IMG/VR virus record: IMGVR_UViG_3300028591_000078
Location: 32,001 to 96,000 of that record
DNA length: 64,000 nt
Reading direction: 5' to 3' (one strand)
Source of the DNA: a virus
Taxonomy: Duplodnaviria > Caudoviricetes
Under the pieces are notes generated by a model. The model did not search any database and had not been told where the DNA came from. It worked only from the letters and a program-made list of their open reading frames with translations. A program made the translations under genes and the position numbers. Of the stretch, positions 1 through 64,000 are shown in pieces. The number at the start of each line of letters is the position of its first letter. Position 1 is the first letter of the stretch.

Positions 1-3000
1 GCAATTCTTAAAGCTAAGGATGAATATAAACATGATATATTCTACTATCTTAGATCTCTCGAAGATAATGCAACATGGGTGAGAGAATATCTATCCACTA
101 ATAAGATTGGTGGTGGTAAAAATAATAATAGCGGTAATCCTAATGTTCCAGATTTTAATGCTATAACTGCACTCAGAGGAAATGCCACTAATCTTGACCC
201 TGAGGCTTTGTATAGAGAAGCACAGCATAAATTAGACGAGGACTATATTAGAGCACATAGATTTGATTTTAATAATGGTAAAGTATTTGCTTATAATCGA
301 TATGAAGAAGGTGCTTATGGTAGTGCTGCAGCATATATGGAGCGTACTACAGATAAAGCCATTGAAGAAGATAGAAGAAGAAAAGCTAATAGTCAGGAAG
401 AAAATCTGTTTTGGAGTATTTTCCATGATACTAGCAAAGCTAAGAGAGACTATGATTCTAAGAAGTTCCTCGAACAGTTAAGAGATGCTCATGATATAGG
501 AGAAAAATATGAAGTTATAAAGCATGGAGTTGAAAAACTTGCTGCTGCTCCTATGAAGATGCTTGAGCATGTTATTAGAAAAGCAGATGAGTCTGTTTAT
601 CATTTCATGTTCGGAAGAGCAGATGATGAAGTAGACGAAGACGGGAATCCAATACAGGGATTGCTTGCAAAAACAATCCATGAGATGAAGCAGACCTTTA
701 AGAAACTTAATGAGTGGCTTAATGAAAAACTGTTGGATCCCCTCAAGAAGAAATTAGATGAATGGGGAATCCATTCAGTTACAGATGCTTTAGATAAGAT
801 TACTGGAGGTCGCTTCTCTGATGCTAAAAATGCCATAGCAGATACAGTGCTTGGTACGAAAGGAGAAGATGGTCGAAGAACAGGTGGCTGGGCAGACCCG
901 TTTAGAAAAGCATTCTCATATAATTTTGGTGAGATATATGATAGACGAGCTGCAGAGGCACGAAGGAAAAAAGAAAGAGATAGAGCTAGGCAAGAAGCCT
1001 TAGCTGAAATGCAAGCAGAAGATGACTTTAATAGCATCTATCATGCAGAAGGTACTGCAGGTAGAGCAAAGTCTGACTTGTTTACAATGTTATCTCCTGG
1101 TGAGGAACTTATAAGTCCCTCTGGACGGTCTAGAACCGTTACTGAAGGTGAGTCATATTCACCTCATATAGTTCCTAAAGGAACAACAATCTATAATCCT
1201 CAGCCTAGAAATGTAAGAAAACAGCAGAAAGCAATTGAACAGCAAAAAGCAGTTGCATGGGCTAAGAATATGAAGTTCAATGCTAATGCTGATGAGACTG
1301 GTGGATTATATGATTTCGAGAAGAAGATATTTAATAATGAGAAAGCTAAAGCTCAATTCCAAGAACAATATGAATATCTTGATATGTATCTCGAAGAGAA
1401 AGCTAGCGAACTCATTGCTTCTGGTACAGATGAAGGTATAGCTTTAGGACAGGAATACCTGGTACTCTATGAAGAGTTTAATAGATATAAATCTAATTAT
1501 GCAGATATCATGAATCCGGATCCTAAAGGATATGGTTCAAACTACACAATCTACGCTAAGTTTGTAAAGTGGGTAAAGAATGCATATAAAGCTCTTACTA
1601 CAAATAGTCTTAAAGAAGCTTTCTATGTAGAAGATCAAAAAGCTAAACAGACTAAAGCTAATGCACAAAATAAAACCGAATCTGAACCTGAAAAGATTAA
1701 AAATAAATGGCTTCATGAACAACTTGACAAGTTAAAATATGATGAAGCTAAACCTGAGAATATAGCTAGAGTAAATAAAATTGCAGATACTACAGCTAAG
1801 ACTGCTATAGGTACTGGAGCTGGTTTATTATTAGGTAATCCTCTCTTAGGACTTGTTGGTGGTGCAGTAGCTGGAATAGTAAAAAATAATAAAGCTATTA
1901 ATGAGTTTATCTTTGGTGATATTGAGCATGATAATGGCCTTATCTCTAAGAAAACTCAGCAGTATCTTAAAGATGCCATTCCTACAGTTAGAAAGACTAG
2001 CTTAATAGGTGGTATTGCAGGATTAGTTACTGGTTTAGGTCCTATTCCTGGAATACTTATGGGATCAGCAGCTGGATTTGCAGCTAAGAATGAAGATCTT
2101 ATGGAAACTCTTTTCGGTCCTAAAGAGGAACGTGAAAAGAAAATGGAGAAGATCAAGAAAGCTGCTCCTAGAATGGGTATCGGAGCTGCAGCTGGAGCAT
2201 TACTTGGACCGTTTGGTTTGTTAGGTGGTGCTGCTTTAGGAGCTGCAGGTGGACTGTTTACTACTACTAATACATTTAAAGAGCTTTTATATGGAGAAAT
2301 CGATGAAGATGGTAATCCTGTAAAAGATGAGGATGGTAAACTTAAAGGTGGTATTCTTGGTGCTCTTCAGGTATCATTTGTAGATCCTCTTAAGGATTTT
2401 GCTAATGATATGAAGACTAAAGCTAAAGATTTTATAAGAGATAAGATAGTTGATCCTATAGCTGGAGCTATTAAACCTATAACAGCTGGAATGAAGCACA
2501 TTGTAAAAGATGTACTTACAGCAGTTCCTAATGCTTTAAACTGGGTATTCGAAAAATCATTTGGTATTCCTATGGGTGATTTCCTTAGAGATAAGGTATT
2601 TGGACCTATAGCTAGATTTACCAAAGGATTCTTAAAGTTACCATTTACTATATTTAAAGGTATACTTTCAGCACCTGGAAAGATTATAGGTGGTATAGGT
2701 AATGCTATTAGAGGTAGTCAGATTAGACGTGGTACCGCTGATTATATGACTGCTGAAGAACGTCTTGCATATAGAGAGCAACATAAAACGCAGTTTAGAG
2801 GCAATTGGATTGGTAAAATACTTCATCCTTTCAGAAGAGATAGAATGCTTGCTGAAGATCAAGCATTAGCTGAAACTCATGTAGGTGATATTAAGAATGA
2901 AAATGGCGAAGTTACTTCTTATGGAGTAGATACTATAATACAAGGTATTGAAGAACTTACTACATCAGAAAGAGATGCTGGTAAGGCTGTAAGAACTGCT

Positions 3001-6000
3001 CAGAGACAGCTTAATAATATTGTAGATAAGCATTTCAGAAATCGTGGTCTTATATCTTTAAGAAATGATAAAGATAAAATTCTGAAAGCATTAAATAATG
3101 GTAAGCTTGATCAAGCAATGAAGCTTATAGAAAAGCTTAAGACTAAAGATGGTAAAAAGCTTTCTGGTGAAGAGCTTCAGAACTTCCAGGATGATGTAAC
3201 AAAAGCATATAATGTTTTAGAAGAAGCTAAAGCATTGCGTAAATCTGTAGGTTCTAGAAGAGGTAGAGATAGATCTTCTGGACTTGCTAAATATGAAAAG
3301 ATGCTCAAAGATCAAGGATTCAAGAATGTTAATCTTAAAAGCGATAGACAAAGGTCTAGAATCCTTACACTTCTTAAGCAAGAAAAGAGTTCTAAAGCTG
3401 GAGCATACGCTGATACTTTATCTGAAGATGATAGGATATCTGCTGAAGCTACAGTTGGAGCTATCAATAGCCAGACGACAGATTTATTGAAAGCATTAAC
3501 TAGTATTAAAGAATCTATCGATCTTATTAATACTAATTATGACGGTGCTAAAGATACATCTAAAGGTGCTGCTGGAGTAAATAAGATATTTGAAGATTTA
3601 CAAGGTACTGATGAAAATGGCGAGCCTGTTATGAAGACTGAATTTGGTAAGTCTTTCACTAGAGGAATGTCTAATTCTATTCATAAGGACGTTGTAAATT
3701 CTGCAAGAAGAAGATATAATGTTAATCAGCGTAGACATCAGAGAAAGAGAAAAGACGATAATTTAGTATTCGAGAGAATTACAAAAGTAAAGGATCTCGG
3801 AATTAATACACAGCCTAATAGCTACTGGTCTAGTAATGATGATAGAGCTAGGAAAATCTTTAATCTTCTCGATAATAATTCAAAATTTGACATTAATACA
3901 GCTCTCAAACATGCATTCAATACTAAAAACTTTATAAAGAATTTTAGTACAGCAATGAGCACTTCTAAGGGTGTTTTTGTTGAGGCTGACTTTATAGATA
4001 GAATAGCAAGTATAAAAAATAATAAAACAGAACAAGAGTGCCTTAGTAAAGCTGTAGCGGCTGGAATAGACCTTACCAATAAGACTATATTCAGTTTAGA
4101 TTCTCTTAATGCTCTTCTTGGCGCTTCTGAAAAACAGTTACAGTATAATACAATTAAAGAAGTATTCAAGCAGATACAGGATTATATAAAGGCTTATAAT
4201 GTAGCTCCTACACCTGCTGAAATTCAGACCTGGTTTGCTAATCTTTCACAACTTAGATCTGATGCTAAATATACAAAGCAGAAGCTTAAAGAACAGGCTG
4301 AACAAGAAGCAGAACAAGATAATTCAACACCCCCTACAAGCCCTAATCCAGTTTTTAGTAATGCAGATACAGATGAAGGTACAGAGGCTATTCCTGTTGA
4401 GCATGTAGGCTGGCTTAAAGATAAGTGGAGAGAAAAGATCAAGCCTGGTTTGAAAGGATTTAAATCTGATATTGGATCTAGTTTTGATGATCTTAAAGAT
4501 ATAAGGAATACAAAGAAGACTAAAAATTTAAAGTATGAGTTACTCGTAGTAAAGGGAATCAAAGCTATAATTGATCGTACAACAAGAGTAGCCGAAGCTA
4601 CAGAGAATCAGGATGAAAGAGAAGAAGAAAAGACTAAAGAGGAAAAGAAATTAGCCAAGAAAAAGGCTAAAGCTGATAAGAAAGCCAATAACGGAAATCT
4701 TTGGCAGAGAGCTAATGCTAGAGTCGAAGAATTTGGAGAAAATGTAAAAAATAAAGGTGATAACTTCTTAAGAGCACTCAGTCATCCTATAAAGATGGTT
4801 AAAGGTGCTATACATGGATCCAAAGAAGAATATGAAAGCAAACAAGATGGAGACAAGTTTTCTATAATTGATATTCTTCATGGTATAAAGAAAGGTCAAG
4901 AAAAAGAACTTGAAGTTTTAAAAGAGCAAGAAGATAGAGGAGAAAGAAAAGAACCTATTTGGAAGAGAGTATTAAAAGCCATTTTTGGTAAATCTCTTGC
5001 AAGTATAGCATTTAGAACATTTGCTCTTCCTCTCGGTGTAGGTTTATTTAAGAATCAAGTATGGCCTCTTGTAAAAGAAAAAGCTTGGCCTTGGATTCAG
5101 AATAAACTTTTTGGAGATCCTGATAGAGATGATGATGGATTCTTCGGTAGACTTAAATACTGGTTTAAGGATCATGTAGTACCTGTACTCTTTGGTGAAA
5201 AGAATGAAGATGGAGTATGGACTAAAGGTTGGTTCTCCGGTGCAGCAAACTTCTGGGAACAGAAAGCTAAACCATTTTTAGTTGGTGAAGATGGTAATAG
5301 TGGACTGATTGGCAAAATTAAAGAGATTGTCCATGGTATTGGATATGTAATTACTGATGGATTTAATCTTGCTAAGTCTTGGCTGCTTAATGAAAACTTT
5401 TCACCATCAGAAAATAATCCTTTAAAGGATAAATTTGGAGCTCATACATTTAAAAATGAAGATCAAGGCTCCTCTGGATTTATAAAGACTTTATTATATA
5501 ACTGGGCTGATGGATTAACAACAATAGTTCCATTTGCAACAAAGATAATAGTAAAGGCGCTTCCGAAATTATTTGTAGGATTACTTACAGGTGTCGTAGA
5601 AGGAGTAAAATCCATATTCGGAATTGGCGATGTAGAAAAGAAGATGAATGAAAGATTAGACAATAATGTTACAAATGCTTATATAAACAGTATGTCTAAA
5701 CAGATGAAAGTAAATGATTCTGGTAAAACAGAAAAGCTTCTTTCTATTGATGCTGATGACGTTGATATTAGTGGCGGCGGATCAAGTAGTTCTAGTAGTT
5801 CATCGAGTAATAGCTCTGATAATATCATAAAAACTTCTTCAGGTGATGATTATGTAAATGAATCATATAATGAAGAGGTTAGCAATGGAGCAAATGCACA
5901 GATATCTTTAGCAAAATATGGATCAGATAGAATAGTATCAAAAGAAGAATACAATAAAAAATATTCTTGGATAGAAAATGTAGATGAGATGACTTTAGAT

Positions 6001-9000
6001 GAAGCTATAAAATATGCTGAAGATAATCTTGTTATTCTTCCGTATAGCATGTTTAATGATGAAGATTCATATAGAGCTCATTTTGAAGGTATATTCGGTC
6101 CAGGAACAATTGATAGATATGGATGGGATACGATAAAAGCAATCCAAGATCCTATAGTAGTAGATATGTCATCCGAAGTTTATAGGATGATACAAAGTGA
6201 GCGAAAAAATGAACAAGCTTTTGTATCAGAAACTACTTTTAGATATTTGCTTAACTGCGCTAGAGGTGGTGTAGTTGGCTGTAAAGTTGTTCCAAAACTG
6301 TTAAAAGTTACAACTAAAACAGCTGCTATATTAGCTAAAGGTGGTAAAGCTTTACAGAAGATAGCTCCTTGGTATGTAAAGCCTTTTGTAGCTCTTGGTA
6401 ATTTACCAGCAAAGGCTGTTAGCAAGAGTGGAACATTCATCCAAGGTGTTAGCAATGGTATAAAATATGGATATGATAGAATTAATGATGCAAAAGAATT
6501 AGTTAAAGTTAGTGGTGGTACAGCTAAAGAAATTAAACAAGCTGGTAAAACTGCTGGTAAAATATTGGAAGCTGATGTAAAGGCTGGAACAGTTACAGCA
6601 GATGTAGTTGAATCAGCTGTTAAAGCTGCAGATAAATTAGACGATGCTGCTAAAGTAGCAGATAAATTATCTAAATGCCCTGCATGGGTTCAGCAGATAG
6701 CTAAAAGAGCAGAACAATTCTTTTCAGCTATGGCTGATACCAAAATTGTTAAAATGATATCCAATGCAACTGGAAAAGCTACACAAAAAATTAGCAAAGT
6801 TTTAACATCGGCTAAAGCTAAAACACTTGGTACAAAATTTGGACTCTGGCTATTTGAAAAGTTTCCTAATTTTGCAACTAAGATGACAAAAGTATTGACT
6901 AGTGAAACTGTAAAAAAGGTAGCATGGGTAATAACAATATTATCTGTTGAAACTGATATTATATTTGGTGCTGCTGATGTAAATGAAGTACTTGGTGTAA
7001 CAGGCGATTATAACTTTACATCATGGCATTATATGATGGCAGCATTAATCAATACATTCAATAATGAAGTATTATTCGGAATACCTGATGTACATGATAT
7101 TGGTCCTTGGCTTACAGAAAATCTATTTGTTGAATTATTCGATGACCAAGATTTAAAGAATGCAATCGAAGGAACCAATAAGAGATATGAAGCTTGGAAG
7201 AATGATCATCCTGAGGATGCTGATCTCAGTAGAAAAGATTGGTTATCTGCATATTATCCTTCTGGAACCACCTTGTATAATAGAGATTTACAAGAAGGCA
7301 ACTGGAAAAATGTGTCTGATAACTTCAAAGCTGGCTATGGCATTAAAGGAGATAACAAGGACAATCCTGTTGGAGCTTTCTTTGCAGATGTTGCTGATCA
7401 CTGGGCAACCGGAATGAATACAATCAGTAACTGGTGGAACGGATTATGGGGACAAGGAAAAGACAAACTTAATACTTTCGAATTAAAAGTACCAAAACTG
7501 ATTATGCCTAGTAAAGTACTGCATTCTGACATTCCTGATGAATTAATAGATAATACTAAGGTTGGCTTTGGAGCTGGCAAGCATGTAGACCAGCGTATGT
7601 CTAATATGAGATATAATGCTCCTGGGGATACTGAATATCAGACTGTAGCAGATTCTGGCTGTGGTCCTGCAGCTGCAGTAAGTGTACTTAATCAGTATGG
7701 TAAGGGTAAACTTGAGGAAGCAGCAAAGTATTCACTTGCAAATGGATATAAAGAACCTAATGGCGGTACATATCCTGGATTCTTTAAAGATTACCTTGGT
7801 CAGAATGGTATAGATACACAATATGAAAGTGATCCTAATAAAATAATGGGTAACCTGGCTCAGGGTAAACCTGTTATACTTATGGGAACAGGTAATGGTA
7901 ATAATAGAACTCCATATGATGGAGCTAATGGATCTCACTATGTAACGGCTACTGGAATAGATAGAAGTGGTAATATGATTATCGAGGATCCTGATGATCG
8001 TAGAGGTGCATTAAAGTATAATGCTAGAAATGTCCTCGATAGAACCTCTATAGCTATTTCTACAAGTCCTAGTGGACGTAGTAGAAGTCTTATTAGTAAT
8101 TCTTATGGTAAAGCTAGACTTCCTAAATCATATTTAAATAAGATGCCAAAACTTAAATTTGGTAGAGGAGTCCATACATTAAAGGATTTGGCTAAAGATG
8201 CATTACAAGATCTTAGAATATGGAAAGACCCTGGTTCTAATAAATCTGAATATATCTCTAATATAGGAACCAGAATAATGCAGGCTGCTAGATACCAGAC
8301 ACAGGGTATATTCTATAACCATTATATGTGGGTAGCAACAGCTGCAGTAAATGCTGGTATACAGACTGGTATGGATCCTGCAATACTTATTGCTATAGCT
8401 ATTATGGAATCTGGTCATGGTACATCAGATGTATGTAAAGACAAGCTCAATTTCTGGGGCTGGAACTTTACGGATAAGACTGGTTATGCAGAAGGCGCAA
8501 CAGATTTTAAGACAAATGGCTCAAATGCTATAACACTTCAGTCTTTAGAGAATGCATTCTTAGCTTATGCTAAGGCGATTAGTAAAGGATATTATGATGC
8601 TGGACAGAAATGTCTGTATCAGTTCTATGATAATGGTGGTAATCATCAATATCCTGGTGAAATAAATGATATCACCACTGACTGGGTAGTAGATGTGTCT
8701 AAATATATGGCTGCTATACATAATTGTGTAGGACAGGCAGAAGACAATCTTTCTTGGCATGATCCTAGTGGAAAGGTTGTTCTTTTAAAGGATGCGACTA
8801 ATGCATGGACTAAAACTAAAGATGGTTTTAATGGCAAAATATATCCTGCTACAATATCTAATGATCTTATGGTTACAACCAATTATAAGGGTGAATCTTC
8901 AGATGGAACATCTAAATCTTCATCTAAAACAAGTACTATATTTACAGCTATAGCTGACTATGGCAAGAAGGTCCTTAGGTCTGTATTTGGTGATTTTTAT

Positions 9001-10800
9001 GATTTAGTATTCGGATCTCCTGATACTGATACAGAAAATACATATCAAAATACATTCCAAACTGGGCATTATAATGAAAATGGTTATTGGGTTGGTAATA
9101 ATCTTGATGCAGAAAATGCTACAGATTGGTTTACTAGAACTTTAAATAGTACTGTAAGTTTACCTTATGCAAGAAATGCAGAGCCTGTACGGTTAAGTGA
9201 TGAAAAACCTCATTATGTACATCATGGTATAGATTTTGCAGCCGCTGCCGGAACACCTATTGTATCTCCTATAGATGGTGAAGTTACATATAGGAATGAT
9301 GATGAGTCTAAAGATTATGGAAATAATATTATAGTTACTGATGCATATGATAGTAATCTTACCCATAGATTTGGACATATGCTTCATGCATCACCATTAA
9401 GTATGCATAGTAAAGTAAAACGTGGTGAAACTATAATAGGATATGTGGGTAGTACAGGTCTTAGCACAGGAAACCATTTACATTATGAAATAGATGATAT
9501 AAGAATGCCTAATGCACATATTGATGCAGGTTATGGAAGCCTTAAAGATTCTATAGATCCTGATCTCCAGTATGATTGGTCTAGGTATTTAAAGACGATA
9601 GACCCTTATACTGGTCAAGATGTATCTAAAATGGGATCTGATGAGCTAAGAGATATGGTTTATGCAGAGCAGGAAAGATTTATTCAAAATAAATATGACA
9701 AGATTCTTGATCCTATTGGAAGAGAAGAGGCTCTTGCAAAATATAATAGTATCGAGAATGATAGTGTTGTTCGTAAACGCTTAAGAGATGAGATCATAAA
9801 TATCGAAAAAAGCGGTGGTATTAATAGTCAAAACTCTAGCTACTTTAGTAATATCAAAGACACTGCATTACAATTAGATCTTAGTGAATATATGAATCGC
9901 CATGGATATCAAAGTGCTATAAATAGTTCAGATGTATCAAATGATTATTCTGAAACAACTGATCAAATTGAATTTGACGATTCTGAAAAAGTAAAGGATG
10001 TAGAAAATGATACCAAATCTATTGGTGCAGATCTTGAACTTCCTACTAAACTTGAAAATAATAATCTGAACCTTCCTACACTTAAAGGCAATAAAATGGG
10101 ATTTGGTAGAGGTAAATCTAGATCTATTTCTAATCAGTTTAAGATGCTTTCTGAAATTAATAAGATGAAATATGCTGCTAGCAAGAGTGATAGCTCTGAT
10201 ATTTCACAATCTTTGGCTAATAAAGTAAAAGATTATATTAAGATATTTAACACTGATCCATTTGCTACAGAAGGAGTAGATACTAGATATGGTAAAGGCA
10301 GAGATATAAGTAGCGAACAATCTCACACTATTTCTAGAACTCTTGGTACTGCAAAAAATATCAAGAAACCTAAGCCGCTTACACGTCCTACCACACCTAC
10401 AAATTATGGTAAGGCTAAATTACCTACACTATCTACAACTAAGACATATGTAAATAATGCAACAACAACTACTAATGCTAATAGCAACGATATAGCTATG
10501 ATCAACTATAGCAAGCTTATTATAACTATTATTGAACTCTTAACGAGTATCAATGATAATAGTAATAAGGTCGATAAGATTATAGATCTTCTTAGAAAGT
10601 ATGGTCCGAGTTTCGGAATAGATACTTCTGGTTATGGCAAAGCCAAAACTGGAGCTGAGAAGAAAGCAGCTGCTAGACATAGTATTGTACGAAACCATGT
10701 AATGGACCCGAGCTGGGGATTTGCAGCAATGGATAATATGAATAGAAATGATGTTGCAAATAAGTTTATGGAAGAAGTACAAGCATTAGCAAGAGAATAA
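1..10800 (+). CDS. Giant tape-measure-like virion protein with C-terminal C39-like peptidase, GH73-like glucosaminidase and M23 peptidase domains (5' partial)
   Basis: Frame is open from base 1, so the gene starts upstream of the window. Gly-zipper (~1800-2260) and Trp-rich amphipathic repeats are typical of tape measures. QTVADSGCGPAAA...HYV is C39-like (~7570-8065); AIAIMESGHG...NFWG is GH73-like (~8320-8730); HHGIDF...HLHYE is M23 (~9150-9560). Confidence 0.8.
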   Translation, partial: AILKAKDEYKHDIFYYLRSLEDNATWVREYLSTNKIGGGKNNNSGNPNVPDFNAITALRGNATNLDPEALYREAQHKLDEDYIRAHRFDFNNGKVFAYNRYEEGAYGSAAAYMERTTDKAIEEDRRRKANSQEENLFWSIFHDTSKAKRDYDSKKFLEQLRDAHDIGEKYEVIKHGVEKLAAAPMKMLEHVIRKADESVYHFMFGRADDEVDEDGNPIQGLLAKTIHEMKQTFKKLNEWLNEKLLDPLKKKLDEWGIHSVTDALDKITGGRFSDAKNAIADTVLGTKGEDGRRTGGWADPFRKAFSYNFGEIYDRRAAEARRKKERDRARQEALAEMQAEDDFNSIYHAEGTAGRAKSDLFTMLSPGEELISPSGRSRTVTEGESYSPHIVPKGTTIYNPQPRNVRKQQKAIEQQKAVAWAKNMKFNANADETGGLYDFEKKIFNNEKAKAQFQEQYEYLDMYLEEKASELIASGTDEGIALGQEYLVLYEEFNRYKSNYADIMNPDPKGYGSNYTIYAKFVKWVKNAYKALTTNSLKEAFYVEDQKAKQTKANAQNKTESEPEKIKNKWLHEQLDKLKYDEAKPENIARVNKIADTTAKTAIGTGAGLLLGNPLLGLVGGAVAGIVKNNKAINEFIFGDIEHDNGLISKKTQQYLKDAIPTVRKTSLIGGIAGLVTGLGPIPGILMGSAAGFAAKNEDLMETLFGPKEEREKKMEKIKKAAPRMGIGAAAGALLGPFGLLGGAALGAAGGLFTTTNTFKELLYGEIDEDGNPVKDEDGKLKGGILGALQVSFVDPLKDFANDMKTKAKDFIRDKIVDPIAGAIKPITAGMKHIVKDVLTAVPNALNWVFEKSFGIPMGDFLRDKVFGPIARFTKGFLKLPFTIFKGILSAPGKIIGGIGNAIRGSQIRRGTADYMTAEERLAYREQHKTQFRGNWIGKILHPFRRDRMLAEDQALAETHVGDIKNENGEVTSYGVDTIIQGIEELTTSERDAGKAVRTAQRQLNNIVDKHFRNRGLISLRNDKDKILKALNNGKLDQAMKLIEKLKTKDGKKLSGEELQNFQDDVTKAYNVLEEAKALRKSVGSRRGRDRSSGLAKYEKMLKDQGFKNVNLKSDRQRSRILTLLKQEKSSKAGAYADTLSEDDRISAEATVGAINSQTTDLLKALTSIKESIDLINTNYDGAKDTSKGAAGVNKIFEDLQGTDENGEPVMKTEFGKSFTRGMSNSIHKDVVNSARRRYNVNQRRHQRKRKDDNLVFERITKVKDLGINTQPNSYWSSNDDRARKIFNLLDNNSKFDINTALKHAFNTKNFIKNFSTAMSTSKGVFVEADFIDRIASIKNNKTEQECLSKAVAAGIDLTNKTIFSLDSLNALLGASEKQLQYNTIKEVFKQIQDYIKAYNVAPTPAEIQTWFANLSQLRSDAKYTKQKLKEQAEQEAEQDNSTPPTSPNPVFSNADTDEGTEAIPVEHVGWLKDKWREKIKPGLKGFKSDIGSSFDDLKDIRNTKKTKNLKYELLVVKGIKAIIDRTTRVAEATENQDEREEEKTKEEKKLAKKKAKADKKANNGNLWQRANARVEEFGENVKNKGDNFLRALSHPIKMVKGAIHGSKEEYESKQDGDKFSIIDILHGIKKGQEKELEVLKEQEDRGERKEPIWKRVLKAIFGKSLASIAFRTFALPLGVGLFKNQVWPLVKEKAWPWIQNKLFGDPDRDDDGFFGRLKYWFKDHVVPVLFGEKNEDGVWTKGWFSGAANFWEQKAKPFLVGEDGNSGLIGKIKEIVHGIGYVITDGFNLAKSWLLNENFSPSENNPLKDKFGAHTFKNEDQGSSGFIKTLLYNWADGLTTIVPFATKIIVKALPKLFVGLLTGVVEGVKSIFGIGDVEKKMNERLDNNVTNAYINSMSKQMKVNDSGKTEKLLSIDADDVDISGGGSSSSSSSSSNSSDNIIKTSSGDDYVNESYNEEVSNGANAQISLAKYGSDRIVSKEEYNKKYSWIENVDEMTLDEAIKYAEDNLVILPYSMFNDEDSYRAHFEGIFGPGTIDRYGWDTIKAIQDPIVVDMSSEVYRMIQSERKNEQAFVSETTFRYLLNCARGGVVGCKVVPKLLKVTTKTAAILAKGGKALQKIAPWYVKPFVALGNLPAKAVSKSGTFIQGVSNGIKYGYDRINDAKELVKVSGGTAKEIKQAGKTAGKILEADVKAGTVTADVVESAVKAADKLDDAAKVADKLSKCPAWVQQIAKRAEQFFSAMADTKIVKMISNATGKATQKISKVLTSAKAKTLGTKFGLWLFEKFPNFATKMTKVLTSETVKKVAWVITILSVETDIIFGAADVNEVLGVTGDYNFTSWHYMMAALINTFNNEVLFGIPDVHDIGPWLTENLFVELFDDQDLKNAIEGTNKRYEAWKNDHPEDADLSRKDWLSAYYPSGTTLYNRDLQEGNWKNVSDNFKAGYGIKGDNKDNPVGAFFADVADHWATGMNTISNWWNGLWGQGKDKLNTFELKVPKLIMPSKVLHSDIPDELIDNTKVGFGAGKHVDQRMSNMRYNAPGDTEYQTVADSGCGPAAAVSVLNQYGKGKLEEAAKYSLANGYKEPNGGTYPGFFKDYLGQNGIDTQYESDPNKIMGNLAQGKPVILMGTGNGNNRTPYDGANGSHYVTATGIDRSGNMIIEDPDDRRGALKYNARNVLDRTSIAISTSPSGRSRSLISNSYGKARLPKSYLNKMPKLKFGRGVHTLKDLAKDALQDLRIWKDPGSNKSEYISNIGTRIMQAARYQTQGIFYNHYMWVATAAVNAGIQTGMDPAILIAIAIMESGHGTSDVCKDKLNFWGWNFTDKTGYAEGATDFKTNGSNAITLQSLENAFLAYAKAISKGYYDAGQKCLYQFYDNGGNHQYPGEINDITTDWVVDVSKYMAAIHNCVGQAEDNLSWHDPSGKVVLLKDATNAWTKTKDGFNGKIYPATISNDLMVTTNYKGESSDGTSKSSSKTSTIFTAIADYGKKVLRSVFGDFYDLVFGSPDTDTENTYQNTFQTGHYNENGYWVGNNLDAENATDWFTRTLNSTVSLPYARNAEPVRLSDEKPHYVHHGIDFAAAAGTPIVSPIDGEVTYRNDDESKDYGNNIIVTDAYDSNLTHRFGHMLHASPLSMHSKVKRGETIIGYVGSTGLSTGNHLHYEIDDIRMPNAHIDAGYGSLKDSIDPDLQYDWSRYLKTIDPYTGQDVSKMGSDELRDMVYAEQERFIQNKYDKILDPIGREEALAKYNSIENDSVVRKRLRDEIINIEKSGGINSQNSSYFSNIKDTALQLDLSEYMNRHGYQSAINSSDVSNDYSETTDQIEFDDSEKVKDVENDTKSIGADLELPTKLENNNLNLPTLKGNKMGFGRGKSRSISNQFKMLSEINKMKYAASKSDSSDISQSLANKVKDYIKIFNTDPFATEGVDTRYGKGRDISSEQSHTISRTLGTAKNIKKPKPLTRPTTPTNYGKAKLPTLSTTKTYVNNATTTTNANSNDIAMINYSKLIITIIELLTSINDNSNKVDKIIDLLRKYGPSFGIDTSGYGKAKTGAEKKAAARHSIVRNHVMDPSWGFAAMDNMNRNDVANKFMEEVQALARE

Positions 10801-10806
10801 ATGTAT

Positions 10807-10830
10807 GAGCGGGTCATTTTAGACCCGCTC
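10807..10830 (+). terminator. Hairpin after the tape-measure gene
   Basis: GAGCGGGTC-ATTTTA-GACCCGCTC inverted repeat. Confidence 0.6.
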
Positions 10831-10842
10831 AACATTATATTA
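10831..10842 (+). promoter_or_regulatory. Late-type phage promoter AACA-N6-TA (representative copy)
   Basis: Same motif lies just upstream of genes at + 10831, 12479, 19189, 29101, 33794, 47069, 51536 and - 26055-26066, 28590-28601, 38796-38807, 46936-46947, 57241-57252, 61597-61608. AACT variants at +14046, -42479, -58018. Matches the AR9 non-virion RNAP late consensus as I recall it. Confidence 0.8.
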
Positions 10843-10872
10843 ATTCGATCATATTAAAGGATGTGATGAAAT

Positions 10873-20498: not shown

Positions 20499-20960
20499 TT
20501 ATTTTTTGTTCTGGTTAGTATTAGCCTGTTGATTATTTGTATAATTAGTTCCAGGTTTCTGAACTGAGTTGTCAGCAATATTATTTTGCTGTCCAATATA
20601 ATCATTAACATGAGCTCTTATAAGATCTAGATAATTTTTAGATATTTCTACAGTAGCATTTGCTTTTGCACTAAAAATCAAACCAGCTCTAGTCTTATAC
20701 TCATTAAGCCCTTTCAGAAGGGTGCTCAAATACTTATCTATATCTTGTTTACTATTAGATGCATTTACAATACTTCTATCACCGGACTTCTGATAATCTT
20801 CTTTTGATGAATATTCTCCATTAACTGTACTAGAAGTAGATGCAGTAGTCGCAGAAACTCTAGATGGAGTATTATTTTTAGGAGCATTGGCATTAGCATT
20901 AGTAGTATTTATAGGAGTTCTAGGGTCTGCTTCGTGCAGATAATTTATATGAGCCCTCAT
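20499..20960 (-). CDS. Internal head protein family, C-terminal-half homolog
   Basis: FSAKANA...YLDLIRA aligns with the C-terminal helix of neighbouring paralogs; own GGAGGT RBS; ATGA overlap with the upstream ORF. Confidence 0.55.
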   Translation of the reverse strand: MRAHINYLHEADPRTPINTTNANANAPKNNTPSRVSATTASTSSTVNGEYSSKEDYQKSGDRSIVNASNSKQDIDKYLSTLLKGLNEYKTRAGLIFSAKANATVEISKNYLDLIRAHVNDYIGQQNNIADNSVQKPGTNYTNNQQANTNQNKK

Positions 20961-21871
20961 GAATTATTACCTCCTGCACTATTAGCAATTTTATCAGCTT
21001 CAGAATTTGCTTCCTTAGATTGATTTTTTAGATCATTAGTTACAGTATCTGATGCTTGTGTAGTATGCTGCTGCGGTTGCTGCTTACTATTTTCAATTTC
21101 TTCTTGAGATTTTCTTGCTTTAGTTTCAAAGACATTTACTATAGCTATACAGTTATCATCAAAAACCTTTGAATCTTTTTCAATATTAGCTTTGATTTTA
21201 TTTACATCATGGCACCATTCATACATATCAGTCATATTTAGACTACTATCTGTTGTAGGAATGACTCTTGCTTTTCCACCAAGATAATATTGTTTTAAAG
21301 CAGCTCCAACAGCAGCATTATCAGATCTCATATCAGCTGATATTTCAGCATTATGGTAAATCTTATTTATAGAAGCAAAAGCGCTAGAATGACCGGAAAA
21401 AATTTCATAAGGATTGTTTAATGCATCACTATTATTATCATTTTTCATGATATTAAGCAAAGCATCTGCTCCAGCATTTATATCATTAACTGTTAAAGCT
21501 TCTATTTTATCATTAAATATACGCTCAATTCCAACCTTATGGTTTGGAATCTCGACAGTAAATCCTTCTTTTACTTTTTTCTTTAAAATAATATCTTTAT
21601 ACTGTTCAACATATCCAGCTTGATTACTAAAAGTATTGGCAAGTTTTTCAAGAAATTTAGCAAATACTCTCTTAATCCAAGCCCTAAATTTATCCCAGTT
21701 ATTTTTGATTCTTTCTGTAGCAGCTTCAGTAAATATTTGAAGACGCTGTTCTATGGTTGCAGATTCAGTAATTCCTATACATGTATTAACATGATCTTCA
21801 AGGCTGAACTGCTCTTCCATAACAGATTCAAGATATCTCAGATAATCTAATTCCATGATATCATTATCCAT
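20957..21871 (-). CDS. Internal head protein family, N-terminal-half homolog
   Basis: FTEA...WDKFRAWIKRVFAKF motif shared with 21886, 23596 and 24744. Confidence 0.55.
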   Translation of the reverse strand: MDNDIMELDYLRYLESVMEEQFSLEDHVNTCIGITESATIEQRLQIFTEAATERIKNNWDKFRAWIKRVFAKFLEKLANTFSNQAGYVEQYKDIILKKKVKEGFTVEIPNHKVGIERIFNDKIEALTVNDINAGADALLNIMKNDNNSDALNNPYEIFSGHSSAFASINKIYHNAEISADMRSDNAAVGAALKQYYLGGKARVIPTTDSSLNMTDMYEWCHDVNKIKANIEKDSKVFDDNCIAIVNVFETKARKSQEEIENSKQQPQQHTTQASDTVTNDLKNQSKEANSEADKIANSAGGNNS

Positions 21872-21885
21872 AGTGTATTTACCTC

Positions 21886-23508
21886 CTATCTCCGTCTTTC
21901 TATCTCTACTTCACATTTAGTAATCCATGTGCTTATCTCATTTATTGTATCTTCTCTTAATGCTCCGCGCTGTTTTTCTTTTACATAATTGATACGTTCG
22001 CCGAAGCGTAATCCGCGCATTGCATTATAATCAGCACTGTCTAATGTTTGTCTAGAATTAAGACTTACATTATATCCACTATTTACTTTACCATCAAGCC
22101 CTATTTGCATTCCATATCCTGTATTAGTTCTTTTTAAGTTATCAAGAAGCCTATCACCAAACTCGGAATCAGGAATTTTAAATGCTGCTCTCCTAAGATT
22201 TATAAACATGGCTTTTGCATCTTTAAACAGTTTGATAGCTTGTTTCTTATCAGATTCTCTTAATCCTTTTGTGTATGTAGCTTTAGCTATCTTCATATCT
22301 TCAGAATTAAGAATTTCATGTTGAGCTTTATAAGCATCATGTGATTCAGTGATAAATGCCTCTTCACGAACACCCTGTATCTTATAAAGAGCTTTATAAA
22401 GTACAGTTTTATCCTGAACAAACATAGCTTTTGCTGCATCAAGCTTAGCACCAAATGCTAAAGCATGTATATTACTCATCTGCTGAACTTGATTTATTTT
22501 AGCTTTCTTATAAAGCTCAATCTGCTTCAGCAGAGTAGGAGAATTCATTCCGATGCCTAATACTATATTAGAGCTATAGTTATCACTAGCTTTTGTATGA
22601 GCTCCTAGTCCTAATGTAAGACTAAGTGTATCATTTTTACCCTCAGACTTAACCATAGTATCTAGCTCTTTCTTCATAGTATTGTAAGAATCATCAATAT
22701 CTCTCTTATTTTTTTCTATACTAGACTTAAGAGACTCATATCTCTTAAATCTATTAAGACAGTTATTAATATATCCACTAGTGATATCTATATTTTTCTT
22801 GTCAGATTCACCATTTCTGTATACTGCAAACAAAGCTTTATCAAAATCAGACTCATTGATATCATCATTTGATCCTATAACACGAGCTCTGAGCTCATCA
22901 TAATAAGAATTATTAAGCTTATCTATAAGATTATCATATTTATCAGAAATAGTTTTTTCCGCATCACTAATGGCTTTTTTGAGCTCGTCTCCGCTTTTAC
23001 CTTCCATAGTTTTAGCTATGTCTGCAAAATCAATATCTATATCATCAATCCATTCAGATTCTGGTTTTGCATTAGGTATATTTTCAGATAAAGTAAACTC
23101 ATATCCTTCAAAGTCAAACTTATGCAAATCATCTTTAAATTTTCCAAACTCTGATTCATGTTTCTTGAGATACTTTTCAGATTTAAGCATAGAGTTCATA
23201 TTAGTGATGAATCTCTGAAAGATTGACTTAAGGAATGCGAGAAACTTATCGATTATCTTTTTAACAGTATTGCTAAATGTTTCAAAAGATTCTGTTATAA
23301 GTTCTGTTTCACCATCAGATTCGAGCAATCCTGTATATAAAATCTTGGTAGCCTCTGTAAACTCATGATTATACTCTATAAGGAAATTTACAGTCTGATT
23401 AAAATATGATACATCTTCAAGTATCGTATCAGATACTGTAATATTATCAAGAGTAGGAGCCTTTACAGTAGCTTCATTCAAGATAGACATATCTAAGAAA
23501 TTAGCCAT
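21886..23508 (-). CDS. Internal head protein paralog
   Basis: 540 aa; LNEA/LLES/ITES putative head-protease sites; IIDKFLAFLKSIFQRF motif. Confidence 0.55.
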   Translation of the reverse strand: MANFLDMSILNEATVKAPTLDNITVSDTILEDVSYFNQTVNFLIEYNHEFTEATKILYTGLLESDGETELITESFETFSNTVKKIIDKFLAFLKSIFQRFITNMNSMLKSEKYLKKHESEFGKFKDDLHKFDFEGYEFTLSENIPNAKPESEWIDDIDIDFADIAKTMEGKSGDELKKAISDAEKTISDKYDNLIDKLNNSYYDELRARVIGSNDDINESDFDKALFAVYRNGESDKKNIDITSGYINNCLNRFKRYESLKSSIEKNKRDIDDSYNTMKKELDTMVKSEGKNDTLSLTLGLGAHTKASDNYSSNIVLGIGMNSPTLLKQIELYKKAKINQVQQMSNIHALAFGAKLDAAKAMFVQDKTVLYKALYKIQGVREEAFITESHDAYKAQHEILNSEDMKIAKATYTKGLRESDKKQAIKLFKDAKAMFINLRRAAFKIPDSEFGDRLLDNLKRTNTGYGMQIGLDGKVNSGYNVSLNSRQTLDSADYNAMRGLRFGERINYVKEKQRGALREDTINEISTWITKCEVEIERRR

Positions 23509-23595
23509 AATATCCTCCTTGTTAATAATTGTAAAGTAAATAGGGATTACCTTTCGGTAATCCCTATATATATCAAAGTATGAAATATACTTGAT

Positions 23596-24723
23596 TTACT
23601 TCAGAACTACCCCTGCGAGGAAGTCCATTGTTTTAGCCGATTCATAGACACCGGCACTCTCATTCTTCGACGACTTAGGCTTAACAGAAGCAGTGATAAC
23701 CTTAGTAATTATGTGCTTAGCCTGTGAAGCTTCATCCTTAAGAGCCTGGAGATATATACCATTTACAGTTGTTGTAATATCAAGGGATGCCTTCCAAAGC
23801 TCTATGACTTTACCATATCCAGACAGTTTAGAGCTCTTCTCCTCATCATTCTGGCTATCAGTCTTAGAGATCTTATTCTTTGCATTTTCGATAACTTTTA
23901 TCGTAGCATCAAATGTGCGCTTGAAACCATCAAAGGCAGTATTAGCTTCATTTTTAGTCTTACTATAATCTTTAAGAATATTACAATATGTGGTAATATC
24001 ACCAAGTTCGCTCTTTTTAAACGTTTCCTTAGTGTCCTTATCACTTCTGTATGCCTTAAAGATTGCTTTGTTGAATTCAGCACTGTCAAGTGTTTCTCCA
24101 ACATCAGCACCCACAGCTTTAGCAGCCAGTGAACGAGCTACAGGATCTACATCAAGCTCATTAACCTTTTTGATGAATTCATCAATATCTTCCTTACCTT
24201 CATCAGAAGAAATTCCATCAATATAAGAAGAATTTGTTTTACTGAACAGACCTTCCTTAATGGACTTATTTACTGTTTCAGGCTTAAAAGACTCGATAGA
24301 AAACTTAAATCCATTGAAAGTAAAGTCATCATCGAGCTTAGACCACTTATCTTCTGCTTCCTTCTGATACTTAGCAATGAACTTAGAGTCATTCTTAGAC
24401 ATAGAGCTCAGCCAAGCAAAGAATTTGTGAAAAATTTCCTTTATCTTGTCCCAGAGCTTAACGAAGAACTGTTTAACCTTCTCAAAGAAATTAGTAGCTC
24501 CAGCACCCTCATATACGATCTCGTAGCCATTCTCTTCAAAGAAGCTAAGTTCGCCGATACCGATAGCTTTCATAATTGTATTATAATTAGCTTCACTTTC
24601 AGCTACAAGCTCTATAGCCATAGCTGTATAGTTAGCACTTTCAAGAGCAGGAGTTACATCAGCCATCTCTGTAGAGAGAATGCTGCTTTCTGCAACAACG
24701 CTATTTGTAGAAAAAATTCCCAT
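23596..24723 (-). CDS. Internal head protein paralog
   Basis: 375 aa; begins MGIFSTN like 24744; VYEG...FFVKLWDKIKEIFHKF; terminator hairpin at 23541-23566. Confidence 0.6.
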   Translation of the reverse strand: MGIFSTNSVVAESSILSTEMADVTPALESANYTAMAIELVAESEANYNTIMKAIGIGELSFFEENGYEIVYEGAGATNFFEKVKQFFVKLWDKIKEIFHKFFAWLSSMSKNDSKFIAKYQKEAEDKWSKLDDDFTFNGFKFSIESFKPETVNKSIKEGLFSKTNSSYIDGISSDEGKEDIDEFIKKVNELDVDPVARSLAAKAVGADVGETLDSAEFNKAIFKAYRSDKDTKETFKKSELGDITTYCNILKDYSKTKNEANTAFDGFKRTFDATIKVIENAKNKISKTDSQNDEEKSSKLSGYGKVIELWKASLDITTTVNGIYLQALKDEASQAKHIITKVITASVKPKSSKNESAGVYESAKTMDFLAGVVLK

Positions 24724-24743
24724 AACTGTTATTCCTCCTGTTA

Positions 24744-25985
24744 TTATTCAGTGGCAACATAGTACATGTTGTCTATGAGCTCACATGCTTCATAGTATGC
24801 AGAGTCGCCTATAGCCGCAACAAGATCAGCATCTTCCTTCTTAGGACCATATGCAACAGCTGCAGCAAATATCTTACGTGCAGTAGTGCATGCTTCCTTA
24901 TAAGCTTTAACAGATGCACCAGCATATGTATTGAATACATCCTGCAGAACTACAGCCTTCTTATGAGCAAGCTGATATTTAGCCTGCCAGAATTTGATCT
25001 TCAGCATATCAGAATCTTTAGATGCATCAACTGTATCCTGTCTTGATGTATCTCTTTCTGTATCAGCTGTACCTTTCTCAGTAGTATTTAAAGTTTTAGC
25101 TATTGTAAGCTTTCCTTCTTTACCACTTCTGAGAACATCACTAGCCTGTTTCTCAAGCTTATTTATTGCGTCTATATAATACTTGATAGCCTTATCTGTA
25201 TTTTCATTGGTATCCTTTATTGACTTAAGTCCATCCTTGTTCTGGAGAAGCTCTCCTACCCAGCCATCAAGAACCTGTTCAGCTGTGAACTTTACATCAT
25301 CTTTATCTGCAAAGATGCGGCTGAAATAATCCTTTTCGAATGTAGACTTTGTTACATGCTCAGGAAGTCCATCGATATGTGCAGCAACGGCAGCCGAAAA
25401 TTCAGTATCGACATCGAAATCAGAAATCTGATCCTTAAGAGACTCAAGGCCCTTTTCATAAGCGCCATTTACGCCAGCACCTGTTGCTCCTGCAGAGGGT
25501 ATTATAAACTTATCATTAGATTTGAAAGCAGGGGTTAAGTTAGAAATAGTAATACCATCTTTAAGAGTACTACAGTTTACAGAGAAATCTTTGAAACTAT
25601 CTTTCTTGATACGAATATCCTGCTTGTACTTGTCATAGAATTTCTTAGAATCCTTCATAAAAGTAGCATCAAGCTTTGCAATAAAAGCTTTAAATATACC
25701 CTTGATCTTTTTACCAAGTGCAATGAAGAATTCCTTAAGCTTTTCCCAAGCACCATTAAGAGCGCCTTCCTGGAGAATGTATACTTCTTCAACAGATGCG
25801 CCTTCCTGAATAAGGCAAGCTTCCTGGAAGTCTGTTGCTATAATACCATTGAACAGTGCCATATCATTCTGATAGCCTTCGAGCATAGCTATAGCGGCAC
25901 CGATTTCACCATGATAACCTTCTGCAGCTTCGATTACTACGTCTGTGCCTACAGAATTATATCTATTTGTGGAAAAAATTCCCAT
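24744..25985 (-). CDS. Internal head protein paralog
   Basis: 413 aa; MGIFSTN start; LQEG...FFIALGKKIKGIFKAF; late promoter at 26055-26066. Confidence 0.6.
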   Translation of the reverse strand: MGIFSTNRYNSVGTDVVIEAAEGYHGEIGAAIAMLEGYQNDMALFNGIIATDFQEACLIQEGASVEEVYILQEGALNGAWEKLKEFFIALGKKIKGIFKAFIAKLDATFMKDSKKFYDKYKQDIRIKKDSFKDFSVNCSTLKDGITISNLTPAFKSNDKFIIPSAGATGAGVNGAYEKGLESLKDQISDFDVDTEFSAAVAAHIDGLPEHVTKSTFEKDYFSRIFADKDDVKFTAEQVLDGWVGELLQNKDGLKSIKDTNENTDKAIKYYIDAINKLEKQASDVLRSGKEGKLTIAKTLNTTEKGTADTERDTSRQDTVDASKDSDMLKIKFWQAKYQLAHKKAVVLQDVFNTYAGASVKAYKEACTTARKIFAAAVAYGPKKEDADLVAAIGDSAYYEACELIDNMYYVATE

Positions 25986-26078
25986 TGTATTTTCCTCCTT
26001 TTTGGATTTATAAATCTTTGTTGTTCTATAAGTCCCATAGTAGGCTTACAGATTTATTATTATGTTTATTTTACAGAA

Positions 26079-27263
26079 TTAGAATAAGACTGAGCCAGCA
26101 GAATCAGGTACCGAGTCTACCACCTCATCAGCCTTATACTTCTTATTAGAAGAAACTATATCTTTAGTTGCTTCTACTTCTGCAGTCTTGACCTTAATTG
26201 CAAGTGCATTAGAAATCTTCTTGAATGCATTTGCAATTCCATTCTGCTTAGCAAGTATCTTAGTCTTCTGCTCCTTATCAAGAGTCTTATTAGATTCTAT
26301 ATTAGAAGCATTCAACTGAAGAAGAGTTGCCTGAGCATCAAAGTATTCAGAGGTTCTTACTCTTGCATAATAGCCAAGGAAGATAAGTTCTCTTATAATA
26401 GGTATTATAGAGAATATCAGTGCTACTACTGCTATACCGCCGGCTATTACACCCATAGACAAGCCAGTAAGATTCTTTACATTGTTTCTTATGATATATT
26501 CACAAGACTTATCAACTTCGCCAGATCTACAAGCATCATTAAACTTCTTGACAGTTGTGAATACCATATGTTGTTTAGTTCTTGTCATAGCCTGCCTATC
26601 AAGAGTCATCTCAAATGTATCATTTGTAGGAGTCTTGATAAATGCTATAGTAGTGGAGATCAGATAAGAAGTAGCAGTTATAATTCCAAGTACAGTACCA
26701 TTATAAAGTACCATCGGAAGTTCTACCTTATATCTGAATGCTTTAGCAAAGAGTTCTTTACGTTCGAGAATATTATTGATAGCAATCTGAACGGTATCAA
26801 CAGGATCTGTAGGCTGCTTATATTCTTTAAGCAGTTCCTTCATAATATTGAGACAGTCTACTATCTTCTCGTAGTTAGAAAGCTTTGTGATATCACCCTT
26901 AGTGTCAGGAATCTCGCCAAAGTCTATATCATCTACCTTATCCATAATAGCATCATAAAGCTTAGAAGTAAGATTAACCATAATCTTATCCTGGTCAGCT
27001 TCATTAACTGCTAAGAGGATCTTTCTTGTATTAGAATCAGTTACATCAAAGAACTCATCCATCACTCTAGTAAATTCAGGAGAGCGATAAACTTCTCTGA
27101 AATAACTCATGTCAGCCTTAGGAGTAGGGTTCTGAGAATACTCAAAAATTCTACCATCATGTACATGATCTTCTTCAAGGCCCTGTTCATGCTTTATAGC
27201 AGCAACCTGAGTATCATGATCTGCAAGAACCTTCTTAAGCTCTTCATCACTATATAAAGCCAT
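26079..27263 (-). CDS. Putative virion structural protein
   Basis: 394 aa in the late operon; one hydrophobic segment (GVIAGGIAVVALIFSIIPII). Confidence 0.5.
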   Translation of the reverse strand: MALYSDEELKKVLADHDTQVAAIKHEQGLEEDHVHDGRIFEYSQNPTPKADMSYFREVYRSPEFTRVMDEFFDVTDSNTRKILLAVNEADQDKIMVNLTSKLYDAIMDKVDDIDFGEIPDTKGDITKLSNYEKIVDCLNIMKELLKEYKQPTDPVDTVQIAINNILERKELFAKAFRYKVELPMVLYNGTVLGIITATSYLISTTIAFIKTPTNDTFEMTLDRQAMTRTKQHMVFTTVKKFNDACRSGEVDKSCEYIIRNNVKNLTGLSMGVIAGGIAVVALIFSIIPIIRELIFLGYYARVRTSEYFDAQATLLQLNASNIESNKTLDKEQKTKILAKQNGIANAFKKISNALAIKVKTAEVEATKDIVSSNKKYKADEVVDSVPDSAGSVLF

Positions 27264-27277
27264 TAGTTACACCTCCC

Positions 27278-28564
27278 TTATCTCTGCATTTTTGTCATAA
27301 GGTTGATAACCTTCTTATATGCACCATCGGATGCTTCTCTCTCAAGGTGAGAGAAAGATATAGTCTCATACATATCATCGCCAGTATCATAGATAAACTT
27401 AGCAGTTTCAAGAGACTCATCACAGATAGCAATACTCATGAAGTTATAAGAACCCATGATAGCATATGCTGTCTTAGGATTTTCAAGGTTTATATTTTCA
27501 TTCTTCTTCAGATATTCAACTACATCCTGAGATACAAGAAGAGTTGAAACTGCAGAAGCATCATTAGACATCTTCATAGCCTGTCTAATCTTAGACTTCT
27601 TAGAACGTCTTTCAAGAATTCTCCAGATCTTAGAAGTCTTAGACTTGCTAGAATAAGACATAGCATCAAGCTTAGCCTTATCTATAGCAAACATGAAATC
27701 TTTTACAAAAGAGATTTCATTAGTAGTTGCTCTGATAAACTTGTTGAGCCAGTTATTATCAGAAATCTTAGACTCAATCTTATTGATAATTTCTCTAGAG
27801 TCTATAGGATAAAGTTTAGCTTTAATACCTATAACTACATGAGAAACTACAGGAGTATCTATATCCTTAACCTTCTGGTTAAAGGTTACTACCATAAGAG
27901 TGGGCATAAGCTCATTCGCCTTCTTTATCTCAGAAGGAAGAATTTGTTTATTAAACATCTCGTAGGTATTCTTCTCAGTATCAGCAAAATCTTTTGCTGA
28001 TTTACTCATATCAGAGTTATCCTCATTACATACTACCATACCATTCTGATACTGAGCATAATCACCGATAGAATGCTCTGAAATAGAATCAGGGAGATAG
28101 TAGTTAGAATCTCTGAGCTGCTGAGCAATCTCATCAAATACTTCATGATCTATCTCAGCCATATCCATAGCTTCAAGAGCATTAGCCGTCTTTTCTATTG
28201 TATCAACGATATTTGTTATAGATATATCATTAGATCCGAAGTCTACATTTGTATGTATCTTCTTAATATAATCTATAGCATTATCGGAGCTCGATATTGA
28301 TATAGCAGAGAAAAGCATCTGCATCATAGCTACAGCCTTACGTTCAACCGCTTTAGCTATCATTGATGCATTCTCTATAGATATATCACTACTGCAAATT
28401 ACAGGAAATGTAAGAATCATATCCTTTGTAGCCGAAGCTGCAGATCTGAAACTCGTTGTAGATTTTCTGTTAAGTAAAAACTGTACTTCATCGTAGTCCT
28501 TTATATCTGTAAGGATATCTACTACATCACGAACTACAGTCTCATGAATTGCACGAGAATTCAT
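27278..28564 (-). CDS. Putative virion structural protein
   Basis: 428 aa, late promoter at 28590-28601, GGAGG RBS. Confidence 0.5.
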   Translation of the reverse strand: MNSRAIHETVVRDVVDILTDIKDYDEVQFLLNRKSTTSFRSAASATKDMILTFPVICSSDISIENASMIAKAVERKAVAMMQMLFSAISISSSDNAIDYIKKIHTNVDFGSNDISITNIVDTIEKTANALEAMDMAEIDHEVFDEIAQQLRDSNYYLPDSISEHSIGDYAQYQNGMVVCNEDNSDMSKSAKDFADTEKNTYEMFNKQILPSEIKKANELMPTLMVVTFNQKVKDIDTPVVSHVVIGIKAKLYPIDSREIINKIESKISDNNWLNKFIRATTNEISFVKDFMFAIDKAKLDAMSYSSKSKTSKIWRILERRSKKSKIRQAMKMSNDASAVSTLLVSQDVVEYLKKNENINLENPKTAYAIMGSYNFMSIAICDESLETAKFIYDTGDDMYETISFSHLEREASDGAYKKVINLMTKMQR

Positions 28565-28638
28565 ATATTAACCTCCTTTAGTGGTATTTTAATCATATGT
28601 TGCCAAAAAATAAAGACCACCAGATTTAGACTTTATTT

Positions 28639-28971
28639 TTATTTTGAACTTACAGCATCAAGTAGTTGCTTAAATTGCTCTTCAGTAAGGGTTATATTAG
28701 TTATAGTAGCAGCATTCTGTGTAACAGAATTGGCATTGACTATATTGATATGATCAAACGGATTTGTTGGTTCGGAATTCTGTCCAAATGATGAGAAACC
28801 ATTGAATATCTTCTCAAGTCTTTCATCCTGTCTTCTTTCTCTTTCCAACTCTCGCTGTTTATCATATTCTCTAGCCTCTTCCATAGCTCTCTGTTCAGCT
28901 TTTGCATATGCTGCTATTCTTAAAGCCTCCTGATTAGGACCATTAAGTCCATAGTATCCTTTATTACTCAA
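28639..28971 (-). CDS. Hypothetical early protein
   Basis: 110 aa, TTG start with GGAGGT RBS, early-type motif at 29053-29068. Confidence 0.6.
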   Translation of the reverse strand: MSNKGYYGLNGPNQEALRIAAYAKAEQRAMEEAREYDKQRELERERRQDERLEKIFNGFSSFGQNSEPTNPFDHINIVNANSVTQNAATITNITLTEEQFKQLLDAVSSK

Positions 28972-29144
28972 AGCTTACTACCTCCGATTATTAATGCATA
29001 TTTAATAAACTGTCACGTGGTCGGTTGTAAACTTCCTAAAGTGGTCTTTATTTCATACTAATAATATATATCTATAAATCCCATTAGAAGTCAATCTGAA
29101 AACATCATATTAATCTAAAATCCTCAAGAAAGGATGAATTATGA

Positions 29145-30959
29145 ATGGCTGCTGATATTGAAATAGTTTATAAACCTGGTATAAAATATACAAATATCTC
29201 AGGGTCAGATTTAAAAGTATATGAAGGCCCAAGTCCTATTTATAAAGAAATGAATGCCATCTTTAAGAAGAATGACTCCATGACTATAACTAGAGTAAAA
29301 GGTGATTATGCTTATATTCCTAGTATAGGCGGATGGGTTTGTATTCAGAAGAATGGGAATCATTATGCAAAAATGTATGATCCTAACTGGAAAGGACAGA
29401 TTGATCAGTATCTCACAGATTATACCTCACCGATAAATAATGTTGTAGGTGATAAAGAGGTTGAAATGACTGAAAGTACATTAGTACAACCTAGTGTAAC
29501 TATGGCTGAAGCAGAGAAAGCTTTGGCTGAGTCTAAAAAGAAGGCTGATCAAGAAAAAGATAGAAAAGATGAAGTTACTGGTGAAAAGACTGATGAAATT
29601 CCTTATCAAAGTTGGTCTAACCGTAACTGGGTTCCGCAAGATGAGTTATATGGAGATAATAGTAATAGCTCACCACAGACTTTTACTGGTCAGGCTAGAG
29701 AATCTATGCAAGAGTTACAGAGAATTTCTCAGCAAGATTTTATTATACAGCCTAACCTTAGAAAAGAAAAACGCTTTGGTATGTTTGATAGAGTAGGAAT
29801 TCTTGATCCTACTGCTAAGATTATATCTACCAAAGAATATGTATTCTTTACAAAACCAGATCTTAATATATTTAAGAATGCAGAAGGTACTGCCTTAAAT
29901 GATGGTAGAGATTATAATGGTACATATATGTATGATGGCCTGGCTAATATACCGATATTCAGAGATGCTTTTGTAAGATATAAAGATGTACTCGCTCAGT
30001 TACAGTTATCTGTACATCTCAAAAATTATATCTACAATTCACCTTTTATGAATCTGCTCAGTAATAATATAAAGTCTCCTATAGACTTACCAGCAATATC
30101 TGCTGAAGAGACTGCTACTTCAGCAAATGCTTATGGTACAGCTATCACATATAGAGATTCATCTGAGAAATCAGATGATGGATTTGAATTCAATGTAGAA
30201 TTCGAAGATACTAAGTATCTTGAGATCTATATGCTATTCAAACTCTATGATGAATATGAAAGAAAAAAGAAACTCGGTATAGTAGGACCTAAAGAAAAAT
30301 ATATAGTAAATAAGGTTATACATGATCAATTTTCTGTCTACAAGTTCTTAGTAGGAGAAGATGGTGAAAGTATAATCTATTTTGCTAAATTCTATGGAGT
30401 ATATCCTAAAGGCGTACCGAGAGATGTAATGAATGAAGTTGGCTCAGATGGTAAAGTAAGATTTACTGTACCATTCAAATGCCAGTTTATGGATGACCAG
30501 GATCCTCAGATACTTGCAGACTTTAATGCTCTTACTAATCCTAATGGAGATTTTAAAAGAGAAATGTCTATGCCTGCAATAGATCCTGAAACACAAATGG
30601 GTAATATTAGATTTGGTATGGTTCCATTTATTACTCAAGAGAAGATAGATGAAGATAAAGCAGATGTATGGGAAAGAGTTAATAGATATAAGCTTAGATG
30701 GATAGAAAATATTGAAGATACTTCTCAGCATAGATATTTTAATCCTGCAAGCTATACCAATAACTCTATATCTCTTACAAGAGAAGAACTCCAAGCCCAG
30801 CTTGATAGTGATGATATTCTCAGAGGACATCAGCAAGATGTATATGATATTATGAAGAGAGCTGGTATGCAGATTTCTAATCTTAATGGTACAATGAGCT
30901 CGTATCTAAACCTAGCTTATTCTGCAATAATAAACGGATTACCTTTTACAGGACGGTGA
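29145..30959 (+). CDS. Putative baseplate/tail protein with N-terminal SH3b-like domain
   Basis: KVYEGPS...KKNDSMTITRVKGDYAY...GWV is SH3b-like; central YVFFTKPDLN...FYGVYP looks tube-like; precedes the baseplate wedge gene. Confidence 0.5.
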   Translation: MAADIEIVYKPGIKYTNISGSDLKVYEGPSPIYKEMNAIFKKNDSMTITRVKGDYAYIPSIGGWVCIQKNGNHYAKMYDPNWKGQIDQYLTDYTSPINNVVGDKEVEMTESTLVQPSVTMAEAEKALAESKKKADQEKDRKDEVTGEKTDEIPYQSWSNRNWVPQDELYGDNSNSSPQTFTGQARESMQELQRISQQDFIIQPNLRKEKRFGMFDRVGILDPTAKIISTKEYVFFTKPDLNIFKNAEGTALNDGRDYNGTYMYDGLANIPIFRDAFVRYKDVLAQLQLSVHLKNYIYNSPFMNLLSNNIKSPIDLPAISAEETATSANAYGTAITYRDSSEKSDDGFEFNVEFEDTKYLEIYMLFKLYDEYERKKKLGIVGPKEKYIVNKVIHDQFSVYKFLVGEDGESIIYFAKFYGVYPKGVPRDVMNEVGSDGKVRFTVPFKCQFMDDQDPQILADFNALTNPNGDFKREMSMPAIDPETQMGNIRFGMVPFITQEKIDEDKADVWERVNRYKLRWIENIEDTSQHRYFNPASYTNNSISLTREELQAQLDSDDILRGHQQDVYDIMKRAGMQISNLNGTMSSYLNLAYSAIINGLPFTGR

Positions 30960-30966
30960 TATATAA

Positions 30967-33795
30967 ATGGCTACACTTAATGCTTCAGATGTATTTGAAT
31001 TAACCAAATATACAAATGATCTAGCCAAGCAGCACATGGATGATGTAACAGAAGAAACTTTATTCATGTCTACCTTTGGTATGATAGCAGATATATCTGC
31101 ACAGATGCTTCAGAATGCTGTAATAGTTTCTGGAGAATTATCTAATGAAGCTATTCCTACTAGAGCAAAGTTTGATAGAAATGTCATTACTCATGCACTC
31201 TCTGTAGGTATTAATGATATAAATGCAAAGCCTTCTATCATGAAGGTAATGATATTCTTCCCAGAGAAGATTCTTCTGGAGAATATGAAAGATGATGAAA
31301 TCATAATTGATAAGGATATTCCTATATATTATGGGGATTATGAATTCCATTTCGATTATGATATGAGAATCTATAGAACTTTCTTAGCTGACGGTAAGAG
31401 TTATGTATACTCTGCTAGATATATTATGGATACCCCTAATCCTGTATCAGAGATAACAAATCCTTACCTTCCTCCTATAGCTGTATTTAAACTTACCGAC
31501 CTTACAAGCTTTATAGGTATTATGTGCACTATAAGCCAGGTTGAGTATAGAGAAATACATACTAAGATTCTTACTGATAATCTGATAGAGAATAAGACAT
31601 TTACTTTTGACTATGATGGCCAGATGGCTGCATTCGATCTTATTATAGTAGACCCTAGAGATCCTGAATATCCTAAGCATCTTACTCCTGTATATGATGG
31701 ACTCTATGATGATAGTATAGATATGTATTGCTATTATAGCTTTGTAGATGCTAATACTATCAGAATCAAGTTCAATAAAGATGTATATGAGCCTATAGCA
31801 AACTCTGAGATTACAGTAAGGCTGTATACTACTCAAGGTGCTGGAGGTAACTTTACATACAAAGATGATGTAATGGTTACTATAAACTCTACACTTAGAT
31901 ATCCTTATAATGCTCTCTATATGCTTGTAAAGCAGAGAGGTGATAATGGTGCATTCTTTGGTGAAGATAGAGCTACAGTAACACAGCTTCAGAAGAAGAT
32001 TCCGAAAGAAGCTCTCGCTAGAGGATCTGTAACTAATGCTACAGACCTTAATAATTACTTCAACCAGATTAATACTGAGAACTCTCATATTAAAGCTCTG
32101 AGAAAGAGAGACAATCAGTTAGAGAGATTATATTATACCTACAATATTATCAAGGATAACAATAATAACGTAGTACCTACTAATACAATCGATGTAAAGG
32201 TTCCGTATAGATACTTCCCTAATGCTGGATCTACAGATCTGAATGAAAGTCTTACTATACTTCCTGGAACTAAGATATTCTTCTGTAAAGATGAATATGG
32301 TAATTATGATGCAGGATTTATTGATGATGGTCAGCCTCATACAGGAGATGATGTATTTACTTATATGAGTCCTTTCACCATGAAGATCAATCAGAATCCT
32401 CTGTTTGCATCATACTATATAGATATAATCCATGATACCAGATATCTTGAGTTTAACTGGATTAATGATGACTGTGGTATTCAGTTTATAGCATCTACTT
32501 TACAGGTAGATAGAAACTTTTATACTGACAGAAACACTTATCATATGACTATAGATATAGCTCAGAATATCAATGAAGATTATAAGCTTTCTATTATAGA
32601 TCCTGATACAGGTGAGATTGTAGTTAATAAGATTAAGATGATTGGTCTTATATACAATAAAAACAATAAGTATCAGGTTCCTTATAGATTTATAGAAGCT
32701 GAACTCTGTACAGATACTGCTGATAAACAAGAGTATACAGATTATATGTACAAGTTCAAGTTTGACCTTGAGACTAATAATATCATGACAGATGAGAATG
32801 AGTTGATTATAACTAATTCTCATGAGCCCAGATCTGGCAATGTAGTTAGAGCTGAGTTCGATGATACTATGTATATGGATATCTATATCCTTCTCAAGAC
32901 AGATCCCTCTGAAGGTAGTCCTACAAACTTTGATATCATTAGAAATGATCTCGATAGATGGATGCCTAAGAAAAAGACTATAGCATATAATGGTGTAACT
33001 TATGATGTAGATATGAATAATAAAGCTCTTAATGCCAATGGTGGTATTAATGAAGAAGCTACAGCATATCTACTTGAGCATCTTGATGAGGTTCAGATAG
33101 ATGAATCTAAGAATTATCTGGATGGATACACTATCACTAATATATATAGAGTAACAGATGGATTCCAGATCTTCTATAATTATACTGATGAAATCAATTC
33201 AGAGATAACTACCGAAGGTGGAGATTGGGATACCATCTTTAGAATCAATAAAGTTCCGCTTGTAAAGTTTGACTACCTTGATACAGAGGATAAGATGACC
33301 TTTGTAGTAAAGGAGATCAGACTTAAGTTGGAATATATTCTTAAATGCCTTGATAAGCTTGAAACTTCCTTCGGAGTAGATTATAAACTGTTCAATACTT
33401 ATGGACCAGCTACTATATTCTATATCCAGAGAGAGAATAACGTTCTTATCAACAGAGTAAATCTGACTATGCAGTTTAAGCTTAAGCTGTACAGCAATGT
33501 CGATAAGTCTCTTGTTGATTATATAATCAAAGATGTAAAGGTTTATATGGAACAGATTGATGAAGTTAAAGATCTTCATATGCCTAACCTTATAACTTAT
33601 ATCACTACTAAATATAGAGAGCATATAGTATACTTTGAGTTTGTTGATATTAATGGTTATGGTCCTGGTGAACAGCATATCACCATGGATGATACATATG
33701 AGACAAGCTCTAGAACACCAGAGTTCTTGAATATAAATACTGTAAGGGATGAGAATGGAAATGAGGTTCCGGACATCCTAATACAGCTCATGTAA
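30967..33795 (+). CDS. Baseplate wedge protein (T4 gp6-like)
   Basis: 942 aa; YTTQGAGGN...GEDRAT...ARGSVTNATDLNNYF corresponds to the gp6/baseplate-J core. Confidence 0.7.
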   Translation: MATLNASDVFELTKYTNDLAKQHMDDVTEETLFMSTFGMIADISAQMLQNAVIVSGELSNEAIPTRAKFDRNVITHALSVGINDINAKPSIMKVMIFFPEKILLENMKDDEIIIDKDIPIYYGDYEFHFDYDMRIYRTFLADGKSYVYSARYIMDTPNPVSEITNPYLPPIAVFKLTDLTSFIGIMCTISQVEYREIHTKILTDNLIENKTFTFDYDGQMAAFDLIIVDPRDPEYPKHLTPVYDGLYDDSIDMYCYYSFVDANTIRIKFNKDVYEPIANSEITVRLYTTQGAGGNFTYKDDVMVTINSTLRYPYNALYMLVKQRGDNGAFFGEDRATVTQLQKKIPKEALARGSVTNATDLNNYFNQINTENSHIKALRKRDNQLERLYYTYNIIKDNNNNVVPTNTIDVKVPYRYFPNAGSTDLNESLTILPGTKIFFCKDEYGNYDAGFIDDGQPHTGDDVFTYMSPFTMKINQNPLFASYYIDIIHDTRYLEFNWINDDCGIQFIASTLQVDRNFYTDRNTYHMTIDIAQNINEDYKLSIIDPDTGEIVVNKIKMIGLIYNKNNKYQVPYRFIEAELCTDTADKQEYTDYMYKFKFDLETNNIMTDENELIITNSHEPRSGNVVRAEFDDTMYMDIYILLKTDPSEGSPTNFDIIRNDLDRWMPKKKTIAYNGVTYDVDMNNKALNANGGINEEATAYLLEHLDEVQIDESKNYLDGYTITNIYRVTDGFQIFYNYTDEINSEITTEGGDWDTIFRINKVPLVKFDYLDTEDKMTFVVKEIRLKLEYILKCLDKLETSFGVDYKLFNTYGPATIFYIQRENNVLINRVNLTMQFKLKLYSNVDKSLVDYIIKDVKVYMEQIDEVKDLHMPNLITYITTKYREHIVYFEFVDINGYGPGEQHITMDDTYETSSRTPEFLNINTVRDENGNEVPDILIQLM

Positions 33796-33837
33796 CATTC
33801 AAGTAAATATACTCAAGTAAAGGAGGATTATATAGCA

Positions 33838-34779
33838 ATGGCCCGCTTAATGAGCACTAAGGAGTACGTTAATTGTCTCCTTGATGAATATAATCGTAAA
33901 GTCGATCCTTCTCATAAGACAAGAAGTCAGAAGTACCAGCTTCTTCAGGAGCAGGAGATGACAGAAACTCGTGATCAGCTCACCAATAAGGTTTACGTTG
34001 AAGAAACCAGAATGGGTAAGTATAATAGGTTTATTGCAGACTCAAAGAAAGCACTCTTAGAAGAGTGTATATATAGAACTTTTGATGCTAGTCTTCGCAA
34101 GGTTAATCCCGCTCCTACGCTAGAGTCTACTTGTAGAGCTCTGGTAGATAACTTTGTTAATGAACAGGGCGTGGAGAACCTTCTGCAGAGATTCAGAACA
34201 CAGTCTGTATTCCTTTCAGAGCTTGCTCTTCTGGTAGATAAGTTCCATAAGAAGATAGTAGAATCTTGTGATAAAGATAATGAGGAAACCTTTAAGGTTG
34301 ATGCAAATATCACCGATAAGTTCTACGAAGAGCTTGATGCTGTAAATGCTGATGAAGTTATTTATAGTATCCGTAATCGTGTAGCTGATTCTATGAATGA
34401 GTTTATTGATCAGAACGCTGCTGACAAGATCGCTATTAAGGATGTCCTTAAGGATACCAAAGATCAGATGGATGCATTGAAAGGCGAGGTACCTGACGAG
34501 GTAAGAGAAAGCTATACTTATGATGCAAAACGCAAAGTTACACAGATAAGGAACAGACGTCCTAAGACAGTTATATCTGCAATGGTTGAGTCTATGCTTA
34601 GAAAAGCATATAAGGATGAAAACTATAGAGCAATATACTTCGATGGAGTCAATCCTAATATGGATAAAATCATTGAAAACTGCGAGATCATGTATACCTT
34701 CCTTGAGACAGTAAGTACAACGAAGATGATCGACGTGAACGAGAATTACATCAGAGAAATCCTCTCTGACATGAACTAA
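33838..34779 (+). CDS. Putative virion protein
   Basis: 313 aa, late promoter at 33794, terminator at 34786-34816. Confidence 0.55.
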   Translation: MARLMSTKEYVNCLLDEYNRKVDPSHKTRSQKYQLLQEQEMTETRDQLTNKVYVEETRMGKYNRFIADSKKALLEECIYRTFDASLRKVNPAPTLESTCRALVDNFVNEQGVENLLQRFRTQSVFLSELALLVDKFHKKIVESCDKDNEETFKVDANITDKFYEELDAVNADEVIYSIRNRVADSMNEFIDQNAADKIAIKDVLKDTKDQMDALKGEVPDEVRESYTYDAKRKVTQIRNRRPKTVISAMVESMLRKAYKDENYRAIYFDGVNPNMDKIIENCEIMYTFLETVSTTKMIDVNENYIREILSDMN

Positions 34780-34825
34780 AATATTCCCCATAGTCATAGC
34801 GACTATGGGGATTTTTGTGCATTTT

Positions 34826-34867
34826 GCTAAACTAAAAGATTTCAATTATATATTATAATAGTGAGTA
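34826..34867 (+). promoter_or_regulatory. Early-type promoter block, copy 2
   Basis: Identical to the reverse complement of 13989-14030. Confidence 0.75.
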
Positions 34868-34924
34868 AGAAAAGAATGTTTGGAGGTGATACATAACTTA
34901 CTCACTATACCCACCGGTGAACCA

Positions 34925-35185
34925 AAGATAAAAGACAACCCTGGAGCTAGGACTCCAGGGTTAGTCAGAAAGGTGGGTGATTAAAATATGTGGGATAATA
35001 TACTTTCCACATCCGCTTACATACAGCTCAGATCCATGGTCAGAGTTATGTGTGTAGGCAAGGGAGTTGAATTTCTCCCTGAGACGAAGAGTTTGTTCGA
35101 CTGCAAAGCTAACAATACTCTTCACAAAATGGGTCTTTATTGATCCATAAGCATGATAAACGAGTAATCACCCGATTACTCATTT
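34925..35185 (-). ncRNA. Predicted cis-antisense RNA, copy 2
   Basis: AACA-ATATGA-TA on the minus strand at 35185-35196; ends at hairpin 34937-34962 followed by GTCTTTTATCTTT on the minus strand. Confidence 0.5.
34988..35143 (+). CDS. Unannotated 51-aa small protein MWDNILSTSAYIQLRSMVRVMCVGKGVEFLPETKSLFDCKANNTLHKMGLY (paralog of 13748-13870)
   Basis: Same SD-like AAAGGTGGGTGA; colinear with copy 1 over 32 codons. Confidence 0.75.
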   Translation: MWDNILSTSAYIQLRSMVRVMCVGKGVEFLPETKSLFDCKANNTLHKMGLY

Positions 35186-35296
35186 ATCATATTGTTGTTA
35201 CTAGTGTAGAGAATTACATAAAGTCCTGTACAATTCTCTATGATACTAGGCTAAAAACACATTCTTGTACAGGCAAGCGCGGGAGGCGCTAGAAAT

Positions 35297-35602
35297 ATGA
35301 TCATGACACAGAATATTGTCAAGGCAGTAACTATAGCAGTACTGACAAAAAGGTTCTGGAAGGGTAAGAATTTGTCCCCCAGAATGGCAGTCTCTGATGA
35401 AAACAGAAAAGACTGTTTCGAACTGATGATAGCATCAATACCAGATGCTATCTCAGACATAGTACTTGAAAGAGATGTCAGCCTCGATAGAAGGTTGGCA
35501 ATAGGAAACACAATCGGCCTCTGGACTGATCCTAAAAATGCAGAAGATGCAATGCTCAGCATCGTAGATGCATTACACAACAGATTCGGCTATGACGTTT
35601 AA
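35297..35602 (+). CDS. Hypothetical protein
   Basis: 101 aa, GGGAGG RBS, followed by a terminator. Confidence 0.65.
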   Translation: MIMTQNIVKAVTIAVLTKRFWKGKNLSPRMAVSDENRKDCFELMIASIPDAISDIVLERDVSLDRRLAIGNTIGLWTDPKNAEDAMLSIVDALHNRFGYDV

Positions 35603-35617
35603 GTTATAGTCGAATAA

Positions 35618-35652
35618 AATAAAACGGGGCACTCATAGCCCCGTTTATTTTT
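35618..35652. terminator. Bidirectional terminator, near-identical to 45430-45465
   Basis: AAATAAAACGGGGCACTCATAGCCCCGTTTATTTTT. Confidence 0.75.
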
Positions 35653-35654
35653 AC

Positions 35655-36827
35655 TTACATACTACGATTTTCTACAATGTCAGGATAGTTAACCTGAATT
35701 ATAGGGGCTCTATAATCATACTTATAGAGTTTCTTCTTAGAAAGTTCATCTCTGCACTTGTAGTATCTATCAAGGATTCCATACCAACGCTCTCTTTCTC
35801 TATCAGACATCTCTTCATTAGATACATAATCTGACAGAATAGAGATCTTAGTATTCAACTCTCTGAGCAGCATAAGAGCATCATCTTCATCATAGATATG
35901 TTTTACTCTTATAGCATACTCATACAGGTCATCCTCAAAACCTCTGATACCTTTATAGGTACAAGCCTTTCTGGTATCATTGATTTTCTTTTTTAGGTTC
36001 TCTATCAAAGATGCTTCTAAGAGATTAGAATCATCGATCCTGTATAGAGAATCTTTGACCTTGCTCATTTCTTGTCTCTCATATTTTGAGCCAGTCATAT
36101 CCATACCACGTTTAAGGGTTTTGAGTGCGGGTATTCTCTTAAACTTTACATCTTTATACAGACGCAAGCACCAAGAAAGAACTATCATCTTGTTCTTAAC
36201 TTCCTTGTTTATCATAAAACCGTTCTTATTGATCTTCTTTAAAGCTTCAGTAAGGTCGGTACCATATCCGCAAGCAAAAGCAAACTCATCAGCAATGAGT
36301 TCTTCATCATCTCTCTCAAACACAGAAGTTACTTTTCTCAGTGTATTCTGAATACCATATCTGAGAATTTCACGATAGCTGGCAGAGTCATTGAGTTGGA
36401 TAACATCCTTCTCTTTCATAAGATATACATCTATGCACTTTCTAACCTCTTCAGTAGGCTGAGAGTCCTTTACAAGATGCCCTACTTCATGGAGAAGTAT
36501 AGCAACAAACTCTCTTTCAGTAAGTCCGAGAGTTACATCGAGAAGCTTAGAATCAAGCTCTATATAATATTCAGTAAATCTTACAGGAGTTTTTTCTCCT
36601 ACAATTACACCAACCTGAGCATCTTCAATCAGAGGTACGACACACATACCAAAGAAGAGTTTATCAGTATTCTTGGTGTATATAATATCCTTGCACTTAG
36701 CATCATTAAAGAACTTGTTAAGCTCATTCTTGAGTGCTTTAAGGTTTGTATAAGATGGCGTAACGAGTATATCAGCAGCAATACTATCAAACTCGCTAAA
36801 GTCATATCTTATTCTAGGTACTGGCAT
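35655..36827 (-). CDS. Zincin (HExxH) metallopeptidase-like protein
   Basis: AILLHEVGH plus downstream ELIADEFA..CGYG..L..AL (M48-like third-ligand motif). Confidence 0.65.
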   Translation of the reverse strand: MPVPRIRYDFSEFDSIAADILVTPSYTNLKALKNELNKFFNDAKCKDIIYTKNTDKLFFGMCVVPLIEDAQVGVIVGEKTPVRFTEYYIELDSKLLDVTLGLTEREFVAILLHEVGHLVKDSQPTEEVRKCIDVYLMKEKDVIQLNDSASYREILRYGIQNTLRKVTSVFERDDEELIADEFAFACGYGTDLTEALKKINKNGFMINKEVKNKMIVLSWCLRLYKDVKFKRIPALKTLKRGMDMTGSKYERQEMSKVKDSLYRIDDSNLLEASLIENLKKKINDTRKACTYKGIRGFEDDLYEYAIRVKHIYDEDDALMLLRELNTKISILSDYVSNEEMSDRERERWYGILDRYYKCRDELSKKKLYKYDYRAPIIQVNYPDIVENRSM

Positions 36828-36912
36828 ATTCTTATACCTCCAGTTGTAAAAAGATATAAAAAGAGCCTACGGCCTAATAGCCGTAGGCCCTAAAGCTTAG
36901 CTTATGAATCCA

Positions 36913-38715
36913 TTACGTAGTAGGCTCAGGATTATCGATATCGAAATCATTGAAGCCAATTGTAGAACCGATAGGATCATCATTAGCAATCATCTCACGG
37001 AGACCTGTAGGATTGAGGATCTTCAGACGGCCCTGTACAGGCTGGTATTCCTCTACCTTGAATCTCTCAAATGCATGAATTGCAGGCAGAGCAGGATTGT
37101 TAGCGTTCCTGATCTCATTGCTTACATACATCTGGTAATCATAGATTCTGTACATGAAACGCTCAGTGTTTCTAGGACAGAGGATGATCATGAGGTTATT
37201 GTTATCACGAAGCTTATCAGAACTAATGAACTGGTAAGTTCTCTTGTCACTTGTAGTAACTGTCTTTACGAAGTCGAGCTCTACAGGACCGATGTTACCA
37301 GGAGTCTGATATGTGTACTCAGTAGGAGTAATCTTACGAATAAGATCATCACGACCGATTACAGAGATTGTCATGTTAGGATCGTTAAGGACATGCAGGA
37401 GCTGAGTTACATGTGTATCCAGAGCATCCATAAATGTCTTATGTCTCCACTCGATGTGGTCAAGCATATAGCCCTCACGAGGAGCGAAGTCAAATGTACG
37501 AGCGATCTTGCAGCCAGGATCAAGATTGATGAAGCTGTTATCAAGGAATCTTCTGATCTTATCATCCTTGTAGTTAGCAAGAGTGATCTTGAAGAGACTC
37601 ATGATCTTTGTAAGCTGGTTAATCTGATACAGAGCAGCGATATCCTTAACCTCTTCAGGAGAGATAGGAGTATTGATCGGAATAGCATTCGGGATTTCGA
37701 TCAGCTTAGTATTAGCAGACCACTTAACCGAAGCAGTTCTCAGCATAGCTGTAGAAGTGTCGATTCTTGTATTCAGTACACACTTTGTAATGGCAGCATT
37801 GGAGCACTGGATACCAAATCTGTTCTTCTTCATCCAACCAGAGATGAAGCCCTTAACTGTAGCAGTACCGTTCTTGATCTCAAAGCTTTCCATAGCCTGA
37901 CGATCGAGATCACCATATGCTACATTGAATGGAATATTTACATCAGCGATGTAGTTAGTTACATCAGTAGAATCAGCAGTTGTAGTAGCAGTCTTGATTT
38001 CTCCGGTAGTAGCATCAAGATATCTGTACTTTACATTCTTGCCTGTAACTGTGCACTCATCGAGAACAAGACCATCGATATAGGTCTCGATCGAGAGGTT
38101 GTCATCAAGCTCATTAGCACCAAACAGAGTAAAGAGCACATTTGTCTCACCAAGTTCAGGAAGTGTAAGAACGATTTCCTTCATGGGAGCTGCCTGCTCC
38201 ATAGCATCTGTCATCTTCCACTGCTCACGGAACATATCAATCTCTGTTCCATCAGGAGCAACAAGGGTTCTAGTCTCCATTGTTACTGTGAACTTAGGAG
38301 ATGTAGCTACTACCTTCGGAATAGCACCCTTATCGAAGATATTGTTCATAAGAATATTCTTATGAATCGGGAAGCTCATGCCGATCACGGGGTTGTAAGC
38401 AGAGATAGGAGCATACTCAAGGATAGCTTCCTTATCATTTGTATACTGCTCATTCATCATTTCCTCATGATCCTGAACCTCTTCTGTAGTCATATGCTCG
38501 TAGTCAGCAGACTGCTCTACGAAGAATGTACGCATAGCTGTATCAGAAGCACGGTTGTTAAGAACCTTAGCGCCTTCCTGGAATACATCGAATCCAGTTT
38601 CATTAAGAATGTCCTTTGTTACTTTATTGAACGCCGAAGCGAATCTAGCCATCGGGTCCTGCATATAACCCTTGCCCGCTACCATAGGCTGGGGTCTTGT
38701 ACCAACAGTAGGCAT
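36913..38715 (-). CDS. Probable major capsid protein
   Basis: 600 aa; own late promoter (38796-38807) and terminator (36866-36888); strong high-expression codon bias; acidic N-terminal propeptide-like segment; lies among head genes. Confidence 0.7.
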   Translation of the reverse strand: MPTVGTRPQPMVAGKGYMQDPMARFASAFNKVTKDILNETGFDVFQEGAKVLNNRASDTAMRTFFVEQSADYEHMTTEEVQDHEEMMNEQYTNDKEAILEYAPISAYNPVIGMSFPIHKNILMNNIFDKGAIPKVVATSPKFTVTMETRTLVAPDGTEIDMFREQWKMTDAMEQAAPMKEIVLTLPELGETNVLFTLFGANELDDNLSIETYIDGLVLDECTVTGKNVKYRYLDATTGEIKTATTTADSTDVTNYIADVNIPFNVAYGDLDRQAMESFEIKNGTATVKGFISGWMKKNRFGIQCSNAAITKCVLNTRIDTSTAMLRTASVKWSANTKLIEIPNAIPINTPISPEEVKDIAALYQINQLTKIMSLFKITLANYKDDKIRRFLDNSFINLDPGCKIARTFDFAPREGYMLDHIEWRHKTFMDALDTHVTQLLHVLNDPNMTISVIGRDDLIRKITPTEYTYQTPGNIGPVELDFVKTVTTSDKRTYQFISSDKLRDNNNLMIILCPRNTERFMYRIYDYQMYVSNEIRNANNPALPAIHAFERFKVEEYQPVQGRLKILNPTGLREMIANDDPIGSTIGFNDFDIDNPEPTT

Positions 38716-38829
38716 AATTTATAATCCTCCTTTTTAGAATTATTATCTTTGATTTTTGTTTATAGCCCAGATATCATGAAGATAGCTAGCTATTTTATTG
38801 TAATGTTATAAAAACCACTCTTGGTTTGA

Positions 38830-39876
38830 TTAGGTTTCCTCGTCAGAATTGCTTGTTTTAGGGGCTAATTCTTCAAGTAATTGATTAATCGTGTTAAGAG
38901 TAGCTAAACATTGCTGATAAATTACCATATTCTCAGTATAACCTCTAGTAGGATACCCTTCTGTAAGGTTATAATGTATCATGGTTCTGAGTTCAGTAAG
39001 CTTCGTACCTACAAATTCTAATGCTTTTATATTAGAATCTGTCTTAGGAATCTTATTAACTCTTTCTATTACGTCTCCAAGAGTCTCATACAGATCTATA
39101 AACTGACTCTTAAGTTCAATATGCTTAATAGCCATCTGCTGATCAGATAGATCTGAGAATAACTCTTTCTCTATATTATCTATTTCTTCTGCAGTCTTTA
39201 CTCCTCCAGTAGAATCTGATCCACTATCATCATCTGTTCCAGAGGTATCATCGTCGCCAGTAGAGCCACTATCACTAGAGCCGCCGCCAGATGTATCACC
39301 TTCAGCACCTTCCCCAGCATCTCCTTCTCCGCCACCTTCATCATCATCTGATGGCATATCTCCACCAAGATCTTCATCTTCGTCTCCGCCACCAGTATCA
39401 TCACCTTCTGCAGGAGGTTCTCCAGAGTCATCCCCGCCTTCATCGTCGTCGGTAGGCATGTCGTCTCCTAAATCTCCTTCATCTTCTCCGCCAGCATTAT
39501 CATCATCGGGGATATTATAATCTGTATCATCTCCTACAGTATTATCATCCCCACCTTCATCATCATCAGAAGGCATATCGTCACCTAAGTCACCATCATC
39601 TTCGCCTTCATCTTCTGCAGGAGGTTCTTCTCCTCCTTCATCTCCACCTTCTTCATCATCGTCGGTGGGCATATCATCACCAAGATCAGAATCATCATCT
39701 CCTGCATCGTCAGGAGTATTATTCTGATCATTATCATTGGCATCTTCATCATCAGTAGGAGGGGTTCCTACATCCTCATCTTCATCATCGTCCTGGCTTA
39801 TATTCTCCTGTTGTCTATTAGGACCAGTACGAGTAAGCTCATTCAATGATCTTAAACCATTAAAGAATATTCCCAT
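38830..39876 (-). CDS. Acidic low-complexity protein (possible scaffold/head protein)
   Basis: Asp/Gly-rich with four DLG(D/G)DMP(T/S)DDDE repeats; helical C-terminal domain; directly upstream of the capsid gene. Confidence 0.6.
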   Translation of the reverse strand: MGIFFNGLRSLNELTRTGPNRQQENISQDDDEDEDVGTPPTDDEDANDNDQNNTPDDAGDDDSDLGDDMPTDDDEEGGDEGGEEPPAEDEGEDDGDLGDDMPSDDDEGGDDNTVGDDTDYNIPDDDNAGGEDEGDLGDDMPTDDDEGGDDSGEPPAEGDDTGGGDEDEDLGGDMPSDDDEGGGEGDAGEGAEGDTSGGGSSDSGSTGDDDTSGTDDDSGSDSTGGVKTAEEIDNIEKELFSDLSDQQMAIKHIELKSQFIDLYETLGDVIERVNKIPKTDSNIKALEFVGTKLTELRTMIHYNLTEGYPTRGYTENMVIYQQCLATLNTINQLLEELAPKTSNSDEET

Positions 39877-39894
39877 TAGAGAAATCTCCTTTCT

Positions 39895-42453
39895 TTAATC
39901 TTCTTCAGTGGTGTTAGTAGTAGTATATAACTTCTGACCTACTTCTATCTTAGCATGATATCTAAGCACAGCTCTCTGTTTCTCAAGAGCCCTCTTAGTC
40001 TGAAGAAGAGATTTGATAGCTTTCATATCATTCTTATCTTCAGCAAGCTTTATATAACGGTTGCACATATCAAGCTCTAAGTCTATCTCATCCATAATCA
40101 TCTGTCTTTCTTTTCTTCTATGAACAGCAGATGCACCTATATAGCCAAGAAGACCTATAACTGCTACTGCAGGGCTTACTAATGCAGCACCACCAGTAAC
40201 AATAGCAAGTTTTATAATCTTAGAAGCTGAAGGTAATATACTTCCCTTTATAACAGCTTCTCTATTCTGAGATGCAAGAGCTCTATCAACGTTTCTAGAG
40301 AGTGTATCCATAGACATATCTATCTTATTAGATACATTCTTCTCTACGTCTATACCCTTTCTTACACCCTTCTTAAAGTTTTCTGCTGCAAGCTTAAGCT
40401 TAGATACTGCAGAAATACCTTTCTTCTTAACACCAGAACCTATATCCTTACTTTTATTATCAGTAGGATTAATAGGTTTACCGGTCTTAGGATCTATAGT
40501 AGAACCTAATTCCATAATAGGTTCTTCAGAGTAGATACTAATAAGATCCTTTACAGCTTCACAGACTAGATTAAGATCCTCATAGTCTGTATAGAACTCT
40601 GCAAAGTTATCATATTCTCTATCCTTAACCCTTATTCTGTCTAAACGATCTTCATTATTTGCATAACAATCGATCTTTACATATTTATCGTATCCAGTTT
40701 CTTTTCTAGCCATCTCTTTAATAACAGAGAGTGAGTTATGGAGTCTAGATATATCAAACATTTCAGGATATACAGATACTACAGTAACAAGATTATCTAT
40801 ATCATCCAGATTCATATCTGAAAGTTTAGAGCATATCTGTTCTGTAATAGCAACTGGATTCCAATCTTTGAGATTATCTACAAGCTTTTCAGTAAGAAGT
40901 ATCTTACTCATAGCTTCAAGCTCAGCAGTCTCAAACTTAAGATCGGAAAAGTCTATATTAAAGTCATCGAGATCACTAGATCCAGACTTACCAGCACGTT
41001 TAGCATCTCTCTTAGCTTGACGCTCATATGCTTCATCAGATCTCTTATCATTTTCTTCTGCAGTGAATCTATCTTCTGCATAGTTCTCGATTTTTCTCAT
41101 ATCTTCTTTAAGCTTATCTCTATAAGCTTTAAGATTCTTCTTATGATTCTCATTCTTAGCCTTCTCCATGGCTCGTTCAGTCTTATCAATTTCCTTTTCA
41201 TATATCTTGATAGACTTATCTATATTCTTACGAGTAAGATCCATAGATATAAAGAAGTCTGTTATGAGAGTTATTACACCAAGTATAGGATTTATAGCAG
41301 TAGCACCAATTACAAAGAATACTCTTATAAGGGCAAACATATTTACAGTCTCATTGATTATATCTTCATCAGACTTTACATACATCTTCTTTACAAGAGC
41401 TTTCAAACCTGTAACCGTTTTATCCTTAGCAAGCTTAAACTGCTGAAGCATCTCTTTAGCAGTATTCTTTTCCAATGCTTCTTCTAAAAGCATTGGATCA
41501 TCGTCTGCTATATTGCTATTCTTAAACTCCTTAAATACATACTTTACATCAGAGAGTTCATCATCTGTATAGAATCTATTCTTAGAAAGAATATATCTTA
41601 CATCATGTATAACACCTTCTGTAACAGGAGTATTCATTAAGAAGTAATCTGTAACTATAGAAGCTATCTCATTAGCCTGATAAGGAATAGCATTCTTCTC
41701 AAAGCAATAACGGATATTTTCTAAAGCTACATTATACTTTACACCAAACGGCATATTGTATGTATCTATATACTCACAAAGCTCGAAGATACAATCTGTT
41801 ACATCTTCCGAGCAGTTAAGAGATCTAACTTTTTCATCTATATTAAATCTCTTAGAGAACTTTGTATGATTATTCAGCACTCTATCACACTGCCTGATTT
41901 CATCACAGGTTTCCAGTATCATATTGAATGCTTCATCAACTTTTTCTTCTTTCTTAGACTTAGGAGTCAAAGCATCTTTAACCTTATCTATCTGTGCTTT
42001 ATCTTTATTTTTTATATCTTGAACTCCATCCTTAACATTCTGCTTAGCCTGCTTGAAAGCATTCTTAGCAGCATCCATTCTATCATCTATTTTCTCATGG
42101 AGTTTTCTTTTAACCCAACCGATCTTTCTATGAACGCACTCTTCTGACTGTTCTCCATTTCTAACTTTACGGAGTACTCCTTCGCATATAAACTCTGCTG
42201 CGTTCTTGATCTCGGATTCTTTACCATTAACACATATCTCAGAGAAAATATCCATAGCTTTAGAGAAAGCTATATTAGTATTCTTGTCGAGATATTGCCA
42301 GTCTTTAAGAACTATCTTTGCATTATTGTATGAATAATGACTCAAGACACTCTCATATAAATAGGATGTGTTGCCTGAACTTGGCTGGATATAATTCATT
42401 GTAAGATCATTGCGTCTTCTTCTTACTTTATCCATGCCGATAGTTGACTTCAT
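39895..42453 (-). CDS. Large putative head/virion protein
   Basis: ~850 aa; likely ATG at 42453 (GGAGGAG RBS); AACT-N6-TA promoter at 42479-42490. Confidence 0.6.
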   Translation of the reverse strand: MKSTIGMDKVRRRRNDLTMNYIQPSSGNTSYLYESVLSHYSYNNAKIVLKDWQYLDKNTNIAFSKAMDIFSEICVNGKESEIKNAAEFICEGVLRKVRNGEQSEECVHRKIGWVKRKLHEKIDDRMDAAKNAFKQAKQNVKDGVQDIKNKDKAQIDKVKDALTPKSKKEEKVDEAFNMILETCDEIRQCDRVLNNHTKFSKRFNIDEKVRSLNCSEDVTDCIFELCEYIDTYNMPFGVKYNVALENIRYCFEKNAIPYQANEIASIVTDYFLMNTPVTEGVIHDVRYILSKNRFYTDDELSDVKYVFKEFKNSNIADDDPMLLEEALEKNTAKEMLQQFKLAKDKTVTGLKALVKKMYVKSDEDIINETVNMFALIRVFFVIGATAINPILGVITLITDFFISMDLTRKNIDKSIKIYEKEIDKTERAMEKAKNENHKKNLKAYRDKLKEDMRKIENYAEDRFTAEENDKRSDEAYERQAKRDAKRAGKSGSSDLDDFNIDFSDLKFETAELEAMSKILLTEKLVDNLKDWNPVAITEQICSKLSDMNLDDIDNLVTVVSVYPEMFDISRLHNSLSVIKEMARKETGYDKYVKIDCYANNEDRLDRIRVKDREYDNFAEFYTDYEDLNLVCEAVKDLISIYSEEPIMELGSTIDPKTGKPINPTDNKSKDIGSGVKKKGISAVSKLKLAAENFKKGVRKGIDVEKNVSNKIDMSMDTLSRNVDRALASQNREAVIKGSILPSASKIIKLAIVTGGAALVSPAVAVIGLLGYIGASAVHRRKERQMIMDEIDLELDMCNRYIKLAEDKNDMKAIKSLLQTKRALEKQRAVLRYHAKIEVGQKLYTTTNTTEED

Positions 42454-42586
42454 AAACTCTCCTCCTATCACAGAATATTACTAATAAGTTAACACAATGC
42501 CTTATCATAGGGGTTTAGAGTATTATGAAAAAGTAAATATTTTTGAATTATATATTATAAAAGTGCTAGGAAGGAGGATATTAATA

Positions 42587-42895
42587 ATGTTCTGGACTAG
42601 ATATAGAATACAAGCTTGGCCTATGAAGGTCAAAGAGTCAATTCTTGCAAAGTCGATAACTTACAAGATAAGACTCAAAGTAAGCTATACTATAAATGGA
42701 GCTCTGGAACTCTATGTATATAATAAAGATATTAAAGAGTTTGATAAGCTCATACAAGGTATATGGTTGTGGTACAGAACCAAAGAAGAGTTTTTGTACG
42801 GCCATTCAGACAACATCGATGATTCATTATTTTTAAAAGGTACGACTCTAATGCGCATAGATAGTGTGTATGGGGTTATCGATATCTTTGATTGA
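42587..42895 (+). CDS. Hypothetical early protein
   Basis: ATG 42587 with AAGGAGG RBS, downstream of the early-type motif at 42551. Confidence 0.65.
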   Translation: MFWTRYRIQAWPMKVKESILAKSITYKIRLKVSYTINGALELYVYNKDIKEFDKLIQGIWLWYRTKEEFLYGHSDNIDDSLFLKGTTLMRIDSVYGVIDIFD

Positions 42896-42921
42896 ATCAT
42901 TGTGAGTAATAGGAGGTAAAT

Positions 42922-43500
42922 ATGATAAGAGTATGTACTAGATGGAACTCAGACATAGACAAAGCATTTCAGATCGAGATCAAGAAGCTCGACCTGAAGT
43001 ATAAAAAGGTATCTACGAATACTTATGTAACAAGGAAGCAGAGAGACATTATCCCTTTCAGGATAATGTATGTGTTTCCTGATACCGATAATACTCTTCA
43101 GATCCTTGATATAATCCAGGCTATATATCTGGATAAGAAAGTAATGAAGAGTTTCAACAAAATCAAAGTCGATATTGAGAAAGTCGGCATTGATGAATTC
43201 ATATCTAATACAGCTAATCGCATGAGATATGAGTTGGAGAATGTGAAGAACAGATCTCCACTTTATGCTACTTACAACATAGATCCTAAGCTACCTTTAG
43301 ACCAGGCGGTTAAAAAGATGGCTGAGCTGTCTGTAGCAGAACATATGGAAAGAGGTCTTGACATCCTGCTTCTCAAGAATGATAATTATGTTCTGTATGA
43401 GATGAACAAGGATGAAAATGGCAAGTACGCTGCTACCATAGTTGATAGCGGCATTCTAGAATCCGTCATAGGAGGAAAGGAGATATTCGATGAATCTTGA
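42922..43500 (+). CDS. Hypothetical protein
   Basis: 192 aa, AGGAGGT RBS. Confidence 0.7.
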   Translation: MIRVCTRWNSDIDKAFQIEIKKLDLKYKKVSTNTYVTRKQRDIIPFRIMYVFPDTDNTLQILDIIQAIYLDKKVMKSFNKIKVDIEKVGIDEFISNTANRMRYELENVKNRSPLYATYNIDPKLPLDQAVKKMAELSVAEHMERGLDILLLKNDNYVLYEMNKDENGKYAATIVDSGILESVIGGKEIFDES

Positions 43501-43597
43501 AGATATGATCAAGGCCATTCAGGCCTTTCAGACAAATATGGAAGTCCTGATTAATGAAGCTGGTGGTGAAAATTCTGATCAGAACACCGAAGCTTAA
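43490..43597 (+). CDS. Unannotated 35-aa small protein MNLEDMIKAIQAFQTNMEVLINEAGGENSDQNTEA
   Basis: AAGGAG RBS upstream; fills the gap between two operon genes. Confidence 0.55.
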   Translation: MNLEDMIKAIQAFQTNMEVLINEAGGENSDQNTEA

Positions 43598-43617
43598 GAG
43601 ATATAGGAGGATGTATA

Positions 43618-43983
43618 ATGAAGTTCAAAAGAACCGAAGGATCCAGTAATGATGAGATATCTATAGAGATACTGATTAAATGGGATCAAAAGAATCAGCA
43701 TACTTATATAGATCTCGAACAGCTCTGGAAACTCAGTTATGAGGTTCAAGTAGAGCTGGTGCGTTTTGCAGCTCAGGAATTCATTGCTAGTGCAAAGCGT
43801 GCAGAACACAAGCCTAGCAAGGAATTAGTTGAAGAAGCCATAGGGTTCTTCAATAAGGTATGTAGTATGAATGCTGCAGTATCATTATGTCTTTTAAATG
43901 AACCATATCTTGTATACAAGCATATATTACCGCATGCGACAAAAATCAATAGACTTGCTCATTTATATGGGTTAATTCTTTGA
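43618..43983 (+). CDS. Hypothetical protein
   Basis: 121 aa, AGGAGG RBS. Confidence 0.7.
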   Translation: MKFKRTEGSSNDEISIEILIKWDQKNQHTYIDLEQLWKLSYEVQVELVRFAAQEFIASAKRAEHKPSKELVEEAIGFFNKVCSMNAAVSLCLLNEPYLVYKHILPHATKINRLAHLYGLIL

Positions 43984-44008
43984 TGATAAAGAGAGGTAGG
44001 TATAAATA

Positions 44009-44578
44009 ATGAAGTACAAAAGAGAATACAAGATAAACAGTGGGAGAAGAGCAGGGACTCCTAAAATATCTATCAGCATCAAAGTAGAAGGTGATGTTGA
44101 TAAGGTATTAGAAAAAATCTCTTCTATAAGTGATGTATTCGATACTGTAAATAATACTACATCTAAAGCAGTGTTAGATAATATCGAAGACATTGATGAT
44201 TATAATCAAAAATTTCAAACTACTAAAAGTTATAATACAGAAATAGGTCCAAAGAAGAAAAATGTATATTATGATTTAGGCGAAGGTATGACTAAAATAT
44301 CTAGATTACCTGAACATCCTACTGCCGATCTCATAAAAGATGCATATAAAGAATTCATAAAGGCTGCAAACGAGTTTTTAAAACTTGACCCTAAATCTAA
44401 AGGCTATATAGATAAGCTTAATGAAATCGATATATTATATTATAAAGCTTTTAAATTAAGCGCTGGTTTTAATTCTAATTGGATAGAACCAATTGAAGCT
44501 TTTGCTTTAATAACAAAGCTGAATCAGATAAAATATGAGCTTGGACTCTTCCCTGACTACAAACCTGCAGAAGAATAA
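44009..44578 (+). CDS. Hypothetical protein
   Basis: 189 aa, followed by terminator 44578-44613. Confidence 0.7.
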   Translation: MKYKREYKINSGRRAGTPKISISIKVEGDVDKVLEKISSISDVFDTVNNTTSKAVLDNIEDIDDYNQKFQTTKSYNTEIGPKKKNVYYDLGEGMTKISRLPEHPTADLIKDAYKEFIKAANEFLKLDPKSKGYIDKLNEIDILYYKAFKLSAGFNSNWIEPIEAFALITKLNQIKYELGLFPDYKPAEE

Positions 44579-44635
44579 AAATAAACGCGGCCTGACAAGC
44601 CGCGTTATTTTTTGTCTCCATATATAGCATTCGTA

Positions 44636-44671
44636 AAACTAAAAGATTTCAATTATATATTATAATAGTGA
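44636..44671 (+). promoter_or_regulatory. Early-type promoter block, copy 3
   Basis: AAACTAAAAGATTTCAATTATATATTATAATAGTGA, identical to copies 1 and 2. Confidence 0.75.
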
Positions 44672-44832
44672 ATAAGGATAACAGGCATCCTATTCAGTAC
44701 ATAGAAACGAATCTTGGTGATGCAGATTCTCTATGATACTACTTAACAAATCGCCAAATAATAAAAATATCTATTCTGGGATCAAAGCTGATCTAGTCAA
44801 TTAGCTCCCAGCGCATCACAGAAGGAAACACT

Positions 44833-45420
44833 ATGAAAATAACAGTTACTTTAAATGCAGGTATCGAGCTCAATAATGTTGAACTTAAGGGGCTTCATGA
44901 ATCAGAGATTCAGAAAAACTGGGACTGGAGCGGAAACTCCAAGCAGGATCACGGCCGTCGTAGAGAGAATAATCTTGCTCTCGAAAGTCTTAGTGGTGGT
45001 GCTAGGGCGAACTTCGATCTGAATATCAACTTTGATGTTCAGCCTGAGGAGTTGAAGAGCTGCTACAGCTGCATTGAGCAGCTTGTAAAGACGGTGGCAG
45101 ATAGTCACCACCAGACAGCAGAGGCAGTTGAAAAGACTGCAGAAGCGGTCAAGACAGCAGACCTCTCTTCCAAGACAGCAACTTTCGAGCATCCGAACAC
45201 AGATGTTGAAGAAAAGGTCTCCCAATTTATGAGAGAAGCAAGAAAGGTGAGAGAGACAAAGAATGCCGATGTTACCTATGCTCTGTTATTGGGGCATGAA
45301 GCAGTCACGGCATTAAAGAATGATGGGGAAGGAGAGAATGCAGGAACGATATCGGATATCCAGGGCATTATGGATTCATTAAGAAAAAGAATCCATAATG
45401 CAGATGATCATATCATATGA
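44833..45420 (+). CDS. Hypothetical early protein
   Basis: 195 aa between promoter copy 3 and terminator 45430-45465. Confidence 0.7.
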   Translation: MKITVTLNAGIELNNVELKGLHESEIQKNWDWSGNSKQDHGRRRENNLALESLSGGARANFDLNINFDVQPEELKSCYSCIEQLVKTVADSHHQTAEAVEKTAEAVKTADLSSKTATFEHPNTDVEEKVSQFMREARKVRETKNADVTYALLLGHEAVTALKNDGEGENAGTISDIQGIMDSLRKRIHNADDHII

Positions 45421-45463
45421 TCATCAAAAAAAATAAACGGGGTACTCATAGCCCCGTTTATTT

Positions 45464-45694
45464 TTACTCATCGAGTAAGAATTCTCCATTATCTGGAAAG
45501 AGTTTAAAGTATGGTGCAGGTATTCTAGGATCTATATTAGTATTCTCTTCTTCATCGTCAGAATACATATAGAGCCAATAGAAGTTCATCTCATAGTCTG
45601 GTTCTATAAATACTATAGTACCTTCTATCTGACATCCTAAGATGTCATCCATTATTCTTACTCGCTGTCCTATTCTATAATTACAAGGTTCCAT
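45464..45694 (-). CDS. Small hypothetical protein (SH3/KOW-like beta barrel possible)
   Basis: 76 aa YRIGQRVRI...GTIVFI; AAGGAGG RBS; early motif at 45719-45734. Confidence 0.6.
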   Translation of the reverse strand: MEPCNYRIGQRVRIMDDILGCQIEGTIVFIEPDYEMNFYWLYMYSDDEEENTNIDPRIPAPYFKLFPDNGEFLLDE

Positions 45695-45856
45695 ATAGAA
45701 TATCCTCCTTTGTTGTATTCATTATGATAATATATAAGTCTAAGTCTAATTAGACAAAATAAAAGAGTGGCATTACGCCACCCTCTTATTTTTTTTAAGA
45801 AAGAAGTAATTCTCTATGAACACTATTTGTCAACCTATTATATAGTTATATCCAAA

Positions 45857-46906
45857 TTAAAAGTTAGCGAGGTCAGGGTTTCCTATAGTAACAACAGGCC
45901 AGCTAGCATTTATATTAGAGTTTCTAGCCATACCAGTAATAGGATTGATAGTAGTATCTTCCATAAGTATAGGATCAGGTCTAGGATAGTTAGGAACAGA
46001 CTGTCCAGTGGTAGTATCGATTACATCAAAGTATCTGTTATTAGGATTAGACTGATCATATACTACTACAGTCTTGATGTTAGGATTATTCTCCAGAAGC
46101 ATTCTATTCTGCTCAGGAGTAATATTAGCAGCATATGTATCATAGCCATCTACTGTTCCCACATCTGCTCTGACCATATTAGCCATATTAGATCCACCCA
46201 TTATAGCACCCTTAGTATCATAGGCAAGTGGGTTATATCCACTAGATATAGGAGTATTGATATATGCATTGTAGAGAGCCTGGATCTGCATATCATCATT
46301 CATAGCATTAGCCTGGTCAAGCTTAAGTGCCTTGATTCTATCAAGATCTAACTTATGACCCTGCTGAATTACAGAGTTCATTTCTCTGATAGCAGATATT
46401 TTAGTAGTGAGCAATGAAGATGCAGTAGATGTAAGATCAGATATATATGTATATCTTCCTTTAAGAGTTCTACTATTTCTTACATTCTCTAATTCAGTAT
46501 GAACCTCATTACTCAGAGCATCTATCTGATATATAGAAGCTTCGAGCATATCATTAGTCTTCTTAAAAGACTGAGCATAAGGTACACTACTATTAGCATA
46601 GCTAATCTCACCATTAGCAGCCATAGCAGCTTCTTCATTAGCCTTAACCATAGCTATATTTTCAGTAGACTGTTCTTTTCTAGGTCTACCACGCTTCTTA
46701 GTAGTTGTAACCTCAGCATGTTCTCCTACTACAGGATCATCTACAAAGACATCCTTTTCAAAGAACTTCATATTTAGAACTGGTTCCATCTCTATTTCGA
46801 TCTTACGAGGCTGAACAGGTTCAGGCATAGGAGCAGAATACTGCTGATAATACTGCTGTTGTGTAGGAGCCTGAGTCTGTATCGGTATAAATGGATTTAT
46901 TGCCAT
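45857..46906 (-). CDS. Hypothetical protein
   Basis: 349 aa, AAGGAGG RBS, late promoter at 46936-46947. Confidence 0.75.
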   Translation of the reverse strand: MAINPFIPIQTQAPTQQQYYQQYSAPMPEPVQPRKIEIEMEPVLNMKFFEKDVFVDDPVVGEHAEVTTTKKRGRPRKEQSTENIAMVKANEEAAMAANGEISYANSSVPYAQSFKKTNDMLEASIYQIDALSNEVHTELENVRNSRTLKGRYTYISDLTSTASSLLTTKISAIREMNSVIQQGHKLDLDRIKALKLDQANAMNDDMQIQALYNAYINTPISSGYNPLAYDTKGAIMGGSNMANMVRADVGTVDGYDTYAANITPEQNRMLLENNPNIKTVVVYDQSNPNNRYFDVIDTTTGQSVPNYPRPDPILMEDTTINPITGMARNSNINASWPVVTIGNPDLANF

Positions 46907-47123
46907 AATTATAATCCTCCTTTAAGGAATAAATTTATTAGAATGTTTTCGGATTAACATATTAGTACTGAGAAAGAGTCCAAATAAGTTCCATATGACA
47001 AATTTCCTTTGGGTGTGCCACTGTAGGATCTCCTACAGTGGTCATCTTTTGTTTTTTATATAGCCTGAAACATATCAATAAGATCATAAACCTACCTAAT
47101 TAGGTGAGTATAGGAGTGATTGT

Positions 47124-49061
47124 ATGTTATTAAAAGATTATCCAGAAGGATATGATCTAACCTTAATGAATACAATGTTTAGGTTCGGAGAGAAAGATCC
47201 GATAACTGATAAGTGGACAGAAAGTTCAATAGATTTGATTATTAAAGATAATCATACAGGAGATAAGTTTGTAGAACATATAGAGAATCCTGATTATGAA
47301 TTCTATATATCTAAAGAAGAACTTCCTCATCATATGTTTTTCATAGATAAGGATGAGTGTGAGAAGATAGTAGTTCCATATAAGAATGTATTAAGGACTA
47401 TAGCGGATTTGACTGGAAACACAAATATGTTCTTCGAGAATATAAGGAATGGATTAAGTAAAGCTAATAAAATACTTCATCAACATCCGAGAGTATTCTT
47501 ATCTGATATGGATATAGAAGATCATTACATGTTTAGATTTGCTAGAGATTATACTAATAGTATTAATCCTATATCTAAAGCATTCTTCGATATAGAGGTT
47601 GACTCAATCAATATGATTGGAGATTTTCCAGAGTTTGGAGAGTGTCCAGTAAATGCAGTATCATTGATAGATGAGTCTAATAATATGGTATATGTATTCT
47701 TCTTAAGGAATGAAGCTAATCCTCTTATAGAGGAGTTTGAGAAGAGTATAGGACCAGAATTAATCAAAGAGTTAAAAGAGTTTCTGACTAATGCAGTAGG
47801 TGGTTGGAAACAAGCTCATAGATTTGGTATAGATACTCTTGATTTCAAATTCTTAGCATATGATGAAAAAGATGAGATCAAGTTAATAGCAGATCTGTTT
47901 AGAGCAATCAATATATTAAAGCCAGACTTTGTATTGGCATGGAATATGGGATTTGATATTCCATATATAATAGAGAGAATCAAGGCTTTAGGATATGATC
48001 CTAAAGATATAATGTGCCATCCAGATTTTCCGGTTAAAGAGGCATATTATGTGATAGATGAGAAAAATAAAAATGAGTTTGCAGAGAGAAACGACTTTGC
48101 AAGGATTAGTTCTTATTCAGTATTTTTAGATCAGCTTATACAGTTTGCATCTAGAAGAAAAGGACAGTCGGCAGTAAAGTCTTATTCTCTGGATGATATA
48201 GGAGATATGGTAGCAGGAGTTAGAAAGTTGAGCTATAAGCATATAACTACTAAGATTGCTGAGTTGCCATATAAAGATTATAAGACATTCATATTCTATA
48301 ATATCATGGATACTATAGTACAGAAGTGTATTGAAAAGAAGACTGGTGATATAGATTTCGTATTTAATAAAGCGATTACAAATAACACCAGATATTCTAA
48401 GATACATCGTCAGACTGTATATCTGGCTAATAGAGCCATTGCTCATTTCTATTCATTAGGATATGTAATGGGTAATAATATTAATGGTGGTAATAAGCCA
48501 GTTAAGTTTGCAGGAGCCTTTGTAGCAGATCCGAAGAAAGCATCTAATTATTCTAGGATAAAGGTTAATGGTATACCTATCAATGCTTATAATAATCTAA
48601 ATGACTTTGACTATAATAGACTTTATCCGAGTATAACTCAGGAGTTTAATATGGCTCCGAATACTCAATATGGTAAGGTTACGATAGTAGATCAGATGGA
48701 TCCGAATGAGAATAGATTTAATAGTGATGTATGGGAAAGACAGATTCAGTATATGGAAGATCTTCAGTCTAATGTATATATAGAATTCTGTCATAGATGG
48801 CTTGGTTTGGCAAGTTATAGTGAACTCATTGATGATATCTTAGAGTATTTTTATACTATAAGAATGAGTCAAAGGCCTATACAAGTATTTAATACTGAAG
48901 GAAAAATAAAACCATTCGAAAGTATACCAGTAAATGGTAAACTTAATCCATTCATTCATATGGATAATATTATAGTAAAGCCATTTGAGCATTATTATCC
49001 ATTAGATCTATCATTAAAGGAGAAAGTGATCAATGCAGTCAATAGTACCAATAGATTTTAG
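47124..49061 (+). CDS. Family-B DNA polymerase, N-terminal subunit (3'-5' exonuclease plus motif A)
   Basis: ExoI FFDIEVD, ExoII AWNMGFDIPYI, ExoIII YNIMD, motif A DFDYNRLYPSI; motifs B (KxxxNSxYG) and C (DTDS) absent. Confidence 0.85.
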   Translation: MLLKDYPEGYDLTLMNTMFRFGEKDPITDKWTESSIDLIIKDNHTGDKFVEHIENPDYEFYISKEELPHHMFFIDKDECEKIVVPYKNVLRTIADLTGNTNMFFENIRNGLSKANKILHQHPRVFLSDMDIEDHYMFRFARDYTNSINPISKAFFDIEVDSINMIGDFPEFGECPVNAVSLIDESNNMVYVFFLRNEANPLIEEFEKSIGPELIKELKEFLTNAVGGWKQAHRFGIDTLDFKFLAYDEKDEIKLIADLFRAINILKPDFVLAWNMGFDIPYIIERIKALGYDPKDIMCHPDFPVKEAYYVIDEKNKNEFAERNDFARISSYSVFLDQLIQFASRRKGQSAVKSYSLDDIGDMVAGVRKLSYKHITTKIAELPYKDYKTFIFYNIMDTIVQKCIEKKTGDIDFVFNKAITNNTRYSKIHRQTVYLANRAIAHFYSLGYVMGNNINGGNKPVKFAGAFVADPKKASNYSRIKVNGIPINAYNNLNDFDYNRLYPSITQEFNMAPNTQYGKVTIVDQMDPNENRFNSDVWERQIQYMEDLQSNVYIEFCHRWLGLASYSELIDDILEYFYTIRMSQRPIQVFNTEGKIKPFESIPVNGKLNPFIHMDNIIVKPFEHYYPLDLSLKEKVINAVNSTNRF

Positions 49062-49686
49062 TATAGTAGAGAGATTGAAAGAAGTTTTCACTCTATTTAA
49101 AGTAATAGACTTCGCCATCATAGAAGGTGGCGGAGTTAATATATATGGTATGAATTATGAGCATAGTATCTTAAAATATACAGTCATAGATCCTATAGCA
49201 GGATTACCGCCACTAGTGATAATAGACTCTTCATCTTTAGCACCAGCTAAATATAAAGAACAGAAATACTTCTTAGTAAACTCTACGGTTATAGTAGCAG
49301 AGTCAGAATTATCTGAATTAGACTTTGTATTCTATTATCAGCATATCTATTCTGGGTACTCTGAAGCTAAGAGTTTATTTAAAGAGATTGCAATCTCCAA
49401 TATAACTTGCCATATAGAGCATATTCAGAAAGAAGCTAGTTTTGCTATGCAGATCTTATCTATGAGAGCTGCAGATGGCGTACAATACTATAAGTATAAT
49501 GGATATATGATGTCCTTATTTGTAGGAATTCTTCCTATAATATCTTCTGATGATGTACAGTTAGATATTATAGATAGACCAGATAATCCATGCTTTATAG
49601 GACGCTTTACAATAAAAAAGAAAAATGGTTTGGTATTAAAAGTATTTCTTAGATTTCTAAAGATAGGAATGAACCCTGTAGCGTAA
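49033..49686 (+). CDS. Hypothetical protein coupled to the DNA polymerase gene
   Basis: 217 aa, overlaps the polymerase 3' end, AAGGAG RBS. Confidence 0.7.
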   Translation: MQSIVPIDFSIVERLKEVFTLFKVIDFAIIEGGGVNIYGMNYEHSILKYTVIDPIAGLPPLVIIDSSSLAPAKYKEQKYFLVNSTVIVAESELSELDFVFYYQHIYSGYSEAKSLFKEIAISNITCHIEHIQKEASFAMQILSMRAADGVQYYKYNGYMMSLFVGILPIISSDDVQLDIIDRPDNPCFIGRFTIKKKNGLVLKVFLRFLKIGMNPVA

Positions 49687-49696
49687 TGCTACAGGG
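49674..49696. terminator. Hairpin separating the polymerase operon from the repeat array
   Basis: CCCTGTAGC-GTAAT-GCTACAGGG; T-rich flanks on both strands. Confidence 0.65.
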
Positions 49697-49703
49697 CCAT
49701 TTT

Positions 49704-51493
49704 TAATTCTTTACGTGCTTATGATAATTAATTATGACTAATTCATTATGAAATCCTGATACTTAATTTACGATAATTCATTATTGACGAATTGATAATT
49801 ATTTCAAATTAATTCATTAGATCATGTTGATATTTAAATCACATTAATTTATTAGTTGTGCGTGATATTTACGTATTGTTAATTCATTAGATTAGGTTGA
49901 TACTTAAATCACATTAATTCATTATGGCACCATGATATTTAAGAATTTTTGATTTAATATTGATATTTAATAATTCTTTACAGCTTCTTGATATTTAACA
50001 GCTTATGACTCAATAGTGTATATTGATATATATTCGCTGTTGGTTCTTTAGACAGAGGAGATACTTAAAGCATAGTAATTCATTAAATAGATTTGATAAT
50101 TAATACTTGCTAATTCATTAAAAGATAGCGATACTTATAATCAGGTAATTCATTAAAACTGCTTGATATTTAGTCCACAATAATTTATTTTATCACTAAT
50201 CTGATATGATACTTTGAACCGATTAACTCTTTAGTAGTCTTTGATAATTTAAAGTAATTGATTCATTTACGATTTTTGATGGTTATATATAAATGATTCT
50301 ATAGCTGCCTGATGATACTTAGAGTATGATAATTCATTACAAGTTACTGATAATTTACCTCCTAATAATTCTATACCTCCAACTGATATTTAAATGAATA
50401 TGGTTCATTAGCGCAAATTGATATTTACGGATCAGTAATTCTTTATATGGTAATGATACTTATGAGCATGTAATTCGATAATCGCTTTTGATATGTAATA
50501 ATGTCTGGCTCATTTAATGTTAATGATACCTACACCATTGTAATTCATTAATGATTATTGATATTTAAAACTTTTTGATTCATTAGTATTCATTGATATA
50601 ACCTTATATTCTTATAATTCTATACCTCCAGTTGATACTATAAATACTATGGCTCATTAAAGCAAATTGATACTTACAAATCGCTGATTCATTATCGCAC
50701 CCTGATACTTACAGATTAATAATTCATTATCGCACCCCTGATATTTATTTACCGGTGATTCATTACATTTATTTGATGCATACATGTCAATAATTCATTA
50801 ACATACCTTGATATTTATTTACTGGTGATTCATTAGCTCATATTGATACTTAAAATTCGGTAATTTATTAATTTTATTTGATACTTTCTTTTCTTCAATT
50901 CTTTAACGTAATATGATAATTGCCTTCCTGTGAATCATTATAATATAGTGATACTTATAAAAAGGTGATTCATATTCTTTACGGCGACTTGATAGTTATT
51001 TCTGCTTAACTCATTAACACTGGTTGATATTTACTTGCCTGTGATTCATTAGCTCCAAATGATACTTATGTTTATGTGGTTCATTACTATAATATGATAT
51101 TTTGAATTCACTAATTTATTTAAATTTGTTTGATTCATTATCTATTCCTGATACTTATATCAAACTGTTTCATTGTGCGTTCATGATATTTAGATTTGTT
51201 TGATTCATTTCATATCTATGATATTTTGTGGATTATGATTCAATAGCGTTTCATTGATGCTTATTTTTGTATAATTCATTAAAAGTAAATGATACTTACT
51301 ACCTTTTTGATTCATTACCTTTCGTTTGATGTTTAAGTTCCATTAACTCATTATGCGGCTGTGATATTTACTATTTTTTAATTCATTAAATCGTTTTGAT
51401 ACTTATACAAAATTGGATCTTTTTGTTACATTGATACATATAAAAGTATAATTCAATTTGTACTAATGATACTTAGTGATGCATGATTCATTA
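49704..51493. repeat. Dual-repeat tandem array of ~51 x 35-bp units: T(A/G)ATTCATTA-N8-TGATA(C/T)TTA-N8 (TIGR-like architecture)
   Basis: Parsed by eye, e.g. TAATTCATTA TGAAATCC TGATACTTA ATTTACGA / TAATTCATTA GATCATGT TGATATTTA AATCACAT / TGATTCATTA GCTCCAAA TGATACTTA TGTTTATG. No ORF >=60 aa; the period is not a multiple of 3. Confidence 0.92.
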
Positions 51494-51503
51494 ATATAAT
51501 ATA
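51488..51503 (-). promoter_or_regulatory. Early-type promoter motif pointing into the array
   Basis: Minus strand reads TATATTAT-ATTAA-TGA, the same core as the other early-type promoters. Confidence 0.55.
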
Positions 51504-51574
51504 CAGCCCAAAAACCCTTTATTTACGAAAAGGTGAACATATTAATAATCTATAGAAAGGAGCTGATTATAACA

Positions 51575-53854
51575 ATGGCCGATAAAAAGACTGATCAGGA
51601 AAAGAAATCAGCAAAGCGTATTAATAAACTTGCTGAACTGATCCAGTCCAATATGGACAAATTATATCAGACTACTTACTATTCAAATCCTACTAATAAG
51701 AAGGATTTGGATAATATAAAAAGTAAAATTGATGCATCTATCGGAAGTATAGTATCTAATAATGTAGATACTATAGGCCTTCCTAGTATATCTAAAATGT
51801 ATGCTAGAACCTTCGAGAAGAATAGAATGGCCGATGAAGAGTCTAGCAGAAAACTTCAGGAGATGCTTTCAGATAAAGCTTTGGTAGATACTACACTTGC
51901 TACCTTTGCTCAGAATAGTAAGTTAGCAGATCTTGATAATAAGATAGATACAATCTTAAAATATATGCCCAGGCTTCAGGAAGCCTTGGATGTAAGAAAA
52001 GATAATGTACTATCTGCAGACCACTTTAACAAAGACTATATCACTATTACTAGTGCTGAAACTATATCAACTTCAGATGTCTTCAATAAGAGACTTAAAG
52101 AAATAAAACAGAAGTATAAACTTCTTGAGTTCTTTGAAGATGCATACGATGAGACTGCTAAGTATGGTGAGTATTTTGTATATAATGTACCTTATAAGAG
52201 AGCTATAACAAAGCTCTTACAGACTAAAGCTCAATCTCAGGTATATACAGCAACTCTTAAGACTGAGAGTATGGATATAACCTCTGAGATTAGAGATACA
52301 GTTCAGATGCCTGCTACAGAACTCTTTACTGATAATGATAAAAACTATAATATCAATCTTCAGATTAATAGATCTGGTATGCTGATAGAAACTATAGAGA
52401 GTTTTAAACAGGTTGATGATAAACTTAATGCTCTTAGGGAACAGTCTCTTTGTTATATACGTGAAGATAAGATCGAGAATATTACAGATATAGGAAAGAA
52501 GACTAAACCATCTTTATATATAGATGATGGATTTATGCCAGATGATCTTGATTTCAGTGGTTTTGATGATACTGCTACCGATGGTCTTATTACAGGAGTA
52601 AAAGATAAGGGTGAAAAGAAGATCAAGATCGATGTCCCTGGATGTATTATCAAGAAACTTGATAGAAGACAGATCATTCCTATCTATATAGAAGATAGTT
52701 GTATGGGTTATTACTACATAGAGAATATAGATGGAGAAAATATTACTGACTTTACTAAGTTAGAAGACCCATTTATGTCTATGAGAAACAACTCTACTAT
52801 CATACAGAACTCTGAAGCAGATATGAAGAGAGATATGGTTCTTAAATATCTTGCTGGTGAGATGTCTAAGTATATAGATCAGGAGTTCGTTAATAATAAT
52901 CAGGATCTTAGAGCTGAGATATACATGATACTTAAGTATAATGATGTATATAATACTCCTAATAGTAACTTTAGAGTTACATTCCTTCCTCCTGAAGATG
53001 TAACTCATATATACTTTAGAAAAGATCCTAAGACTCATAGAGGAATCTCTGACCTTGATAGATCTATAATACCTGGTACTTTATATGCATCTCTTTATAT
53101 TACTGATGCTATAGCGGCTATGACTAGATCTCAGGATAAGAGAGTATACTATGTAAAGCAGACTGTGGATACTAATATTGCTAAGACTCTTCTTACTACT
53201 ATAGAGCAGATCAAGAAGAATAACTTCAATATTAGGCAGATTGAGAACGTAAACCATATCCTCAATATTACAGGACGATTCAATGACTATGTAATTCCTA
53301 TGAGCCCTTCTGGAGAGGCTCCTATAACTATGGAAGTTATGCAGGGTCAGCAGGTTAATAGTCATGATGATCTTCTTAATAGACTTGAGGAAATGGCAAT
53401 CAATCCTACAGATGTACCTCTTGAACTTATTCAGGCTAGACAGTCTATAGACTATGCTGTACAATATACTATGTCTAATAGTAAATTCTTACGTAAGGTC
53501 TATAAGAGACAGGCTCAATATGAACCTTTCATGTCTCTCATTATTACTAAGATCTATAACTATGAGTATGATGAGAGTGTTCAGCTTGAAATAAAGCTTC
53601 CTCCTCCGATGTTCTTGAATATCACAAATACTAATCAGATAATGATGAATACAAACGATTTTGCTCAGGCTGTTGCAGACATATACTTGTCTAATGAACC
53701 TGACGATGTGACAAAGAATATCTTCACTAAGAAGCTTAAATTAGAGCTCTTGGGAAGCTATATTGATGTAGGTAACCTTGAACACCTGCTTAATATAGCT
53801 AAACAGGAAACCTCTATAGAACGAGACGAAGCTAAGTTAAAGCAGGAAGAATAA
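51575..53854 (+). CDS. Portal protein (T4 gp20-like)
   Basis: Likely ATG 51575 with AAGGAG RBS and late promoter at 51536; KYGEYFVY, RSQDKRVYYV and NDYVIP resemble gp20-type RAPERRVFYI / EDYWLP. Confidence 0.75.
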   Translation: MADKKTDQEKKSAKRINKLAELIQSNMDKLYQTTYYSNPTNKKDLDNIKSKIDASIGSIVSNNVDTIGLPSISKMYARTFEKNRMADEESSRKLQEMLSDKALVDTTLATFAQNSKLADLDNKIDTILKYMPRLQEALDVRKDNVLSADHFNKDYITITSAETISTSDVFNKRLKEIKQKYKLLEFFEDAYDETAKYGEYFVYNVPYKRAITKLLQTKAQSQVYTATLKTESMDITSEIRDTVQMPATELFTDNDKNYNINLQINRSGMLIETIESFKQVDDKLNALREQSLCYIREDKIENITDIGKKTKPSLYIDDGFMPDDLDFSGFDDTATDGLITGVKDKGEKKIKIDVPGCIIKKLDRRQIIPIYIEDSCMGYYYIENIDGENITDFTKLEDPFMSMRNNSTIIQNSEADMKRDMVLKYLAGEMSKYIDQEFVNNNQDLRAEIYMILKYNDVYNTPNSNFRVTFLPPEDVTHIYFRKDPKTHRGISDLDRSIIPGTLYASLYITDAIAAMTRSQDKRVYYVKQTVDTNIAKTLLTTIEQIKKNNFNIRQIENVNHILNITGRFNDYVIPMSPSGEAPITMEVMQGQQVNSHDDLLNRLEEMAINPTDVPLELIQARQSIDYAVQYTMSNSKFLRKVYKRQAQYEPFMSLIITKIYNYEYDESVQLEIKLPPPMFLNITNTNQIMMNTNDFAQAVADIYLSNEPDDVTKNIFTKKLKLELLGSYIDVGNLEHLLNIAKQETSIERDEAKLKQEE

Positions 53855-53858
53855 AAAC

Positions 53859-53886
53859 TCCCAGTGCACATATAGTGCACTGGGAA
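53859..53886. terminator. Bidirectional terminator
   Basis: CCCAGTGCAC-ATATA-GTGCACTGGG between convergent portal and tube genes. Confidence 0.75.
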
Positions 53887-53898
53887 TTATTTTGTCGC

Positions 53899-54930
53899 TT
53901 ATCTAGTTTCAAAGGTATCGTAAGTATAGAAACCATTACCTGTGTCGTAGGTTCCTTCCTTAACCGTTTCCTTTTGAGTGGTTGTAGGCTTTTCAACCTC
54001 GAAGTATGAGGGCAGATTAGATGTAGCTGCCTTATAGTTCTCTGCAACCTGAGATACCTTGTTAGAACCATCCTGGATAGCAGCACCAGTTGTTTCTCCA
54101 AGGTTCGGATATGCAGTATAGTCGAAGTTGTCGGAAGATCTGTACATATGTGCATTGCCAACATCCTGCCAGTTACCATCAGGAGTGTAAGTAAATCCAT
54201 TGATATATGCAAGGATATCCTTAGCAGCCTGGTTAACCTTAGCAGATGTATACGGGAAGCCGTTGAATTCAACTGTAAGTTCCTTGAACTCAATATTACC
54301 CTTTTCAGAGTTAACGATATTGATTTCAGCAGTTGTAGGCTGGCAAGCTATAAGCAGATATGCTCTTTCAACCTGTGCACCTGTATTATCAGTAATGAAG
54401 TACAGGAATGTAAATACCTCATTATGGAAACCAGGATTTACAATAGCACCGGAATCTATAAGTCCATGATAGGTCTTCAGCTGTGTTCTAGAATCCTTTA
54501 CACCCTTGAGGAAGAGCTCATGAGTCTTAGTGATTACCAAACCAGACTTTTCGAAGAATCTCATAGAGAATGTACCATTAGACTGCTCATTAACCTTTGT
54601 GATAAGGTTAAGAGTATTAATACCATTGGTAAGTTCCTGTGTATCACCAGTGATATTATCAAGTCCATCAAGTCCTCTGAATTCATATTCGAGAATATGG
54701 AGGTAGTTGTTTATGAGGTTCTCATAATCAGTGTTTACCTTCTTAAGCTTCTGAAGGAACTTAGGATAATCTACTACTACAAGGAAAGGATAACCTGATT
54801 CAAACAGATCATACTGCTTAAGGTTACCGAAGTCTGTAACACCACGCATAAGCGTATATCTTGTGACAGACATAGGCTTCTTAAGGCCTTCATACATGTT
54901 TTCGAACTGATTCTGATTAACAGTAGCCAT
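53899..54930 (-). CDS. Tail tube protein
   Basis: 343 aa directly downstream of the sheath gene; tube-like FSMRFFE...AYLLIACQPT...LTVEF pattern. Confidence 0.7.
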   Translation of the reverse strand: MATVNQNQFENMYEGLKKPMSVTRYTLMRGVTDFGNLKQYDLFESGYPFLVVVDYPKFLQKLKKVNTDYENLINNYLHILEYEFRGLDGLDNITGDTQELTNGINTLNLITKVNEQSNGTFSMRFFEKSGLVITKTHELFLKGVKDSRTQLKTYHGLIDSGAIVNPGFHNEVFTFLYFITDNTGAQVERAYLLIACQPTTAEINIVNSEKGNIEFKELTVEFNGFPYTSAKVNQAAKDILAYINGFTYTPDGNWQDVGNAHMYRSSDNFDYTAYPNLGETTGAAIQDGSNKVSQVAENYKAATSNLPSYFEVEKPTTTQKETVKEGTYDTGNGFYTYDTFETR

Positions 54931-54951
54931 GATTATTTTCCTCCTTTCCTA

Positions 54952-57162
54952 TTAAAGATCAGACGGCAGAGCCGTGATTCTGAACCACTCTGACTGGATG
55001 AAGTTCTTGAAGCGTACTTCAATAGCTGCATAGTAGATATGGTTCTGCTCCATTACCTTATCTTCAATATAATGGAAGTCGATAGACATATACTTATCAG
55101 CATACTTATCGATGATTGCCATTACATCTTCCTGGTATTCCTTAAGACCTTCCTTGTCCATGAATGCGTATCTGATGATAGGACAACGAGCACGGATAGC
55201 CTTAACAAGATCCTGGAGATTGAAGACATTGTTGATATAAGAGAGCTGTGTATATTCATCATTTGTGGAGTAACCTGTCTCCATAACGAGTCTTCCAGAG
55301 AGCCAAGAAGCATAGTTGATTCTTGCATCATCCAGAATCTCATTCTGGTTAACACCAGGAACTATCTTAGGAGTGAAGTTCTCAGTTCCACGGATAGCAC
55401 TCTCAAGAATGATATCATACTTAATACCAGCAAATGCTCTGGATCTACCATTAGCGAAGTGCGGTACTGCCTTAGCAACAAGGTCATACATAGCTGTTAC
55501 AGTAATCTGACGATTAGTGTAAGGATCTATGATGTCATATGCAAGGAATGTGAGATATGTATATCTCGTTCTGTAGTCCTGCGGAACTATTACATTTGCA
55601 TTGAGCAGGATCTCATCAAGAGTTGTAAGATCTGTACCCATATCGATCATAGCTACGCAGTCTTCTCTGAAGTTAACCAGATCCTGGATAGCAAGCTTTA
55701 CATCCAGCGGATAGTTAGCATCAGGAATGATGTCGATCTGATAAGTATTGAGATCATAGATCTCAGCGTTATGATCCACATCGCCTATATAAGCATTAAG
55801 ATACTGCTCATGGAGTTCATCAGCAGCTTCAGCACTCTGAGGATTATCTCCAAAGATACCATTCGAACCATTGTCTATTGTAAGACCATACTGGAGAGCA
55901 AGATCTTCAGAAAGCTCATCATACGCAAGATAAGGAATATATTCCTTCTTCTTAGTATAACCGAAGAGAATATCTTCAGTTGTAAGAGGATCAGATCTGA
56001 AGATTACATTACCATCAGCATCTGTTATAACAGTTGCCTCATCGGGCTTGTATACACTTCTACCTTCCTGGTCCTTCATAATTGAACAAAGGTCAGCATA
56101 GAGTGCATCGATAGCATCAGGGAAGTACTTAATACGAACCTGATCAGACTTACCATCAATCTGAGTTCTCAGATCTATATGGTTACCATTGAAAGGATCT
56201 ACAGTATCAGGATCAAGAGCGAAGCTAAACTTTTCAGAAAGCTTATCATTCTCAATGATCTGGAATGAATACTGCAGGATCTTCTTAGCCTTAGAAGTTC
56301 TGTAATCAGGTATGATATTCCATCTCTTAGCAGAAACACCACGACCGATGTCTGTAAGTGTGAAGAGAGGATAAAGAACACCCTCATCGCTTTCGAAATC
56401 CTTATCAGTATCAAGGAATGTAGAATATTCACCATAAGCCTTTTCAGCGATAGTATCGATATCGAAAGCAGTGTAATCCTGAATAGTAGGATCTGCTACA
56501 GTCTGAGTTGTTGTGGTTGTGGTTTCATTAACCGTAAGCTCACCATTAGCAATCTTATCTGTAACATCAGCATTCTCAACACCAGTGCTGGGATCGATAG
56601 CTCTGTTCTGATCATCTACATTATATACTGTAACTGCGCCAGTCTCGGCATCAGTTACACTTACTGTTTTTGTAGTTGTGTTAATAGTCTGGTTAATTGT
56701 ACGACCATTAGGAGCATAAGAAACAAGTTCAAACTTGATCTTAGCCTTAGTGATCATGATAGGCTCGTTACCATCAGCAGTGATAGTTTCCTTGCCTGTT
56801 GTAGCATCTTTATAAAGAGGGGTTCCTGCAGCATTAGTCTTCTGAGAATATTCCTGATGTACTCTAGCAACAACAGTGTTGTTGGCAAGAATTGCATCCT
56901 TGGCAACGATTCTCTTGAACATTACTCTACCACCAGCATTGATGATTCTTGCTGTCTGGAGAAGAGGCTGACCATACTTTATAAATGATATGTCATTACC
57001 GAAATTGCTATAGAAAGCCTTGCCTTCATATACCTGAATATCTTCTCTACCCTTCTGTGTGGGAGCAGTGCAGTAGAAGAGAGGCTTATACGAAGTCTGA
57101 GCAATCGGAAGAGGCGGTATATGACTCTTATCGATTATTTCAAATCGTGTACCTGCATACAT
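54952..57162 (-). CDS. Contractile tail sheath protein
   Basis: 736 aa; MYAGTRFEIIDKS N-terminus, DIIPDANYP...REDCVAMID, AFAG, RINY, LSYINNV and C-terminal IEVRF sheath motifs. Confidence 0.85.
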   Translation of the reverse strand: MYAGTRFEIIDKSHIPPLPIAQTSYKPLFYCTAPTQKGREDIQVYEGKAFYSNFGNDISFIKYGQPLLQTARIINAGGRVMFKRIVAKDAILANNTVVARVHQEYSQKTNAAGTPLYKDATTGKETITADGNEPIMITKAKIKFELVSYAPNGRTINQTINTTTKTVSVTDAETGAVTVYNVDDQNRAIDPSTGVENADVTDKIANGELTVNETTTTTTQTVADPTIQDYTAFDIDTIAEKAYGEYSTFLDTDKDFESDEGVLYPLFTLTDIGRGVSAKRWNIIPDYRTSKAKKILQYSFQIIENDKLSEKFSFALDPDTVDPFNGNHIDLRTQIDGKSDQVRIKYFPDAIDALYADLCSIMKDQEGRSVYKPDEATVITDADGNVIFRSDPLTTEDILFGYTKKKEYIPYLAYDELSEDLALQYGLTIDNGSNGIFGDNPQSAEAADELHEQYLNAYIGDVDHNAEIYDLNTYQIDIIPDANYPLDVKLAIQDLVNFREDCVAMIDMGTDLTTLDEILLNANVIVPQDYRTRYTYLTFLAYDIIDPYTNRQITVTAMYDLVAKAVPHFANGRSRAFAGIKYDIILESAIRGTENFTPKIVPGVNQNEILDDARINYASWLSGRLVMETGYSTNDEYTQLSYINNVFNLQDLVKAIRARCPIIRYAFMDKEGLKEYQEDVMAIIDKYADKYMSIDFHYIEDKVMEQNHIYYAAIEVRFKNFIQSEWFRITALPSDL

Positions 57163-57268
57163 ACGGTATTTTCCTCCTTTTGTAAGATTATAAACTTAAA
57201 TATTTCCCTAAATAAACGTATATCGTTTAATATAGGTCATTATCTTTATGTTAATTCTAGACCACCAG

Positions 57269-57991
57269 TTAGGTCATTAGGATCTTCTCCATAGGAGAGT
57301 CTTTACGTGCAGGAGTTGTTATAGCAGCAACTACTGCATCATCCCAGTTCTCCTTAGTAATAGATGCAAACGGAGAAGTGTACTTTGCTATATTTCTTAT
57401 ATTATCCTGAATATAGGCATGCATATCTTTAGTTTTAGCAAGTCTAAATGGCTTACTAGGATCTTCGAGATATCTACAATCTTCAGAGAGTACAATTCCA
57501 ATAAGCTGCATAGTAGTTCCATAAGAGAAACCATTAAGATCCATATTATTGATAAAGTAATCCTGAAGCTCATTATAAGGTATAGTATTAGGAAGGTTAC
57601 CCCAGATGAAAAGTCTATAGAAGTTCTCTATATTGATTACATCCTGGGCTATATTCTCATCGCACAAGATCTCATCGCCCTTCTTATATTTAAGAACTCG
57701 ATAGTCCTGTTTAGGAGAATAAGATGTAAGTTGCACATCTTTAATCTTATCAATACTTCCAGGTTTGGTAATAAACTCTGTAGGAAGATTAAACTGCTTC
57801 AGACCAGAATGTTTACCATTCTTATCAAAGATAGCATAGTTCAAAACTCCTATAAGCTTTACATATTCACCTATGATAGTAGCATTCTTTGTGTCAAAGA
57901 ATTTCTCTGGCACATAAAAAACAAACTCGCCTTCTCCATTAAAGAGATAAGCTTTATCCTTTTTAACAAGGAAGCCAGGTATATCTGACAT
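57269..57991 (-). CDS. RNA polymerase beta'-C-terminal-like small subunit (possibly virion RNAP)
   Basis: IGIVLSEDCR...PFRL...SPFASITKENWDDAVVAA...SPMEKIL resembles the beta' region-H end (S.L.AASF.ET..VL..AA). Confidence 0.55.
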   Translation of the reverse strand: MSDIPGFLVKKDKAYLFNGEGEFVFYVPEKFFDTKNATIIGEYVKLIGVLNYAIFDKNGKHSGLKQFNLPTEFITKPGSIDKIKDVQLTSYSPKQDYRVLKYKKGDEILCDENIAQDVINIENFYRLFIWGNLPNTIPYNELQDYFINNMDLNGFSYGTTMQLIGIVLSEDCRYLEDPSKPFRLAKTKDMHAYIQDNIRNIAKYTSPFASITKENWDDAVVAAITTPARKDSPMEKILMT

Positions 57992-58076
57992 TTAGATTCC
58001 TCCTTTAAGGTTAGTATTACTATAAAGTTGAGAAAAGCAAAAGATGACCGTACAGCTTAATGCTGTACGGTAATCA

Positions 58077-58349
58077 TTAAAGCATCTTAGCAACTTCTCG
58101 TATTTGATTTAATGTGAGACCAAGATCGTGAAGATGTTTATGTTCACCAGTAGTCAGATTACAAAGAGAATCATACTCTTCTTTTTCATACTTTACTGGT
58201 GTTGGGTTAAGACGTTCTTCTTGTAATCTTTTGCGTTCACTTTCACTTGCAATAAACTCCTCTTCTGTCATGATCATGGGATCATTAGTTTCATTATCTT
58301 TGACAGGCACTGGAGACATATATTGCGAAAATTTATATAACTCATTCAT
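58077..58349 (-). CDS. Hypothetical protein
   Basis: 90 aa, GAGGT RBS, terminator at 58046-58072. Confidence 0.6.
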   Translation of the reverse strand: MNELYKFSQYMSPVPVKDNETNDPMIMTEEEFIASESERKRLQEERLNPTPVKYEKEEYDSLCNLTTGEHKHLHDLGLTLNQIREVAKML

Positions 58350-58362
58350 ACGCTTACCTCAA

Positions 58363-59466
58363 TTAGTCATCATCAACGGAAGGTTCTTCATTTCCACTAG
58401 GAGCATCAAGATCTCCTACACTCTGACCTTCTTCTATATAGGGAGGTATAACTACTTCTTCATTATACATCTCATCTTCTATATCATCAGGATCATCAGA
58501 TCTACTATATCCTTCATCAGCAACTGATACTATATCAGGATTCTGATAAGGGAATTCAAACGGCATGATTCCAACGATCTCATTCTTATGGAACAACCGT
58601 GTTATAGATTTAACTGTATCTCCAACCTTCATTCTATACTTAAGCAGTATAGCGAATACATTGGCAACAGTAAATCTCTCAGCATTATCATAAGTAGCAA
58701 GATCCATAATAATTCCAGGATAATTCTCATGGATAGGATTGCCATCCTCATCTATTAGTCCAGAATCTACTGTAATCTCTACAGTATCTCCAAGGCCAAA
58801 CTGGAAGTCTTCTACATTATGAATCATCTCAATAGACTTGATATCTTCTCTATTAATCTGTATTCTGAAATATACTTTTACGGGCTCGCCAAGCTCATCG
58901 AGTTCATCAGTCTCTTCGACCTTATCTACAATAATAGATGTGTAATCCGCTCCATCATAGTAATCTCTTACTATGCATTCATCAAAGATAGTACCATCAA
59001 ACTGTTCTATCTTGATAATATCACCGATAGTATAATCATGGAGATTAATACCAGTGTCTTTAAGATCCATATCCCTAATATCACCAATGTCTATAATTCT
59101 TACATCATGCTTATACTCTGTAGAGCAGTCAATAGTAAGAGCAGACGGCTGGAGTCTATCATCAAGTCTAAGAGGAGCTCTCTTATCTACAGATCTATAT
59201 ATAATAGGATTTACAAAGTTAGCTTTCTTCTCAGAATATGTAATTCCAGTAACTCTACCTGTTATGGTCTCTATATCTGAGATATGATCAGGGAATTTTC
59301 TTATATAGGAGAATACATATATCTTATTCTTATCTATTTCAAAGATCTTCTGTCTATAACCAGTCTTATCCTGGTTAATATTTGTGTCGAGATCAGCTGA
59401 GAAGTTGAGTATAATAGTTACTTTAGACTCACACTCGACTTCTGTGTTGAGAAAAGTATTAGCCAT
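58363..59466 (-). CDS. Hypothetical acidic protein
   Basis: 367 aa, overlaps the upstream gene's end. Confidence 0.7.
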   Translation of the reverse strand: MANTFLNTEVECESKVTIILNFSADLDTNINQDKTGYRQKIFEIDKNKIYVFSYIRKFPDHISDIETITGRVTGITYSEKKANFVNPIIYRSVDKRAPLRLDDRLQPSALTIDCSTEYKHDVRIIDIGDIRDMDLKDTGINLHDYTIGDIIKIEQFDGTIFDECIVRDYYDGADYTSIIVDKVEETDELDELGEPVKVYFRIQINREDIKSIEMIHNVEDFQFGLGDTVEITVDSGLIDEDGNPIHENYPGIIMDLATYDNAERFTVANVFAILLKYRMKVGDTVKSITRLFHKNEIVGIMPFEFPYQNPDIVSVADEGYSRSDDPDDIEDEMYNEEVVIPPYIEEGQSVGDLDAPSGNEEPSVDDD

Positions 59467-60709
59467 GTTTCTTCTTTCCTTTCTTAGCTTTTCTCTCGCG
59501 CTCTACCTCAGAATCATATTCAGCTTTAGCTACTACATAATCATTGATCTTATCAATTACATCTTCGATATTGTTCATGATTGTATCAGTAAAGCCAGTC
59601 TTAGCAGAATCTTCGATATAGTCGAGAGACATAATATTCTTTATTAAATAGTACGCATAAATATTTGACTCAAGATCCTTTAAGCTAAGATTCTCCATAG
59701 ACTTCCACATAGTATTTACAAACATGGTAAGCTCATTAAGAGTTCTATGCGGGAACTTTCTCTGAAGAATAGGTAAGCAGAGTGCTATATCATGTATATT
59801 AAACTGTGTATCTCTGTACTTATATACAAAGTCATCACAGAATCTTCTATACTTCTCTACATCTTTAGCAAGTCTAGATCTTACTTTACGATCATGCTCC
59901 ATTACATAATAGAGTTTATCATAGGTGTAAGAAGAAGTAAATGCTGCAGATACCTTTCTAAGCTTATCAGCCTCAATAGTCTTACCATCAGCTTCAAGCT
60001 TATCAGCTCTTTCAAGAAGTTCTTTCTCCATAGCATCCTTGATATACTCTGAATGCATATCTACAAGGCTAGGGATATTAAGCTCTTTCTTAATAGATTC
60101 CTCAAAATCTATTATCTCCTTATTAAATGCAGCATCCTGGATAAACTCATCCAGCATAGTATTAGTAAAGAATCTAAGCTGCTCTGGAGATGTAACTCCC
60201 ATTTCAGCTCCAGCCGTCTTTATCATTTCTTGTACTGATGTAGGAAGTGCATTGAATTTGGAGAATCTTTCTCCATTAGCATGACGATGTAATACATTCA
60301 AAAGCTGCATAGCATCCTCTGCAGAAAGATTCATATCTTCAGTGAAATGCTTCTTAATATCATCATCAAGAATCGGAAGTTTGGTAGGCTCATATTCATC
60401 TGTAAGCTCAGAAAGAGACTTATCAGATATAGGTCTTTCCTTAACCTCTACTTCAGCACCTACAGGTATATTAACTCCAGTAGCATTATCTACCTTCATA
60501 GTGCCTACAGTTTCTTCATCTTCAAGAACTTCAGTCTGTTCAGACTCAGTAATTTCTCTGATAGTCTGTATATCTTCATCATTCTTAGCATTATTCTCAA
60601 GAACATCGAGAACTGTATCAAGTTCCTGCTTGGTAATTCTCTCCTGTTCTTCCTGTTCTCTTATAGTCTTTTCAAGCTCTGCTTCAAAAAGCTGGTCTTC
60701 AGTCATCAT
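59459..60709 (-). CDS. Hypothetical protein
   Basis: 416 aa, coupled operon gene. Confidence 0.7.
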   Translation of the reverse strand: MMTEDQLFEAELEKTIREQEEQERITKQELDTVLDVLENNAKNDEDIQTIREITESEQTEVLEDEETVGTMKVDNATGVNIPVGAEVEVKERPISDKSLSELTDEYEPTKLPILDDDIKKHFTEDMNLSAEDAMQLLNVLHRHANGERFSKFNALPTSVQEMIKTAGAEMGVTSPEQLRFFTNTMLDEFIQDAAFNKEIIDFEESIKKELNIPSLVDMHSEYIKDAMEKELLERADKLEADGKTIEADKLRKVSAAFTSSYTYDKLYYVMEHDRKVRSRLAKDVEKYRRFCDDFVYKYRDTQFNIHDIALCLPILQRKFPHRTLNELTMFVNTMWKSMENLSLKDLESNIYAYYLIKNIMSLDYIEDSAKTGFTDTIMNNIEDVIDKINDYVVAKAEYDSEVERERKAKKGKKKHG

Positions 60710-61569
60710 TATGCATTTTCCCCTTCTATTGAATTTATATTTTCTTCAGCAGAGTCAGAATTATCTTCAAAATCTGCCTGTGTAGGAATTCCTACAGGTG
60801 TCTGTGCTCCACATCTCTTCTGAAGTTCAAGTCTGATATTGGTTACATTCAGAGGAAGTGTTGCATCATTGAGTACATACTTACTATATATATTTTTGAA
60901 GAAGTCACCATTAGGTGTTACTATATAATATAAGAACTGCTTGGCTGGATCTATAACAGAGAATGATAATACCGTATAGAATGATATATCCATTCCAGAC
61001 ATCTGGTATAAAACCGAAGCAAGATTGCTTGCTATTGCAGCAAGCTTAGGATCTTCATACATCTTCTTTGCATACATAGAAGAAGTATCTTTATTCTTCT
61101 TTATAGTACCCAAAGACATCATATCATAAATGGTATTAGCCTCATGAATGATGAAGGTTGTATAGAAGTTTATTACATAAGTATCGAAATTACATACAAG
61201 GAAATCATAGAGGCAGAATGCTGCTCCATAGTAATCTATATTACCATCATCTTTGAATGTAAGATCATATTCTTTACAAAGAATATCAATAATATTCTTA
61301 TAAGTTTCTATTCTAGTCTGCATAATCTCAGCACCTTCACCAGGATACTGGCTTTTAAGCTGAGTAAAATCCTGCTCTATAGCAGCGACGAAGTTAGGCA
61401 TCTGGATAACATTGCTATGTCTATTCATTCTCTGAGCTATATTAGTCTTAAGACTACTATAAATATACTCAGAGTTGAAGTGTGATAAAATATTAGCGAG
61501 CTCTCCTTCTGCTGCTATCTCGAATACTCTAGAATTTACAGCAAAATTCGGCTCAAACATCTGAGGCAT
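60709..61569 (-). CDS. Hypothetical protein
   Basis: 286 aa, late promoter at 61597-61608. Confidence 0.7.
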   Translation of the reverse strand: MPQMFEPNFAVNSRVFEIAAEGELANILSHFNSEYIYSSLKTNIAQRMNRHSNVIQMPNFVAAIEQDFTQLKSQYPGEGAEIMQTRIETYKNIIDILCKEYDLTFKDDGNIDYYGAAFCLYDFLVCNFDTYVINFYTTFIIHEANTIYDMMSLGTIKKNKDTSSMYAKKMYEDPKLAAIASNLASVLYQMSGMDISFYTVLSFSVIDPAKQFLYYIVTPNGDFFKNIYSKYVLNDATLPLNVTNIRLELQKRCGAQTPVGIPTQADFEDNSDSAEENINSIEGENA

Positions 61570-61644
61570 AAAGCTACGCTCCTTTACATTAGATTTTAAT
61601 TAAGTGTTTTAACCCATGTAAAATGGAAAAAATAAAGAGGACGA

Positions 61645-62397
61645 TCACTCGTCCTCTTTTTGTTTTTCTTCTTCCTCTTTGATCTTTGTAATCTCTTCTA
61701 CTATCGTATCTAGTTGTTCTTTATAATCATCTTTGCTAAGATCAACTCTTTTATAGATAGTATGATCATGAGTTAATTGACCAGACATAATTATCAGCAT
61801 AGGTATGAATATTCCACCTATAGTATTACCAAGAGTCATAAGAAGTATATAGATCAAACCTCTTAGAGTAAACTCTTGAGCGAGAACAAAGTAGCACATA
61901 TTAGCAACGCAGTGTTCAAACCCACATAGTATAAATACTGTTACAGGAAGCACTATGCCAGCTAACTGCATAGCAGATGGATTATTTTCAAACTTATCAT
62001 AAGAAAAAGCTGCTACATACATAAGTATGCCACAGAATACTGATAATATAAGTATACTTACAGGGTCATCAGTAAGCTTATTGTCTACTAAAGTTCTAGC
62101 TTTCTGCATAATATTCGGACCTATCCTTGTAAAGGATACCACTAGACCTACTAAACCGGCTCCTAGAAAATTTCCTATCCATACAGGTATCATATATGCA
62201 GTGTATTTGGGTGGCTTATTTAATGCAAATCCTATCTTACCAGTATACAGACTAGCATTAGATGTAAGTATAGCATATAAGCCAATACTAAATAACAGTG
62301 CTCCAATTACCGGATTCTCACAAGATAGATATATAGTACATCCTATTCCTATAAAGAGTCCTGCTGCTATACCTTTGAAAAGTTCATATCTAACCAT
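61645..62397 (-). CDS. Formate/nitrite transporter (FNT) family channel
   Basis: Multiple TM segments; AGLFIGIG, LYTG, WIGNFLG, FILCGFEHCVANM and TLGNTIGG are FNT signature motifs. Confidence 0.88.
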   Translation of the reverse strand: MVRYELFKGIAAGLFIGIGCTIYLSCENPVIGALLFSIGLYAILTSNASLYTGKIGFALNKPPKYTAYMIPVWIGNFLGAGLVGLVVSFTRIGPNIMQKARTLVDNKLTDDPVSILILSVFCGILMYVAAFSYDKFENNPSAMQLAGIVLPVTVFILCGFEHCVANMCYFVLAQEFTLRGLIYILLMTLGNTIGGIFIPMLIIMSGQLTHDHTIYKRVDLSKDDYKEQLDTIVEEITKIKEEEEKQKEDE

Positions 62398-62398
62398 T

Positions 62399-62845
62399 TT
62401 ACTCTCCTTTTAGCCTCTTATTTCCAGATATCATTCTATTAGTCTGGAGAGACTGTGTATTCTCATGATGTATTGTTACATTATGCTCTATAGCATCGTG
62501 AAGTCTGGTATTATCTATCAGAATTTCTTCACCATGCACTAATTCTGTAGCTCTTTCTTCTCTATCAAAAGGATCATGTTTATTAGTCCATTTTGTCTGA
62601 GATACTACAGTGTTAGTTTTAGACTCTTTATCATCAAGAGTCTTCTCTAAGACACCAAAATATCTATATGCTTTCCTAAGAGGAATATCTATAGACTTTA
62701 CAGTATCTTCTACTTCTACTTCAATAGTATTAGCTCGTCCTGCATATGCCTTATATAAATGAGGCTTATAGCCTTTGCTGACAAGAATATCAGCAAAGGC
62801 CTTAAGGTTAGCATAGTCAGGATCTCTAATGATTATTTTACCCAT
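62399..62845 (-). CDS. Hypothetical protein
   Basis: 148 aa, coupled to the RNAP subunit gene. Confidence 0.65.
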   Translation of the reverse strand: MGKIIIRDPDYANLKAFADILVSKGYKPHLYKAYAGRANTIEVEVEDTVKSIDIPLRKAYRYFGVLEKTLDDKESKTNTVVSQTKWTNKHDPFDREERATELVHGEEILIDNTRLHDAIEHNVTIHHENTQSLQTNRMISGNKRLKGE

Positions 62846-64000
62846 TAGTAATCCTCCTCATCTTCAATATGGATAAACGGATCAATGATCTTTCTATCAT
62901 CACCTTCACCTTTAACTCCTTCAACTATGTGTTCAGTATTATAGAGGAAGTCTTGAGGTTTAGTCATAAAGAACAGATCAAGGAATGAAGGTTTATTCTT
63001 TCTGAATGTAAGAGGATTATACAGAGTCTTACTAAGTCTCTGATAACTCATCGTTACAGTTACAGAAGGATTGTCTGTTAAAGCTCCATTAAGAGTCAAG
63101 ATCTGATAAGGAGCGTCAGGAACAGACCAATCTGGATTCTCTAGGATCAGCTCAGAATCTCTCAGCTGATTTGCGAGTATGATCTCACAGTGTACACCAC
63201 TAATAGTGATATCACCTTCAATGATAGCTTCAATGAATGTCTGAAGCAACTGATGTCTGTCCATAGATTTTGTGATAGCATTCTTATTGATGACATCCAT
63301 AATTCTATTCATAGCCTTAGACAGCTCATTATTATGGATGATTACAAGGAATATCGGAATGTCTACCAGATACTGTAATGGTATGATAAGTTTATTATCA
63401 TCTCCAGGTATAGCTTTACGTCTGATTACCTCATTAAGCTCATTAGTTATATAGAGCTTATCAAGTTCCTCAGTACCAATACTTACCTGTTTACCATTAG
63501 GATCTTCTATAATGAAGTCTGTTATATACTCATTATAGTGCTCTGAGTCTTCAGAGCTATAAGAATCGTCATCATAATCACTCTTCTGGAAATCATCTTC
63601 ATTCTCCATACATATAGAGTCTGCATTAATGATCATATTAAATCCCTTAGTAGGAATTCCAGATACAAGCTGTATGATATTACCATCTACCTCGAAGTAA
63701 GTAGAGAATTCTACAACCCATTTCATCTTCTTGATAATTGTCTCAAGCAGATGCTTTGCAGACAGAAGTCTCTGAGTAAGCTGAGAAGTCAGAATCTCCG
63801 CAGCCATCTTACCTACAAGTATATCATGGTTTATATATGCAAGATCTCCATAGCACTTATAGCATACTCCATGTCCTCTAGCTCTAGAAAGACAGGTCAT
63901 AGGAGACCTAAGATATATAGTTTTACCTATAAGATGTGTATCATTTTCAGATATTACAAACTCTTCACCATCAGGTCTGAATCTATAATATCTATCTACA
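62845..64000 (-). CDS. rpoC: Phage multisubunit RNA polymerase beta' C-terminal subunit (5' partial)
   Basis: Frame is open to the window end; LRSPMTC...VCYKCYG (Zn site), GKMAAEILTSQLTQRLLSAKH (trigger-loop region), VHCEIILANQLR. Confidence 0.85.
   Translation of the reverse strand, partial: VDRYYRFRPDGEEFVISENDTHLIGKTIYLRSPMTCLSRARGHGVCYKCYGDLAYINHDILVGKMAAEILTSQLTQRLLSAKHLLETIIKKMKWVVEFSTYFEVDGNIIQLVSGIPTKGFNMIINADSICMENEDDFQKSDYDDDSYSSEDSEHYNEYITDFIIEDPNGKQVSIGTEELDKLYITNELNEVIRRKAIPGDDNKLIIPLQYLVDIPIFLVIIHNNELSKAMNRIMDVINKNAITKSMDRHQLLQTFIEAIIEGDITISGVHCEIILANQLRDSELILENPDWSVPDAPYQILTLNGALTDNPSVTVTMSYQRLSKTLYNPLTFRKNKPSFLDLFFMTKPQDFLYNTEHIVEGVKGEGDDRKIIDPFIHIEDEEDY

What the first reader, a model, noticed from the sequence alone, without database searches (positions are those of the whole stretch)
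49704..51493. Orphan TIGR-like dual-spacer array: ~51 units of box1-N8-box2-N8, a candidate guide-RNA array
SEEN: 1.8 kb of non-coding DNA made of 35-bp units. Box 1 T(A/G)ATTCATTA (10 nt) and box 2 TGATA(C/T)TTA (9 nt) alternate almost without exception. Each box is followed by a segment nearly always 8 nt long (occasionally 9) whose sequence differs in almost every unit, giving about 100 variable segments. The two boxes resemble each other (TGA...TTA), so each unit is pseudo-symmetric. Conserved boxes with fixed-length but free-sequence inserts are not what ordinary satellite decay produces. KNOWN: TIGR-Tas systems of phages use arrays of ~36-nt units with alternating edge/loop repeats and two ~9-nt spacers, bound by dimeric Nop-domain proteins; CRISPR repeats and spacers are much longer. 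INFERENCE: this is a TIGR-related or new split-guide RNA array with shorter (8+8) spacers and AT-rich boxes. Neither flanking gene (217-aa ORF, portal) shows a Nop-domain signature, so any effector would be encoded elsewhere or be of a new type. The main alternative is a DNA-level iteron/centromere-like protein-binding array next to the DNA polymerase gene.
Basis: partly seen in the sequence, partly recalled or inferred. Interest (0 to 1): 0.93.

Follow-up and report, generated by a model that had tools for sequence, protein, structure and literature searches.

The report
Detached giant TIGR guide-RNA array
This 1.8-kb repeat block is one of two very large TIGR guide-RNA arrays of a 238-kb sheep-gut phage; their nuclease-free Tas protein is encoded 21 kb away, so a known RNA-guided system can keep its guides far from its effector gene.

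Summary
Window 49704-51493 holds about 52 units of 35 nt: a 10-nt and a 9-nt box alternate, separated by 8-nt segments that are nearly all different.

It is a dual-repeat TIGR array and is orphan only locally. The genome has a second array of about 70 units with the same boxes. It also has one Tas gene (P0002, 521 aa), about 21 kb from each array and outside the window.
- P0002 matches NCBIfam TIGR_Tas_endo at E 1e-22.
- Its model superposes on TasH (Z 15.0) and TasR (Z 14.2).
- It keeps the Y/H tigRNA-processing dyad.
- It has no detectable nuclease domain, so it is TasA-like.

By homology to arrays next to tas in related phages, the sense strand is the minus strand (edge TAATGAATYA, loop TAARTATCA). 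A conserved leader lies on the portal side and a hairpin on the other.

Related phages keep both array loci, the leader and the box frame. Their spacers are replaced: 40% are shared where the flanking protein is 99% identical, and none at 81% or below.

Targets are unknown and no self-targeting was found. Transcription and processing are inferred. The scan had already noted the sister array and this same stretch in the same genome. Verdict: a new organisational variant of a known system.

The parts
49704..51493 (-). TIGR array 1: about 52 units of 35 nt. On the sense (minus) strand each unit is edge repeat TAATGAATYA, 8-nt spacer A, loop repeat TAARTATCA, 8-nt spacer B. It starts and ends with an edge repeat.
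   Evidence: Sequence; box scan; HMM parse; column statistics; strand assigned by homology to tas-sense arrays.
51494..51555 (-). Conserved leader block directly upstream of the first repeat on the minus strand (core AATAAAGGGTTTTTGG...TATATTAT). It is the presumed array promoter or leader and may also hold the divergent portal promoter.
   Evidence: 75% identical to the flank of array 2 over about 90 nt. Found nowhere else in the genome. Conserved in relatives at 99, 81 and 65% at the array-2 locus; by eye also in the L217 and L216 sequences printed.
49674..49696 (.). Palindromic GC-rich hairpin between the 217-aa ORF and the array. It is the + strand terminator of the ORF and the likely end of the minus-strand array transcript, although the T-tract on the minus strand is weak here.
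   Evidence: Terminator scan. Fold -23.1 kcal/mol on the minus strand, z -5.2. The equivalent hairpins at array 2 and in sister L217 are followed by T-runs on the minus strand.
49033..49686 (+). 217-aa ORF of unknown function, convergent with the array. It is not the effector.
   Evidence: No hit in Pfam, NCBIfam, PHROGs or PDB sequences. ORFs of 207 and 214 aa occupy the same position in L217 and L216.
47124..49061 (+). Family-B DNA polymerase, exonuclease part (645 aa). It is the upstream neighbour and the same gene order is kept in the sister phage.
   Evidence: PF03104 at E 1.7e-7. L217 has PolB-exo, a 207-aa ORF, the array and portal in that order.
51575..53854 (+). Portal-like virion protein (759 aa from the ATG at 51575), divergent from the array.
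   Evidence: phrog_3004, head and packaging, E 2.7e-23. Relatives at 47-48% identity are named 'Portal protein' by their sources.

Best explanation
The stretch is a dual-repeat TIGR array, one of two in a roughly 97%-complete 238-kb jumbo phage from sheep-gut metagenomes. It serves a Tas protein encoded in trans.

Inferred mechanism:
1. The array is transcribed from the minus strand. Transcription starts at a conserved leader next to the portal gene and ends at the hairpin shared with the convergent 217-aa ORF.
2. Dimers of the Tas protein P0002 (genome 104733-106298, + strand, about 21 kb away) bind each unit through the shared UAA...UCA/UYA frame of the edge and loop repeats.
3. The Y465/H472 dyad of P0002 cuts inside the edge repeats and releases tigRNAs of about 35 nt. 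Each has the form half-edge, spacer A (8 nt), loop, spacer B (8 nt), half-edge.
4. [quoted passage not shown]
5. P0002 has no HNH or RuvC module. The outcome is therefore binding (a block to transcription or replication), not cleavage, as shown experimentally for other TasA proteins.
6. The roughly 120 guides most likely target host or competing mobile-element DNA, not the phage itself.

Shown here: array anatomy, Tas homology and fold, the processing dyad, strand by homology, the conserved leader, and spacer turnover. Inferred: transcription, processing, binding and the targets.
For: Array architecture fits the published definition of two alternating 8-12-nt repeats with 8-12-nt spacers and a unit of about 36 nt. 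Here the repeats are 10 and 9 nt, the spacers are 8 nt in 92% of cases, and the unit is 35 nt. The experimentally characterised CGphi29 array is 10+8+10+8.

Effector:
- NF052498 TIGR_Tas_endo hits the genome once, at E 1e-22 over model positions 3-213 of 215. The same model scores SpTasH at 2.9e-34.
- The AF2 model aligns to TasH at Z 15.0 (rmsd 3.3 A, 228 of 238 residues) and to TasR at Z 14.2 (2.4 A, 23% identity). IS110 recombinases follow at Z about 9, and unrelated helical proteins at 7.4 or below.
- Y465 and H472 align to the catalytic Y289 and H296 of SpTasH (PMC13421893). Both are at least 90% conserved in the family. This dyad is specific to dual-repeat systems.
- Residues 1-111 are disordered or low-confidence, with no nuclease domain found.

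Family association: 229 viral loci encode relatives. Many of the 80 fetched carry a 36-nt array immediately downstream of the gene.

Strand:
- The unit HMM built from the + strand hits the tas-flanking arrays of L210 only on the strand opposite to tas, 32 hits to 0.
- L210 is syntenic: primase 39% identical (E 2e-79) and virion protein 33% identical (E 1e-79).
- On the minus strand array 2 ends in a 3'-truncated edge repeat, a 15-bp hairpin and U6. Sister L217 likewise ends in a hairpin and T-run.
- The leader block is conserved next to both arrays and at the array-2 locus of three relatives; by eye it recurs at the array-1 locus of L217 and L216.

Selection on boxes rather than spacers:
- Against the 99% relative the mismatch rate is 4.2% in boxes and 15.4% in spacers. 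Indels are 35, 70, 71 and 105 nt, and 57 of 142 spacers are shared.
- At 81%, 75%, 67% and 65% flank identity the boxes and leader persist, but only 0-1 spacers are shared.
- Strain contigs show deletions of whole units.

A repressor role for nuclease-free Tas proteins is experimentally supported in 10.64898/2026.09.09.750476.
Against: - There is no direct evidence of transcription or of 35-nt RNAs.
- The NCBIfam score (76-77 bits) is below the curated cut-off of 100.
- Pfam Nop and the IS110 C-terminal models do not hit the genome.
- tas is not adjacent to either array, so the pairing of P0002 with these arrays is inferred. It rests on P0002 being the only Tas in the genome and on L210, where a homologue sits between arrays with the same edge repeat.
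- The boxes lack the canonical UG...CCA motifs.
- Box 1 is nearly palindromic, so only part of the unit carries strand information.
- The hairpin at array 1 has a weak T-tract on the minus strand.
- Array 1 contains several degenerate units.
- No target enrichment was found in the DNA available.
Confidence: 0.82

Rival explanations
1. It is the same TIGR array, but transcribed from the + strand. This is the strand on which the first reader wrote the boxes (UGAUAYUUA and URAUUCAUUA). Transcription would be by read-through from the PolB-exo/217-aa operon.
For: On the + strand both boxes start with UG/UR, like the published box D 'UG', and end in UUA. R at box-1 position 2 could pair with U either as A or as G. 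[quoted passage not shown] The flanking genes are on the + strand.
Against: The HMM orientation test against tas-sense arrays is 32 hits to 0 for the minus strand. Each array starts immediately after a strong hairpin terminator on the + strand, leaving no room for a promoter. There is no terminator at the + strand 3' end. The conserved array-specific block lies at the portal side. Sister L217 has its T-run on the minus strand.
Confidence: 0.1
2. It is a DNA-level protein-binding array. The boxes would be iterons or centromere-like sites for a replication or partition protein, placed next to replication genes, and no guide RNA would be made.
For: Both arrays lie directly downstream of replication genes: PolB-exo and a DnaG-like primase. 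Conserved boxes with free spacers of fixed length would also suit phased protein binding. Transcription has not been shown.
Against: - About 120 copies with strictly 8-nt hypervariable inserts and two alternating box types match the TIGR definition.
- A Tas protein with the dual-repeat processing dyad is present in the genome.
- In L210 a Tas homologue sits between arrays that carry the same edge repeat.
- The array has a conserved leader and a terminator, as a transcription unit would.
- Spacers turn over completely between relatives while the frame is kept.
Confidence: 0.04
3. Array 1 is a decaying relic. It would have been left behind when tas moved away, and would no longer be expressed or used; array 2 may still be active.
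For: Array 1 is more degenerate than array 2. It has broken phasing at several points, and 17 of 45 parsed box-1 copies have 2 or more mismatches. It lies 21 kb from tas.
Against: The array-1 locus, its leader and its terminator are kept in relatives down to 67% portal identity, with arrays of 0.8-2 kb and fresh spacers. Most boxes are intact. Listed strain SNPs fall 13 in spacers and 5 in boxes, although boxes make up 55% of positions. Indels are whole units.
Confidence: 0.06

Closest known systems
Dual-repeat TIGR-Tas systems (Faure et al. 2025, PMC12045711), in particular TIGR-TasA (FpTasA type) and the Salicola phage CGphi29 TIGR-TasH locus
   Same: Alternating edge and loop repeats of 9-10 nt that share start and end motifs. 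Two 8-nt spacers per unit, as in SpTIGR. A unit of 35-36 nt. A phage host. A Tas protein with the coiled-coil plus Nop fold and the Y/H processing dyad. An array that ends in a truncated edge repeat and a terminator.
   Different: - tas lies about 21 kb from each of two arrays rather than next to one, and on the opposite strand.
- The arrays have about 52 and 70 units, against 'most often 5-15' and a mean of about 16.
- The repeats are AT-rich (UAA...UCA/UYA) and lack the canonical UG/GA...CCA.
- There is an array-specific conserved leader.
- The Tas protein has a disordered, lysine-rich N-terminal stretch of about 110 aa, large insertions, and no nuclease.
Nuclease-free or nuclease-dead Tas repressors (MbTasA, CsTasR; bioRxiv 10.64898/2026.09.09.750476)
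   Same: The effector lacks an active nuclease, so the predicted outcome is RNA-guided DNA binding and transcriptional repression. A disordered N-terminus is described there as typical of TasA.
   Different: The proteins tested there use stem-loop tigRNAs and lack the Y/H loop. P0002 has the Y/H dyad and dual-repeat arrays. Repression by P0002 is untested.
CRISPR arrays located far from cas genes (orphan or trans-acting arrays, including those of jumbo phages)
   Same: Guide arrays can be separated from effector genes. Each array has a leader at one end. Spacer content differs between close strains.
   Different: The repeats are 9-10 nt, not 25-36 nt. There are two 8-nt spacers per unit and two alternating repeat types. 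There are no Cas proteins and no known adaptation module.
Archaeal box C/D sRNAs and IS110 bridge RNAs
   Same: The guide has a tandem-spacer logic and is bound by a Nop-type domain. P0002 aligns structurally to IS110-family recombinases at Z about 9.
   Different: There are no k-turn C/D boxes and no Rfam match. The units form a tandem array rather than single RNAs. There is no DEDD/RuvC recombinase domain and no fibrillarin partner.

Membership tests
Dual-repeat TIGR array | Two distinct short (8-12 nt) repeats alternate regularly | tested here: met
   The 10-nt and 9-nt boxes alternate at 17/18-nt steps over about 52 units. Array 2 is a single unbroken chain of 141 boxes.
Dual-repeat TIGR array | Two variable spacers of fixed length (8-12 nt) per unit, giving a unit of about 36 nt | tested here: met
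   204 of 222 spacers are 8 nt. Spacer columns carry 0.01-0.27 bits. 201 of 204 8-mers are distinct. The unit is 35 nt.
Dual-repeat TIGR array | Edge and loop repeats share box D (start) and box C (end) motifs that covary between the two repeats | tested here: met
   On the sense strand both repeats begin UAA and end UCA or UYA. The same shared frame persists in relatives while the inner bases drift. The literal UG...CCA motif is absent, and the paper allows divergence provided the two repeats covary.
Dual-repeat TIGR array | A Tas gene lies directly upstream or downstream of the array | tested here: not met
   The flanking genes are a 217-aa unknown ORF and portal. The only tas gene lies about 21 kb away. 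The intergenic gaps around tas are 132 and 93 nt, too small for an array.
Dual-repeat TIGR array | A Tas (Nop-domain) protein is encoded in the same genome | tested here: met
   NF052498 at E 1e-22. Structural Z 15.0 to TasH and 14.2 to TasR.
Dual-repeat TIGR array | [quoted passage not shown] | tested here: met
   Array 2 on the minus strand ends TAATGAA, then a 15-bp hairpin, then U6. L217 ends in a hairpin and T-run. Array 1 ends in a full degenerate edge repeat followed by a hairpin 7 nt later, with a weak T-tract.
Dual-repeat TIGR array | The array is transcribed and processed into unit-length tigRNAs bound by Tas | not testable with these tools
   This needs small-RNA-seq or an RNP pull-down.
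Tas protein family (TasA class) | Coiled-coil plus Nop-type C-terminal domain fold | tested here: met
   VIA-align gives Z 15.0 at rmsd 3.3 A over 228 of 238 TasH residues. The ten best Foldseek PDB hits are all TasH or TasR.
Tas protein family (TasA class) | Score above the curated NCBIfam cut-off for TIGR_Tas_endo (100 bits) | tested here: not met
   The score is 76-77 bits at E 1e-22 to 3.5e-21, with full-length model coverage. The protein is a divergent member.
Tas protein family (TasA class) | C-terminal Y/H dyad of dual-repeat-processing Tas proteins | tested here: met
   Y465 and H472 align with Y289 and H296 of SpTasH. Both are at least 90% conserved among 13 homologues.
Tas protein family (TasA class) | No HNH or RuvC nuclease domain (this defines TasA as against TasH and TasR) | tested here: inconclusive
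   No Pfam nuclease hit. The structural alignment starts after the HNH domain of TasH. Residues 1-111 are of low confidence. The insertions were not folded separately.
CRISPR array | One repeat type of about 25-36 nt with spacers of about 30 nt | tested here: not met
   There are two repeat types of 9-10 nt and the spacers are 8 nt.
Box C/D sRNA | C (RUGAUGA) and D (CUGA) boxes that form k-turns; a match to Rfam models | tested here: not met
   No Rfam match on either strand at E 1 or below, apart from a chance trpB hit in the flank.
Iteron / centromere-like DNA repeat array | Repeats bound as dsDNA by a cognate initiator or partition protein | not testable with these tools
   This needs footprinting or a replication/partition assay. 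The context (leader, terminator, Tas) argues against it.

The most novel reading that the evidence does not exclude
The phage lineage runs a trans-encoded TIGR-TasA system. Two leader-driven arrays with about 120 guides are kept at fixed genome junctions far from tas, and their spacers are renewed unit by unit within strain-level divergence. If so, many of the roughly two-thirds of tas loci with no detected array may simply have distant arrays. This near-complete genome and its natural strain series would then be the first setting where TIGR spacer acquisition and natural targets (host silencing or competitor exclusion in the rumen) can be worked out.
Probability: 0.35. Interest if true: 0.78.

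Novelty: new variant of a known kind. Interest (0 to 1): 0.62.

Why it matters
TIGR-Tas was described only in 2025. Its natural targets, its biological role and its mode of spacer acquisition are still open, largely because most loci sit on short contigs.

What this case adds:
- It gives full genomic context: a roughly 97%-complete 238-kb phage genome.
- It has an unusually large guide set, about 120 tigRNAs.
- It shows that arrays can lie more than 20 kb from tas, on the other strand, with their own conserved leader. The published array finder looked only within 10 kb of tas and found arrays at about a third of tas loci.
- It provides a graded series of natural relatives in which boxes and leader are kept while spacers are exchanged in whole units. 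That is raw material for learning how TIGR arrays grow.

Tried and rejected
1. Pfam Nop (PF01798), Transposase_20 (PF02371) and NCBIfam IS110 (NF033542) six-frame searches of the genome gave no hit. Only NF052498 found the Tas gene.
2. The 217-aa ORF as effector: no family or PDB sequence match, and no homologue in the sister loci by tblastn.
3. Self-targeting. Both composite geometries, rc(s1)+s2 and s2+rc(s1), were searched against the array-masked genome. There were 0 exact matches. There were 1 and 5 one-mismatch hits against 0.9 and 1.6 expected from shuffled pairs. All fall inside ORFs with no pattern, and I judged them chance.
4. Targets in related-phage loci (107 kb) and other viral loci (2.2 Mb): no enrichment over shuffled pairs.
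5. RNA evidence: no RNA holder was listed for either array.
6. A loose two-box scan of viral contigs returned mostly single chance matches. The strict three-box pattern found only L004 in IMG/VR, the same contig in JGI metagenomes, and nothing in 185,579 prokaryotic genomes.
7. The sigma-70 promoter scan was uninformative, at shuffle level.
8. The whole sister-phage record could not be searched.
9. Megablast of the locus against GenBank phages gave no match.
10. I first took the + strand as sense, because of the UG-like box starts. I rejected this after the orientation test.
11. Host-genome target search was not attempted. The only host hint is a *Pseudobutyrivibrio* MAG label on a sister contig, and the tools cannot search about 110 16-mers against whole host genomes.
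Full report
**1. Observation**

Window 49704-51493 is a gene-free 1.8-kb block between a 217-aa ORF and a portal-like gene, both on the + strand. Two boxes alternate at 17/18-nt steps, giving a 35-nt period. On the + strand they read TRATTCATTA and TGATAYTTA. An HMM built from clean units recovers 52 units here.

Statistics pooled with the sister array:
- Box columns carry 0.5-1.9 bits; spacer columns carry 0.01-0.27 bits.
- 204 of 222 spacers are exactly 8 nt.
- 201 of 204 8-mers are distinct.
- Spacer composition equals that of the genome.

The exact box-1 motif occurs 49 times on the + strand of the genome, 47 of them inside the arrays, and never on the - strand. Array 1 does contain several degenerate or out-of-phase units.

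**2. Genome context**

The window is bases 32001-96000 of a 238,365-bp virus record estimated 97% complete. It is found in sheep-gut metagenomes of several studies.

A second array of about 70 units has the same boxes and the same orientation. It lies at genome 126864-129334 as one unbroken chain of 141 boxes. Earlier notes of this scan had flagged it.

Both arrays sit at the same kind of junction, with a replication gene upstream and a virion gene downstream, all on the + strand:
- Array 1: PolB-exo and the 217-aa ORF upstream, portal downstream.
- Array 2: a DnaG-like primase upstream, a virion protein (phrog_3013) downstream.

**3. The effector**

Pfam Nop and the IS110-type models find nothing in the genome. 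As a positive control I fetched Salicola phage CGphi29 (NC_020844, cited in PMC13421893). I identified SpTasH there by identity to the PDB TasH chains. NCBIfam NF052498 (TIGR_Tas_endo) detects SpTasH at 2.9e-34.

NF052498 hits my genome exactly once, at G000:C1:105093-106085 (+). The match has E 1e-22 and 77 bits, covers model positions 3-213 of 215, and is below the curated 100-bit cut-off. The gene encodes P0002 (521 aa, genome 104733-106298). It is tightly packed between other genes, so no array adjoins it.

Evidence that P0002 is a Tas protein:
- An AlphaFold model (pLDDT 69.7; the core is well predicted and residues 1-70 are disordered) finds only TasH and TasR among its ten best PDB matches.
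- It aligns to TasH at Z 15.0 (rmsd 3.3 A, 228 of 238 residues) and to TasR at Z 14.2 (2.4 A, 23% identity). IS110 recombinases score about 9, and unrelated helical proteins 7.4 or below.
- The alignment starts after the HNH domain of TasH, and no nuclease domain is detectable. P0002 is therefore TasA-like.
- Y465 and H472 align with the catalytic pre-tigRNA-processing dyad Y289/H296 of SpTasH. Both are at least 90% conserved in the family.
- That dyad is reported to be specific to dual-repeat systems.

**4. Family association**

229 viral loci encode relatives of P0002. In many of the 80 fetched, a 36-nt periodic dual-repeat array starts right after the gene.

The most telling relative is L210. 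It is syntenic with my array-2 locus: primase 39% identical (E 2e-79) and virion protein 33% identical (E 1e-79). There the Tas homologue sits between two arrays of about 75 and 23 units. The edge repeat of those arrays, AATGAATYA, is the reverse complement of my box 1.

**5. Strand**

Box 1 is nearly palindromic, so I tested orientation objectively. The unit HMM built from my + strand hits the arrays of L210 only on the strand opposite to tas, 32 hits to 0. It also hits the array downstream of tas in L005 in that sense. The sense strand here is therefore the minus strand. The edge repeat is TAATGAATYA and the loop repeat is TAARTATCA. Both have the frame UAA...UCA/UYA, an AT-rich counterpart of the canonical GA...CCA repeats.

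Independent support for the minus strand:
- On the minus strand array 2 ends in a 3'-truncated edge repeat, a 15-bp hairpin and U6. Sister L217 ends in a hairpin plus T-run. This matches the published array ending.
- On the + strand each array starts directly after a strong hairpin, with no room for a promoter.
- A block of about 60-90 nt on the portal or virion-gene side is 75% identical between the two arrays. It occurs nowhere else in the genome. It is conserved in the relatives at the array-2 locus, and by eye in the L217 and L216 sequences at the array-1 locus. I read it as the array leader or promoter, and it may also hold the divergent virion-gene promoter.

**6. Evolution**

Strain contigs at 95-99% identity lack whole units: 35, 70 and about 105 nt. 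Listed SNPs fall 13 in spacers and 5 in boxes, although boxes make up 55% of positions.

At the array-2 locus:
- The relative with a 99% identical flanking protein (L214) has about 73 units, and only 57 of 142 spacers are identical to mine.
- The alignment is a mosaic. Some blocks are 96-99% identical, some align only at the boxes, and indels are 35, 70, 71 or 105 nt. One of these is a 105-nt difference at the leader junction.
- The mismatch rate is 4.2% in boxes and 15.4% in spacers.
- Relatives at 81% and 65% keep the array, the leader and the box frame but share 0-1 spacers.

At the finding's own locus, relatives at 75% and 67% portal identity keep the gene order PolB-exo, an ORF of about 210 aa, the array, then portal. 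Their arrays are 0.8 and 2.0 kb and share 0-1 spacers with mine.

**7. Function**

By homology, the array is transcribed and bound by P0002 dimers. It is cut in the edge repeats into tigRNAs of about 35 nt, and each of these specifies a 16-bp DNA site through two 8-nt spacers that pair to opposite strands. Without a nuclease the expected result is binding and repression, as shown for other nuclease-free Tas proteins.

I found no self-targets beyond chance and none in the related-phage DNA at hand. Host DNA or other mobile elements are therefore the likelier targets, which is an inference. The only host hint is a *Pseudobutyrivibrio* MAG label on a sister contig.

**8. Comparison and novelty**

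This is a member of the dual-repeat TIGR-Tas family. All testable defining features are met except adjacency of tas and the curated HMM cut-off.

What differs from the published picture:
- The arrays are detached from tas by about 21 kb on each side, and lie on the opposite strand.
- There are two arrays at conserved junctions, each with a leader.
- The arrays are very large, about 52 and 70 units, against 'most often 5-15' and a mean of about 16.
- The repeats are AT-rich and lack CCA.

The published array finder scanned at most 10 kb around tas and found arrays at about a third of tas loci. Detached arrays like these would have been missed.

I did not find this organisation described in the two key papers or in a full-text search. 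I cannot exclude that it is catalogued in unpublished resources.

**9. Limits**

- There is no RNA evidence of any kind.
- The pairing of P0002 with these arrays is inferred.
- The target geometry could only be narrowed to two forms.
- The host is unknown.

Noticed in passing
Outside the window: genome 126864-129334 (L001:8864-11334): Second TIGR array of about 70 units (141 boxes in one unbroken chain) with the same boxes and orientation. It lies between a DnaG-like primase and a virion protein and is more regular than array 1.
   Followed up: yes
Outside the window: genome 104733-106298 (L003:1141-2706) and the next gene, L003:2799 onwards: The tas gene is followed by a ResIII/DEAD-type helicase. 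The same tas-helicase pair is kept in sister phages whose Tas is 42-44% identical (L086, L206, L208). It could be plain module synteny or a functional partnership.
   Followed up: partly
L210:6960-9740 and 11230-12060: A related phage contig has tas flanked on both sides by 36-nt arrays of about 75 and 23 units, at the position syntenic to my array 2 but in the opposite orientation relative to the flanking genes. This implies that the array was inverted, or that tas moved, in one lineage.
   Followed up: partly
L004:6290-6800: A 17-kb, very AT-rich viral contig carries about 15 units with near-identical boxes. One of the two spacer positions is semi-conserved (TTCCTTTTA recurs about 6 times). 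No Tas gene lies on this fragment.
   Followed up: partly
L214 versus genome 129324: The 99% relative has three extra units (105 nt) exactly at the junction between the leader and the first repeat. The 13 units nearest the terminator differ completely. The direction of the change is unknown, but it bears on how TIGR arrays gain units.
   Followed up: partly
window 47124-49061: The family-B DNA polymerase appears to be split. This ORF carries only the exonuclease part. In the sister phages a separate PolB/divDNApol gene of about 703 aa lies about 3 kb upstream of tas.
   Followed up: no
L215 (contig starts 74 nt before portal); L216 (run of N inside the array): Metagenome assemblies tend to break or gap at these arrays. 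Arrays of this kind are therefore probably under-represented in contig collections.
   Followed up: no
P0100 / P0007 contig (60,890 bp): NCBI labels the portal homologue of a sister phage as coming from a *Pseudobutyrivibrio* sp. MAG. This is a weak host hint that fits the rumen or sheep-gut habitat.
   Followed up: no
L213:7655-10000: In the 65% relative the edge repeat has drifted to TAAAGATTCA and the loop repeat to TAAGTATCW, while the UAA...UCA frame is kept. This suggests that the repeats co-evolve with their Tas protein.
   Followed up: partly
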